From positions 62,001-126,000 of the forward strand of contig MCFH01000001.1 in assembly GCA_002104945.1 (NCBI GenBank): 64,000 nucleotides of DNA, given 5' to 3'. This stretch comes from Piromyces finnis finn. Its lineage: Eukaryota > Fungi > Neocallimastigomycota. Below, in pieces: positions 1-64,000 of the stretch; position 1 is the first letter of the stretch, and the number at the start of each line of letters is the position of its first letter. Under the pieces are notes generated by a model, which was not told the origin of the DNA, made no database searches, and saw only the letters and a list, made by a program, of their open reading frames with translations. The translations under genes and the position numbers were made by a program.

Positions 1-42
1 TTTTATATAAAGAAAATTTTATATATTTACCTTATTTTGATT

Positions 43-60
43 CTCCGGTTCGAAGGACCA
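43..60 (-). promoter_or_regulatory. Primer-binding site of a family-B gypsy element, complementary to a tRNA-Tyr-like 3' end
   Basis: The minus strand reads LTR end ...TTATATCA, one spacer base, then TGGTCCTTCGAACCGGAG. Its complement TCCGGTTCGAAGGACCA resembles the eukaryotic tRNA-Tyr 3' end (TCCGGCTCGAAGGACCA). Confidence 0.75.
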
Positions 61-61
61 T

Positions 62-1994
62 TGATATAATTTGATAATAATCTTAATTTTGAATTTTACT
101 TCAAAAAGTGATTATTATATTATATCTTTGAGTATAACTATATAAGTTATATGGATTAGAATTTAAAATTGTTTTTATAAAAATTAATAAAATTGTTTTA
201 TTAAAAACACTGAATTGTTTTATTAGAAACACTCGTTTTTCTAATATTTAATTATTTAAAATTTTATTCATTTAATTATAAAAGTGATTATTAAAATTAT
301 AAAAATATCAATTAAACTATATAATATTTCTTTATTAATAATAATGATGATGATTAAAATAAGAATATTTATATGTATTTATATTTTCTTTTAAATTTAA
401 ACTATTTACATTAAAATAATAAAATTAATAACTATTTACAATAAAAGTAATAAAAGTAATTAAAAATAACAATAAAAGAAACAATTAAAAATTAAAGAAT
501 ATAAAAAGTTATTTATTTTACAATTAATTAAAATAATAATTATTTTTAATATTTTAATAAAAGTGTTTAATTATATTATTTTATAACATGAATTATTATA
601 TTTGTTTACTTTTAAAGTGTAATTTACTAACGAAATTATTAAATATTTAATTTAACAATTAATTTAAAGTTATATATTTTGATCTCGATTAATTAAAGTT
701 CATTGTTTTCTTTCAATAATTAAAATATATGCAGTGTTAAGGATTAATTTTATTTTAGAATTTTGGTATAGTAATTAATTAAACTATAACTTATTTTAAG
801 TTATTTTTAGGGTTAACTTAAAAATCAGGTTTAATAATAATTTTATATTTATTAATTTCATTATTTATCAAATACTATGTAAAAGGTTTATTATATGTTA
901 GCTAATAAGTTATCACTATTCTAGTTAATTAAGTTAGTTATTACCTCTCTATACCAGTTAATAACTAAATAAAGTTTTATAAAAAATAATAAAAGAAATA
1001 AAATAAATATTATAACACTAAAATAAATATAAATAAATATATAAATACTATTAGGAAATAAATTTACTTAATAATTATTGTTAACTATATCTTTTATTTA
1101 TTAATTATAATTATTATACATTATTTATTATTATAGTTACTAATTTACTCTAATACTAACGCTAAAGTATTTAATGTTAGTTTATGCTACACTATTTAAC
1201 TATAGTAGTTTATTTTCTTTACCACTTGATTGGGTAAAGCAAATAAACTTTCTATTTAATTAATAACCATTTGTAAAGATATCAAACGCCTCTGTTTGAT
1301 ATCTTTAATGTAACTTTAGCCACAAGTATTATTGTTTAAGTTACACAATTTATATTACAGAAAAAGAAAATGAGACATAATTTATTTATTAATAATTAAA
1401 GTTTGAAACAAAATAAATTATTAATTTATTTTTAATGTTTTACAAATAAATTAAATTTCTCAATTTAATTTCTTAGTTTTAGTATTGTTTTTGATAGAAA
1501 AAGATGAATAGTATATAAATAATAAATGATTAATATATAAATAATACATGGGCACATATTCAAATTAAATAGTATTTGATTTGAATTGCCTATTTAATTT
1601 TACTAAAATAGTTATAGTTTAAATATTCTATTAATAATTAAGCTTTTAGTGTAGGTTTTAAATAATAATATATTTTAAATAAATAGTTATAATATAATAT
1701 AAATGTATTTAGGAAAAATATAAATAGAAGATATTTTTCATCATTTTATCAATGTAATTGTTATTAATAAAATTTCTTTTATAATAAAAGATATTTTTAA
1801 TAAAACAATTTTTACTTTTATTTTAAATTTAGTGTTATTGTAATAGAATAGATATCCTAATCTATTCTTTTAGTGTCAACATTACACCATTAATATATGG
1901 TTATGCATATATCTGGCCAATAAATGGTGACCAGAATATATGGTTTCAATTGAAATATTTGTGGGCAAACTTATGGCCACAAATATTTCTTACA
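62..1994 (-). mobile_element. 5' LTR of a family-B gypsy element (about 1.3 kb once the nested solo LTR is removed); the element runs off the window start
   Basis: The minus strand starts TGTAAGAAATATTTGTGGCC, the same as the LTR that follows the PPT at 58422. It ends ...TATCA next to a TGG PBS and matches copies at 3544-4760, 9629-10082 and 29594-30326. Confidence 0.85.
1272..1886 (+). mobile_element. Solo LTR of gypsy family A
   Basis: TGTAAAGATATC...CATTACA matches the LTRs at 44770 and 50370. It is flanked by the 5-bp TSD CCATT (1267-1271 / 1887-1891). Confidence 0.95.
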
Positions 1995-2013
1995 TATTAG
2001 AAATAATTAAATT

Positions 2014-2078
2014 GTATTAGTAGTTAGTAGCTAAGACTTTGAGTCTGAATGACACTAGTTCGAGACCTCATAGATACT
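2014..2078 (+). pseudogene. Degenerate tRNA-Gln(TTG)-like sequence
   Basis: Anticodon-arm-like TAAGA-CTTTGAG-TCTGA, B-box-like GTTCGAGACC, and partial acceptor pairing GTATT/GATAC. The T and D arms are poorly formed. Confidence 0.4.
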
Positions 2079-2394
2079 ATTTTAAAAATTATAATTTTAT
2101 TTTTAAATTTTATTTTATATGAAGATTATTGATTGGCTAAGAATTTTAAGTTGAAAAAATTTTATAAATTAATTTAAAAAATATTTAGTATAAATACGAA
2201 TGAATTTTCCCAAATATTTTAAAAAATCGAGATTTTATTAATAAATAATTATATTATTAAACACTAACTTATTAAGTTAAATTCTATGTATTTTTAATAA
2301 TATTTTTATAAATTAATAATTTACAGAATATTTTAAAGTGTTAATATTACTAAGTTATTTAGTAATTATTATAATTTGTTTTTTTATTATTAGA

Positions 2395-3545
2395 CACATT
2401 TCTTTACAATGTCTTGGAACTTTAGCCCTACAGCAAGTTTCGCAAGATTTGACAAATTTCTTAACATCATTATAATATTTAGGCCACCAGAATTTACGAC
2501 TAATTAATTCAATAGTCTTAAACATCAAAGTGACCAGCCGAAATGGAGTTATGATGAATCTTAAGAACAAGAGTTCTTGAGTCAACTGGAACGTAAATAA
2601 GATCGTTATAAAGTAAATATCCATCCCTATCGATCTTATATTTATTGATATTTTTACATGGAGGCGATGATATACATTTATTGTCAAAGTAAGAAAATAC
2701 TTTATCATAAAACACATCATTTTTTAAGGAGTTCAAAATAGAAAGTATTAAAGAATTATCATTTTTATTATAATTATTAATTACATTACAAGAAATTTAT
2801 TACATGAAATATTGGTGAAAACGTGATCACTTCTCCTGGATAATAAATCAGGTTTTCCAGACTTTTTACCAGCTCTATAAATTAACTTGAAATTGAAGCG
2901 AGATAGAAATTCGTACCATCTAATCTGTCATTGAGAAAGCATTTCTGGTTTTCTAGGGAAAGTCAAATTTTTATGGTTAGTATAAATAATAAATTAATGC
3001 CTAGCATCCTCCAAATAGTGTTTCCATTCTTCAATAGCAACTTTAATAGCAAGAAGTTCTTTATCATAGATTTGGTAATTTCTTTGAGACTTTGTTAAAC
3101 TTTAAGAAATGAAAGCAACAGGATGCAATTGTCCATCAAATTCTTACGATAAAATTGCACCGACAGCAAAGTTATTTGCATCAGTCTCAACGATAAAGGG
3201 TTTATTGCTATTTGGATGTTTAAGTATGGGTGCGGAAGTGAACAGCTTTTTAAGAGTATCAAATGCTTTTTGTTGTTCTGATCCACAAACAAATGGGTCA
3301 TTTTTTCTAGTAAGTTTGTGTAAAGGACCAGCTACTTTAGCAAAATTTTTAATTAATATTCTATAATAATTACACAAACCAATGAATGATTGGACTTCTT
3401 TAACAGTAGTGGGAACAGGCCAATCGAGGATAGCACTGACTTTACTACTATCCATCTTTAATCCATCTCTTGATCTCACATAACCAAGGAAAGTTGTCTC
3501 AGAGACATCGAATTCACACTTCTCTAATTTAACAAACAAATTGAC
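2395..3545 (-). pseudogene. Degenerate gypsy pol fragment (RT C-terminus, RNase H, integrase Zn-binding region)
   Basis: ORF pieces KLEKCEF...FLGY, IVETDA(N)NFAVGAILS and HHNSISAGHF / FWWPKYYNDVKKFVKSCETC, with frameshifts between them. Confidence 0.9.
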
Positions 3546-4760
3546 CATATATTAATGGTTATTAATTAAATAGGAAGTTTATTTGCCTTACCCAATCAAG
3601 TGGTAAAGGAAATAAACTAGAATAGTTAAATAGAATAGTGTAAACAAACGTTAAATACTTTAGCGTTAGTATTAAAGTAAATTAATAACTATAATAATAA
3701 TTAATGTATGATAATTATAACTAATAAATAAAAGATATAATTAAAAAGTAATTATTTAAGTAAATTTATTTCATAATAATAATTATTTGTTTATATTTAT
3801 TTTTGTGTAATAATATTTATTTTAGTTCTTTTATTATTTTTTATAAAACTTTATTTAGTTATTAACTCGTATAGAGAGGTAATAACTAACTTAATTAACT
3901 AGAATAGTGATAACTTATTAGCTAACATATAATAAACCTTTTACACGAAATACAATGATAAATAATGAAATTAATATATAAAATTATTATTATACCTGAT
4001 TTTTAAATTAACCCTAAAAATAACTTAAAATAAGTTATAGTTTAATTAATTACTGTACCAAAATTCTAAAATAAAATTAATCCTTAATACTGCATATATT
4101 TTGATTATTGAAAGAAAATAATAAACTTTAATTAATCGAGATCAAAATATATAACTTTAAATTAATTGTTAAATTAAATATTTAATAATTTCGTTAGTAA
4201 ATTACACTTTAAAAGTAAACAAATATAATAATTCATGTTATAAAATAATATAATTAAACACTTTTATTAAAATATTAAAAATAATTATTATTTTAATTAA
4301 TTGTAAAATAAACAACTTTTTATATTCTTTAACTTTTAATTATTTCCTTTATTGTTATTTTTAATTACTTATATTACTTTTATTGTAAATAGTTATTATT
4401 TTATTGTTTTAATGTAAATAGTTTAAATTTAAAAGAAAATATAAATACATATAAATATTCTTATTTTAATCATTATTATTATTATTGATAAAGAAATATT
4501 ATATAGCTTAGTTAATATTTTTGTAATTTTAATAATCAATTTTATAGTTAAATAAATAAAATCTTAAATATTTAAATATTAGAAAAATGAGTGTTTCTAA
4601 TAAAACAGTTTAGTGTTATAATAAAACAATTTTATTAATTTTTATAAAAACAATTTTAAATTCTAATCCATATAACTTATATAGTTATAATCAAAGATAT
4701 AACATAATAATCACTTTTTGAAGTAAAATTCAAAATTAAGATTATTATCAAATTATATCA
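3544..4760 (+). mobile_element. Family-B LTR copy, 5'-truncated
   Basis: Reverse complement of 62-1270 plus the short segment just past the solo-LTR insertion site; ends ...TTATATCA; no PBS follows. Confidence 0.85.
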
Positions 4761-7700
4761 ACAAATTTGGTGAAAAAGAATAAAACCTTTATACGTTATA
4801 ATATCCTCCTTCTAGTGTCGGATTCCAGATATCATTGAATATGGTTTGTCTTCTGTGTTTTCCCATGAACGATCTTCGGCAGAATATCCTTTCCAGTCGA
4901 CAAGATACTGAAGTATTCCATTGTTAATTCTTGAATCCAATGTTCCGTTTACTTCATACTCTAGCTCATCATTTACTAATATGGGGAGCAGCTTCTGGAT
5001 GTCCCGGTTTTCGAATGAGTTCTCATTATAGGGCTCGAGATTGGATATATGAAAAATGGGGTGTCTTCGGTATTGTTTGGATAGTTTTAACTTGAAATTT
5101 TGATTTTCCAAACATTCAATAATTTCATATGGTCCCGATTTCCTGGGATCTAATTTCTTCAAATTTGTTTTTCCTTTGGGATAGAACAATCATTCTTTGT
5201 CACCTACATTTAAACTGGGAGGCTCTTGCCTTTTCCTATCAGCATATTCTTTGAATCTTTCTTGAGCTTCTTTCATATTATCCTTTAGTTTATCAAGTGT
5301 TGTACCAATGTCACATATAACTTTCTCCGCTTCTGAAACTAAAGAAGTTATTGGAAGGTCAATCAAAAATTCTGAATCATACTTTAAATTAGCCTTGAAA
5401 GGTGACATTTTAATGGATTCCTGAATAGCATTGTTAGGCAAATTCTGCGAGTGAAATATACGAACTCCAGTCAGAATGTTTACTGTTAGTGAAACACCTG
5501 AGATACTGTTCAATTATACTATTAAGCCTTTCTGTTTGTCCATCAGTCTGTTGGTGATGGACAGTTGAAAGTTTGGATTCACAGTGTAGTAGCTTACAAA
5601 AATGTTGGAAGAATTTGGAATTGAATTGTCTAACGCGATCTGATATAATTTCCTTTGGAATACCATGTAGTCTGAATACATTATCCAAGATAAGTTGTGC
5701 AGTTTCTTCAGCTGAGGGAAGCTTTCTAAGTGGAATGAAGTGACCCATCTTCGATAATCTATCAACCACTGTTAGGATAGCAGAATAATTGTTCGATTTT
5801 GGTAGATCTGTAATGAAATCAAGAGATATTGAAGACTATTGTTTTTCAGATATTGAAAGTGGTTGAAGAAATCCATATGGTTTATGATTATTGTTTTGTT
5901 TCTATTACATGTGTCACATGAATTTACAAATCTACGTACATGCCCCCTCAGATTCTTCCACCAAAATTTCTACTAATAAGTTCGAGAGTTTTCCTAATAC
6001 CAAAATGGCCGGAAGAAGGGGAATTATGATGGGATTGAAGAATTTCAACACGAAGGACTTCGGGAATGTAAATCCTAAAGTTGTAAAGAAGAATGCTATC
6101 CTTTAATGAAAAAGGGAAATATGGAATATTAAGTCTTCTGGAGTTGTTGATAGAATTAAAGTAAGGATCTGAAGATAGGACTGAACGAATCTTTTCTAAT
6201 AGGGAGCTATCACTTAGAGTTATAACGGAGGAAATGCTAGTGAAATTAGAAGTGAACCTGAATTAGAAACTTTATGTTCATAATCAGGTCTACGAGATAA
6301 GCAATCAGCTCTATTCTTCGAACCAGGTTTGTATTTAATCACAAAATCAAAACGGGAGAAGAAGATACTCCAGCGGATGTGACGTTTGGAAAGATGATCT
6401 GGTTTACGCTCAAAAAGAAGATTACGATGATCGGAGAAGACAGTGATTTGGTGATTAGCACCTTCAAGATGGTGCCTCCAGGTCTGAAAGGCTTCTTTGA
6501 TAGCAAGGAGTTCCTTGTCGTAAATAGGGTAATTACATTCGGCGTTGGTTAAAGCTCTCGAGAAGAAAGAAATAGGGTGAAGAGAACCATCAAATTCCTG
6601 AAGAAGGACACTACCGATAGCGAAGTTACTGGAGTCGGATTCAATAATGAAAGGTTTGTTCGGATCGGCATGGCGAAGGAGACTGGCGGAAAGAAAAGCA
6701 TTTTTTAAATTATTGAAAGCTGAGACGGCAGAAGAGTCCATAATAAAAGGAACATTTTTCTTTAATAATCGAGTCAAGGGCGCAGCGATTTTTGAAAAAT
6801 TTTTTATAAAGCGCCTGTAGTAATTACAGAGACCCATGAATTGTTGGATATGTTTGGTATTTTGGGGAAGAGGCCAATTAAGAATGGCGTCTACTTTATT
6901 CTTTTCCATTGATATACCAGAACCAGAAAGATGGTGACTAACAAAATCAATTTCAGGGACATCCAATTCGCATTTTTCGAGTTTAACATAGAGGTTATTC
7001 TTGAGAAGACGTTCGAGAATTAAGCGAACATGTTTATGATGTTCTTCTAAAGTATTAGAAAAAATGAGAATATCATCAATGTAAGTGAAGGCAAAGTCGT
7101 CGAGGAAATCACTTAAAATATCGTTGATAAAATGCTGGAAGGTAGCTGGGGCATTTTAAGACCGAACGGCATGACTAAATACTCAAAATGACTAAATCTA
7201 GTGTTGAAAGCCGTTTTATATTCATCACCTTCCTTAATTCGAGCAAGGTTGTATGCGGAACGAAGGTCGAGCTTAGTGAAGAATTTAGCTCCACTGACTT
7301 TTTCAAAAAGATCATTGATTAGCGGAAGGGGATAGGAGTTCCTAATAGTGATATCGTTGAGTTTTCTGTAGTCAATGCACATCCGAAGCGAATTATCCTT
7401 TTTCGAACGAATAAGACAGGGGCGCCGGCTGGGGAGATAGACTTCCGAATAAAGTTCTTTTCTAAGTTTTCTTTAATATAATCCTTAAGCGTCTTTGTTT
7501 CCTCCACAGTGAGAGAATAAATTGGACCGTAAAGGAGAGAAGAGTCAGGTTATAAATCGATTTTACAGTCATAAGGCCTATGCGGAGGAAGTTCGTTTGC
7601 TGCTTTTTCAGAAAAGACGTCCTTAAAGTCAATGTAAAAATCCGGAATAGAGGGTGTTTTCGAAGGTGAATCTCTAGAGAGACAAGTGATATAAATTGCA

Positions 7701-8200
7701 AATTTTTGAGAGTATGACGTTGGAGAACGGTGAGAAGTGCTAAAATCAGGTTTACTTACCGGAGAGGAAGCAGGGATGAATGAATCAATAGAAGGTGAAG
7801 AGGGAGTCGAAGAGATTGAGTGAAGATGAATATCCAAATTATTTGTTGAAACACGAGTCATTACACGGAGGGTTTTCGCAATTAGGTTTAAAATATGCTT
7901 TATTAGTTTCAAATTTAGATACATCTTTTTTAAAATAAAATTTTTTACAATCAAAATCTACGACTGCCCTATTTGAATTGAACCAAGGGGTACCAATAAT
8001 TGGAGGTAGAGAATAATCATCTGTGATAATGAATTGAATAGAAAATGATTCATCTTTAATATATAATCCTAAGAGGTTTAGGCATTCCCAAAATATTAGA
8101 AGTTTTCCCATCACAATCAATGGTTCCAGATATTTTTGAATCCGATACTGGAATACTATATTTCTCAATAAAAAATTTGGAGATAGTTTTTTCAATAGCA
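4761..8200 (-). mobile_element. Degenerate chromovirus-type gypsy 'G': protease remnant, RT, RNase H, integrase, chromodomain, PPT and LTR stub
   Basis: RT motifs CIDYRKLN and KLDLRSAYN (7113-7382), RNase H (6220-6966), integrase core (5434-5769), and chromodomain YEV...YLVDWKGY...SWE (4812-5189). PPT-like AGAAGGAGGA near 4803-4813. Many frameshifts. Confidence 0.9.
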
Positions 8201-8249
8201 CCTTCCAATAAATATATATTAAAATGATTAATATTAATTTATATAATTA

Positions 8250-8770
8250 TGTAACGAGTTTCTATATAAAGAATTTATTAATGTAGGAATTAATAATATT
8301 TATATAGAAAAATAAATTTTGTATTCCCTATAAGTCAATAAATTTATTTATTTAAAATAATTTTTTATTATTATTAAGTTTTTTAAAAATAAAGATTTAA
8401 ATTTAAAAGTTAATAAAAACACAACTATTTAATTTTTGATTCACATCACTTCTATTTATACTTTTTCTAAATCTGATGTGGCTAAATTAAAAATTAAATT
8501 TTCTTTCTAAATTATTCTTTAAATTAATTAAAAATTACATAAAATGAATCTCGTGATAAAAATACATAAAATATTTAATTTTTCGAATATTCGAACTTAT
8601 TCTTTTTCGAATAAGTTCTATAAGTTTCTATGAGTTATAAATTAAATTAGTTAAATAAATAATTTAAAATAAATTTTGGATCAAGGTGTGAGTCGAACCC
8701 GAGTGATCCAGATTAATGTCTTAAATACTAACCATTAAGACAATATTAATTTTCTAATAGATTCGTTACA
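8250..8770 (-). mobile_element. Solo LTR of gypsy family C (521 bp)
   Basis: Near-identical to 22065-22585; TGTAACG...CGTTACA termini; TSD AATTA (8245-8249 / 8771-8775). Confidence 0.95.
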
Positions 8771-9628
8771 AATTAAATAGCACCTTCCAATAAATATATA
8801 TTAAAATGATTAATATTAATTTATATAATTAAAGTCATTATTCAAGTCATCCAACTTTCTATAAATAATTCAATTTAAAAATTCTCCATAATTATTAAAT
8901 AAGGTTAGATAATAAATATTCTTGATTACAAACCTAATCAATTATAAAAATTAATTAATAATTTTTCAAATAATTTTGATTAATAACCTCAATCATAATC
9001 AAACCAAAAAAGCCTTTGGATCAAAAATCATTAGTTATAATTATTAATTAATTAATCATGAGAATATATAATTAGTATCAGTAATTGTTATTCTCAATTT
9101 ATAATATTAAATATTTACAATTTAAAATGGTTAAAACAATACTTTTATTTTAAAAATAATTTAAAAGATTAATCTTAAGATCTATCATATGAATTCATAT
9201 TATTAATATCAATATCAATTATTAATATTTTAATTTAAAATTATTTTATTTTTATCCTTATTATTAATATCAATATTAATATCAATGTAATTTTATTATA
9301 TGTATAAAAAATATTTAACAAAGAATTGAAATCAATTTTGAAATTCTTTGTAAGATTATTAATTATTAATTATTAACTATAATATAACTTAATAAATATT
9401 ATCTTAATAAATAAATAATTAATAAACAAATTTCATAATTAAATTATATTAAAATTTTTATTTTAAATATAAAAACCTATTTAATTTTAAATTAGTATTA
9501 ATTAAATTCTTTAATAAGTTCTGAAGAAAAGATTTAATAATAAATAAGTTTAATATTTTATTAGTAAATTAAGTTATATTATATAAAACATTCTGACCAA
9601 GTTACATATCAATCCTATCCCACTTTAC

Positions 9629-10082
9629 AAACCATATATTCTGGTCACCATTTATTGGCCAGATAGGTATGTATGACCATATATTAATGATTATTATTTA
9701 AATAGGAAGTTTATTTGCTTTACCCAATCAAGTGGTAAAGAAAATAAACTAATATAGTTAAATAGTATAGCTAAAACTAACGTTAAATACTTTAGCGTTA
9801 GTATTAAAGTAAATTAATAACTATAATAATAATTAATGTATTATAATTATAATAAATAAATAAATAAAAGATATAATTAACGAATAATTATTTAAGTAAA
9901 TTTATTTCATAATAATATTTATATATACTTATATTTATTTTGTGTTATAATATTTATTTTCTTTTTTTTATTATTTTTTATAAAACTTTATTTAGTTATT
10001 AACTCGTATAGAGAGGTAATAACTAACTTAATTGACTAATTAATAACTTATTAACTAATAATATAAAAACCTTTTACAACGA
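9629..10082 (+). repeat. Family-B LTR fragment
   Basis: AAACCATATATTCTGGTCACCATTTATTGGCCAGAT...TACCCAATCAAGTGGTAAAG, shared with 58422 onward and 3544 onward. Confidence 0.8.
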
Positions 10083-10087
10083 TACTT

Positions 10088-10468
10088 TTGTATTTCATAA
10101 AACTATTCTAAACTATTTATACTAATTGTAATTTTACATTTTTAATACATGATTATATTCATAATATATTTTATAATACTAAACTATTCTAAACTATTTA
10201 TACTAATTGTAATTTTACATTTAATAATAAAATAACTTTTAATACATGATTATATTCATAATATATTTTATAATACTATTGTATTTCATAAAACTATTCT
10301 AAACTATTTATACTAATTGTAATTTTACATTTTTAATACATGATTATATTCATAATATATTTTATAATACTAAACTATTCTAAACTATTTATACTAATTG
10401 TAATTTTACATTTAATAATAAAATAACTTTTAATACATGATTATATTCATAATATATTTTATAATACT
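10088..10468. repeat. Tandem array of about 90-100-bp AT-rich units in an (AB)2 higher-order pattern (about 191-bp period)
   Basis: Repeated AAACTATTCTAAACTATTTATACTAATTGTAATTTTACATTT. A further unit sits at about 10660-10745 and a reverse copy at about 41340-41450. Confidence 0.85.
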
Positions 10469-10890
10469 AAAGTTAAACTTAAGACTTAATCTTAATTATT
10501 AAGTTTAAGTATTGTTAATAATATTTATAATATTAATTATTATCTAATTTCAATATAATTCATTGAATATAATATTAATAATTATAATCTTTCAATTCAA
10601 AGATTATAAGTTATATTATTAAAATAAGATAATAATCTTTACAAAGATTTAATTTCACAAAACTATTCTAAACTATTTATACTGATTGTAATTTTACATT
10701 TAATAATAAAATAACTTTTAATACATAATTATTTTCATAATATATTTGTAACGGTATTCAGTATCGTTATGTCACAATAACATATATAAAGATTTAAAAA
10801 ATTTGGACACATGGAAAAAATTAAAAATTTTTTTTTAAAATTTGAAATTTTTTAATAAAAATTTAAAAAATAAATTTTTTCAAATTTTCA

Positions 10891-11311
10891 AAGTATAAAA
10901 TTTCTAATTTTTGAAATTATTAAATTTATTTTTTAAATTGTTAAAATTTTATTATTAAAAATTTTATTTTAAATTTATTAACTATTTACAATAATTATAT
11001 TAATTATTAATTTATAAAAATTAAATATTTTATAATTAGATAATAATTAATTAAAATTAAAAAATGTAATAGTTAAAATTGTTCATGTATAAAAAGAACA
11101 AAAATTGACAAAAATTACGAAGCTTTAGCGTTAGTAATTTTATTAACTTTAATATTTTTAATAACTTAATATATGCTGATATTAAGTTATTACTAAAATA
11201 AAAATATTATTTAAATTTCTTTATATAAATATTATTATCTAACCCTTTACGCCTTCAATAGGAAAACGTATTATATTTGTTAATTAATATAACTAGTGTG
11301 TTTACCACACT
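10891..11311 (+). repeat. Left arm of a long inverted repeat (possibly part of a 10747-11309 TG...CA LTR-like unit)
   Basis: Reverse complement of 11952-12447, e.g. CTTTACGCCTTCAATAGGAAAACGTATTATATTTG versus CAAATATAATACGCTTTCCTATTGAAGGCGTAAAG. Confidence 0.85.
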
Positions 11312-11421
11312 TTTCTTTAATAAAAAAACGCTTTTTGACATTACTAACACTTATTAAAAAAGTGCGCTGAACACCAATTAGTTAGTAATTATTAATAACT
11401 AAATATAATAATTAAAATTTA

Positions 11422-11949
11422 ATGGAAAAATCTCCACTTACATCTATTAAAATGGATACAAAAGTATTTTTTAACCGCCTACAAACTACCAAGAGAGAAC
11501 GTTCCCCAGGAAATACTCCCGTAAGAAAATCAAAGATGCCTAATCATTCTGGACAAGCTAATGCTTCTACGAGTAATTCTACTCAGAAGCCAACTACTAA
11601 TGAGGATCTCAAGGCCCTTATTGAGTCTTTAACTGGGAATATCAATCAGTTAAAGGTTGATATTCAAGCTACCAGAAGGGAAAACGAAAGTCTCAATGAT
11701 CGTTTGAATGTTTTGGAAAACTCTACTCAAGTTATTATGGGTAAGATGGCTACCTTAGAAGTCAACGATGCTAGGAAAGACAATCAACTCGCTGATATCA
11801 AAGCTCATATCAGCAAAGCTACTCAAAGAGTTGATGAGTTGTCCACTCCCGTTACTCCTTCTACTACTACCCCTCACGAATCTGACGGTGACGTCATCAT
11901 GGGAGATGCTTCGCCTCCTAACGTCGCACTAGTATTAATGACAATATAA
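11422..11949 (+). CDS. 175-aa orphan coiled-coil protein, probably the N-terminal part of a retroelement Gag/ORF1
   Basis: GC-richer ATG-initiated ORF within AT-rich DNA. Basic N-terminus (KRERSPG), heptad-like central helix, and a DVIMGD segment. No capsid or RRM motif is seen. Confidence 0.55.
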   Translation: MEKSPLTSIKMDTKVFFNRLQTTKRERSPGNTPVRKSKMPNHSGQANASTSNSTQKPTTNEDLKALIESLTGNINQLKVDIQATRRENESLNDRLNVLENSTQVIMGKMATLEVNDARKDNQLADIKAHISKATQRVDELSTPVTPSTTTPHESDGDVIMGDASPPNVALVLMTI

Positions 11950-11951
11950 CT

Positions 11952-12447
11952 AGTGTGGTAAGCACATTAGTTATATTAATTACCAAATATAATACGCTTT
12001 CCTATTGAAGGCGTAAAGCTAATAATATTTATATAAAGAAAATTAAATAATTTTTAATAACTTAATATAGAAAATTAAATAATTTTTTTATTTTAGTAAT
12101 AACTTAATATCAGCATATATTAAGTTATTAAAAATATTAAAATTTTTAAAATTTTTGGTTTTATAGGAGTTTATAAATTATATTAACTCTAAGTTAGAAA
12201 ATTACTAATGCTAAAGCTTCGTAATTTGTGTCAATTTTTGTTCTTTTTATACATGAACAATTTTAATTATTACATTTTTTAATTTTAATTAATTATTATC
12301 TAATTATAAAATATTTAATTTTTATAAATTTATAATTAATATTATTGTAAATAGTTAATAAATTTAAAATAAATTTTTTTATAATAAATTTTTTAATAGT
12401 TTAAAGAATAAATTTAATAATTTCAAAGATTAGAAAATTTTATACTT
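11952..12447 (-). repeat. Right arm of the long inverted repeat
   Basis: Matches 10891-11311 in reverse, apart from two internal insertions. Confidence 0.85.
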
Positions 12448-13299
12448 CGTATTTAATTAGTTTTAGTTTAGTTTTATTATTTTATTATTTAATTAAATTA
12501 GTATTAAATTAGTTTTGTTTATTTTATATTGAATATATGTATAATTAAATAGAATAGTATACTATATTATTAAAATATAATTTACAAAAAATATAAATAC
12601 ATGTAGAATTTCTTGATTAAAACAATGTAATTGTTATTGACTATAATTTAAGTTAATAACTAAAATAAATTAATAAAATGAGAATTTTAAATATATTTTG
12701 TTTTCGTTTTTTTTATTTTTTTATTTTATTTTGTTGTAGTTTTATTGTGAAATTTTATAATCTATTTTAAATTTTATAAAACTTTTACATAAAATAAATA
12801 ATTTTTATACTTGTTCATTTGCAAGCATTAGTTAATTTTTAAAATATAAAGTTTATTATGTTTAATTATAAAATTATAATATTATTTAATAACTCTCGTA
12901 TTATTAAATAATTAAGAATTAATACATATTGTATGTATAATAGAAGTTATAAAAAATATTGTTTTATTAAAATAAATATCTAATTTTTCTCTCTTGGATA
13001 ATTAGTAACCAATTTTAATATATAATTATAATCATTTGATTTTATTTATTTAATTGTATTCATATGAATTACATTTTACTTATATTTATAAATAACATAG
13101 ATATTATATAACTTTATATATTATATATACATATTAATAATAATTATTGTATTCATAATTAATATATATATATATACATTTAATTTTGTTTTTAATATTT
13201 ATTATTATAAATAGATATTATAAATAGATAAATTTCTAATTAAATAATAACAAGTATATTGAAATTATTATTAAATTTTTAATGATAATATTCTATCAT

Positions 13300-13995
13300 T
13301 AAAAACCTTAATATATTGTTCACTGATTTCATGGCTTTTGTTATTATTAGTTATTCTTTTAAATAACTTTTAATAAGCCTCTGATTTTCATTGTATCCAT
13401 ATGGGAAATCTCTATTGATTATAAGTAAGTACTGTTACTGTTATCATTATAATCATAATTGCTAGTAATATTTTCTTTTCTGTAATTAGTTGATTGATTA
13501 AGTTTCGTTTGGTAGTATTTTTCATAAATTTCATATTGTTCCTTAAATTCTTTTTTTTTTGGATATTTTCATGCTGTTTATTATTATGTTTAATTTATTT
13601 TTAAGGTTGCATTCGATATATTTCTGTATTTTTCAGATTTGGGGTTCTAAAACAACTTCTAGAGTTTTCGAATTAAATTGTATTTTAAATAATTCTTTCA
13701 TTTTCTTATTAGATTTAAAAGGATCACTATATTCTTGTTTTATGCTGTTTTTAGGTATTTTGACTTGGTAATAAACTTCTTGAACTTTTGCATTTAGTTT
13801 GAGTTCGTTAAGATAAGATCGTCATTGTTTGTAACTACTAAGGCATTGAATTCTTGTTGAATTTTCTCATACTTTGTCGTTAGATTGTTATAATCCTTTT
13901 CCAAACAATTTAATTTATTAATTTTGAACTATTAGGATTTTCCTTTTCATTCTCCAAATTTTCAATGATGTTGTTTAACTTAATTTGATGTTCAT
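13300..13995 (-). pseudogene. Degraded coding relic of unknown origin
   Basis: The minus strand gives protein-like stretches (LENEKENP..., KDYNNLTTKYEKIQQEFNAL..., KEQYEIYEKYYQTK) broken by frameshifts and stops. No diagnostic motif. Confidence 0.35.
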
Positions 13996-14449
13996 TATGT
14001 GATTAATATGTGATAATAAATTAAATAGTTTAATACAAATAATTTCTTTTAATAAATGTATAAATGTAAACAATGTAAAATTATAATATTAAAACATGTA
14101 TATTTAGATTATTTATTATAAAATAAATCTAATTTTGTAATAATTATTATATATTTATAATAATTATTATCTACTATGTAATAATACAATATGTAATATG
14201 TATTATTAAATTGAGAAGTTTCTTAAAAGTAAATAAAATGAATTTAACTTAAAGAGTTTATTATAAGTGAATTATAATATACAACACAAAATATTAAGAA
14301 TATTTTTAGTTTAAATATTTTTATAAATATAGTTTTTGAAAGGGTTATTTATTATAATTGTCTTAAAATAATAACTCTGGATTCTTTAGTGGTATTCCAG
14401 AGTTCTTATATTTATAATTTTTTAATAATTTAAAGTTTAATAAAGAATT

Positions 14450-14587
14450 TCTAATCTTAACAAACAATCTTTTTAGGAAAAGACTAGAAGAAAAACCTAA
14501 AAAGATATTCGATTGATAACTAATATATCAATCATCGTAATATTAAGTAAAACCGAAATATATTTCGGAAAAACCTTAATATCCGAT
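14450..14587 (-). ncRNA. Structured cis-RNA module, copy 1: ENE-like hairpin, short hairpin and H-type pseudoknot
   Basis: Minus strand: ATATTAAG-G-UUUUU-CCGAAA-tata-TTTCGG-UUUU-A-CTTAATAT. Plus-strand pairings are TCTTTTTAGG/CCTAAAAAGA and TCTAATCTT/AAGACTAGA, interleaved. Confidence 0.7.
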
Positions 14588-14855
14588 TTTCCTAATAACT
14601 TTCTAATTGTTTCTTAAATTTCTTTTAAAATAAAATGTAAAATAAAATGCGCAACAATTACATACATATAAAATTAATAAAAAATGAAATATATAATGTT
14701 TCCTTAAAATGTACAAATAAATGTAATTAAAAATTATTACTTAACAGATATAAATGAATATTTACTATTATTTTAAATAAATTACTAAATTAAATAAATA
14801 AATAATTAGTATAATAATTAAATAAATTTTTTAAAATTAAATAAATGAATAATAC

Positions 14856-14942
14856 AAAATTCCAATGTTTTTAAAAGAAACTTAATATTTTATTATAATC
14901 TTCCACAATTCATTAAGTTTCTTTTAAAAACATTGGAATTTT
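14856..14942. repeat. Perfect 31-bp inverted repeat with a 25-nt spacer
   Basis: AAAATTCCAATGTTTTTAAAAGAAACTTAAT (14856-14886) and its exact reverse complement (14912-14942). Confidence 0.9.
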
Positions 14943-15410
14943 CTAATTTATTATTTTCATTAACTGAATTGTTCTTCTTTCTTGGTTCTTTTTATTTTGA
15001 TTTTATTCTTTATAAAATTCAGATAAATTAAGAACAGATCAAATATTGAAATTAAATTGTATGATATAATAATAAAATAATAATTTATTCAAAACTATTT
15101 GCGCACTAGCACATGAAAATTGTTAGAATATCTTAGAATAAATTAAATATGTGTTAAAATAATTTTATTTTCTGTTTAAAATAATTAATAATGTATTAGT
15201 AAATGTATTAATAATAATTAGTAGTGTATTAGTAATTCACATGTTCTAAGAACATTTATTAGCAATAGTTTTTAGTTTTATAACTAGCCACATTTTATAG
15301 TATAAATTTATTCAATTTCTCATTAATTAATTCTTTGTAATTACCATAATCTATTAATATTAATAATAAAATTAAACTATATTTTTAATAAAATATTTTA
15401 ACTAATAAAA

Positions 15411-15424
15411 GATTAAGAGTCTCA
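15411..15424 (+). promoter_or_regulatory. PBS of copia-1, complementary to the tRNA-Lys(CUU) anticodon arm
   Basis: GATTAAGAGTCTCA abuts the LTR. Its reverse complement TGAGACTCTTAATC is the anticodon stem-loop of eukaryotic tRNA-Lys-CTT. Confidence 0.8.
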
Positions 15425-15640
15425 ATTCTTCTTTATTTACGACATGTCTCAAGAATTAAAACTCCAACCTGAAGAACGTCTTAACAAAGATAATTTTGAA
15501 GAATGGAATTCCTTATCAACAACATTCTCAAATCCAAGAAAATCTTAAGCTATGTTAAAACTAATAAAATTGAAGAACTTAAGAAAAAGCTTGAAACTTA
15601 AAAAGGGAATACCATCCAAAACAAACAGGCTATAAAAGAA

Positions 15641-18600
15641 ATGGAAGAAGAGATCGATGAAGCAGAAGCAATGGATGCACTAGCTTGCACGATCATTAGC
15701 ACCAATGTTTCAAAGGAAGTGCTAGATTATATCAAGAGATTATCATCAGCTTATGATATTATGAAAAAGCTGAAATCTATGTATGGCAAAAAGAAATCTG
15801 CTGATATTCAATATTGGATGAAGAAGATGTGCTCTTTAAAGGCTACGGATCTTTCCGAATGCAAAGATGTAATTAATCAAATTAAAGAGATTTTTGATAT
15901 TATTTCAAGAAGTAATGCAAATCTTGGAGATTGGGAAAAGATTAGAGTTTTATACTTATCATTCCCTAAAACCCTCAGAAACTATATTCATCCTGATGGT
16001 ACTGAAACTGTCGAAGATTTTCTGAACCAAGCAATAAATAAAATAAACTTTCTCATTTATCTTAACAGCAGTATTGATTATAACAGAAGTATCAATGCAA
16101 ATGATGATCTAATGGACAGCGACTTCATTAATAGAAGCGAGAAGGATATTTCTTATATATCTAAAAATAAGAATAAAAATTATAAACCAAAATTTTGCCA
16201 TATATGCGAAGTTAATGGTCATTCTAATAAAGAATGTAAATATAATCAACTAACTAATATAAATAAAGAAAATAAAAATAAGATAACTGAAAATAATAAT
16301 AATAATAACAAAAGGAAGTTTGATAAAAATAACAAAAAGAAAAATAGTAAATATAGATATAAATCTATTTCAAATATGGAATATAATGATCAGTATTCTG
16401 ACACCGAACTCTCTTTTGATGAACTAAAAACAATGTATGATCATGAAGCTAATAGTATTGAAATAATTGAAGATAACACTCACACTGATAATAATGAATA
16501 TCAAGATCAATTAATTTTAAATATAAATAAAAATGAATATGATAATAAGACTATATGGACATTTGATACTGGTGCATCAGAGCACATCACCAACAATAAA
16601 GAAATACTTACTAATTTTCGAGAAGAAAAAATAACATTAAAATGTGCAAATAACTCATTATGTGAATTCAGTGGTATTGATAAAGGCTGTATAAACGGAT
16701 ATAATATAATACTTGAAAACGTCTTATACTCAAAACAAGTTAGTAAAAATTTATTAAGTGGTATAAAGCTTTCACAAAATGGTATAATTTGTAATATGAA
16801 GCCAAAGAAAGAAAATGTATATCTTAACCTAAAAATAAAAAATGAAAAGAATAAAACTGTCAATATAGGAACATTTATGGCAGATAAAAATAATATCATA
16901 CGCATACCTATATATAATAAAATAAAAACTGATACTTACATTGACACAATATATTATGAAAATAAATTTAAACTTGATGAACATTCAACATTGACACAAT
17001 ATCTTATGAAAATAAATTTAAACTTAATGAACATTCAAGACTATTATGGCATAAAAGGCTTGGACACTTCTACCATGATAATTTAAACAGATACTTAAAA
17101 TTACACAATATTAAAGAAGCTGAATGTAATGACTGTAAAATAGCAAAATTAAACCGTAAACCCCATAACTCAGAAACTCCAAAAGCTACTGAAATTTTAG
17201 AAGTAATACATTCAGATGTAATTGGTCCAATCCAAAAATCATTTACTGGTAAAACATATGTATTAACCTTTATTGATGAATTTACTAGAAAAAGTTGGAT
17301 TTTTCTACTTGAAGGAAAGTCGGAAATTCCTAGGACAATTATTAACTTTTTTACATATTTAACAAATCAATTTAAGTATAAAATTAAAACATTTCATTCT
17401 GATCAGGGTACTGAATATAATAATAAGGAAATTCTTAATTACTGTAAAGAAAGTGGTATTATCAAAACTTTTTCTCCTCCATATAATCCTCAAAATAATG
17501 GAATTGCTGAACGTTTTAACTATACATTAATCAGTTGTACAAAATCTTTATTACAATCAAGTAAAATGGGGACTGAATTTTGGGATTATGCTATTAAGTA
17601 TGCTAATCTTTTATATAATATAACACCACATAAAGGTATTAAAAATAAAATTCCAAATGAAGTATTTTATAGTAAAAAGGTTGATCTTAAATATATTAAA
17701 GTTTTTGGATGTATAGCTTACTATAAAGATTTTTCTCAAGATAAAATAAAATTTAAAAGTAATGCAATTAAAGGAGTTTTTGTTGGATTTAATATGGAAT
17801 CTAATTGTTATATGATTTTAGACTTAAAAAATTATAATATTCACTTAGTAAGGGAAGTTATATTTGATGAAGAAACCCCTTCTAGTTTATCTGTCAACAA
17901 AAACAATGTAAAACTTCCAACTAACATTTTTAATAATGATAATTATATATTTGAATCCTCGATAATTAATACAAATGAAGAATCAAATAATAAGGATAAA
18001 TCAGGCATTATATACAATGAAATAAATGACACAAATAATAATAATGTGAATAATTCAAATATGTCTAATAATAATGAAGAAGATAAATTAAATAAAAATA
18101 CTGATAATATTATTAATGAAATTGCTTCAAGTTTTAAATCTCTTAGTGTTTCCAGTGATGACGATTACATTCAGTCATCAAATATATCAGATATTGATAA
18201 TTCAAATAATTCCACTATAAATAAAAATTTAACATCTAATAATGATATTAACAAAACAAATGATTTAGTATTTAATAACTCGAATATTAATCCTTTAAAA
18301 CATAAATTAAATAATACTAATTCTTTCAACAATAAAAAATTAAAATCCTCATTTAATGATTCAGTAAAACGACGTGGATGCATTTTATCTTCTAATTTTA
18401 ATAAAAAATTAAAACTCATTAGACTATATTGAACCATCTAATCAAAACCTTGCAACTGATACACCTTTATCTTTCAAACAAGCGATCAATTGTGAAGAAC
18501 GTGAATCTTGGCTCATTGCTATCAATTCAGAAATCAAAAATTTTTATGACAATAATATTATGACCTTTGTTAAAAAACTCCCTACTGGAAAATCAGCTAT

Positions 18601-19917
18601 TTCTACCAAATGGATTTTTACCATTAAAAGGGATCAATATGGTAATATTAATAAATATAAAGCTCGACTTGTTGCAAGAGGTTTTACCCAAAGAAAAGGT
18701 ATAGATTTTGAACTCACTTTTTCTCCTACTTTAAACATTGATAGTTTAAAGTTTATTATAGCTATAGCTGCAAAATCTAATTGGCCTATTATGCAACTTG
18801 ATATTAAAGCCGCTTATCTTAATGCACCACTTGACAAAGAAATATATGTTTCTATCCCTCCAGGAGACGTTAACTACGGACGTGGTTATTGGCTTCTTAA
18901 TAGAGCTCTCTATGGTCTCAAACAATCTGGTCGCCAATGGAATCTTTTATTTAGTAATTTCCTTAAAAATAACCAATTCAATCAATTAATTTCTGAACCG
19001 TGTATTTTTAAGAAAATGATGGGGGATAAATTAGTTTGCATTATAGGTGTTTATGTAGATGACTTATTAATAATAGTCCTGCTGAGTATATTCTAGGAAT
19101 AAGTATTGAACGCAACAATTTTAAATATTCTATTAATCAAATTCAATTCATTAAAGATATATTAGAAAAATTCAAAGTTAAAAATATCCGAAAAGCAAAG
19201 ACTCCATGTACTGATGATTATTCAACAAAATATGAAGAAGAAAATTTTGACAAAACAGTATATAAAAGCGCTGTCGGATCTTTAATCTATTTATCCAGAT
19301 GCACTAGACCTGACATAACATTCGCAGTCAATAAAGTAGCAAGGAATTCAGAACATCCAACTAAAGCTGACTGGAAAAAGGTATTAAATATATTAAAATA
19401 TTTAAATTATACTAAAAGTTATAAAATTGAATATAAAGGACAGGGGAAAATTGTAGCATATACTGATGCAGACTTTGGAGGTGACCCTAAAGATAGAAAA
19501 TCTACTTCCGGATACATAATTCTTATGAACAATGATCCTATCTGCTGGCAATCTAAAAAGCAATCTGTAGTTGCCACATCTACTGCCGAAGCTGAATATA
19601 TAGCAATGGCTGAATGTACTAAAAAAGTATTATGGATAAAGAATATTTTAAAAGAATTGTTCAATTACAAAAAACCAATTACAATTCATACAGATAATTT
19701 AGCAAGCAAAACTATCATTGAAAACGGGGAACTTAATAACAAATTAAAACATATAGAAATAAAATTCTTTTTCAATAAGGACAATATTAAAAATAAAAAA
19801 GTAAAGTTAGAATATATTAATTCAGAAAAAATGCTGGCCGACCCACTTACCAAAAATTTCAATGGACCGAAAATGACAAAATTTACAGACCAAATTTTTA
19901 ACAAGAAAACATTCTAG
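15641..19917 (+). pseudogene. copia-1 gag-pol, fragmented into ORFs 15641-17086, 17566-18432, 18560-19096 and 19525-19917
   Basis: Domains are colinear but interrupted by frameshifts, a stop near 15600, a duplication at about 16950-17040 and a deletion near 19080. Confidence 0.9.
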
Positions 19918-20269
19918 TCTGAGGGGGAATGTTAGAATATCTTAGAATAAATTAAATATGTGTTAAAATAATTTTATTTTCTGTTTAAAATAATTAATAA
20001 TGTATTAGTAAATGTATTAATAATAATTAGTAGTGTATTAGTAATTCACATGTTCTAAGAACATTTATTAGCAATAGTTTTTAGTTTTATAACTAGCCAC
20101 ATTTTATAGTATAAATTTATTCAATTTCTCATTAATTAATTCTTTGTAATTACCATAATCTATTAATATTAATAATAAAATTAAACTATATTTTTAATAA
20201 AATATTTTAACTAATAAAAAAAATACTAATATTTTTTAATTTTAAATTAATTTTTCACTTTTGAATGCT

Positions 20270-21072
20270 CGAAATTTCTTTCCTAACGTAACTAAGACTT
20301 TGAATCATTAACTTTTGGTCAACAATTCGGTGCTACTAGATAAAGAAGGAAGATCAGTAATAAAATCCATTGAAATAGAAGACCAAGGTCGATCGGCTAT
20401 TTCAAGAGGGTTAAGGAAACCGTAAGGTTTATGATGGGAATTTTTTGAACGGCAACAGGTTTCACAAGAGCGAACGTAGTTTTTAACATCGGTTGTAATT
20501 GATGGCCACCAAAAATCTCTAGAAATAAGAGAAATAGTTCTTTTAATGCCAAAGTGACCAGCGGAAGGAGAATCATGACAATGTTTAAGAATGGAGAGGC
20601 GGTATTTGGAAGGAACATAAATGCGATCAGCAAAAAGGAGAAAGCTATTAAAGAAAATTTGTCGATTTGGGGATGAGAGATTGGAGGCTTCCTACAATCG
20701 AGGTAATCACAAATTTTATTATAGAGTTCATCATTTTTGTATTCGGAGAAGAAAGAATCACTTATGGTAGACACTGAAGTTACAATAGCACAAAAATTTT
20801 CAGGACGAAAACATTGAAATGAATATCAGATGAAGGATTTGAATTAGCGACATAATCAGAACGACGGGAAAGAACGTCAGGTTTACCGTTAAAAGAGCCA
20901 GAACGGTAAATAATAACGAAGTTAAATTCAGAAAGAAATAAAGCCCATCTGACAAAACGTTGAGACATCTTTTCTGGTTTCTTATGGTAAAGGAGGTTCT
21001 TATGATCCGAGTATATTTTAAAAGTAGAAGAAGAACCTTTGAGAAGGTGACGCCAAGTTTTTAAGAGCTACA
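20270..21072 (-). pseudogene. Gypsy RNase H-integrase fragment related to family C
   Basis: SQRFVRWALFLSEFNFVIIYRSGS.NGKPDVLSRR and a downstream HHCC region, resembling the 22858-26265 ORF; frameshifted. Confidence 0.85.
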
Positions 21073-21085
21073 TTTTAACACTAAT

Positions 21086-21677
21086 TGTTAAAATGAGATA
21101 GTTATAAGGAAACTATTTATTAAAATAAAGAAAAATATACTTATCGAGTTTATTATAAGAGCCTACAATAAATAACACTCGGATTAGGTTTTAATATTTT
21201 TTATTATAAAGGTGATTTATTAGTATTAAAAGTGTATAAGTTTTTTTTATGTTAATTTATTATAAGAAATTATAATAATAACTCTTGATTTTCAAATGAA
21301 ACTAAAGAGGTCTTTTTATATAAAAATTTAAAGAATAAAAGAATTTTATATAAAAATTTAAAGAATAAAAGAAAGTTCTAATCTTAATAAATTTCTTTTC
21401 TAGAAAAAGATTAGATGAAAAAACTAGAAAAGTTTCGATTGATAATCTATTCTTATCAATCATCGTATTATTAGATAAAACCGAATGGATTCGGGAAAAT
21501 TCTAATAATCGATTTTTTCTAAATACAATAATTTACATTACATTTAAAATACATTATGCATTATAATAAAATTTAATAAAATTTAATAAAATATTAAAGG
21601 TTAAATAAAAAAGATAATAAATTAATTTTAATAAGAAATATTGATTATTTATTATAAAATAAATCTAATTTCTTACA
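21086..21677 (-). mobile_element. Family-F-like LTR remnant carrying copy 2 of the structured module
   Basis: Its terminus TCTAATTTCTTACA (21664-21677) and the nearby TAATAAGAAATAT match the F LTR terminus at 59635. The left boundary is uncertain. Confidence 0.6.
21377..21513 (-). ncRNA. Structured cis-RNA module, copy 2
   Basis: Minus strand: ATTATTAGA-A-UUUUC-CCGAAT-cc-ATTCGG-UUUU-A-TCTAATAAT. Pseudoknot pairings are TCTAATCTT/AAGATTAGA and CTTTTCTAG/CTAGAAAAG. Confidence 0.7.
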
Positions 21678-22857
21678 TGTAAGTATAAGAAACATAGATA
21701 AATTCTATATAATTTATCTATTTTCTTATTAATTAATACTTATTATAATATTTATTATTATTTATTATTTAATACATTATTTAATACATTGATTAAATGC
21801 ATTATTTTATTACATTAATTTAATTGTATCATTTTAACCAATCCATGTATAATGCATTAAATTAATATAAAAGAATAATCTTGATTTTCTTTTAAGAAAT
21901 TAAGAGTTATTATTATATAAATTTATTGATAAATAAAGTATTATTAAAAAGGAATATTTTGTTTAAAGTGTGTTTTTATATTTATGTGTTAATATAAATA
22001 TAAAATTGATTACCAGGGCCTTCGTGATCAATTTTAAAATAAAATAAAAAATTTGTTTTATTATTGTAACGCGATTCTATATAAAGAATTTATTAATGTA
22101 GGAATTAATAATATTTATATAGAAAAATAAATTTTGTATTCCCTATAAGTCAATGAATTTATTTATTTAAAATAATTTTTTATTATTATTAAATTTTTTA
22201 AAAATAAAGATTTAAATTTAAAAGTTAATAAAAACACAACTATTTAATTTTTGATTCACATCACTTCTATTTATACTTTTTCTAAATCTGATGTGGCTAA
22301 ATTAAAAATTAAATTTTCTTTCTAAATTATTCTTTAAATTAATTAAAAATTACATAAAATGAATCTCGTGATAAAAATACATAAAATATTTAATTTTTCG
22401 AATATTCGAACTTATTCTTTTTCGAATTAGTTCTATAAGTTTCTATGAGTCATAAATTAAATTTGTTAAATAAATAATTTAAAATAAATTTTGGATCAAG
22501 GTGTGAGTCGAACCCGAGTGATCCAGATTAATGTCTTAAATACTAACCATTAAGACAATATTAATTTTCTAATAGATTCGTTACATGGTCCTCCTCCAGG
22601 ATTCGGATACCAGACGAATCTTTGGGTTCATTTTATGTTTTATTAAATTAATTTTTTAGGCTATATAACTACTATAAACTTAAACTATACTAATTGAATT
22701 ACAATAAAAATAATTTTTTATATTATACATTTGATATTAAATACATGCTTAAAGTAAATTTAAAATTTAAGAGAATAATTTTTTTTTTTTTTTTTTTTTT
22801 TTAAGAATAAAATTAAAAATAAAATTAAAATAAATTAAAATAAAGTTTCCGTTGAAG

Positions 22858-25800
22858 TCATTTCTTTTCGTTGAATTCCTTAAGTAGCTCTGGACAATTC
22901 AAATTATTTTCTGGCTCCCAAGATGCTTCAGATATCGGATATCCTTTCCATTTAATTAGGTATTGGACTTTACCATAATATCTTCTTTTGTCCAATATCT
23001 CCTCAACTTCAAATTCTTCATTATTATCCACAATAACTGGTGGAGGTGGCGGTTGCTTTCTTTTGAACTTATCTTCATGGTAGGGTTCCAATTCTGAAAC
23101 GTGGATGACTGGATGAATACGAATTTCTTTTGGTAACTCCAATTTGAAAGAAACTGGTGATATTTTTTCAATTATTTTGTACGGACCAAGTTTTCTAGGT
23201 TTTAACTTCTTATTACCATTCCGCATTATTAGAGAACTGTTAATCCAGACCTTATCATTTACCTTGAGTTCAGGAGCTTTACTTCTGTGTTTGTTTGCAA
23301 ATTTTTCTTGTTGATCAATAGATTTCTTTAAGTTATCTTTAAGAGTTTTAATTATTTCTTTGAAATTTCTTGTAAATTCATCCGCAATTGGTACATCGGT
23401 ACGACTTGGTAAAATTGGAGAATGTTTCGGATTATAGCCGTAGTTAGCAAAAAATGGTGAAGTTTTAGTAGATTCTTGAACGGCATTGTTGTAACTGAAT
23501 TCGGCAAGATGTAAGAATTTGTACCAATTGGAACCTTTATAATTTGAGTAACACCTTAAGTATTGTTCTACAACGGAGTTTACCCTCTCTGTCAGTCCGT
23601 TAGTTTGGTGATGGTAGGATGAAGAAAATTTTAGGTTTATATCGAAAGATTTACAAATAGAATTCCAGAATTTAGAGGTAAATTGAGTACCTCTATCCGA
23701 AAGAATTTCATTAGGTAATCCATGGAGACGAAAAACGTTGATCATGAAAGCATCAGCAGTAGCGGAGGCAGAAGGGATGTTTTCAAAAGGAATAAAGTGG
23801 CATAATTTAGTTAATCTATCGGTGACTACGAGAATGCAAGTATACTTTTGAGAAGGTGGAAGATCCGTAATAAAGTCTATAGATACGGAAGACCAAGGAC
23901 GTTCAGCAATTTCCAAAGGAGAAAGAAATCCATAAGGTTTGTGTCGAGAGTCCTTCGAACGGCAGCATATTTCACAAGTCTTTACATATTCTTTTACATC
24001 AACAGAGAGAAAAGGCCACCAAAAATCACGAACAATAAGGGAAGTAGTTTTCTTTAGTCCGAAGTGTCCAGCTGAGGGTGAGTCGTGACAAATTTTAAGA
24101 ACTTCCAAACGACAATCTTGGGGAACATAGATCCTATCATTGAATAATAATACACCATCTTGAATTTTAAAGTTTTCGATTTGCGAATGAGGGACAGGTG
24201 GAATTTGAGTTTCTAAGTATTTGCATACTTCAAAGTAGAATTTATCATCTTTGCTATTTGAAATGATTTTATCCATAAGGGGGTTGTTATCCAGAACCAG
24301 GGCACAAAAATTTTCGGGTCTAAGAACGGAATTTGGAGTATCATTGGAATCCTTAAAATTTTCAAAGTAATCTGGTCTTCTGGATAAAGCGTCAGGTTTA
24401 CCATTAGCAGAACCCGACCGATAAACAATAATAAAATTAAACTCGGCAAGAAACAAAGACCAATGAACTAATCTTTGTGTCATTTTTTCGGGTTTCTTCT
24501 GGTAAAGCAAATTCCTGTGATCCGAGAAAATTTTGAAAGGCTGAGCAGTCCCCTTAAGTAAATGACGCCAATTTTCTAAAGCAGCTACAATTGCTAAAAG
24601 TTCTTTATCGTAAATCGGATAGTTCCTTTCAGAAGAACTAAGCGATCTGGAGAAGAATGCTACAGGGTGAACCGTATTGTCTTTTGGATTCGTTTGAGAA
24701 AGAATGGCTCCTATAGCAAAATTACTTGCATCCGTTTCAACCATGAAAGGTATATCGCGATTCGGGTATGCAAGAACAGGAGAAGAAGCAAATTTGGTCT
24801 TGATTAAATTAAAAGAATTCTCACACTGATGAGAGAAGTAGAATTTAACATCCTTTTTAAGTAATGCATTAAGTGGTTGTGCGAGATCAGCAAAACCGGC
24901 AATGAATCTTCTATAATAATTAGCTAACCCAAGGAACGCTTGAACTTCTTTAACGTTTCTAGGAGTTGGCCATTCCAGGATAGATGAAATTTTCTTTGGA
25001 TCCATTAATATTCCATCAGACGATATACGATGACCTAAAAAATCGATAAATGGGACAAAGAACTCACATTTTTCAAGTTTTGCATAAAGTCCGGCTTTTC
25101 TAAGTCTTTTAAGTACTTCTTTGACTTGTATAACATGAGTTTTAAAATTTTCCGAAAATATAATAAAGTCATCAATATAACTGAAGACAAATACTCCCAA
25201 GATTCCATCAAGCACATCATTAATGAAATGTTGGAATACTGCAGGCGCGTTCTTCAAACCAAACGGCATTACAGTATATTCAAAGTGTCCATACTTGCAA
25301 GTAAAAGCAGTTTTGAATTCATCACCTTCTTTTATCCTCACAAGATTATAAGCTGATCTTAAATCAAGTTTGGAGAAGATGTTGCTTTTACCTAAGTGCT
25401 CCAACATGTCGTTAATTAATGGTAAAGGGTAGGAATCACGGACTGTGATTTCATTTAATTTCCTATAATCTTGACATAGACGTAGCTCACCACTTTTTTT
25501 CGGAACAAAAAGTACTGGGGCACCTGCCGGTGATTTTGAAGGTCTGATGAAACCTTTTCGCAAGTTTTCATCAATGTATTCCTTCAATGCCATTGATTCT
25601 TTGTCCGTTAAAGGATAAATCGGTCCATAAAAAAGTTTAGAGTCCGGTTTAAGACGGATTTCACAGTCGTATTGCCTGTGAGGCGGCAATTGTTCAGCGG
25701 CTTTTTCATTAAATACGTCTTCAAAGGCTTGGAGTTCAGCAGGAAGAAAAACTTCTTTATTGCTTGGAGGGTTGATGGTGGAATCATTATTTTTAGGAAG

Positions 25801-26265
25801 ATTTTTTGTTGAATCATGGATATAAGAATTTGTTGAAGTGCTACAAGAAGATTTGGAATCATTAGAAATAGAAGAAATAGCATAAGTAGGGGCAACGTTA
25901 GGAATAACAGAGCAATATGACAGACAGAAATTTGAATTAAAAGATAATTCTTTTTCAACGAAGTTAATATTAGGGTTGTGCTGATGTAACCATTCAGCAC
26001 CTAAGATGCCACAATATCCCGGAAGGTCTACAATATAGAATATAGTTTTACATTGGTGGTTTTTGTATTTGATCGAAATTGGGATAGATTTACCTAAGAT
26101 TTGTTGTTCCCCACCAATGCCAGAGATTTTGTTGAAAGAGACGGATTTATCAAAAGGAATATTATTTTCTTCGGCAAAGACCACATCTAGTAGGTTAAGT
26201 TGAGATCCTGAATCAATTAGTAGTTTAGTATTCACGGAGACGTCGGAAGTAAAGTTGGAACTCAA
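22858..26265 (-). CDS. Family-C Pol: aspartic protease, RT, RNase H, integrase and chromodomain (1135 aa)
   Basis: [26 protein letters not shown]...CEICC, GPY/F module, and [11 protein letters not shown]...[15 protein letters not shown]. Confidence 0.95.
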
Positions 26266-27093
26266 AGACTGGTTGTTTCAGATTGGGATTATCGGAGAAT
26301 CTTATTCTAGGCTTCTTTTCAGGAGTAGTGTTAGAAATATGAGTCCCAGCTGATTTTTCATTTTTACTTCTTTTTGGGCAGTTACTTAACTTATGATCTG
26401 GAGAACCACAATACAGGCAGAGATTTTCCTTAATTCTTCTAGCTTTTTCTTCTGAGGAAAGCGGTCCATAAGTTTTCTTATTTCTTGAAGTGAAAGGTTT
26501 TCTATTTACTTCAGTTCTTCGGTTTTGAGTAGTGTTATTAGAATGATTGTTGTTGAAGAATCTTCTGTTGGTATCGATTCTAGAATCGATTCTTGATGCA
26601 ATAACTTGTAAATTTAATAGCGTTTGTGGACCGGGAAACATTTCTAAAATCCTATTGGCGACTTGATCTTGTAGTCCAGCTAAGAAGGCGTCCATTTTTG
26701 CACTTTCGTTCCAAGAGGAGTCATCGGAGTATCGGTTAAATTCAAGAATATATTTTTGAATCTCACCGATTTTTCTTTGCTTTATATAGTTCGAAGTTTT
26801 TGATTAGCCACAAACGTTGAGTCGTTGTCACCAAATACAGATTTAAGCTTGGCAACAAATGAGTCATAATTTAATAGGCATTCATCATGATTGTGAATTA
26901 ATGATGCAGCCCAATTCAAAGCTTCACCATATAGTCTCGAAATGATATAAACGATTTTTGTTTCGTCATCCGCGTAACGCTCTGGGTAGACCATAAAAAT
27001 TAATTCTATTTTGGCAAGAAAACCCTTAAAGAAACGACGATTTCCAGCGAAACCATCCTTCAACGTAGCATTATTCATCAATTCTTCATCCAT
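26225..27093 (-). pseudogene. Family-C gag, split by a 1-nt insertion near 26783
   Basis: Capsid-like N-terminal half (26782-27093) and a C-terminal half with the Zn knuckle CLYCGSPDHKLSNC. Removing one T restores IKQRKIGEIQKYILEF. Confidence 0.85.
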
Positions 27094-27149
27094 TTTCTTT
27101 ATTTTATTTATAATATCTAATTTTAATTTAATTTAATCAGTATAATATA

Positions 27150-27300
27150 TCCAAAAGAATCCAAGAGAATCCAAGAGAGTCCAAAAGAATCCAAAAGAGT
27201 TCAAGAGAGTCCAAAAGAGAGTCCAAAAGAGAGTCCAAAAGAAAGTCCAAAAGAGTTCAAAAAAGTCCAAGAGAGTCCAAAAGAGTTCAAGAGAGTCTAA
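27150..27300. repeat. Tandem array of 10-12-nt units (CCAAGAGAGT-like) in the family-C 5' UTR
   Basis: CCAAAAGAAT CCAAGAGAAT CCAAGAGAGT ..., about 14 imperfect units. Confidence 0.9.
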
Positions 27301-27386
27301 GAAAATTCAGGAAGGTTTCAATAAGTTAAAAAAATTTTTTTTAAAATAAATAAATTAATTAAGGTAAAGGGAATATGATACAACCG

Positions 27387-27396
27387 GTGTTTTTAT
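27387..27396 (-). promoter_or_regulatory. Self-priming PBS of family C
   Basis: ATAAAAACAC directly follows the LTR on the minus strand and is complementary to GTGTTTTTAT inside the LTR (27560-27569). No TGG. Confidence 0.7.
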
Positions 27397-29091
27397 TGTA
27401 ACGCGATTCTATATAAAGAATTTATTAATGTAGGAATTAATAATATTTATATAGAAAAATAAATTTTGTATTCCCTATAAGTCAATGAATTTATTTATTT
27501 AAAATAATTTTTTATTATTATTAAATTTTTTAAAAATAAAGATTTAAATTTAAAAGTTAATAAAAACACAACTATTTAATTTTTGATTCACATCACTTCT
27601 ATTTATACTTTTTCTAAATCTGATGTGGCTAAATTAAAAATTAAATTTTCTTTCTTAATTATTCTTTAATTATTTATTAAAACTCAGTTTAAATTATATT
27701 TTTGTTATAAAATAAACATAGTATAAATAACATTTTAAATAGTAAAATAGGGTTATATTAATTAAATTAATTACTTTAAAATAAATTGTTTCTTTTATTT
27801 ATTATTCATTATTATTTTAAAACATATTAATATTTTATTTTAAAAAGTTAAAACAGAAAGAAAATTATAAATACATGTAATTATTTCCTAATTTAAAAAT
27901 CAATCAATACTTTTAATAAATGTATTAAATAAAGAGTTGATTCAAAAATATATTTTAAAATTGTGTTTTTAAAACATAACTTTTATATTTTGTTAATAAT
28001 CGTTATGTCGAATTAAAATATTTCAAATAACTTTATAATAAAAACTTATTTTAAATCTTTTTTTTTTATATAAATTGATAAGAATATTATCACTTTTATA
28101 ATTATTTAATTATAAATTAAGATAATATTAAACACTTATCAGATTTTGTTAAGGAATGAACATAAATAGTTGAATTAGCTAGAATTTTAGGATTTAACCT
28201 CCAACTATTTATATTCCTTACTAGTGTTTAACTCTATTTTTAAAATATAAAAATTATAATATATAATTTTTATACATTTTTCTAGTAATTATTAATATTT
28301 TTATTATATAGTTATATTATTTGTATATAGTTATTTAAGACCTTTATTATTAGTATTAGTATAATTACTTATAATATTTTATACTTATAAAATTTTACAA
28401 AATTTTATTATTAAAATAGTTATAGGTATTTTATTATTATTTAAGGTTTATTTTATTAATTAACTTTATTGTATAATATTTTATAATTTTGAAATTATGA
28501 CATAGAATTTAATTATAATTTTTACTAAAAGAGGCAACTGTTACACACAAAACAGAAGATACCTCGACAGAAAAATTATTATTTATGTCTAAAAAAGGGC
28601 ATAATTAATTGAATAATATAATTTTATTATATGTCATAATTAAATATATAATATATGATATGCAAAAATGTTACACATATCATAAATTAAAAATTTATTA
28701 ATTATAAATTAAAAATTTTTCTATTCAAATATTAAGAGATTATTCATAATATATATTAAGGATTTAATTAATATATGTTACAGTGAATGATCCATATATT
28801 ATGAATGAAATCAATTTAAATCCTTAGCTATCCAAAACCATTAAATTTCAAATAATGGATAGTTGGAAAAAGTACGAGGATTTTTGAGAAAAATTTTAAA
28901 AATTGAAAAATTAAAAATAAATTAAATGAATAAAAATTAAAATTAAATAAATTTTTATTTTTATAACTATTCAAGTGTTTTGTGATATCTTATTTGAACC
29001 GTAGCAATTTGTTACAATTATAACTTTATTAATAATCTAATATTATTAATACTAATTAACCAATTATCAATAACTACTATTTTCCAACTAT

Positions 29092-29423
29092 CGTTTCAAT
29101 AGTTGAAAAATTTTCTTTATTTATACTTTTTAAATTAATTGAATAAATTCTAATATACATGTTTTAATATTATTCGTTTCAATAGTTGAAAAATTTTCTT
29201 TATTTATACTTTTTAAATTAATTGAATAAATTCTAATATACATGTTTTAATATTATTCGTTTCAATAGTTGAAAAATTTTCTTTATTTATACTTTTTAAA
29301 TTAATTGAATAAATTCTAATATACATGTTTTAATATTATTCGTTTCAATAGTTGAAAAATTTTCTTTATTTATACTTTTTAAATTAATTGAATAAATTCT
29401 AATATACATGTTTTAATATTATA
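29092..29423. repeat. Four tandem 83-bp repeats
   Basis: Unit CGTTTCAATAGTTGAAAAATTTTC... starts at 29092, 29175, 29258 and 29341. A single reverse-complement unit lies at about 42080-42170. Confidence 0.9.
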
Positions 29424-29593
29424 ATTTTACATTGTTTACATTTATCCATTTATTAGAAGAATTTATTTATATTAAACTATTTAAATTCAATTTATTTAAT
29501 AAAGAATTTTCTAAACTTAAAATAAAGTTTTGATTTATTTACTATATGGTTAATTATATTTCAAATATATATTCAATTTATTTATTTCTAATT

Positions 29594-30326
29594 TTGAGTA
29601 TAACTATATAAGTTATATGGATTAGAATTTAAAATTGTTTTTATAAAAATTAATAAAGTTGTTTTATTAAAAACACTAAATTGTTTTATTAGAAACACTC
29701 GTTTTTCTAATATTTAATTATTTAAAATTTTATTCATTTAATTATAAAAGTGATTATTAAAATTATAAAAATATCAATTAAACTATATAATATTTCTTTA
29801 TTAATAATAATAATAAGGATTAAAATAAGAATATTTACATGTATTTATATTTTCTTTTAAATTTAAACTATTTACATTAAAACAATAAAATTAATAACTA
29901 TTTACAATAAAAGTAATAAAAGTAATTAAAAATAACAATAAAAGAAACAATTAAAAGTTAAAGAATATAAAAGGTTATTTATTTTACAATTAATTAAAAT
30001 AATAATTATTTTTAATATTTTAATAAAAGTGTTTAATTATATTATTTTATAACATGAATTATTATATTTGTTTACTTTTTAAGTGTAATTTACTAACGAA
30101 ATTATTAAATATTTAATTTAACAATTAATTTAAAGTTATATATTTTGATCTCAATTAATTAAAGTTCATTGTTTTCTTTCAATAATTAAAATATATGCAG
30201 TGTTTAGGATTAATTTTATTTTAAAATTTTGGTAAAAGTAATTAATTAAACTATAACTTATTTTAAGTTACTTTTAGGGTTAACTTAAAAATCAGGTTTA
30301 ATGATAGTTTTATATTTATTAATTTC
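29594..30326 (-). repeat. Family-B LTR fragment interrupted by copia-2 (resumes at 36321-36337)
   Basis: Matches 128-870. The sequence ATTTCATTATTTATCA continues after the copia-2 TSD. Confidence 0.85.
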
Positions 30327-30584
30327 TGTCAGATAAATTTAGTTTACACTTAAATTTATTTATAAAACTATTTGGGTTTTTATAATCTTTTATTTATTTA
30401 TATTTATTTTATAATATAAATATTGTAACTTTCTTAAAATCTTTTTATTAAAAAAATAACCAAAGAATAAAAATGTAGTACAATATTAATTTATAATTTT
30501 ATAAAATACAAATACATAAAAAATACATAAAATATTATTTTGGAATGTATTTTATTTTCACACTCCCCCAAAGTTATAAATTCA

Positions 30585-33500
30585 TTATTTGTATTTATAT
30601 AATAAACTATCTCTAAATATTTTCATTTTATTTTTATTCAAGTATTTAGTAAAACCATCTGCTAAATTTTCTTCTGATTTTATATATTCTAGACTAATTT
30701 TATTTTCTTTAATTAATTCTCTTACTTTATGGTACTTAATATCAATATGTTTTGACTTTGGATTAATCGTTTCATTATTTGCGTTGTAAATAGTTGCTTG
30801 ATTATCAATATTGATTTTTAAGCATTCTTTCTTTATTTTTAATTCACTAAAAATATTTCTATACCACAGAGCTTGCTTTGAGCATTCACAAAGTCCATAA
30901 TATTCTGCTTCGGCGGTTGAAGTTGATACACATTTTTGCAGTTTTGAGTACCAGCTTGTTGGTCCATTTCCCAATAAAAATACAAATACAGTGGTAGATT
31001 TTCTTGTTTCTTCATCTCCCCCATAGTCTGAATCTACAAAAATCTTCAAATTTAAGTTTCTTTCAAAACGGATTCCATAATGAGGATTTTCTTTCAGATA
31101 TTTGAATATTTGTAATACATTCTTCCAATTTTGGATAGTAGGATTTTGTGAGAACCTAGATGCTTTGGTTACTGAAAATAAGATATCTGGACGAGTACCT
31201 ATGGCTAAATATAAAAGACTTCCTATTGCAGCTCTATAAGTAGTAGGGTCAAAAGGCTGATTGACTTGTTCATCATTCTTGATTGGTGTAGTTGTCTTTG
31301 ATCCTCTGCAGTTTTCTAAACCAAATTTGTGTAATATATCCTTTAAATACCTTTCTTGATGTAACAAATACCCATCTTTTAACGTTTCTACTTTGATTCC
31401 TATGATGAAATTTGCATCACCAACATCCGTGATAACATATTTCTCTTTAATTAATTTAATAGTTTTATCTATTTCTTCCTTTTTACCAGTTATTAGGATG
31501 TCATCAACATATATTCCAACTAAACATACTAATTTATTGTTTTTGGTCTTTATAAATATGCATGGTTCGCTAACTAATTTCTGAAATCCTAGTTCAATGA
31601 GAGTATTGCTGATGTTGTTATTCCATTCTCTTGCTGCTTGTTTTAAGCCATATAATGCTTTATTTAATTTCCATAATCCTTTTTTATACATTTTATCTCC
31701 TTCAGGTGCTTTCATATATATATCTTCCTTTAAATCTGCATACAAATATGCGGCCTTAACATCTAATTGATGGATTTTATAGTTATTAATTGCAGCTATT
31801 CCTATTAGGATTCTTAATGAGTCTTGTTTTAGAGTAGGAGAAAAGGTCTCATTGTAGTCTTCTCCATATTCTTGTGTAAAACCTCTGGCTACAAGTCTAG
31901 CTTTGTATTTTTCTATCTCACCAGTGCTATTCCTTTTTATCTTAAATACCCATCTTGAATCAATAATATTGGCGTCTTCTGGAACTTCATCTATTCTTTT
32001 GAACACTTTTCTTTCTTTCATATTTAGCAATTCGGCTTCTATTGCTTTTATCCACTTATCCTTATCTTTTCTTTTAAATATATCATTATAGGAATTTGGC
32101 TCCTTGATTTGTGCTATAGTTAGCGCCACTTCCTTAATTTTCTTCTTTTCTGGTTCATGTTCATGTGGCTTACTAAATTTTTCTTCTATGACATCTTCAC
32201 TTGGAACAAGTTTCCGCTTTCTTGGGAATTTTTCTTCCTTTCGTGGATGATTTTCATTTAATTTAAAATTTTTATTGGATTTTAATTTTCTATTTAGATT
32301 TCTCTTATTCAAAAAATTTTGTTTTGATAATAACTTTTTCTTATCAAAAAATTTTTTTTTAGATTTATCTTTATTGATTGGATCTTTAATTTCATTTTTA
32401 TTTTTTAAATTTCTCAAATTATATTCCTTTTTATTTTGATTATTTAAATTACTTTCTTTTTCATCAGAAATATTTTTAAATTTGGACTTTTCTTCAGGAA
32501 TATTGATATTTTCTTTATTCAAATTTCTTCTTATTTCATTCTCATTAATAGGTATGTAATTTTTCTTATAATATTCTTCATTCTTATAATTTACTTTTAC
32601 ATTTGAATAATTATTTTCTATTTCTTTTCTATTATTTTTATTTATATTATTTTTGACACTCTCAATATTTTCAAAATCAATTTTCTTTCTTGTTTCTAAA
32701 TCAATGTCAGGACTCAGGATATTTAAAAAATCATTATTGTCAATTTCTCCAGTTAAATCATTTATCTCCATTTCTGATGGTGTTTTTAATACTTCTTCAA
32801 TTAATTCATTTTTATTTACAATGTCTGATTTTTCTTCTATAAAATAAACATTTCCTTTTGTATTCAGGTATTTATTATTCCTTTTATTATCCTTTGATAT
32901 ATTTGAATTGTCTTTACTGTTTATATTTTTATTTTTCTTGTCGTCATTTCTCTTTATATTCACTTCTTTAATTTCACAAATTTCAGTTTCGTCAGCACTA
33001 TTATATTTTAAATTATTATATTTTAAATTATTTTCTTCCAAGGTAAAGTTATTTATATTGCCGTCGTTACTTCCTGAAATGTCATTATTGTTTTCTTTTT
33101 CTTTATTGGTTTCACTTACAGATTCCATTGAAGTACTTATTTTAATTTCTTTATTTTCTTCCATTTCTTCAATTTTCCGGTAATTATTTTTGTTCAAACG
33201 TTCTTTTTTCTTTTCTTTTAGTTTAATATAGTCTAAGAGATTTAAGTCTTCTTCTTCTGAGTCTTCTATACTCATATTACTATCATTAGTGTCCTCGCAG
33301 ACTTGCATAAAACTTTCAGAACTATTATTTTTTTCTTTATTTAATAGTGATGTGAGCTTATCCAGCTTTTCTTCTATATTTTTAAATTTTTCTTCATAAT
33401 TTACTTCTTTTAAGTCTTCTTTATTACTAGTTTTATCATTGAGTGTTTCTAGGTTTTCATTCATTAATTTATCATTTTCATTTGAAATGTCCTTTTCTTT

Positions 33501-36038
33501 TTTGTCTTTATTGTTATTGTTTTCATTTTCTTTATCATACATATAATTAAAGTTCCTTACTTGAAAAGTTTCTGTATCTTGACTATATGTTTCATTATTA
33601 TTTTCTTTTTCTAAATTATAATTGTAGTCACCAGGTTCTTCTTCTAAAAAACCTACGACTCTTTTCACTTTAATTTTCCTTGATTTTATGTCGAATATTC
33701 TGTATCCTACTGAAGATTCATCATATCCGATAAAGATTCCCTCCTTAGTTTTGTCTTGAAATTTTGGAATGTTACTGTCATCTAAATAATACACTTTACA
33801 TCCAAATACTCTTAAATTTTTATAATCAACTTTTCTGTTGTACATTAATTCAAATGGTATTTCACCATTAATTCCACTGTGCGGAACTCGATTATGAACA
33901 TAGTTCGCTGTTTTCACAGCATCTTCCCAAAAGCGACGGCATAACCTTGCGTCCATTAACATTGCAGTAGCAGTTTTTATTAACTTTCCATTGAATCTTT
34001 CTGCTCTTCCATTCTGCTCCGGATTTCCAGGGACGGTGAATTGTTGAGTTATTCCATATTCGTTACATAACTCCTTGAAGTTATTAGAAGTGAATTCAGT
34101 TCCATTATCGCTTCTAAGATATTTTACTTTGGATGATAATTCATTAGTAGTTTTATTCAGCCAATTTCCAAATTCTTTGAAAACATCACTTTTATTCTTG
34201 ACAAATATTACCCATCCATATCGACTGTAATCATCTAAGATACTTAAAAAGTATACGTTGTCATGAATTGATGGTGTGATTGGACCTACCAAATCGATGT
34301 GTACTAGTTCCAAAACACTTGATGCTCTACTATCTGACCTTTTATGAGGGATTTCTTTCATTTTGCTTCTCATGCATATTGTACAATTGTGAATATTGTT
34401 CTTTTCATCATTATTGTTGAAATTCAGATGCCCTATTCTTCTATGCCAGTATTCACCATTGTTTCGTACATTATCGCACATTGAGTAATTATTAACTACA
34501 TTACCTTCTTTGATGTACAAATTGAATACATCATATTCATTTGCTTTAACTTCGTATACATTATCTGTTTTCTTATCTTTTATATATGCAAATACATTAT
34601 TGTTCTTCTCATCAAAGATTATTTGGTAGCCACTTTTAACTAACTTGGCAACAGAAATTAAATTTCGTTTTACATCTGGGATGTACATTACATCTTCTAA
34701 TTTTATTGGTTCTTCATTAATAGATCCATTTACTTCACCCATATGTGTTGACTTTGTAGTCGCTCCATTTGCATAATTGATTGGTTCTACATGTTCAAAA
34801 ACATTTTTGAGAATTCCTATATCTTTGGTAATATGATTAGAAGCACCAGAATCTAAAGTCCATGTAGTAAAACTTGTAGGTACATTTTCACAAGATACGT
34901 AATTGCATGATTTATTATTACATTCATCATTGTTATTGTCAAATAATGTATTGTAATCAACTGTAAACAAATCTTGATATCCAACTTCTGGTTCAAAGTC
35001 TTCAGTGGTTTGTTTATTTACTATTTCACCTGTTGCTAAAAATGCTTCCTTGCCTTTATTTTTCTCTTTTCTTAGCCTTCTTGTAACTTCTTCTGAAAGT
35101 TCTTTTTGAATACGACATTGTTTTACAGTATGTCCTTTTTGATGACAAAAATAACATGTAATGTTTTGTTTATTTTTGTTATTCCAATTTCTTTCTTCAT
35201 TGGACTTTTCTTTTCCTTTATTTGTATTTTTATTATGATTATTACTTTGTTTGTTGCGGTAGTATTTAGTACTTTCCTTTCTTTTATCACCTTTGTAACT
35301 ACCTTCAACACTAAAGATATGTCTAATTCCGAAGGTTTCAGATTTCTCTTTCGGATCAAATTTGTTCATCTTATCTATCATTCTTGCTGTGTCCTTTTTG
35401 CATTCTTCCCAGTCTTCATGCTTAAGGACTGTGACTTTCCTATATTTTTCTGGTAAGGCTTGATACAGTAAACCAATTTTTTCTTCATCATCTATTTTCA
35501 CATTTAGTTGTTCTAACTTATTAAAGTTGGAATTTAACTTATTTACAAATCTTGAGAAACTTTCTTTCGGGTCGTATTTTAAGGAGTTTGTTTCCTTAAT
35601 AAGCCTATTCTTTCTTTCTATTTTATCCCCTAAATAAATGTCTTCTAATAGTTTCCACATTTCGTAGCTTGTTAAAGACCTATCTTGGATATCTTGTTGG
35701 CAGTTTGGGCCTAAAGTATACCTAATTAAAAATTGGATATTCCTATCTGTTTTTAAGTCATCTTCGGTTACGTTCTTATCATAGTAGGTATTGATTTCAA
35801 AAGGTGCCTTTAGATATTCTTCTCCGTCGATATCCATTCCTTCGTCACTTTTGATCTTTGGGGTTTTGTTTTCATCAACCCAATCTTCAAGACCATAATA
35901 ATTTAAAATATTCCTCATAAACATTTGCCACGTTATGAAATTTTTATTGTTCAATTCATAAGTGACCTTTCCTAGCATAACGGTAGGATCGAATATAGGA
36001 ATTGATCCAGTATCTCCGTTAGATTTTCTTTTTGACAT
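30585..36038 (-). CDS. copia-2 Gag-Pol polyprotein (1817 aa)
   Basis: CYFCHQKGHTVKQC, WTLDSGASNH, GAG-pre-integrase region and rve core (HIDLVGP, LRSDNGTEF), RT (YKARLVARGF, YVDD), RNase H (LADGFTK). Confidence 0.97.
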   Translation of the reverse strand: MSKRKSNGDTGSIPIFDPTVMLGKVTYELNNKNFITWQMFMRNILNYYGLEDWVDENKTPKIKSDEGMDIDGEEYLKAPFEINTYYDKNVTEDDLKTDRNIQFLIRYTLGPNCQQDIQDRSLTSYEMWKLLEDIYLGDKIERKNRLIKETNSLKYDPKESFSRFVNKLNSNFNKLEQLNVKIDDEEKIGLLYQALPEKYRKVTVLKHEDWEECKKDTARMIDKMNKFDPKEKSETFGIRHIFSVEGSYKGDKRKESTKYYRNKQSNNHNKNTNKGKEKSNEERNWNNKNKQNITCYFCHQKGHTVKQCRIQKELSEEVTRRLRKEKNKGKEAFLATGEIVNKQTTEDFEPEVGYQDLFTVDYNTLFDNNNDECNNKSCNYVSCENVPTSFTTWTLDSGASNHITKDIGILKNVFEHVEPINYANGATTKSTHMGEVNGSINEEPIKLEDVMYIPDVKRNLISVAKLVKSGYQIIFDEKNNNVFAYIKDKKTDNVYEVKANEYDVFNLYIKEGNVVNNYSMCDNVRNNGEYWHRRIGHLNFNNNDEKNNIHNCTICMRSKMKEIPHKRSDSRASSVLELVHIDLVGPITPSIHDNVYFLSILDDYSRYGWVIFVKNKSDVFKEFGNWLNKTTNELSSKVKYLRSDNGTEFTSNNFKELCNEYGITQQFTVPGNPEQNGRAERFNGKLIKTATAMLMDARLCRRFWEDAVKTANYVHNRVPHSGINGEIPFELMYNRKVDYKNLRVFGCKVYYLDDSNIPKFQDKTKEGIFIGYDESSVGYRIFDIKSRKIKVKRVVGFLEEEPGDYNYNLEKENNNETYSQDTETFQVRNFNYMYDKENENNNNKDKKEKDISNENDKLMNENLETLNDKTSNKEDLKEVNYEEKFKNIEEKLDKLTSLLNKEKNNSSESFMQVCEDTNDSNMSIEDSEEEDLNLLDYIKLKEKKKERLNKNNYRKIEEMEENKEIKISTSMESVSETNKEKENNNDISGSNDGNINNFTLEENNLKYNNLKYNSADETEICEIKEVNIKRNDDKKNKNINSKDNSNISKDNKRNNKYLNTKGNVYFIEEKSDIVNKNELIEEVLKTPSEMEINDLTGEIDNNDFLNILSPDIDLETRKKIDFENIESVKNNINKNNRKEIENNYSNVKVNYKNEEYYKKNYIPINENEIRRNLNKENINIPEEKSKFKNISDEKESNLNNQNKKEYNLRNLKNKNEIKDPINKDKSKKKFFDKKKLLSKQNFLNKRNLNRKLKSNKNFKLNENHPRKEEKFPRKRKLVPSEDVIEEKFSKPHEHEPEKKKIKEVALTIAQIKEPNSYNDIFKRKDKDKWIKAIEAELLNMKERKVFKRIDEVPEDANIIDSRWVFKIKRNSTGEIEKYKARLVARGFTQEYGEDYNETFSPTLKQDSLRILIGIAAINNYKIHQLDVKAAYLYADLKEDIYMKAPEGDKMYKKGLWKLNKALYGLKQAAREWNNNISNTLIELGFQKLVSEPCIFIKTKNNKLVCLVGIYVDDILITGKKEEIDKTIKLIKEKYVITDVGDANFIIGIKVETLKDGYLLHQERYLKDILHKFGLENCRGSKTTTPIKNDEQVNQPFDPTTYRAAIGSLLYLAIGTRPDILFSVTKASRFSQNPTIQNWKNVLQIFKYLKENPHYGIRFERNLNLKIFVDSDYGGDEETRKSTTVFVFLLGNGPTSWYSKLQKCVSTSTAEAEYYGLCECSKQALWYRNIFSELKIKKECLKINIDNQATIYNANNETINPKSKHIDIKYHKVRELIKENKISLEYIKSEENLADGFTKYLNKNKMKIFRDSLLYKYK

Positions 36039-36070
36039 ATTAAAAAAACTTACTTAAATATAAGAGCAAT

Positions 36071-36084
36071 TGAGACTCTTAATC
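36071..36084 (-). promoter_or_regulatory. PBS of copia-2, complementary to the tRNA-Lys(CUU) anticodon arm
   Basis: The minus strand reads ...TCTGACA|GATTAAGAGTCTCAATT, the same as the copia-1 PBS. Confidence 0.85.
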
Positions 36085-36417
36085 TGTCAGATAAATTTAG
36101 TTTACACTTAAATTTATTTATAAAACTATTTGGGTTTTTATAATCTTTTATTTATTTATATTTATTTTATAATATAAATATTGTAACTTTCTTAAAATCT
36201 TTTTATTAAAAAAATAACCAAAGAATAAAAATGTAGTACAATATTAATTTATAATTTTATAAAATACAAATACATAAAAAATACATAAAATATTATTTTG
36301 GAATGTATTTTATTTTCACAATTTCATTATTTATCACTTCTAACCCTCGATGTGTCCTGACGCGGCGAGCGCGGATGGCATGGATGGTGTAGAGGGAATG
36401 TCACGGTTCGAACCCCG

Positions 36418-36981
36418 GTGCTTCTCGAAAGTGCCGAGGTCAAATCTAATCAGAATTCACAGGTTCAACAGGGAGATTCTATGCCTGCCCCTGTTGATCC
36501 TTCTTTCTTTTTTACTAATAATAGTGAGGTAAACCCAATGGAGCACAATGAGGTTCTTCTTAATAAATGGGTTTCTGAGATATTTAGCCAGTTTGCTAAT
36601 ATGGGAAACCGTCTGGGTGCTATGGAAGAACAGCTTCGGGGCATTGAGGTTTACAAGAGCGAGATAAACGATGCTCTTCAGCAAAAATTTGTTGAAGTGG
36701 ACCAAAGGTTGGAAGCAAACGAGTCAGCTAGCCAAGTTAGCTTGGAAGAGCTGCACGCTGTGGAAAATGCCTTTACCGCAGAACATGAGGAAAGGTTGCA
36801 AAACCACCAGCAAGTGCTAAACAACCAAGAAACATTGTATCGTCAATCTAGCGCCTTCGTCTCTTATAAAAAAGAGCTTGAAGAAGAGATGGTCAGATTG
36901 AGGGAACAACGAAATGCTCTAGAAGAAAGAGAAAAATTATTCGAGGCTAAAGTTGAAGCCATGAGCAGTCTACCCATTTAG
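36418..36981 (+). CDS. GC-rich orphan coiled-coil ORF fragment (probably a retroelement Gag N-terminus), truncated at about 36965
   Basis: Glu/Gln-rich helical sequence. The last codons are really the reverse strand of the E1 integrase (DYFTKWV). Confidence 0.45.
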   Translation: MLLESAEVKSNQNSQVQQGDSMPAPVDPSFFFTNNSEVNPMEHNEVLLNKWVSEIFSQFANMGNRLGAMEEQLRGIEVYKSEINDALQQKFVEVDQRLEANESASQVSLEELHAVENAFTAEHEERLQNHQQVLNNQETLYRQSSAFVSYKKELEEEMVRLREQRNALEEREKLFEAKVEAMSSLPI

Positions 36982-39900
36982 TAAAATAATCTACTACCAC
37001 TATTATATATTGGTTTTTCTTTTCGGTAATGGGTAAGGGCCCAATAATGTCCAATCCAAGGTGTGTAAAGGGTCCTTCTACTCTTGATGCAAAACTTTCA
37101 GTTGGCTCCGGATACTTCTGGCTTTTGTTCAATTTGCATGTGTGACATTTATTTACGAATCTCTTAACATCCATTACCATATTCTTCCAATAGTAATCTT
37201 TTTTTATTCTTTGATATGTTTTTGAATATCCTTCATGTCCAATGTTGTGTCCCTTAAAAATTATATTAAAATTTTCATTCTCATCTCTTATAACTTTCCT
37301 CAAATCTTCCCCATCTTTGAAATAAGTAATGCCTTCAATTTCTAAAAATTTCTCATTTATTTGGTCTCTTAATAGCTCCGTATTAATTTCTTTCTCATCA
37401 ATATCATTGGATCTCAGAGACGCATCATTAGTAATGCATACCTGTTTTTCTGGGTCTTGATGTAATTTAGATAATGCATCCGCAATTACATTGTTTTTAC
37501 CTTTATCGTATTCAATAGTAATCCCTAGCATGCTAGCCATGAGGCACTATCTCATTTGTCTCATATTATTGGGCTCCTTGTTGTTAAATAGACCTAATAG
37601 CGGTTTATGGTATGTGTAAACTACTGTAGGAATTTTATTCTCTGAAATATATGGTTTGAACTTTGATATACAATAAAATAGTGCTGCTCCTTCCAGATCG
37701 GTTATTGAGTAATTACGTTCAGCTTTACTAAGACTTCTACTAACATAATGAACAGGTAGTTCCTTCTCCCCACCCTCCTCTTTTTGAAGAAGAATCCCTC
37801 CAAGACCTTGATAAGAAGCATCAGTTCTGATAATAAATGGTTTTGAAAAACAAGGAATTTTAAAATCGGTGCGATCTCCCCACCCTCCTCTTTTTGAAGA
37901 AGAATCCCTCCATGACCTTGATAAGAAGCATCAGTTCTGATAATAAATGGTTTTGAAAAACAAGGGAATTTTAAAATCGGTGCGGTCATTAATTTGTTCT
38001 TAAGCAAGGTAAAGCTAGATTCCTGCTCCTGGGACCACACATATGGTGAATATTTTTTAATAATCGGTACAATGGCTCCGAAATCGAAGCATAATTAGCA
38101 ATAAATTGACGATAATAACCTAAGCACCCAAAAATGATCGTAATTCAGAAACATTAGTGGGAGCCGACCAATTCATAATAGCATCAATTTTGGATTTAAG
38201 TGGTTTTAAACCATTGGATGTTAGCCAGTGACCCAAAACTTTGACCTCTGACTTCATAAATTTGCATTTTTCTAAATTAATTTTAAGCTTATTGTTCTTG
38301 AAAATTCTCATTGCTTGTTCTAAATGCTTAAGGTGCTTCTCCTTTAACTTCGAGAATATTAAAATATCATCAATAAAATTAAAAACACATTTACCAATCA
38401 GCGGAAATAATAATTCATTCATGCTTCTTTGGAATGTAGCGGGGGCATTGCACAGTCCAAAAGGCATCACTTTAAAATTGAAATTACAATACAAAGTAGT
38501 GAAACTGGTAACATCAATACTATCCTTTTGCATATATATCTGATGATACCAGGAGTACAGATCTAAGGTTGAAAAGACAGAAGCACCATCAAGACCATCA
38601 AAAATTTCCTCAATAAGGGGTAAAGCATAGGCATCCTTCACTGTAGCTTGATTAACATTCCTATAGTCTACACATCCTCCACTTACCATTATGTTTTGGC
38701 ACTAATACCACAGGTGAAGACCAGACTTTGACGGTTCTATAAGATTTTTATTAATAAGCTTTGTGAGTTCTTCCTTTAGAATATTAGCTTTAATCTTGGA
38801 TAGACGGTAACTTCTTTGTTTAATTGAATGTGTTCCTGGCTTGAGTTTAATTTCATGAGGCGGTAATAGCGAAGGTGTGAGTTCATCACTTGATGTTGCT
38901 ATTGCTTCCATATGGTCGTCTAAAATTTTCAGAATTTCACTAGAATATTTAGGGTCTAGGTTACTAATAAATTTATTATGATGGATGTATTCCTTTGGTG
39001 GTAATCCTTCAATACTGGTTAAATCATCATTATTATCTATGGTAATAGTTTCATCTTCATTTTTAATCATGCATGTAGTGGAGACACTGTTCCCCGCTCC
39101 TTCCTTGTTGGAAGTATCTCTTTCTAAAATACAAAGTAACTTTTCCTCTTTAATTCCTTTATTAAGAATAGCCAATTGTTCATACGTTCCGTCTTTTAAT
39201 TCTCGAACTAGAGCCGTCTTGTGTGGAATAACAATTAGTTTATGATCTGCTAAGGCTTTTAATCCAATTAAAATGTCATAAAATGCATCTTGATGGTCAA
39301 TTACTCTAAGAGTTGTATTAAAGGTTCTAATACGAATAGGGAGTTTAACAATTAAATTTTCATTTGAATCATAATCCATAGCAGCTTGTCGAATTCTACT
39401 TTTCGTATAACCAACTTTCTCATATGATTCTAAGTTGTCCAAGAAATCCTTTGACACTACATTTAAATTACTACAAGTATCTAATAATAAACGAGCCTCT
39501 GCCATAGGTTTTCCTGCTTCTGCTTGTATCATCGCAAGTTCATTTTCATTTACTTCTATAGAGTTGGATTCATATTCATGATTAATATTATTAACTAATG
39601 TTACTTCAGGTTCAATATTAGCCATAGTTCCCACAATATCACTCTTTTCTAATCTTAAAAGTTTAATTAGTTCCCCTCGAAGTTTAGGACTAATATCTAG
39701 AAGTTGTCCTAAGGTAATATGGCTTATAGTATTGTTAAGTTCCTCTTTGATATCATAATTCTCCTTCTGATTTACTAACTTGATGTGCTTATCCAATCGT
39801 TGCTTTTCATTACAACCATTTATTCTGTATGTTTCAGTATTTTCTCTGTTTGTTTTTAAAGGTATAGAATTAGTAACGTTATTATTTATATTTTTATTAC

Positions 39901-40240
39901 CTTCCTTGGCTTCATTATTATTCCTCTGTTCTTCATTCCTTAATATTGTATCTTTATTTTTCACAGTATTAATATTTGGATTACTAATAATGGATGGGTG
40001 CAACTGATTTAACTAAGCTGTCTGAAAGTTATTATTTCTATGATTATTGCCAATGTCCTGTTCTTTTCTCATACGAATGGCTGGAGTATCAATACTTTTG
40101 TTGGTTCCTTACAAATCTTTATATCGTAATTTTGATCTTGGGTTTTCTAGACTACTGTAACGCTTCTTAATTTAATTTTTATTAATTAAGAAGCTTTGTT
40201 GATTCAACAGGTTTAAACCCAAGAAAATAATTTATTTAGA
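36965..40240 (-). mobile_element. Degenerate gypsy 'E1' (non-chromovirus-like): protease, RT, RNase H and integrase N-terminus
   Basis: LLDTCSNLN (38702-40003), CVDYRNVN / FIDD (38120-38689), IRTDAS, and GHEG...CHTC. A duplication of about 112 bp lies at 37765-37985. Confidence 0.9.
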
Positions 40241-42426
40241 AAAAATATATTTTGTTGACTTTATTTTTTTTTATTAATTTTGTTTGTTAATAAAAGCATA
40301 AAAGAAAAATTTCATATATTTTTTTAATTTTACATCTATTTATATTTTTTCAATATTTAAACAATCCAATCAAAAAAATATATAATTCTAAATCTTTAAT
40401 TTGATTTGATTAAATAATTTAATTAATAAAATCTAAGAAAAATAATGAAACATTAACTATGTAAAACAATTACTAATTAATTTTGTTGGAAACAGTATTA
40501 ATCGAACTTATGATAGTTTGATTCATAGTCTTAGTACTCTACGACTAACACAAATTTCTAAATTTAATAATTTGTGATAAATAATTAAATTTATAAATTA
40601 TGAATTTATAATAATAATAATAATTGTCACGAATACTAGTGGAATCTGCAATTTCATGATCACTTGAAATTGTGAAATTACTTATAAAATTTCAAAATCA
40701 ATAATATTTTATTTTCAAATAAATTATAAAATTATATTAAGAAATATTTAAAAAATTTAGAAAAGGTTAAGATATGACCTTAACCCTTAATATTTTTATA
40801 ACAAATAACTTTAACCCTTATCGTCAAAATTAAATAAGGGAAAACACGCGTATCTCCTCAACGAATGGCGATTTTTGGGAAATTATGGTTGGGAGATTGT
40901 GGGTTCGTTAGAAAGCCACGCTCGAGACAAACAACATATCTTAAAATCAGGTCGATATCTCTGCTGGTTCACGAGATATTCCAATTTAAAGATATTTTGT
41001 TAGTAATGATTAATTGTTTATTCAGAGAATGATCACCCCTGATGTATTGAACATAAATCATTCACCCAAAAGGATATAAATTATTGTTTTAATTAAATTA
41101 AAATTATTTTCCGGAATTAATTAACTTTATTTTATAATAATTATTTCAATAACATAACTTATAATCTTTGAATTAAAAGATTATAATTACTAATATTATA
41201 TTCAATGAATTATATTATAATTAAGAAATAATTAATATTATGAATATATAAACAATAGTTATTTTTAATAATTAGTAATAAGTCTTAAGTTTAACCTTAT
41301 TACTAATTATTAAAACTAAGTCTTAAGTTTAACCTTAGTATTATAAAATATATTATAAAAAATAATCATGTATTAAAAAGTTATTTTATTATTAAATGTA
41401 AAATTACAAATAGTATAAATAGTTTAGAATAGTTTTATGAATTAAATCTTTGTAAAGATTATTACCTTATTAATACTTAACAAGTATTACTATTAAATAA
41501 TCTTATTATTATATATACTCTTCAAATAAAATAAAAAGAAATTATTTTAACTATAATACATAATTTAATTATTCATTTATAAAACAATTAAGATTATTTT
41601 AATAAAACATTTTTTCTAACCTAGTTATCTTTAATCTTTTATTTAATTTAATATTTTAATATTAAATTATTAGTTTAGTAAAACTTTTACATAATACGTA
41701 TTTAAAATAATGTATAATGTATTAAATTAATGTACCGTAAAATTTTACAAAATTTATATCACAATACGTTAACATAAATTTATGTAAAATTTAATTTTAT
41801 GATAAGATAAAGTTTTTGATGATAAAATAAAATTTTAAATTAAATAATTTTTAACCAATAAATATTTTAGATAATAAAAAAATTTTTTTTATAAACTAAG
41901 CCTCAAAATTAGAAATAAATAAATTGAATATATGTTTGAAATATAATCAACCATATAGTAAATAAATCAAAACTTTATTTTAAGTTTAGAAAATTCTTTA
42001 GTAAATCAATTGAATTTAAATAGTTTAATACAAATAATTTCTTTTAATAAATGTATAAATGTAAATAATGTAAAATTATAATATTGAAACATGTATATTA
42101 GAATTTATTCAATTTATTTAAAAAGTATAAATAAAGAAAATTTTTCAACTATTGAAACGATAGTTGGAAAATCGTATAGGTTAATTTAGTATAGATAAAT
42201 TAACATTAGTTTATAGTTTAGATTAATAATTATAGTTTTAAATAAATATAAATTGATTACCTAGTGAAGATTCTGGTAAAATAACCTTCACGGTAAAGTA
42301 ATCAACGGTTGTTATAGTTTAGTTTAGTTTAAAATAAATAAATAAAATATAATAAATAAAGATAATTTGTTAGTTTAGTGAATTGTATACAAACCTGAAC
42401 TTAGGTTAGCTTATTTTACAGTTACA

Positions 42427-44769
42427 GTCTCCATTTTTATAATATTTTATTCCATTTATTAAGATAATTTTCTTTTTAAGAAATTCTTTAATTTTATTAC
42501 TTCCTGGATATTCATTTTGAATTATTTTCACTAGTATCAATAGATGTGTCAGTTACAAGTACCGCTTCTGAGTCAGTATAATTATTTATTGATTCACTTT
42601 TTTCATTTTCAGATGGAACTGAGGATATTTTTATTTTATTTTCTATATTAAAATAATTATTTTTATCAATATTAAAAATATTAGATGGATCATATGAATG
42701 AATATTATTATGATTATTATGGATGTTAGAATTATAATAACTAGTTGTAATATTTTCATTTAATTTAGGAAAATCATTTTTATTTATATCTATTTTATTA
42801 TTTAAGTTGCGAGTATCATTTAAGTCATTGATATCACTATTCATTACTTTATTATAAACAATATCATTATCATAGTCAGATAATTTAGTTATTTCATTAT
42901 TTTTAAAATAATTATTATTCTGGCTTTTATCAATATCATTTTTAAAATTTATATTTTTATTTTTATTTCCATGTGAATTATTATTAATAGAGATATAATT
43001 ATTTAAATCAACATTATTAAGTTTAGAATATTTAGTTGAATTTATACTTTCATTAACACAAGAATTTTTATTTAAGTCAATATTTTTATCAATATAAGGA
43101 TTAATATTATTATTTTTATTTATTTCATTATCATTAATACATGAATTATTAAAATTACAAGAATAAACTATATTTTCATTATTTTTAGAGTAAAAATCTT
43201 TATTTGAATTTAAAATATTATTTTTAGTAGCTTCATCATTATTATTATTAAAAGTAGCTAGTGAAATTTTTATATCATTTTTATCGCCTGGTATTAGTCT
43301 AGATAATGCATCAGCGACTACATTTTTCTTTCCTTGTTCATATTTGACTTTGACCTTGAGCATACTAAGTGTAGTAACCCAGCGTGTTTGACGAGCATTA
43401 TTTGGTTCTTTATTATTAAATAAGCCAACTAAAGGTTTATGGTCAGTATATAATATGGTTTCTTCTTTATTCCCACTTATAAGATTTAAATTTCTTACAA
43501 CAATAAAAAGCTGCGGTTCCTTCTAAGTCAGTTATACTATAATTAATTTCACTATCGTTTAAAGACCTACTAACATAATGAATTGGATGTTCATTATTTT
43601 CATCTTTTTGAAGTAATACACCACCAATACCATTAAGTGATGCATCAGTTCTTATAATAAAATTTTTATCATAGTCAGGATATTTTAAAATAGGAGACTT
43701 AATCAGTCTTTCTTTTAGCATTTGGAAACTTTCTTCAGTTTCAGATGTCCATTCAAATTTCATACCCTTTTTTAATAATTTAAATAATGGATGAGCAATT
43801 TGGGCAAAATCTTTTATAAACTTCCTGTAATATCCTATAACTCCTAAAAATGATCTTAGCTGTGTAAGGTTTGTTGGTGACCTCCAATTTTTAATAGTTT
43901 CAATTTTCTTTTCAACTGGTTTGACACCCTCTACCGATAGAATATGACCAAGGACCTCTACTTCTTGTTTTAAGAAATGACATTTTGAAAGATTTGCTTT
44001 TATACCATTTTCTTTTATTATATTAAAAACCTTTTGAAGATCTAATATATGTTGTTCAAGACTTGGAGAAAATACTATAAGGTCATCCATATAAACAAAT
44101 AAACATTTTCCAATAAGTGGTAGAAATATACGGTTCATTTCTCTTTGAAAGGTTGCTGGAGCATTACATAAACCAAAAGGCATTACTTTGTAATTATAAT
44201 TTTCAAATATTGTTGTAAAACATGTTTTATCAATATCTTCTTTTTTCATTGGTATTTGATGAAAACCAGAGAATAAATCCAATGTAGATAAATATTTTAC
44301 ATTATTACCAATAGAAAATAATATTTCTTCAATATATGGAAGTGGATATGAATCATTTATTGTTATAGAATTTAATTTTCTATAATCTACACACATTCTC
44401 CATTTTCCATTTTTTTTTGGTACTAATAAAACTGAAGAAGACTAAGATGATTGTGATGGTTCTATTAAATCATTCTTTAAAAGCTTTCCTATTTCTTCTT
44501 TTAGAATTTCCATATGTTCTTTATTAGAAATACGATACATTTTCTGTTTAATAGGATCATCTTGATAATTTAATTTCATGAGCTAATAATTTTGATTTAC
44601 CCAAATCATCAGTATCATTAGCTAACACATCTATATTAGTTATTAAAAGATTCTTCAGTTGGTCTTTTGCTTCTTTTTGTGTTTCATCAACTATTTTATT
44701 AATAAGTTGTAATTTAGAATCACTAGTAGTTTTAATTTCTAAATCTTGATACTTATCATTCTGACTAGT
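42427..44769 (-). mobile_element. Gypsy 'E2', downstream half (RT, RNase H, Asn-rich linker, start of integrase)
   Basis: MCVDYRKLN, YMDD, IRTDAS, KNVVADALSR. It joins in frame to 50958 onward across the CTAGT TSD (...YYLTSQNDKY...). Confidence 0.9.
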
Positions 44770-45374
44770 TGTAAAGATATCAAACGCCTCTGTTTGATAT
44801 CTTTAATGTAACTTAAGCCACAAGTATTATTGTTTAAGTTACACAAATTATATTCAGAAAAAGAAAATGAGACATAATTTATTTATTAATAATTAAAGTT
44901 TAAAACAAAATAAATTATTAATTTATTTTTAATGTTTAACAAGTAAATTAATATTCTCAATTTAAATCCCTAGTTTTAGTATTGTTTTTTTTATAGAAAT
45001 AGATAAATAATAAATGATTAATATATCAATAATACATGGGCACATATTCAAATTAAATGGTACTTAATTTGAATTGCCAATTGTATTTTACTAAAAATAG
45101 TTATAGTTTAAATATTTATTAATAATTAAGATTTTAGTGTAGATTTTAAATAATAATATATAAGAAATAAATAGTTATAATATAATATAAATGTATTTAG
45201 GAAAAATATAAATAGAAGATATTTTTCATCATTTTATCGATGTAATTGTTATTAATAAAATTTCTATTATAATAAAAGATATTTTTAATAAAACAATTTT
45301 TTATTTTATTTTAAATTTTGTGTTATTGTAATAGAATAGATATCCTAATCTATTCTTTCTGTGTCAGCATTACA

Positions 45375-45385
45375 ATAACAATTAC
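45375..45385 (+). promoter_or_regulatory. Self-priming PBS of family A
   Basis: ATAACAATTAC is the exact reverse complement of GTAATTGTTAT at 45242-45252 within the LTR (11 nt). Confidence 0.8.
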
Positions 45386-45491
45386 CTAACTACTTCAAGA
45401 GTACGTTAGGATATCTACCGCCCGAAGAAACTTTGTTGCTACCTTGGTTCAAGAGAGTATTGAAGAAACTTTGTTGCTACCCTAGCAGAAG

Positions 45492-45529
<38 letters not shown>

Positions 45530-45640
45530 ACTCTGATTAATATTATTATTATATAATACAAAACTTGTTCGACACTGTATAACAGATCGAGTTTGAATAA
45601 CTTTTGTATTAACTAACATCGTTTTTGTAGAAATAGTTTT

Positions 45641-45687
<47 letters not shown>

Positions 45688-45743
45688 ACTTACTTGAAAC
45701 AGTAGTAAGAAAACATTTTTTATATTTTGTTTTATATTTAACG

Positions 45744-48700
45744 TTGGAGGACTTAATTAGTGAGTTTGAAAATTTAAATTTAGAGATGGGTGATAGGACT
45801 GTGGGTGTTTCTGGGAATTCGGGGAACATTATTAATGCTCCACCGATATTTTCTGGTAAACAAAGAGAATTGGATGGATTTTTAACCAGAGTTGAGTTGG
45901 TATTTCGTACTCGACCGACACTGTATAATACAGATCGAGTCAAGGTCGACTTCGTTATATCATACTTCTCTGGTAAACCTTTGGAATGGGCTTCAGTGTT
46001 GATGAAGAATAATAGTGGGGTTTTAAACCATTATGATGAATTTGTAGATAGGTTGAAGGCTAATTTTGGCAGTTATAGATACGATACCGTTGTAGCTAAC
46101 GGTAAATTAGATAATCTTCGCCAAAGGAAACTTGGTCAGGTATTAGATTACATTACCGAGTTTCAACGTATTAGCCAAAATTCAAGCTTTAATGACAGCG
46201 CAAAAATCTACATGTTTCTGAAAGGTTTATTACCACCACTTAGGGAGAAGTTGGCTTTCATTGAATCAAACCCAACTTCAATTGAACAATTGATTTCTTC
46301 AACTATTTTAGTTGAAGATATGATGAAAAGGAATTCTCTAAGTGAATTTTATTTTAATGGTAGAAGGGCTAACGATCCTATGGATGTGGATGTATTTAGA
46401 ATTAGTAGAGAAAATAAACGCAAAAGGTATGTGAATATCCAAGGATCAAGTAAAAATTACAATGAAAACATAGACAACTTTGAAGAAGAAAAGAAAAAGG
46501 GGTTATGTTTTCTTTGTAAACAACCAGGACATTTAAAATTTAATTGTCCTAATAGAGTAAAGCCCAGAAAAGTGTTAAGAATTGTGAAAGAAAGGACTCC
46601 AAAAATTGTTAATCCAAAAATTTACAAAGTTGGAGTCAAGGGAGTGAAAAGTGATTTAAACCTTGTGGACTTTTACTTGAGTACCAATGAAGTTTCGGAA
46701 GTTAAGATTAAGGTTTTAATTGATTCCGGTTCTGAATTAAATTTCATTAATCCAAGTCTTGCTGAAGACCTTGGTATTAATTTGGAAAAAGTGGAACCAT
46801 TCCGTGTTTCAGGTGTTAGTGATGGAGTTGTTAGTGTTTGGGAAAGGACTGAGAAGTGCATGCTCCGTTGCAAAAATCACTTCGAAGTAATTCAACTTTA
46901 TGGATTACAAGTCCCCGGTGTTGATGTTATTCTTGGTTTGCCGTGGATAAAGAAGCATAATCCAAATGCTTTCTATGACTCTAAGAAAATCGCTTTTAGT
47001 TCTGGTTATTGTGCCAGACACTGTAACAAAGGTAAAAGAAAAAGAAAACCAAGAAAGAAGTCCAAGAATGATCAATTAGATCATGATGTTCTCGACCGAA
47101 GCTTAACCAAAAAACCGAAAGTAGATTCCTCCGTCCCAAACCATGAAGAAAAAGAATATGTTAAAGGCCGCCTTGTTAGAACCATTAATGATGAAGATGA
47201 CAGCGATGATGAATATATTAGTTTTAATAAAAAAGTTAAATGTATTGTAACGAAAATTAATGAAACATGTAATAATGATAATGAATCATGTAGTAATAAT
47301 AATAATGAAAAGAATATTAATAAAGATAAATTGGTCGCCGTACCAACCCAATATTTAGAATTTAGTGAAGTGTTTAACGAAAAAAATTGTGAAGTGTTAC
47401 CTCCTCATAGACCTTATGATTGTGAAATCAAACTTAAGGATGATTCAACTTTATTTTATGGACCCTTGTATCCATTAACTGAAGTTGAAAGAGAGGAACT
47501 TAAAAAGTATATAGATGAAAATTTAAATAAAGGTTTTATTAGGAAATCATCGTCTCCTGCTGGTGCCCCAATTTTGTTTGTTAAAAAGAAGGACGGTTCC
47601 TTAAGACTTTGTATTGATTATAGAAGGTTGAATAATATTACCATTCGTAATTCATATCCTTTACCTTTAATAAGTGACCTTTTGGATAGGGTGAAAAATG
47701 CTAAGATTTTTACCAAATTAGACCTTAAATCCGCTTATAATCTTGTTCGTATTAAAGAAGGTGACGAATACAAAACGGCTTTTCGTACTAGGTATGGTCA
47801 TTTTGAATATCTGGTTATGCCTTTTGGATTAAAGAATGCACCTGCAACTTTTCAACACTTCATTAACGATGTCCTTAGTGACTATTTAGACGATTTTGTT
47901 ATCTCATATATTGATGATATTCTTATTTATTCTAATAATATCGAAGAACATCATGAGCATGTTAAAAAGGTACTTAAGAAACTACTTGAAAATAATCTTT
48001 ATGTTAAATTAGAAAAATGTGAGTTTGATGTTGAGAAAACCACTTTTCTTGGTTATGTCATTTCAAAGGATGGATTGCAAATGGATGAAAATAAAGTTAA
48101 AGCAATTCTCGATTGGCCGGTTCCCAAGAATGTTAAAGAGGTTCAGTCTTTTATTGGTTTATGCAACTATTACAGAATTTTTATTAAAGACTTTGCTAAA
48201 ATTGCAAACCCTCTTCACAAACTCACTAGAAAGAATGTTGCTTTTAACTGGGTGAAAGAAGATCAGGACGCTTTTATTTTATTAAAATCTCTGTTCACGT
48301 CAGCTCCTATTCTGAAACATGCGGATAGTAATAAACAATTTATTGTAGAAACTGATGCTAGTAATTATGCTGTCGGTGCTATTCTCTCTCAAGAATTTGA
48401 TGGCAAATTACATCCTATTGCATTTCTTTCTAAAAGTTTGACGAGTTGTCAAAGAAACTATCCTATATATGACAAGGAACTTTTAGCTATTGTAGTTGCT
48501 CTTGAAGAATGGCGTCATTATTTAGAAGGTGCACGCCATCCGTTCATAATTTATACTGATCACAAGAATTTAACATTTCCTAGAAAACCTGAAATGTTAT
48601 CTCAGAGACAAATTAGATGGAATTTGTTCTTATCCAGATTTGATTTTAAACTCATTTATAGAGCTGGAAAGAAATCCGGTAAGCCTGATATCCTGTCTCG

Positions 48701-50333
48701 TAGAAGTGACCATTTAGAGAATAATATTAATTCTGATGTTTCTTGTCTTACTATTTCGTTTCATCATAGCGATAACAAACCGTTAATCGATTCTATTTTA
48801 TTAGAACTTAAAAATGACGATTTGTATAATTCTATTGTCCAATTTAAAATGAATGGTTCTGCATGTAATGCACCTATTAAAAATATTGATAAAGTTATTA
48901 TTGATAACGAAGGATTTTTGTTATATAATAATCTTATTTATGTTCCTAAATCTCTTAGGACAAGAGTTTTGGAACTTCATCATGATTCTGTTGCTGCTGG
49001 TCATTTCGGTATTAAGAAAACCACTGAACTGATTTCCAGAAACTTTTGGTGGCCAAGGTTTCATTCAGACGTTAAATCTTTTATCAAATCTTGCGTGACT
49101 TGTTGCAAATCCAAAGTCCCCAGACATAAGCCTTATGGATTGTTATCCCCTTTGGACACTCCCAGTAGGCCCTGGTCTGATATTTCTATTGATTTTATTG
49201 TTGATCTTCCTAAGTCCAGAGATATGACAACTCTCATGGTTGTTGTCGATAGATTTACTAAATTTGCTCACGCCATTCCTTTACGTTGTCTTCCTACTGC
49301 TTCGATTGCTGCTGATGCTTTTATTGCTAATGTCTTCCGTTTGCATGGTCTTCCTGATTCCATCATTTCTGATAGAGGCTCGCAATTTACTTCTGACTTT
49401 TGGTCAAGACTTTGTGACCTTCTTAATATCAATCATTCATTATCAACTGCCAACCATCCGCAGACAGATGGTCAAACGGAGAGGGTGAACGGCATATTAG
49501 AACAATATTTCCGTTGTTTTATAAATAAAAAGCAGAATAACTGGGTTGATCTTATCCCATTTGCTGAATTTGCATATAATAATACTTTACAACAATCTAT
49601 AAATCAATCCCCATTCTTTGCTAATTATGGTTTTCATCCAAAGTTCAGCTTGGAAATCCCGGCTAATGATAGACCTAGTAGAGCTGAACAAAGAGTAATT
49701 GATATGAATGAAAACTTTAAATTATTAAAAGAAAACTTAGAAAAAGCAAAAGAAACATATAAGAAATATGCCGATATGAAGAGAATGATTCCCCCGGAGT
49801 TCGAAGTGGGAAAGAAGGTATGGTTATTGAAAGATTCTCCTGGAACTAACCTAAAGAGAAAATTAGCACCTCAAATGCTTGGCCCATTTGAGATAATTGA
49901 AAAAGTTAGTTCTCTCGCTTTCAAATTGAAACTTCCAAAGACAATGAGATGTCATCCAGTCTTTCATGTTTCATTGTTAGAACCATACTTTGAAAACAAG
50001 TTTAACGACAGGTCTAATCGTAGGAAGAGGAACGTTCACCTTAACACAGATTTAATTGAAAAAATTCCAGAGAAAATTGAAAAGATGAAATCTGTTAATG
50101 GTGAAACATTTTATAAGTTATCATGGAAAGGATTTGACAAATCCACTTGGATTTCTGAAGATCAGATTCCAGATAAACAATTAATACAAGAGTTTGAAAG
50201 AAACTCTAAAAAGTCAAAATATAAGTCGAACGACTCCTCCATGAAAATTAGAAAGAATAAAGTTGGTAATCTAATCAAGCACAGATACCAACCATTTGTA
50301 ATTGAAATTCCTTCGAGAAAAGATTCCTTATAA
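45744..50333 (+). CDS. Family-A Gag-Pol, single ORF (1529 aa as called; first ATG at 45786)
   Basis: PPIFSGK capsid-like region, CFLCKQPGHLKFNC, LIDSGS, YIDD, ETDAS, HHCC integrase, and a degenerate chromodomain-like tail (YKLSWKGF). Confidence 0.96.
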   Translation: MEDLISEFENLNLEMGDRTVGVSGNSGNIINAPPIFSGKQRELDGFLTRVELVFRTRPTLYNTDRVKVDFVISYFSGKPLEWASVLMKNNSGVLNHYDEFVDRLKANFGSYRYDTVVANGKLDNLRQRKLGQVLDYITEFQRISQNSSFNDSAKIYMFLKGLLPPLREKLAFIESNPTSIEQLISSTILVEDMMKRNSLSEFYFNGRRANDPMDVDVFRISRENKRKRYVNIQGSSKNYNENIDNFEEEKKKGLCFLCKQPGHLKFNCPNRVKPRKVLRIVKERTPKIVNPKIYKVGVKGVKSDLNLVDFYLSTNEVSEVKIKVLIDSGSELNFINPSLAEDLGINLEKVEPFRVSGVSDGVVSVWERTEKCMLRCKNHFEVIQLYGLQVPGVDVILGLPWIKKHNPNAFYDSKKIAFSSGYCARHCNKGKRKRKPRKKSKNDQLDHDVLDRSLTKKPKVDSSVPNHEEKEYVKGRLVRTINDEDDSDDEYISFNKKVKCIVTKINETCNNDNESCSNNNNEKNINKDKLVAVPTQYLEFSEVFNEKNCEVLPPHRPYDCEIKLKDDSTLFYGPLYPLTEVEREELKKYIDENLNKGFIRKSSSPAGAPILFVKKKDGSLRLCIDYRRLNNITIRNSYPLPLISDLLDRVKNAKIFTKLDLKSAYNLVRIKEGDEYKTAFRTRYGHFEYLVMPFGLKNAPATFQHFINDVLSDYLDDFVISYIDDILIYSNNIEEHHEHVKKVLKKLLENNLYVKLEKCEFDVEKTTFLGYVISKDGLQMDENKVKAILDWPVPKNVKEVQSFIGLCNYYRIFIKDFAKIANPLHKLTRKNVAFNWVKEDQDAFILLKSLFTSAPILKHADSNKQFIVETDASNYAVGAILSQEFDGKLHPIAFLSKSLTSCQRNYPIYDKELLAIVVALEEWRHYLEGARHPFIIYTDHKNLTFPRKPEMLSQRQIRWNLFLSRFDFKLIYRAGKKSGKPDILSRRSDHLENNINSDVSCLTISFHHSDNKPLIDSILLELKNDDLYNSIVQFKMNGSACNAPIKNIDKVIIDNEGFLLYNNLIYVPKSLRTRVLELHHDSVAAGHFGIKKTTELISRNFWWPRFHSDVKSFIKSCVTCCKSKVPRHKPYGLLSPLDTPSRPWSDISIDFIVDLPKSRDMTTLMVVVDRFTKFAHAIPLRCLPTASIAADAFIANVFRLHGLPDSIISDRGSQFTSDFWSRLCDLLNINHSLSTANHPQTDGQTERVNGILEQYFRCFINKKQNNWVDLIPFAEFAYNNTLQQSINQSPFFANYGFHPKFSLEIPANDRPSRAEQRVIDMNENFKLLKENLEKAKETYKKYADMKRMIPPEFEVGKKVWLLKDSPGTNLKRKLAPQMLGPFEIIEKVSSLAFKLKLPKTMRCHPVFHVSLLEPYFENKFNDRSNRRKRNVHLNTDLIEKIPEKIEKMKSVNGETFYKLSWKGFDKSTWISEDQIPDKQLIQEFERNSKKSKYKSNDSSMKIRKNKVGNLIKHRYQPFVIEIPSRKDSL

Positions 50334-50952
50334 ATTAATCTCGCAGGAGCTCGACTTAGAGAGAGAGATTGTAAAGATATCAAACGCCTCTGTTTGATAT
50401 CTTTAATGTAACTTAAGCCACAAGTATTATTGTTTAAGTTACACAAATTATATTCAGAAAAAGAAAATGAGACATAATTTATTTATTAATAATTAAAGTT
50501 TAAAACAAAATAAATTATTAATTTATTTTTAATGTTTAACAAGTAAATTAATATTCTCAATTTAAATCCCTAGTTTTAGTATTGTTTTTTTATAGAAATA
50601 GATAAATAATAAATGATTAATATATCAATAATACATGGGCACATATTCAAATTAAATGGTACTTAATTTGAATTGCCAATTGTATTTTACTAAAAATAGT
50701 TATAGTTTAAATATTTATTAATAATTAAGATTTTAGTGTAGATTTTAAATAATAATATATAAGAAATAAATAGTTATAATATAATATAAATAGAAGATAT
50801 TTTTCATCATTTTATCGATGTAATTGTTATTAATAAAATTTCTATTATAATAAAAGATATTTTTAATAAAACAATTTTTTATTTTATTTTAAATTTTGTG
50901 TTATTGTAATAGAATAGATATCCTAATCTATTCTTTCTGTGTCAGCATTACA

Positions 50953-53280
50953 CTAGTTAAGTAATATATTAATGCATATTGATTAATTTCTTCATCAAAT
51001 TCTTCTATTAAATTAGTTTGATTCATTTCATTAATACTTTCAAAAGATCCAATTTTGTGAATATCATCAGTTTTCTGATATAAAGTATGATCAGAAAAGT
51101 CCATAATTAATTTCATATTAGCTAAAGTTTCTACACCAATTAAGACCTGGAATATATCTTCTTTTTCAATAAGTCTAAATATTTCTTTAGATGTTATATT
51201 ACCAATAGTAATTTCAATTTCATATAGATGCGACTCAATAGTAGTATTGGAATAAGCTTGATATAAAGTTTCTCTAATTTTTGAAACTGGTTTTAATGAA
51301 ATATTATTCTCTAATAAGAATCTTCTAGTAATCATATTTATAGATGAACAAGAGTCCAAATATACAGTAGTTTCTATTCCTTCTATTTTACATTTTGATT
51401 TCACTACTTTATCTTTTCTTATGGTAGAAAGAATTGTAGATTCGTCTTCAATAATTTTAGTAAATTTTAGTGCTTTTGAAAGTTCTGTTTTCAATTTAGG
51501 ACTAATTTCAAGTAGTTGGCCTATTGTTATATTTGCAAATTTTTCACCTATATCTTTAGTTATATTATATTTTTCTTGATCTGCTGAAATAACTAATCTT
51601 TTTGTACCTTTTTCATTTGATACATTTTTTTCCTTTTGACTCGGAAGTTCAATCTCTTTTGCTAGTTCAATTATTTCTTTTTCTCGTTCTTTTTTATTAT
51701 TTCGTTTAGCTTTATCTATAGTGGGTTGATTAATGAATGAAGGATCTAATTGTTTTAATGTTTCTGTTGAATTAGTGCTATTATTAATGTTATTATCTAT
51801 CTTATTACTTTCATTACTTTCATTATTATTTATATTAGTGTCATTATTCATACTCATATTATTATTATTATTATTATTATTTTCATTTTCGATTACAGTC
51901 TCCATTTCTACTTCATTATTTGGAACTTCAATTATATCTTCATAAGTTTTAATGTGGTTCTCTAGTCTCATTACTTGGAACTCTAATTGGTTGTGGATTA
52001 TCACTTAGTTTTTCTTTGGTAGTTCTTTTATATGGTTTAATATCAGTATTCTTTTTAGCTTTTCTTATTACTGGAATAGTAATTTCTTAATTTACTGGTA
52101 CTGATATGGATATTGTAGTAAAAGTAGTATTGGTTTGATTTATGGGAGTATTCCTTCTCCCACTCATAAGTTTAAATGATTTTGATTAGAGTTTATAAGG
52201 CCTTGTTTTTCCATTTCTGCAAGTTCTTGGAACGTATATTTGCAATCTTGCATTTTGTGGCCTACTTGTTGACATCTGAAGCATTTATTTCTTTGAGACT
52301 GGTTAAACATATTTACTTGACTTTGAGGTGTGGTTTTATTAACTTTATTAGTAATAGTATTCATTTTATCAGCATTATTAGAATAATTATTAGAATTTTG
52401 ATATAATTTATTTTCTTCCATATTGGGATAATTATTGTTATTAAATGTATTAGAATTATTAGGATATTTACTATAACCATTATTATATGCATTTTGATTA
52501 CCTTCATAGTTATTATAATTATTGTTATAATTATTATTATAATTATTATTATTAGTATTGAAATTATTTGGGTAATTATTTCTATAATTGTTTCTTTTGT
52601 TAAAACGTTGATTTCTCATATTATAGTTTCCATTGAATCGCATATTATAATTATTATAATTATTATCATTATCATAATTATTATTATAGTTATTATAATA
52701 ATATCCATTATAAGTATATGGACTATCATTATTATTAAAATAATTATAGTTAGCTCCACCACTATATTGAGTAAATAAATTATAATTTTGGTTTTGATAT
52801 GGATCAAAGTAAGGCTGGCTATCAGTAAACATATTAACATTATGATACTGAGGAACTTCAATTGCTGATTCAGCTAATTCGGCAACCTTAAAAGCAGCTT
52901 CTATATCTTTAGGTTGGGCAGTAATTACTTGTGTTCTAATGAAAGGACGAGAAATAATGGAATTACTATAATCTTTAACGGTAATGAATAGTTGGGATCC
53001 AACATTAAGATTTTTATATAAGTTTCCGTATCTCAGTTGAAATCCTTAATACTTTCTTCTCTTTTAATTTTTAGAGACTTAACATTGAAGCATTTTTCTT
53101 GAGGCGTGATTTCTAAGTATTCTTCAATAGCCTCTTTAATATCTTCGATACTAGGATAATTTGTTCCAGTATCACTTTCTGTTTTTAAGTCATCAATGAT
53201 TCCTTTTAATCTACCTTGGACACATTCCTTTTCCCAAGCGAATATCTTTTTGGGATCATTGATGTCAGATAGGTCCATAA
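50953..53280 (-). mobile_element. Gypsy 'E2', upstream half (gag with N/Y-rich region and Zn knuckle; protease)
   Basis: CFRCQQVGHKMQDC and YLDSCSSINM. Frameshift near 53033; stops at the start of pol. Confidence 0.85.
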
Positions 53281-53283
53281 CTC

Positions 53284-55046
53284 TCCTAATAGAGTAAAAC
53301 CCAGAAAAGTGTTAAGGACTCCAAAAATTGTTAATCCAAAAATTTATAAAGTTGGAGTCAAAGGTGTAAAAAGTGATTTAAACCTTGTTGATTTTCATGT
53401 GAGTACCAATGAAGTCCCAGAAGTTAAAATTAAGGTTTTAATTGACTTTGGATCTGAATTGAATTTCATTAATCCAAGTCTTGCGGAAGATCTTGGAATC
53501 AAATTGGAAAAAGTGGAACCATTCCGTGTATCAGGTGTTAGTGATGGAGTTGTAAGTTTTTGGGAAAGGACTGAGAAGTGCATGCTTTGGTGCAAAAATA
53601 ACTTCGAAGTAATTCAACTTTATGGATTACAAGTCCCCGGTGTTGATGTTATTCTTGGTTTGCCATGGATTAAGAAGCATGATCCAAATGCTTTCTATGA
53701 CTCTAAGAAAATCGCTTTTAGTTCTGGTTATTGTGCCAGACACTGTAATAAAGGCAAAAGAAAAAGAAAACCAAGAAAGAAGTCCAAGAATGATCAATTA
53801 GATCATGATGTTCTAGACCGAAGCTTAACCAAAAAGCCGAAAGTAGATTCGTCCGTCCCAAACCATGAAGAAAAAGAATATGTTAAAGGCCGCCTTGTTA
53901 GAACCATCAATGATGAAGATGATAGCGATGATGAATATATTAGTTTTAACAAAAAAGTTAAATGTATTGTAACAAAAATTAATGAATCATGTAATAATAA
54001 TAATGAAAAAGATATTAATAAAGATGAATTGGTCACCGTACCAACCCAATATTTAGAATTTAGTGAAGTGTTTAATGAAAAAAATTGTGAAGTGTTACCT
54101 CCTCATAGACCTTATGATTGTGAAATCAAACTTAAGGATGATTCAACTTTGTTTTATGGACCCTTGTATCCATTAACTGAAGTTGAAAGAGAGAAACTTA
54201 AAAAATATACAGATGATAATTTAAATAAAGGTTTTATTAGGAAATCATCGTCTCCTGCTGGTGCTCCAATTTTGTTTGTTAAAAAGAAGGACGGTAAGAT
54301 TATTAATAGAAATAGTGTTAGAATTGGAATTAGAATTATTAATAGTTTTAGATTTATTAGAATTAGAATTATTAGAAGGTTAAGTGATATTATAATTTGT
54401 AATTCATATCCTTTACCTTTAATTAGTGACCTTATGGATAGGGTGAAAAATGCTAAGATTTTTACTAAATTAGACCTTAAATCCGCTTATAATCTTGTTC
54501 GTATTAAAGAAGGTGATGAATACAAAACGGCTTTTCGTACTAGATATGGTCATTTTGAATATCTAGTTATGCCTTTTGGATTGAAAAAATGCATCTGCAA
54601 CTTTTCAACACTTCATTAACGATGTCCTTAGTGATTATTTAGATGATTTTGTTATCTCATATATTGATGATATTCTTATTTATTCTAATAATATCGAAGA
54701 ACATCATGTGCATGTTAAAAAGGTACTTAAGAAACTACTTGAAAATAATCTTTATGTTAAATTAGAAAAATGTGAGTTTGATGTTAAGAAAACCACTTTT
54801 CTTGGTTATGTCATTTCAAAAGATGGATGAGAATAAAGTTAAAGCAATTCTCGATTGGCCGGTTCCCAAGAATGTTAAAGAGGTTCAGTCTTTTATTGGT
54901 TTATGCAACTACTACAGAATTTTATTAAAGACTTTGCTAAAGTTGCAAACCCTCTTCACAAACTCACTTGAAAGAATGTTGCTTTTAATTGGGTGAAAGA
55001 AGATCAGGACGCTTTTATTTTATTAAAAACTTTGTTCACGTCAGCT
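53284..55046 (+). pseudogene. Defective family-A copy 'A2' (gag end, protease, RT)
   Basis: Colinear with 46546-48304. It carries deletions, a low-complexity replacement at about 54295-54373 and a +1 frameshift at about 54585. Confidence 0.92.
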
Positions 55047-58000
55047 GAAATAAATGCAAGAAGCAACCCTCGTGATATAAAAAGGGTAGAAGTCTTGTAT
55101 GATACTGGTTCCACTACTAACCTCATCCATCCAAATTTGGCAAAGAAGCTCGGGTTGAAGGTAGTGGATAAACCAGCCATATTTAGAACTGTTAATGGAG
55201 ATATCGAGTTAAAACAGTTCTCAGACGACTTGCAGTTGAAGTTGTGGTTAAGTCCATCTGGTGAACAGGAAGCTAAACCATACTGTTTCAACACAAGCTG
55301 TCACCTGTCCGACAACATGCCGGAGATGATCATCGTGGGACTGGGCTTCATGGATGAGCACTTTATCTACAGAGGTTATGATAAAGATGCGCAAGTGAGG
55401 TACTTCGTAGTGGATAATGATAATGATAAAGGACATACCAACAGTTATGGTATAAACGATGGTGATATCTACTACTGTACTCAATTAAGTCCCATAACTA
55501 CAGTTACTAATGCAAAGGCAAGAAGGCCTCTGGTAACTGTAACTGCGGAAAACATAGAAGCCGAAATCGTGGGTAATGGTAGCCACAAGGCTGCAAGAGA
55601 ACCCAGGGACGGAAGTTCCGGAGGGTTGGCATTTGAATCCAACTTAGAGAAAACTTGTGTTTCAGGAAGGTTGGTACAAGAGTCAAACTTAGAGAAAAAT
55701 CACATTTACGTAGGATTGGTACAGGAAGAAAACTTAAACGAAAACCAACCTACGCCTGAAGAAATTGTGGAGAAGTACTACCACAATTTCAAGGAAGCAT
55801 TTAATGAAGAAATAGCAAACCAGCTACCAGAACATCGTCCTTACGACTGTAAGATCGACCTGGAGCCGGATGCTAGTCTTCATAAAGGGCCTATATATCC
55901 CTTCAACCCAGAAGAAGAGAAAGCACTGAAGGAATATATAGAGGAAAACCTGGCAAAGGGCTTCATCAGGAAGTCAGAGAGTCCTGCAGGTTATCTTGTG
56001 TTGTTCGTGCCCAAAAAGAGTGGTGAAAGGCGATTATGTACTGACTACAGGCGTCTTAATAAGGTGACAGTGCGTAACTCCTTCCCTTTACCACTTATCA
56101 GTCAAGTCTTTGAGGCTATGAAAGGTGCGACTATCTTCTCCAAGCTGGATTTGAAGTCCGCCTATAACCTCGTGCGTATTCGTGAAGGTGACGAATACAA
56201 GACGGCATTCTCAACCAAGTTTGGGCATTACGAATATCTAGTGATGCCATTTGGGTTGACTAATGCTCCTGCCACGTTCCAAGGGTTCATTAATACAGTG
56301 TTGGCAGAGGAAATCAATGACTGCTGTCAGGTGTACTTGGATGATATCATCATCTACTCCAAGTCACTTGAAGAGCATGTAGGGCATGTAAAAAGAGTCC
56401 TACAAAAGCCAATAGACAATCGTCTAGTAGCTAAGTTAGCGAAGTGTGAGTTCCACAAGGAAGAACTTGCATTCCTGGGTCACGTAGTTGGAAAATATGG
56501 TATTAAAACCGACCCAGAGAAGTTAAAAGCTGTAGCAAGTTGGCCACAACCAACCAACCTCAAAGAACTACAGTCATTCCTTGGATTCTGCAACTATTAT
56601 AGGAAGTTTATAAAGGACTTCTCTAAGATAGCAAGGCCGTTATATGCTATGACGTCCAAAAAGGTACAGTTCCTGTGGAATGAAGAACGTATTCAGGCGT
56701 TTGAAAAATTAAAAGAAATGCTACTAGCTCCACCAGTACTAGCATATCCTGACCACGACCGTCAGTTTATAGTGGAGTGTGACGCTAGTAACTACGCAGT
56801 TGGTGGCGTATTGTCACAACTCGGTGATGACAACGAACTACACCCTGTGTATTACTACTCCAAAAAGCTTACGAAAGCAGAAATCAACTACACCATCACA
56901 GAAAAGGAGTTGTTGGCTATTAGAAATGCTTTCATTGAGTGGCGACACCTGTTGATGGGTGCGAAACATAAGGTCCTAGTATATAGTGACCACAGGAACC
57001 TCCTATTCGCCACAAAACCACAGTTGTTAACAGAAAGACAGGCAAGATGGCAAGAGCTGTTTGCTGCATACAACTTCGAAATAATATATCGGCCAGGGAA
57101 AATGAATGGTAGAGCATCTGGGAAAAGATAAGACTTATGACCTGATAGCCAGAAACTACTACTGGCCAAAAATGAAGGATGACGTTGCGGGTTATATAAA
57201 AGCTTGCACTATATGTTGTACCCAAAAGGACAACAGGCACAAGCCGTACGGTAGCGCTGCTAGGGTAAATGTTGCAGATCTACCTTGGCAAGAAGTAGAA
57301 ATTGACTTCCTGACGGATCTACCTATCAAGGAACGAAGAAAACCAGGTGGTGATCCTTCAGAACCACCAGAAGTCACTAGAAGGGGTTGTATCATGGTTT
57401 GTAGCGACAAATTAACCAAAATGATACACTTAGTGGGGTTTAGATTATGCCTACTGCTAAAGAAACAGCCTTAGCATACTTACAACATGTATTCAAGTTA
57501 CATGGTTGTCTCAAATCGGTTACTACGGATCGTGGTGTCCAGTTCACTAGTAAGTTGTGGAAGGACATTATGGGGTTCTTTGGCGTAGAAGTAAACCTTG
57601 CTACCACTAGCCATCACGAAACGGTTGGTCAGGTAGAACGTAACAACTCCTACGTAAGTATGTACCTTAGATGCTTTGTGAAGACCTTTGATGATGATGA
57701 ATGGTTGAAGTACTTGTACTTGGCTGAGTTCTGCTATAATAATGCAGTACACAGTTCTACCAAGCAGTCCCCATTCTTAGCTTTGTATAACTACCAGGTA
57801 CATATGAACCCACAAGACTCAGAGCTTGTCCACTCACTCGGTGAAGCACCTGTATTAGATAGCTTTGCCCATAACTTAGGTAACTTAAAGTACATGCTGG
57901 ACATATCAAGAACACGGTTCTTAGACCACTTGGACCATAGGAGAGAACTTAACTACCCAAAAATTAGGCTCATGGATTTGGTGTGGTTAAGAAAACCAGA

Positions 58001-58421
58001 AAATTACAACCCTCTTCCCTTCTACAAGCTACAAGCAAGGAAGTACTGTCCCTTCAAGGTTATTGGAATCGACGAAAGCAAGCTTAACTACCGGTTAGAC
58101 ATTAGCAAATCCCCTTTCCCGAACGTTTACCCTGTGTTTCATATCAGTGAGTTAGAACCCTACCACTATAAACCAGAAGAACTAACACCTGCACCAGAGG
58201 GCTACCAGAAGATAATAAAAATCCTCAATGCAAGAAGAAAAAAGGACGTCTACCAGTATTTAGCCACCTTCAGCGACTATAGGCAAGAGTGGGTAGATGC
58301 TGATATCATTGACAAGAACGCCCACTATGATAAACTACTAAAGGAATTTCAAGATAAATGCTACCAGGAATTCATGGTTAGTGTCCAAAACCTTGCCTAG
58401 GTTTTCTCCTTAGGGGGGCAT
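55047..58421 (+). mobile_element. Family-B gypsy internal region (protease, RT, RNase H, integrase, degenerate chromodomain), 5'-truncated
   Basis: LYDTGST, YLDD, VECDAS, integrase core and GPY/F-like module. An internal deletion lies at about 57113. PPT AGGGGGGCA precedes the LTR. Confidence 0.92.
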
Positions 58422-58715
58422 TGTAAGAAATATTTGTGGCCATAAGTTTGCCCACAAATATTTCAATTGAAACCATATATTCTGGTTACCATCTATTGGC
58501 CAGATATATACATAACCATATATTAATAGTTATTAATTAAATAGGAAGTTTATTTGTTTTACCCAGTCAAGTGGTAAAGAAAATAAACTAGTATAGTTAA
58601 ATAGCATAGCTAAAACTAACGTTAAATACTTTAGCGTTAGTATTAAAGTAAATTAATAGCTATAATAATAATTAATGTATGATAATTATAAAAAATAAAT
58701 AAAAGATATAATTAG
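58422..58715 (+). mobile_element. 3' LTR of the family-B element (truncated)
   Basis: TGTAAGAAATATTTGTGGCC directly after the PPT; matches the 62-1994 LTR. Confidence 0.88.
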
Positions 58716-58956
58716 AATATAATTACTAATAATCTAAGTCTTCTTATTTTCTACTAAAAAATATTATTATTCTTTATATTAAAAATTATTTTTATAATTT
58801 AACCCAATCAAATATATAAATTTATAAAATATTTGATTTTATGTAAATTATATTTTTATAATAAACTATATAAAATTATTTAATAATTATTTTATAATAA
58901 AATTTTCTACTAATATCAAATGTATAATATATTTATAATTATTATTTATCATGTTT

Positions 58957-59635
58957 TGTAAGAATTTAATATATAACTTTAATTATATATGTACATTCTT
59001 AACTACAATGTAATAATACACTGTAAGTAATATAATAATATAACTATATTCACAAAATAATTAATACGTATCTTTAATGTTTTGTTTTATTCTTATTTTA
59101 AATTATTGAATAATTTTTTTTTAAAAAATTTTTATTAAAACTTCTCTTAATAAGTTTTGAGTTTATTTTTTCTTACTAAGAAAAAATAATAACTCTTGAA
59201 TTTTTTAATTAAATTCAGGAGTTGTTTTATTTATAAGAATTTTAAAATTTTGGGTTAAATTAAAGAATTTTCTAGTCTAACAAATAAATCTTCTAGGGAA
59301 AGACTAGATAAGAAAACCCTAGAAGAATTTCGATTAATAATCTATTCTTATTAATCACCGAATAATTAAATCAAAACCTATTTGTGATAGGAAAAATATT
59401 TAATATCCGGTTCCTATCAATTTTACTTTAATTTTAATTTAGATAATAAAATAAACTAAGTAATTAAATAAAATGTTTAATATAATTAAACTAAAACTAC
59501 AATTTAATTTACATTACAAATATTACATAATAAGTATTGTTACATTTATAAAATATTAATAAAATAAAACATGAAAAATGTATACATTTTAATAAGAAAT
59601 ATAGAATTACTTAAGTTTAATTCTAATTTCTTACA
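58957..59635 (-). mobile_element. 3' LTR of gypsy family F (about 679 bp)
   Basis: It starts TGTAAGAAATT right after the purine tract AGAAGAGGCAA at the end of the integrase ORF. An 8-bp terminal inverted repeat TGTAAGAA lies at 58957, but this left end is less certain. Confidence 0.7.
59271..59411 (-). ncRNA. Structured cis-RNA module, copy 3, inside the F LTR (U3)
   Basis: Minus strand: ACCG...ATTAAAT-A-UUUUU-CCTAT-cacaa-ATAGG-UUUU-G-ATTTAAT...CGGT. Pseudoknot pairings are TCTTCTAGGG/CCCTAGAAGA and TCTAGTCT/AGACTAGA. Confidence 0.75.
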
Positions 59636-60585
59636 TTGCCTCTTCTGATGAGTCAATTAGATCCGAATTTCTTTCTATGTATGGTTCTAGCTGAGAAATA
59701 TGGAAAATTGGGTGAAGATGTAAATTCTCTGAAAGATCTAATTTATAATTAAGTCTTGCTCGTACTTCTGCGATTCTGAATGGTCCTAGGAATTGATTAG
59801 AAAGTTTCTTGGCTGGTTCATTTGTAAAATAATATCTTCTTACCCATACTTTGTCATTAACAGCAAATTTGGGTCCGAGTGATTTTCTCTTGTCTCCATA
59901 CTTCTTGTAGTCACTTTTTGCTTTTATTAAATGCTCCTTCAATGCTTCAAAATGTGAGTGCCAGTCTCTTGTAAGGACAGATGCACTATCCTTAAGAAGA
60001 ACAGGTGGGTCACTGATATTGCATGATGGGTTAAAACCATAATTTGCGAAGTATGGTGACTTACCGATTGACTTATGCATAGCGTTATTGTAAGCCATTT
60101 CGCATAGAGGAAGATAAAAGCACCAGTCAGTCTGAGCAGAAGAACAGTAGCATCTAAGGTATTGTTCGATTACAGAGTTTGCTCTTTCCACCTGCCCATT
60201 AGATTGTTGGTGGTGAGCAGTAGCTAATTGAGGTTGAACAGAGAGAGCATAACATAGTGAAGTCCAGAATTCTGAAGAAAACTGGGAACCATGGTCAGAA
60301 ACTATTATCTTCGGGAGACCATGGTAACGGAACACATTGGCCAAAAGAAGTCTTGCAGTCAGATCGGCAGTAGGGACATCAGTACAAGGAATTAAATGTA
60401 CCATTTTAGTCAAATGGTCAGATACCACCATAATGCAGGTGCAATTTTGGGAACTTGGAAGATATACTATGAAATCTACACCTATAATTTCCCAAGGACG
60501 ATTTGGGACAGGTAATGGGATTAACTTACCGTAAGGTTGGTGTCTTCTTGTTTTGCATTTCGAACAGACTTCACAAGAAAGAACG
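59631..60585 (-). pseudogene. Family-F integrase (no chromodomain), interrupted at 60585 by the A3 insertion
   Basis: CEVCSKCKTRRHQPYG, IVSDHGSQF, QSNGQVER and LGPF...HPIFHISQLEPY. Confidence 0.9.
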
Positions 60586-63500
60586 TGTAATGTTGGACAC
60601 TGGAAGAATAGATTAGGATATCTATTCTATTACAATAACACTAAAATTTGAAATAAAAAAAATTGTTTTTATAAAAATATCTTTTATTATAATAGAAATT
60701 TTATTAATAACAATTACATCGATCAAAATGATGAAAAATATCTTCTATTTATATTTTTCCTAAATACATTTATATTATATTATAACTATTTATTTCTTAT
60801 ATATTATTATTTAAAATCTACATTAAAATCTTAATTGTTAATAAATATTTAAACTATAACTATTTTTAGTAAAATACAATTGGCAATTCAAATTAAGTAC
60901 CATTCAATTTGAATATGTGCCCATGTATTATTGATATATTAATCATTTATTATTTATATATTATTTATCTATTTCTATGAAAAAACAATACTAAAACTAG
61001 GGATTTAAATTGAGAATTTTAATTTACTTGTTAAACATTAAAAATAAATTAATAATTTATTTTGTTTTAAACTTTAATTATTAATAAATAAATTATGTCT
61101 CATTTTCTTTTTCTGAATAATTTGTGTAACTTAAACAATAATACTTATGGCTAAAGTTACATTAAAGATATCAAGTTGAGGCGTTTGATATCTTTACAAT
61201 CTCTCTCTCTAAGTCGAGCTCCTGCGAGATTAATTTATAGGGAATTTTTTCTCGAAGGAATTTCAATTACAAATGGTTGGTATCTGTGCTTGATTAGATT
61301 GCCAACTTTATTCTTTCTAATTTTCATGGAGGAGTCGCTCGACTTATGTTTTGACTTTTTAGAGTTTCTTTCAAACTCTTGTATTAATTGTTTATCTGGA
61401 ATCTGATCTTCAGAAATCCAAGTGGATTTGTCAAATCCTTTCCATGATAACTTATAAAATGTTTCACCATTAACAGATTTCATCTTCTCAAATTTCTCTG
61501 TTATTTTTTCAATCAAATCTGTGTTAAGGTGAATGTTCCTCTTCCTACGATTAGACCTGTCGTTAAACTCGTTTTCAAAGTATGGTTCTAACAATGAGAC
61601 ATGAAAGACTGGATGACATCTCATTGTCTTTGGAAGTTTCAATTTGAAAGCGAGAGAACTAACTTTTTCAATTATCTCAAATGGGCCAAGCATTTGAGGT
61701 GCTAATTTTTTCTTTAAGTTAGTTCCAGGAGAATCTTTCAATAACCATACTTTCTTTCCCACTTCGAACTCCGGGGGACTCATTCTTTTCATATCGGCAT
61801 ATTTCTTATATGTTTCTTTTGCTTTTTCTAAGTTTTCTTTTAATAATTTAAAGTTTTCATTCATATCAATTACTCTTTGTTCAGCTCTACTAGGTCTATC
61901 ATTAGCTGGAATTTCTAAGCTGAACTTTGGATGAAAACCATAATTAGCAAAGAATGGGGATTGATTTATAGATTGCTGTAAAGTATTATTATATGCAAAT
62001 TCAGCAAATGGGATAAGATCAACCCAGTTATTCTGCTTTTTATTTATAAAACAACGGAAATATTGTTCTAATATGCCGTTCACCCTCTCCGTTTGACCAT
62101 CTGTCTGCGGATGGTTAGCAGTCGATAATGAATGATTAATATTAAGAAGGTCACAAAGTCTTAACCAAAAATCAGAAGTAAATTGCGAGCCTCTATCAGA
62201 GATGATGGAATCAGGAAGACCATGCAAACGGAAGACATTAGCAATAAAAACATCAGCAGCAATCGAAACGGTAGGAAGACAACGTAAAGGAATAGCGTGA
62301 GCAAATTTAGTAAATCTATCGACAACAACCATAAGAGTTGTCATATCTCTGGACTTAGGAAGATCAACAATAAAATCAATAGAAATATCAGACCAGGGCC
62401 TACTGGGAGTGTCCAAAGGGGATAACAATCCATAAGGCTTATATCTGGGGACTTTGGATTTGCAACAAGTCACGCAAGATTTGATAAAAGATTTAACGTC
62501 TGAATGAAATCTTGGCCACCAAAAGTTTCTGGAAATCATTTCAGTGGTTTTCTTAATACCGAAATGACCAGCAGCAACAGAATCATGATGAAGCTCCAAA
62601 ATTCTTGTCCTAAGAGATTTAGGAACATAAATAAGATTATTATATAACAAAAATCCTTCATCATCAAAAATAACTTTATCAATATTTTTAATAGGTGCAT
62701 TTCCTGTAGAATCATTCATTTTAAATTTGACAATGGAATTATACAAATCATCATTTTTAAGTTCTAATAAAATAGAATCGATTAACGGTTTGTTATCGCT
62801 ATGATGGAGCGAAATAGAAAGACAAGAAACATCAGGATTAATAACATTCACTAAATGATCACTTCTACGAGACAGGATATCAGGCTTACCTGATTTCTTT
62901 CCAGCTCTATAAATGAGTTTAAAATCAAATCTGGATAAGAACAAATTCCATCTAATTTGTCTCTGAGATAACATTTCAGGTTTTCTAGGAAATGTTAAAT
63001 TCTTGTGATCAGTATAAATTATGAACGGATGGCGTGCACCTTCTAAATAATGACGCCATTCTTCAAGTACAACTACAATAGCTAAAAGTTCCTCGTCATA
63101 TATAGGATAGTTTCTTTGACAGCTTGTCAAACTTTTAGAAAGAAATGCAATAGGATGTAATTTGCCATCAAACTCTTGAGAGAGAATAGCACCGACAGCA
63201 TAGTTACTAGCATCAGTTTCTACAATAAATTGTTTATTACTATCCGCATGTTTCAGAATAGGAGCTGACGTGAACAAAGTTTTTAATAAAATAAAAGCGT
63301 CCTGATCTTCTTTCACCCAGTTAAAAGCAACATTCTTTCTAGTGAGTTTGTGAAGAGGGTTTGCAACTTTAGCAAAGTCTTTAATAAAAATTCTGTAGTA
63401 GTTGCATAAACCAATAAAAGACTGAACCTCTTTAACATTCTTGGGAACCGGCCAATCGAGAATTGCTTTAACTTTATTCTCATCCATTTGCAACCCATCT

Positions 63501-64000
63501 TTTGAAATGACATAACCAAGAAAAGTGGTTTTCTTAACATCAAACTCACATTTTTCTAATTTAACATAAAGATTATTTTCAAGTAGTTTCTTAAGTACCT
63601 TTTTAACATGCACATGATGTTCTTCGATATTATTAGAATAAATAAGAATATCATCAATATATGAGATAACAAAATCATCTAAATAATCACTAAGGACATC
63701 GTTAATGAAGTGTTGAAAAGTTGCAGATGCATTTTTTCAATCCAAAAGGCATAACTAGATATTCAAAATGACCATATCTAGTACGAAAAGCCGTTTTGTA
63801 TTCATCACCTTCTTTAATACGAACAAGATTATAAGCGGATTTAAGGTCTAATTTAGTAAAAATCTTAGCATTTTTCACCCTATCCATAAGGTCACTTATT
63901 AAGGGTAAAGGATATGAATTACGAATTGTAATATCATTCAACTTTCTATATTCGATACAAAGTCTTAGGGAGCCATCATTCTTTTTAACAAATAAAATTG
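60586..64000 (-). mobile_element. Family-A copy 'A3' (3' LTR 60586-61198, pol 61235 to the window end), RT frameshifted
   Basis: Reverse complement of about 47570-50952. ORF 61235-63613 is intact from late RT to the C-terminus; a +1 frameshift lies near 63735. Confidence 0.95.

What the first reader, a model, noticed from the sequence alone, without database searches (positions are those of the whole stretch)
59271..59411. ENE-type poly(A)-capturing hairpin coupled to a pseudoknot inside a gypsy LTR (copy 3, in native context)
Seen in sequence: on the minus strand, about 220 nt inside the 3' LTR of gypsy F, the RNA folds into three consecutive parts. (1) A long hairpin with a two-sided U-rich internal loop (A-UUUUU / UUUU-G) closed by a CC/GG upper stem. 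(2) A 9-bp hairpin. (3) An H-type pseudoknot. Two other copies (14450-14587, 21377-21513) differ widely in sequence but keep every stem through compensatory changes. Examples: ACCG/CGGT vs ATCG/CGAT; CCTAT/ATAGG vs CCGAA/TTCGG; GATTAATAA/TTATTAATC vs GATTGATAA/TTATCAATC; TCTTCTAGGG/CCCTAGAAGA vs TCTTTTTAGG/CCTAAAAAGA vs CTTTTCTAG/CTAGAAAAG. Established: this internal-loop layout is that of ENEs (KSHV PAN, MALAT1, and ENEs reported in plant and fungal transposon RNAs), which bind the poly(A) tail as a U.A-U triple helix and block decay. Inference: this LTR family carries a composite 3'-end stability device in U3. I do not recognise the ENE + hairpin + pseudoknot combination as described, but I could not search for it.
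Basis: partly seen in the sequence, partly recalled or inferred. Interest (0 to 1): 0.85.

Follow-up and report, generated by a model that had tools for sequence, protein, structure and literature searches.

The report
Folded RNA module in retrotransposon LTR
A 141-base stretch in the terminal repeat of a fungal jumping gene folds into a hairpin with facing U-tracts, a second hairpin and a pseudoknot; relatives keep this fold through many matched base changes, and it probably guards or shapes the RNA's tail end, which is untested.

Summary
There is a hairpin H1 with an internal loop A-UUUUU / UUUU-G under a CC/GG stem, then a 9-bp hairpin H2, then an H-type pseudoknot (S1 plus S2).

The fold is real and selected. 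At least 150 genome copies score above 100 bits. About 13 diverged families, five from other samples, keep 91% of pairs, and 24 of 37 nested pairs change on both sides. The pseudoknot helix S2 also covaries at 3 positions.

The module lies in U3. It sits 223 nt into the LTR, upstream of TATAAATA and of a 12-nt stretch complementary to the primer-binding site (Tf1-like self-priming). It is therefore carried once, near the 3' end of the element's RNA.

H1 has the layout of a single-domain ENE. However, its 3' tract has only four U, its lower flank is weak in G-C, it matches no Rfam family, and no poly(A) site or oligo(A) binding could be tested. S1 plus S2 also occur without H1 in two relatives, so the pseudoknot is not just an ENE accessory.

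ENEs inside plant and fungal LTRs are already published. The H2 and pseudoknot coupling appears undescribed. The scan had already noted this module on other DNA of this genome (s1-185384).

The parts
58957..59635 (-). 3' LTR of the family-A gypsy copy (679 bp, TG...CA). The copy itself is truncated: only the last ~950 nt of pol (to about 60586) plus this LTR are present.
   Evidence: The LTR start TGTAAGAAATTAGA is shared by copies with unrelated flanks. BLAST against the full element L031 matches window 60586-58957 at 98%.
59636..59646 (-). Polypurine tract AGAAGAGGCAA, directly 5' of the LTR.
   Evidence: Its role as the plus-strand primer is inferred from its position and composition.
59357..59411 (-). 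H1, the ENE-like hairpin. It has a 14-bp lower stem, an internal loop A-UUUUU (U5 at 59396-59392) / UUUU-G (U4 at 59376-59373), an upper stem CCUAU/AUAGG and an apical loop CACAA.
   Evidence: Fold. Both the lower and upper stems covary across families, and the 3' tract GGUUUU is invariant in 13 of 15 family rows.
59332..59356 (-). H2, a 9-bp hairpin GAUUAAUAA/UUAUUAAUC with apical loop GAAUAGA.
   Evidence: Fold. Cells are 100% paired across families and 4 pairs change on both sides (helix 4).
59289..59326 (-). Pseudoknot stem S1 (UCUUCUAGGG/CCCUAGAAGA). Its 18-nt U-rich loop holds S2a (UCUAGUCU, 59308-59301).
   Evidence: Fold. Eight of the 11 S1 pairs change on both sides among 15 family representatives.
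59271..59278 (-). Pseudoknot 3' strand S2b (AGACUAGA), which pairs with the S1 loop.
   Evidence: S2 is 94.7% paired in 15 families. Changes on both sides occur at 3 positions: AU/GU/GC at one position, and UA>CG and CG>AU in L163. Duplex energy is about -10 kcal/mol, z -3 to -5.6 in 14 of 15 families.
59228..59235 (-). TATAAATA promoter box, 36 nt downstream of the module.
   Evidence: It is conserved at about the same distance in families A-F and I and in L153, L164, L169 and L174.
59186..59197 (-). AAGAGUUAUUAU, the reverse complement of the 12 nt that follow the 5' LTR (ATAATAACTCTT). This marks the likely transcript start (U3/R border) of a self-priming element.
   Evidence: Exact 12-nt complementarity in L031 and L033, also seen in L153 and L160. 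Reading it as the transcription start site relies on what I know of Tf1 self-priming.
59162..59167 (-). First AAUAAA after the inferred transcript start. It lies in the 3' arm of a U-rich/A-rich hairpin and is a candidate poly(A) signal, about 105 nt after the module's end.
   Evidence: The actual poly(A) site is not mapped.
14447..14590 (-). Copy of the whole module, family C.
   Evidence: R1 133 bits and R2 153 bits.
21374..21516 (-). Copy of the whole module, family B.
   Evidence: R1 142 bits and R2 145 bits.

Best explanation
The stretch is a conserved, structured cis-acting RNA module in the U3 region of the LTR. The LTR belongs to a self-priming (Tf1-like) Ty3/gypsy clade whose pol carries no Pfam chromodomain match, in an AT-rich genome that is probably an anaerobic gut fungus.

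Because the module is in U3, it is transcribed only from the 3' LTR. It therefore sits once per genomic RNA, about 75 nt before R and roughly 100-200 nt before the poly(A) site.

The most likely mechanism concerns H1. Its two facing U-tracts (U4-7 on the 5' side, U4 on the 3' side) lie under invariant C-G, C-G pairs and above a purine-purine mismatch. They would clamp a stretch of the poly(A) tail as a short U.A-U triple helix, as ENEs do, and so slow deadenylation and decay of the element's RNA.

H2 and the pseudoknot form an adjoining rigid fold. This fold is distributed more widely than H1 and probably has its own role at the RNA's 3' end.

Shown: the fold, its covariation, its strand, its place in U3 and its presence in other samples. 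Inferred: the transcript start, the poly(A) site, tail binding and stabilisation.
For: Fold and covariation:
- MFE -37.8 kcal/mol, z = -4.9.
- At least 150 genome matches above 100 bits. A loop-plus-pseudoknot pattern matches 140 times, with 0 for the reversed control.
- On the family-level alignment A7, 90.8% of cells are paired, and 24 of 37 pairs change on both sides against 13.0 in shuffles (0/500). Slid controls are 29-48% paired.
- On the pseudoknot alignment A6, S2 is 94.7% paired with 3 covarying positions.

Strand:
- G-U cells outnumber A-C cells 193 to 64, which points to the sense strand.

U3 position:
- TATAAATA lies 36 nt downstream of the module.
- The 12 nt after the 5' LTR are the exact reverse complement of an LTR stretch that starts 38 nt after the first base of TATAAATA.

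Conservation outside this genome:
- L153, L164-167, L168-171 and L174 carry the whole module with new stem spellings.

U-tracts:
- They stay fixed while the neighbouring stems vary.

Literature:
- An ENE is a stem-loop with a U-rich internal loop that binds the poly(A) tail (PMC7583470).
- ENEs occur in plant and fungal transposable elements, including inside LTRs (PMC13541005).
- The Evade LTR retrotransposon's ENE protects its RNA from CCR4a deadenylation (PMC12501189).
Against: - The invariant 3' tract is only four U, whereas PAN RNA forms five U.A-U triples.
- G-C pairs directly below the loop are reported as essential for triplex formation in Evade (PMC12501189). Here they are one or two in most families and absent in the window's own family A.
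- No Rfam family matches, even at E <= 10.
- The poly(A) site is not mapped. The four runs that hold the element are contigs of unknown RNA or DNA origin with no A-tails.
- In a 496-nt context the MFE fold replaces H1 with other pairings.
- L160 and L163 keep the pseudoknot without H1, so H1 is dispensable for at least some relatives.
- U-runs are cheap in a genome with about 20-30% G+C.
Confidence: 0.45

Rival explanations
1. The module is a polyadenylation enhancer specific to the 3' LTR, like an upstream sequence element. Being in U3, it lies upstream of only the 3' copy of the AAUAAA signal in R. Its U-rich loops and rigid fold would recruit or position the cleavage machinery, so the promoter-proximal signal in the 5' LTR is ignored while the 3' one is used.
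For: The inferred R is very short. AAUAAA lies only about 25-35 nt after the inferred transcript start in every family, so the element needs a way to skip the 5' copy. The module is in U3 and is U-rich. U3 upstream enhancers of this kind are known for HIV-1 (from my own knowledge).
Against: Upstream sequence elements are usually short linear U-rich motifs. They do not explain about 47 covarying base pairs and a pseudoknot. The module is also 100 nt or more from the signal.
Confidence: 0.2
2. The module is a recognition or scaffold signal for the element's own replication: Gag/nucleocapsid binding and packaging, RNA dimerisation, or help with minus-strand transfer to the 3' R. It would not be a poly(A) clamp.
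For: The module is specific to one gypsy clade. Other LTR elements in the window lack it, and a 50%-identical chromodomain-bearing relative lacks it (L176). The pseudoknot loop sequence is almost invariant. The H2 loop repeats the S2b motif GA(U/A)UAGA, as a protein-binding or kissing motif might. In Ty3, U3 takes part in a bipartite primer-binding interaction (from my own knowledge).
Against: No direct evidence exists. Packaging signals of retroelements are usually 5'-proximal. This reading does not explain the fixed facing U-tracts.
Confidence: 0.2
3. The conservation acts on DNA. The inverted repeats would be transcription-factor sites (TAATC/GATTA-like) in the LTR enhancer, 40-190 bp upstream of the TATA box.
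For: The module lies in the promoter-proximal part of U3. The motif AGATTAGAA occurs three times, in both orientations.
Against: Paired positions change together in every helix while the sequence itself is free to vary. G-U pairs outnumber A-C cells 3 to 1 on the sense strand. Factor sites would be conserved in sequence rather than in complementarity.
Confidence: 0.07

Closest known systems
Single-domain ENE (KSHV PAN RNA type), and the ENEs reported in plant and fungal transposable-element RNAs, including ones inside LTRs (Tycowski et al. 2012 and 2016, as summarised in PMC7583470 and PMC13541005)
   Same: - A stem-loop with two facing U-tracts in an internal loop.
- C-G pairs close the upper side of the loop.
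- It lies in the 3' part of a polyadenylated transposon RNA.
- It is carried by an LTR.
   Different: - The 3' tract is U4, not U5.
- The lower side of the loop is closed by a purine-purine mismatch followed by a mostly A-U stem.
- It is always followed by a second hairpin and/or a pseudoknot.
- No sequence or structure match to any Rfam model.
- Function untested.
ENE of the Arabidopsis Copia93/Evade LTR retrotransposon (PMC12501189)
   Same: An LTR retrotransposon carries a U-rich internal-loop element in the 3' untranslated part of its genomic RNA. In Evade this element shields the tail from CCR4a deadenylation and raises mobility.
   Different: [quoted passage not shown]
- Here the element is a gypsy, with a single U-loop inside U3.
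- Evade has no pseudoknot.
H-type pseudoknots with U-rich loops, such as the telomerase RNA pseudoknot (PMC7583470)
   Same: S1-L1-S2-L2-S1'-L3-S2' topology, with a U-rich L1 (UUUUUC) that would run along the major groove of S2.
   Different: The purine strand of S2 (AAGAUUAGAA) is not a homopurine A-run, so only about two U.A-U triples could form. There is no link to telomerase. Whether any triple forms was not tested.
Tf1 / sushi-type self-priming Ty3/gypsy elements
   Same: The 12 nt after the 5' LTR are complementary to the start of R, so no tRNA primer site is present. The integrase has a Tf2-1-type SH3 domain.
   Different: No U3 RNA module of this kind is known to me for Tf1. The family-A and family-B pol products examined here have no Pfam chromodomain match.

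Membership tests
ENE (element for nuclear expression; triple-helix RNA stability element) | A stem-loop with a U-rich internal loop, with U-tracts on both strands | tested here: met
   The window copy has A-UUUUU / UUUU-G. Across about 13 families the 5' side is U4-U7 and the 3' side is U4.
ENE (element for nuclear expression; triple-helix RNA stability element) | Enough U on both sides for about five U.A-U triples, as in PAN RNA | tested here: inconclusive
   The 3' tract is four U in nearly every family, so four triples at most. I could not read the published lower limit for ENEs, because Tycowski 2012 and 2016 are not held.
ENE (element for nuclear expression; triple-helix RNA stability element) | G-C pairs immediately flanking the U-rich loop (A-minor stem; essential in Evade, PMC12501189) | tested here: inconclusive
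   Upper side: the C-G, C-G pairs are near-invariant (12-14 of 15 rows). Lower side: a purine-purine mismatch, then one G-C (families C-F, I, L164, L174), two (L153, L169) or none (family A, which is the window copy).
ENE (element for nuclear expression; triple-helix RNA stability element) | Lies in the 3' part of a polyadenylated RNA, upstream of the poly(A) site | tested here: inconclusive
   The U3 position is inferred from the TATA box and the self-primer complement. The poly(A) site is not mapped, because the runs are contigs without A-tails.
ENE (element for nuclear expression; triple-helix RNA stability element) | Binds oligo/poly(A) as a triple helix and stabilises the RNA | not testable with these tools
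   This needs melting or probing with oligo(A), and reporter decay assays.
ENE (element for nuclear expression; triple-helix RNA stability element) | Match to a curated covariance model | tested here: not met
   No Rfam 15 family matches at gathering score or at E <= 10 on the window LTR or on five other family copies. I did not verify which ENE models Rfam 15 holds.
H-type pseudoknot | A hairpin loop pairs with a downstream strand, and the pairing is kept by covariation | tested here: met
   S2 is 94.7% paired in 15 families. Pair types at one position are AU 8, GC 4 and GU 3, and two further pairs change on both sides in L163. Duplex z-scores are -3 to -5.6.
Self-priming (Tf1-like) Ty3/gypsy LTR retrotransposon | The primer-binding site is complementary to the 5' end of the element's own transcript, not to a tRNA | tested here: met
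   There is an exact 12-nt complement between the post-LTR sequence and the LTR stretch that starts 38 nt after the first base of the TATA box, in L031, L033, L153 and L160. The transcript start itself is not mapped.

The most novel reading that the evidence does not exclude
The module is a new two-part poly(A)-handling architecture in which the pseudoknot is itself a split U-rich clamp. S1 ends in two G-C pairs and is followed on both strands by U-tracts (UUUUUC ... UUU) that flank S2a. The 'upper stem' of this second U-loop is therefore closed in trans by the downstream strand S2b. H1 and the pseudoknot would then be two different solutions to tail capture on one RNA, or a switch between them through the H2 loop, which repeats the S2b motif. 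The pseudoknot part would be the older one, because it occurs alone in relatives.
Probability: 0.12. Interest if true: 0.8.

Novelty: new variant of a known kind. Interest (0 to 1): 0.6.

Why it matters
If H1 clamps the tail, this adds a large, young and abundant gypsy clade of an early-branching fungal lineage to the transposons that shield their RNA from deadenylation. So far that strategy has been shown functionally for only one LTR retrotransposon, Evade.

The constant partnership with a strongly covarying pseudoknot is not part of any ENE description I could read. The pseudoknot also survives without the U-loop hairpin. It may therefore mark a second, unknown 3'-end function.

The many natural compensatory variants amount to a ready-made mutational series for probing and reporter tests.

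Tried and rejected
- **RNA evidence.** The look-up of sequencing runs gave four holders, all Logan contigs of unknown RNA or DNA origin. Laying them showed no A-tails, no starts and no ends. Two contigs stop at the same LTR position just after the first AAUAAA, but this cannot be interpreted. The poly(A) site remains unmapped.
- **Rfam.** Nothing matched at gathering score or at E <= 10.
- **Metagenome pattern scan.** It returned 42 loci, but only one (L153) is a true module. The rest are chance matches to the U-rich loop word.
- **Genome letter allowance.** The abundant family H (upper stem CCAAUU/AAUUGG, H2 GAUCAAUAU/AUGUUGAUC) is therefore known only from the 80 letters printed, and it is not in the alignments.
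- **Papers.** Tycowski 2012 and 2016 are not held. I could not check whether this fungal lineage, or a pseudoknot partner, is already in their catalogue, nor read their ENE descriptor.
- **Short contigs.** Those for P0001, P0015, P0007 and part of P0005 and P0011 end before the LTR module.
- **tRNA next to L153.** A tRNA-like stretch lies beside the L153 LTR, but ARAGORN did not call it, so I dropped it.
- **Long-context fold.** The MFE fold of 496 nt does not keep H1. I give this little weight for an AU-rich sequence, compared with the covariation.
- **DNA-level inverted repeats.** I rejected this as the main explanation because complementarity, not sequence, is what is conserved.

Full report
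**Observation**

- H1 (59411-59357) has a 14-bp lower stem with one bulged U, an internal loop A-UUUUU / UUUU-G, a 5-bp upper stem CCUAU/AUAGG and a loop CACAA.
- H2 (59356-59332) is a 9-bp hairpin.
- S1 (59326-59289) is a 10-bp stem. Eight bases of its 18-nt loop (UCUAGUCU, 59308-59301) are complementary to AGACUAGA at 59278-59271. This gives an H-type pseudoknot.
- The nested fold has -37.8 kcal/mol, z = -4.9, and no shuffle out of 200 does as well.
- The opposite strand folds less well (-30.5 kcal/mol).

**Element and position**

The window copy is the last ~950 nt of a gypsy pol plus its 3' LTR (window 60586-58957, 98% identical to the full element L031). Pfam finds an integrase core and a Tf2-1-type SH3 domain in the adjoining ORF.

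The LTR runs from 59635 to 58957.
- It starts with TGTAAG. Many copies with unrelated flanks share this start.
- A polypurine run AGAAGAGGCAA precedes it.
- The module begins 223 nt inside the LTR.
- A TATAAATA box lies 36 nt after the module.
- A stretch AAGAGUUAUUAU starts 38 nt after the first base of that box. It is the exact reverse complement of the 12 nt that follow the 5' LTR, both in full elements of this genome and in elements from other samples.

This is the arrangement of self-priming elements such as Tf1 (from my own knowledge). It places the transcript start there. The module is therefore in U3. It is absent from the 5' end of the RNA and present once near its 3' end, about 75 nt before R.

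The first AAUAAA lies about 20 nt after the inferred start, in the 3' arm of a U/A hairpin. The poly(A) site itself could not be mapped.

**Is the fold selected?**

- A covariance model built from the three window copies finds at least 150 matches above 100 bits in the 56-Mb genome. Only the best 150 of 11,118 candidates were scored.
- A loop-plus-pseudoknot pattern matches 140 times, and its reversed control matches 0 times.
- The copies fall into at least nine families (A-I) with different stem spellings.
- Related pol proteins (62-74% identical) from gut-type metagenome assemblies led to contigs of other organisms. These carry the same module with still other spellings: L153, L164-167, L168-171 and L174.

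On an alignment with roughly one sequence per family (A7, 15 rows), the counts are as follows.
- 90.8% of cells are standard pairs.
- 24 of 37 nested pairs change on both sides, against 13.0 +/- 1.7 in column shuffles (0 of 500 reach it).
- Sliding the partner columns drops pairing to 29-48%.

The larger alignment A3 gives the same picture.

For the pseudoknot, an alignment of 15 family representatives (A6) shows S2 94.7% paired.
- One position reads A-U in 8 families, G-C in 4 and G-U in 3.
- Two adjacent pairs are changed on both sides in L163 (UCAUAAUCUU/AAGAUUAUGA).
- Loop-to-tail duplex energies are about -10 kcal/mol, z -3 to -5.6, in 14 of 15 families.

G-U cells outnumber A-C cells 193 to 64, so the structure belongs to the element's sense strand. 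Controls based on shuffles do not remove shared ancestry, so these figures are strong support rather than probabilities.

**What stays fixed**

While the stems vary, the two U-tracts of H1 do not.
- The 5' side is U4-U7.
- The 3' side is U4 followed by A (G in family A, U in family G).
- The C-G, C-G pairs above the loop are near-invariant.
- Below the loop there is a purine-purine mismatch, then one or two G-C pairs in most families and none in family A.
- The pseudoknot loop UUUUUCUUCUA(G/A)UCUUUU is nearly invariant as well.

**Distribution of the parts**

- Family G has H1 and the pseudoknot but no H2.
- L160 and L163 have the pseudoknot at the same place upstream of the TATA box. No H1 or H2 is detectable there by model or by eye.
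- Other LTR elements in the window do not match. A chromodomain-bearing relative at 50% identity (L176) does not match either.

The pseudoknot is thus the most widely kept part, and H1 and H2 are additions within the clade.

**Comparison with known systems**

An ENE is a stem-loop with a U-rich internal loop. That loop binds the poly(A) tail as U.A-U triples, with A-minor contacts to the neighbouring stem (PMC7583470).
- More than 200 have been predicted, including in plant and fungal transposon RNAs and inside their LTRs (PMC7583470, PMC13541005).
- In the Arabidopsis LTR retrotransposon Evade, an ENE protects the RNA from CCR4a deadenylation and raises mobility. There the G-C pairs next to the U-tracts are essential (PMC12501189).

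H1 matches the layout and the location of an ENE. It falls short on three points.
- It has only four U on the 3' side.
- The lower flank is poor in G-C.
- No Rfam model matches.

I therefore say that it most likely works like an ENE (about 45%). I do not file it as an established member. I found no description of an ENE joined to a hairpin and a pseudoknot. However, the two primary ENE catalogue papers were not available to me.

**Rivals**

- A polyadenylation enhancer specific to the 3' LTR. This is plausible because R is very short and the AAUAAA signal sits right after the transcript start.
- A replication, packaging or strand-transfer signal. This is plausible because the module is clade-specific and the H2 loop repeats the S2b motif.
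- DNA-level factor sites. This is unlikely, because complementarity rather than sequence is what is conserved.

**Limits**

- The only public runs that hold the element are contigs of unknown RNA or DNA origin.
- Long-range MFE folding of this AU-rich RNA is unreliable.
- The scan had already reported this module on another piece of the same genome, with the same cautious reading (s1-185384).
- New in this report: the U3 assignment through self-priming, family-level and cross-sample covariation, true compensatory changes in the pseudoknot helix, and the finding that the pseudoknot occurs without the ENE-like hairpin.

Noticed in passing
window 59341-59347 (-), compared with 59271-59278 (-): The H2 apical loop (GAAUAGA, or GAUUAGA in families D and F) repeats the sequence of the pseudoknot 3' strand. 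In D and F it is perfectly complementary to S2a. In the other families it has one central mismatch. It could be an alternative kissing partner or a repeated protein-binding motif.
   Followed up: partly
L031:2284-2295 and L031:2041-2052; window 59186-59197 (-): The 12 nt after the 5' LTR are the exact complement of the inferred transcript start, as in Tf1-like self-priming. No tRNA-type primer-binding site is present. The same holds in L033, L153 and L160.
   Followed up: yes
Flanks 5' of family-A LTRs (L042-L046, L058, L059): Several independent insertions have GTATCA or GTACCA 2-4 nt before the LTR start. This could be a target-site preference or repeated nesting in one host sequence.
   Followed up: no
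L031:2083 and L031:6903: Contigs from two different public runs stop at the same LTR position, 7-12 nt after the first AAUAAA of R, without A-tails. The runs are not known to be RNA, so this cannot be interpreted.
   Followed up: partly
L031:1651 (also L037, L040): The 5' LTR of this otherwise full-length family-A element lacks the first 48 nt of the LTR that the other copies have.
   Followed up: partly
window 59160-59190 (-): R starts with a hairpin made of a U-rich arm and an A-rich arm (UUAUUUUUUCUU / AAGAAAAAAUAA). The A-rich arm holds the first AAUAAA, so the signal may be masked or presented by structure.
   Followed up: no
window 61235-63613 (-), next to 59631-60431 (-): Two ORFs in a row each carry an integrase core and an SH3 domain. 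The family-A copy is therefore truncated at about 60586 and abuts a different gypsy element.
   Followed up: partly
L153:900-960: A stretch resembling the 3' half of a tRNA (T-arm-like GGTTCGA on the other strand) lies just upstream of the LTR. ARAGORN calls no tRNA there.
   Followed up: partly
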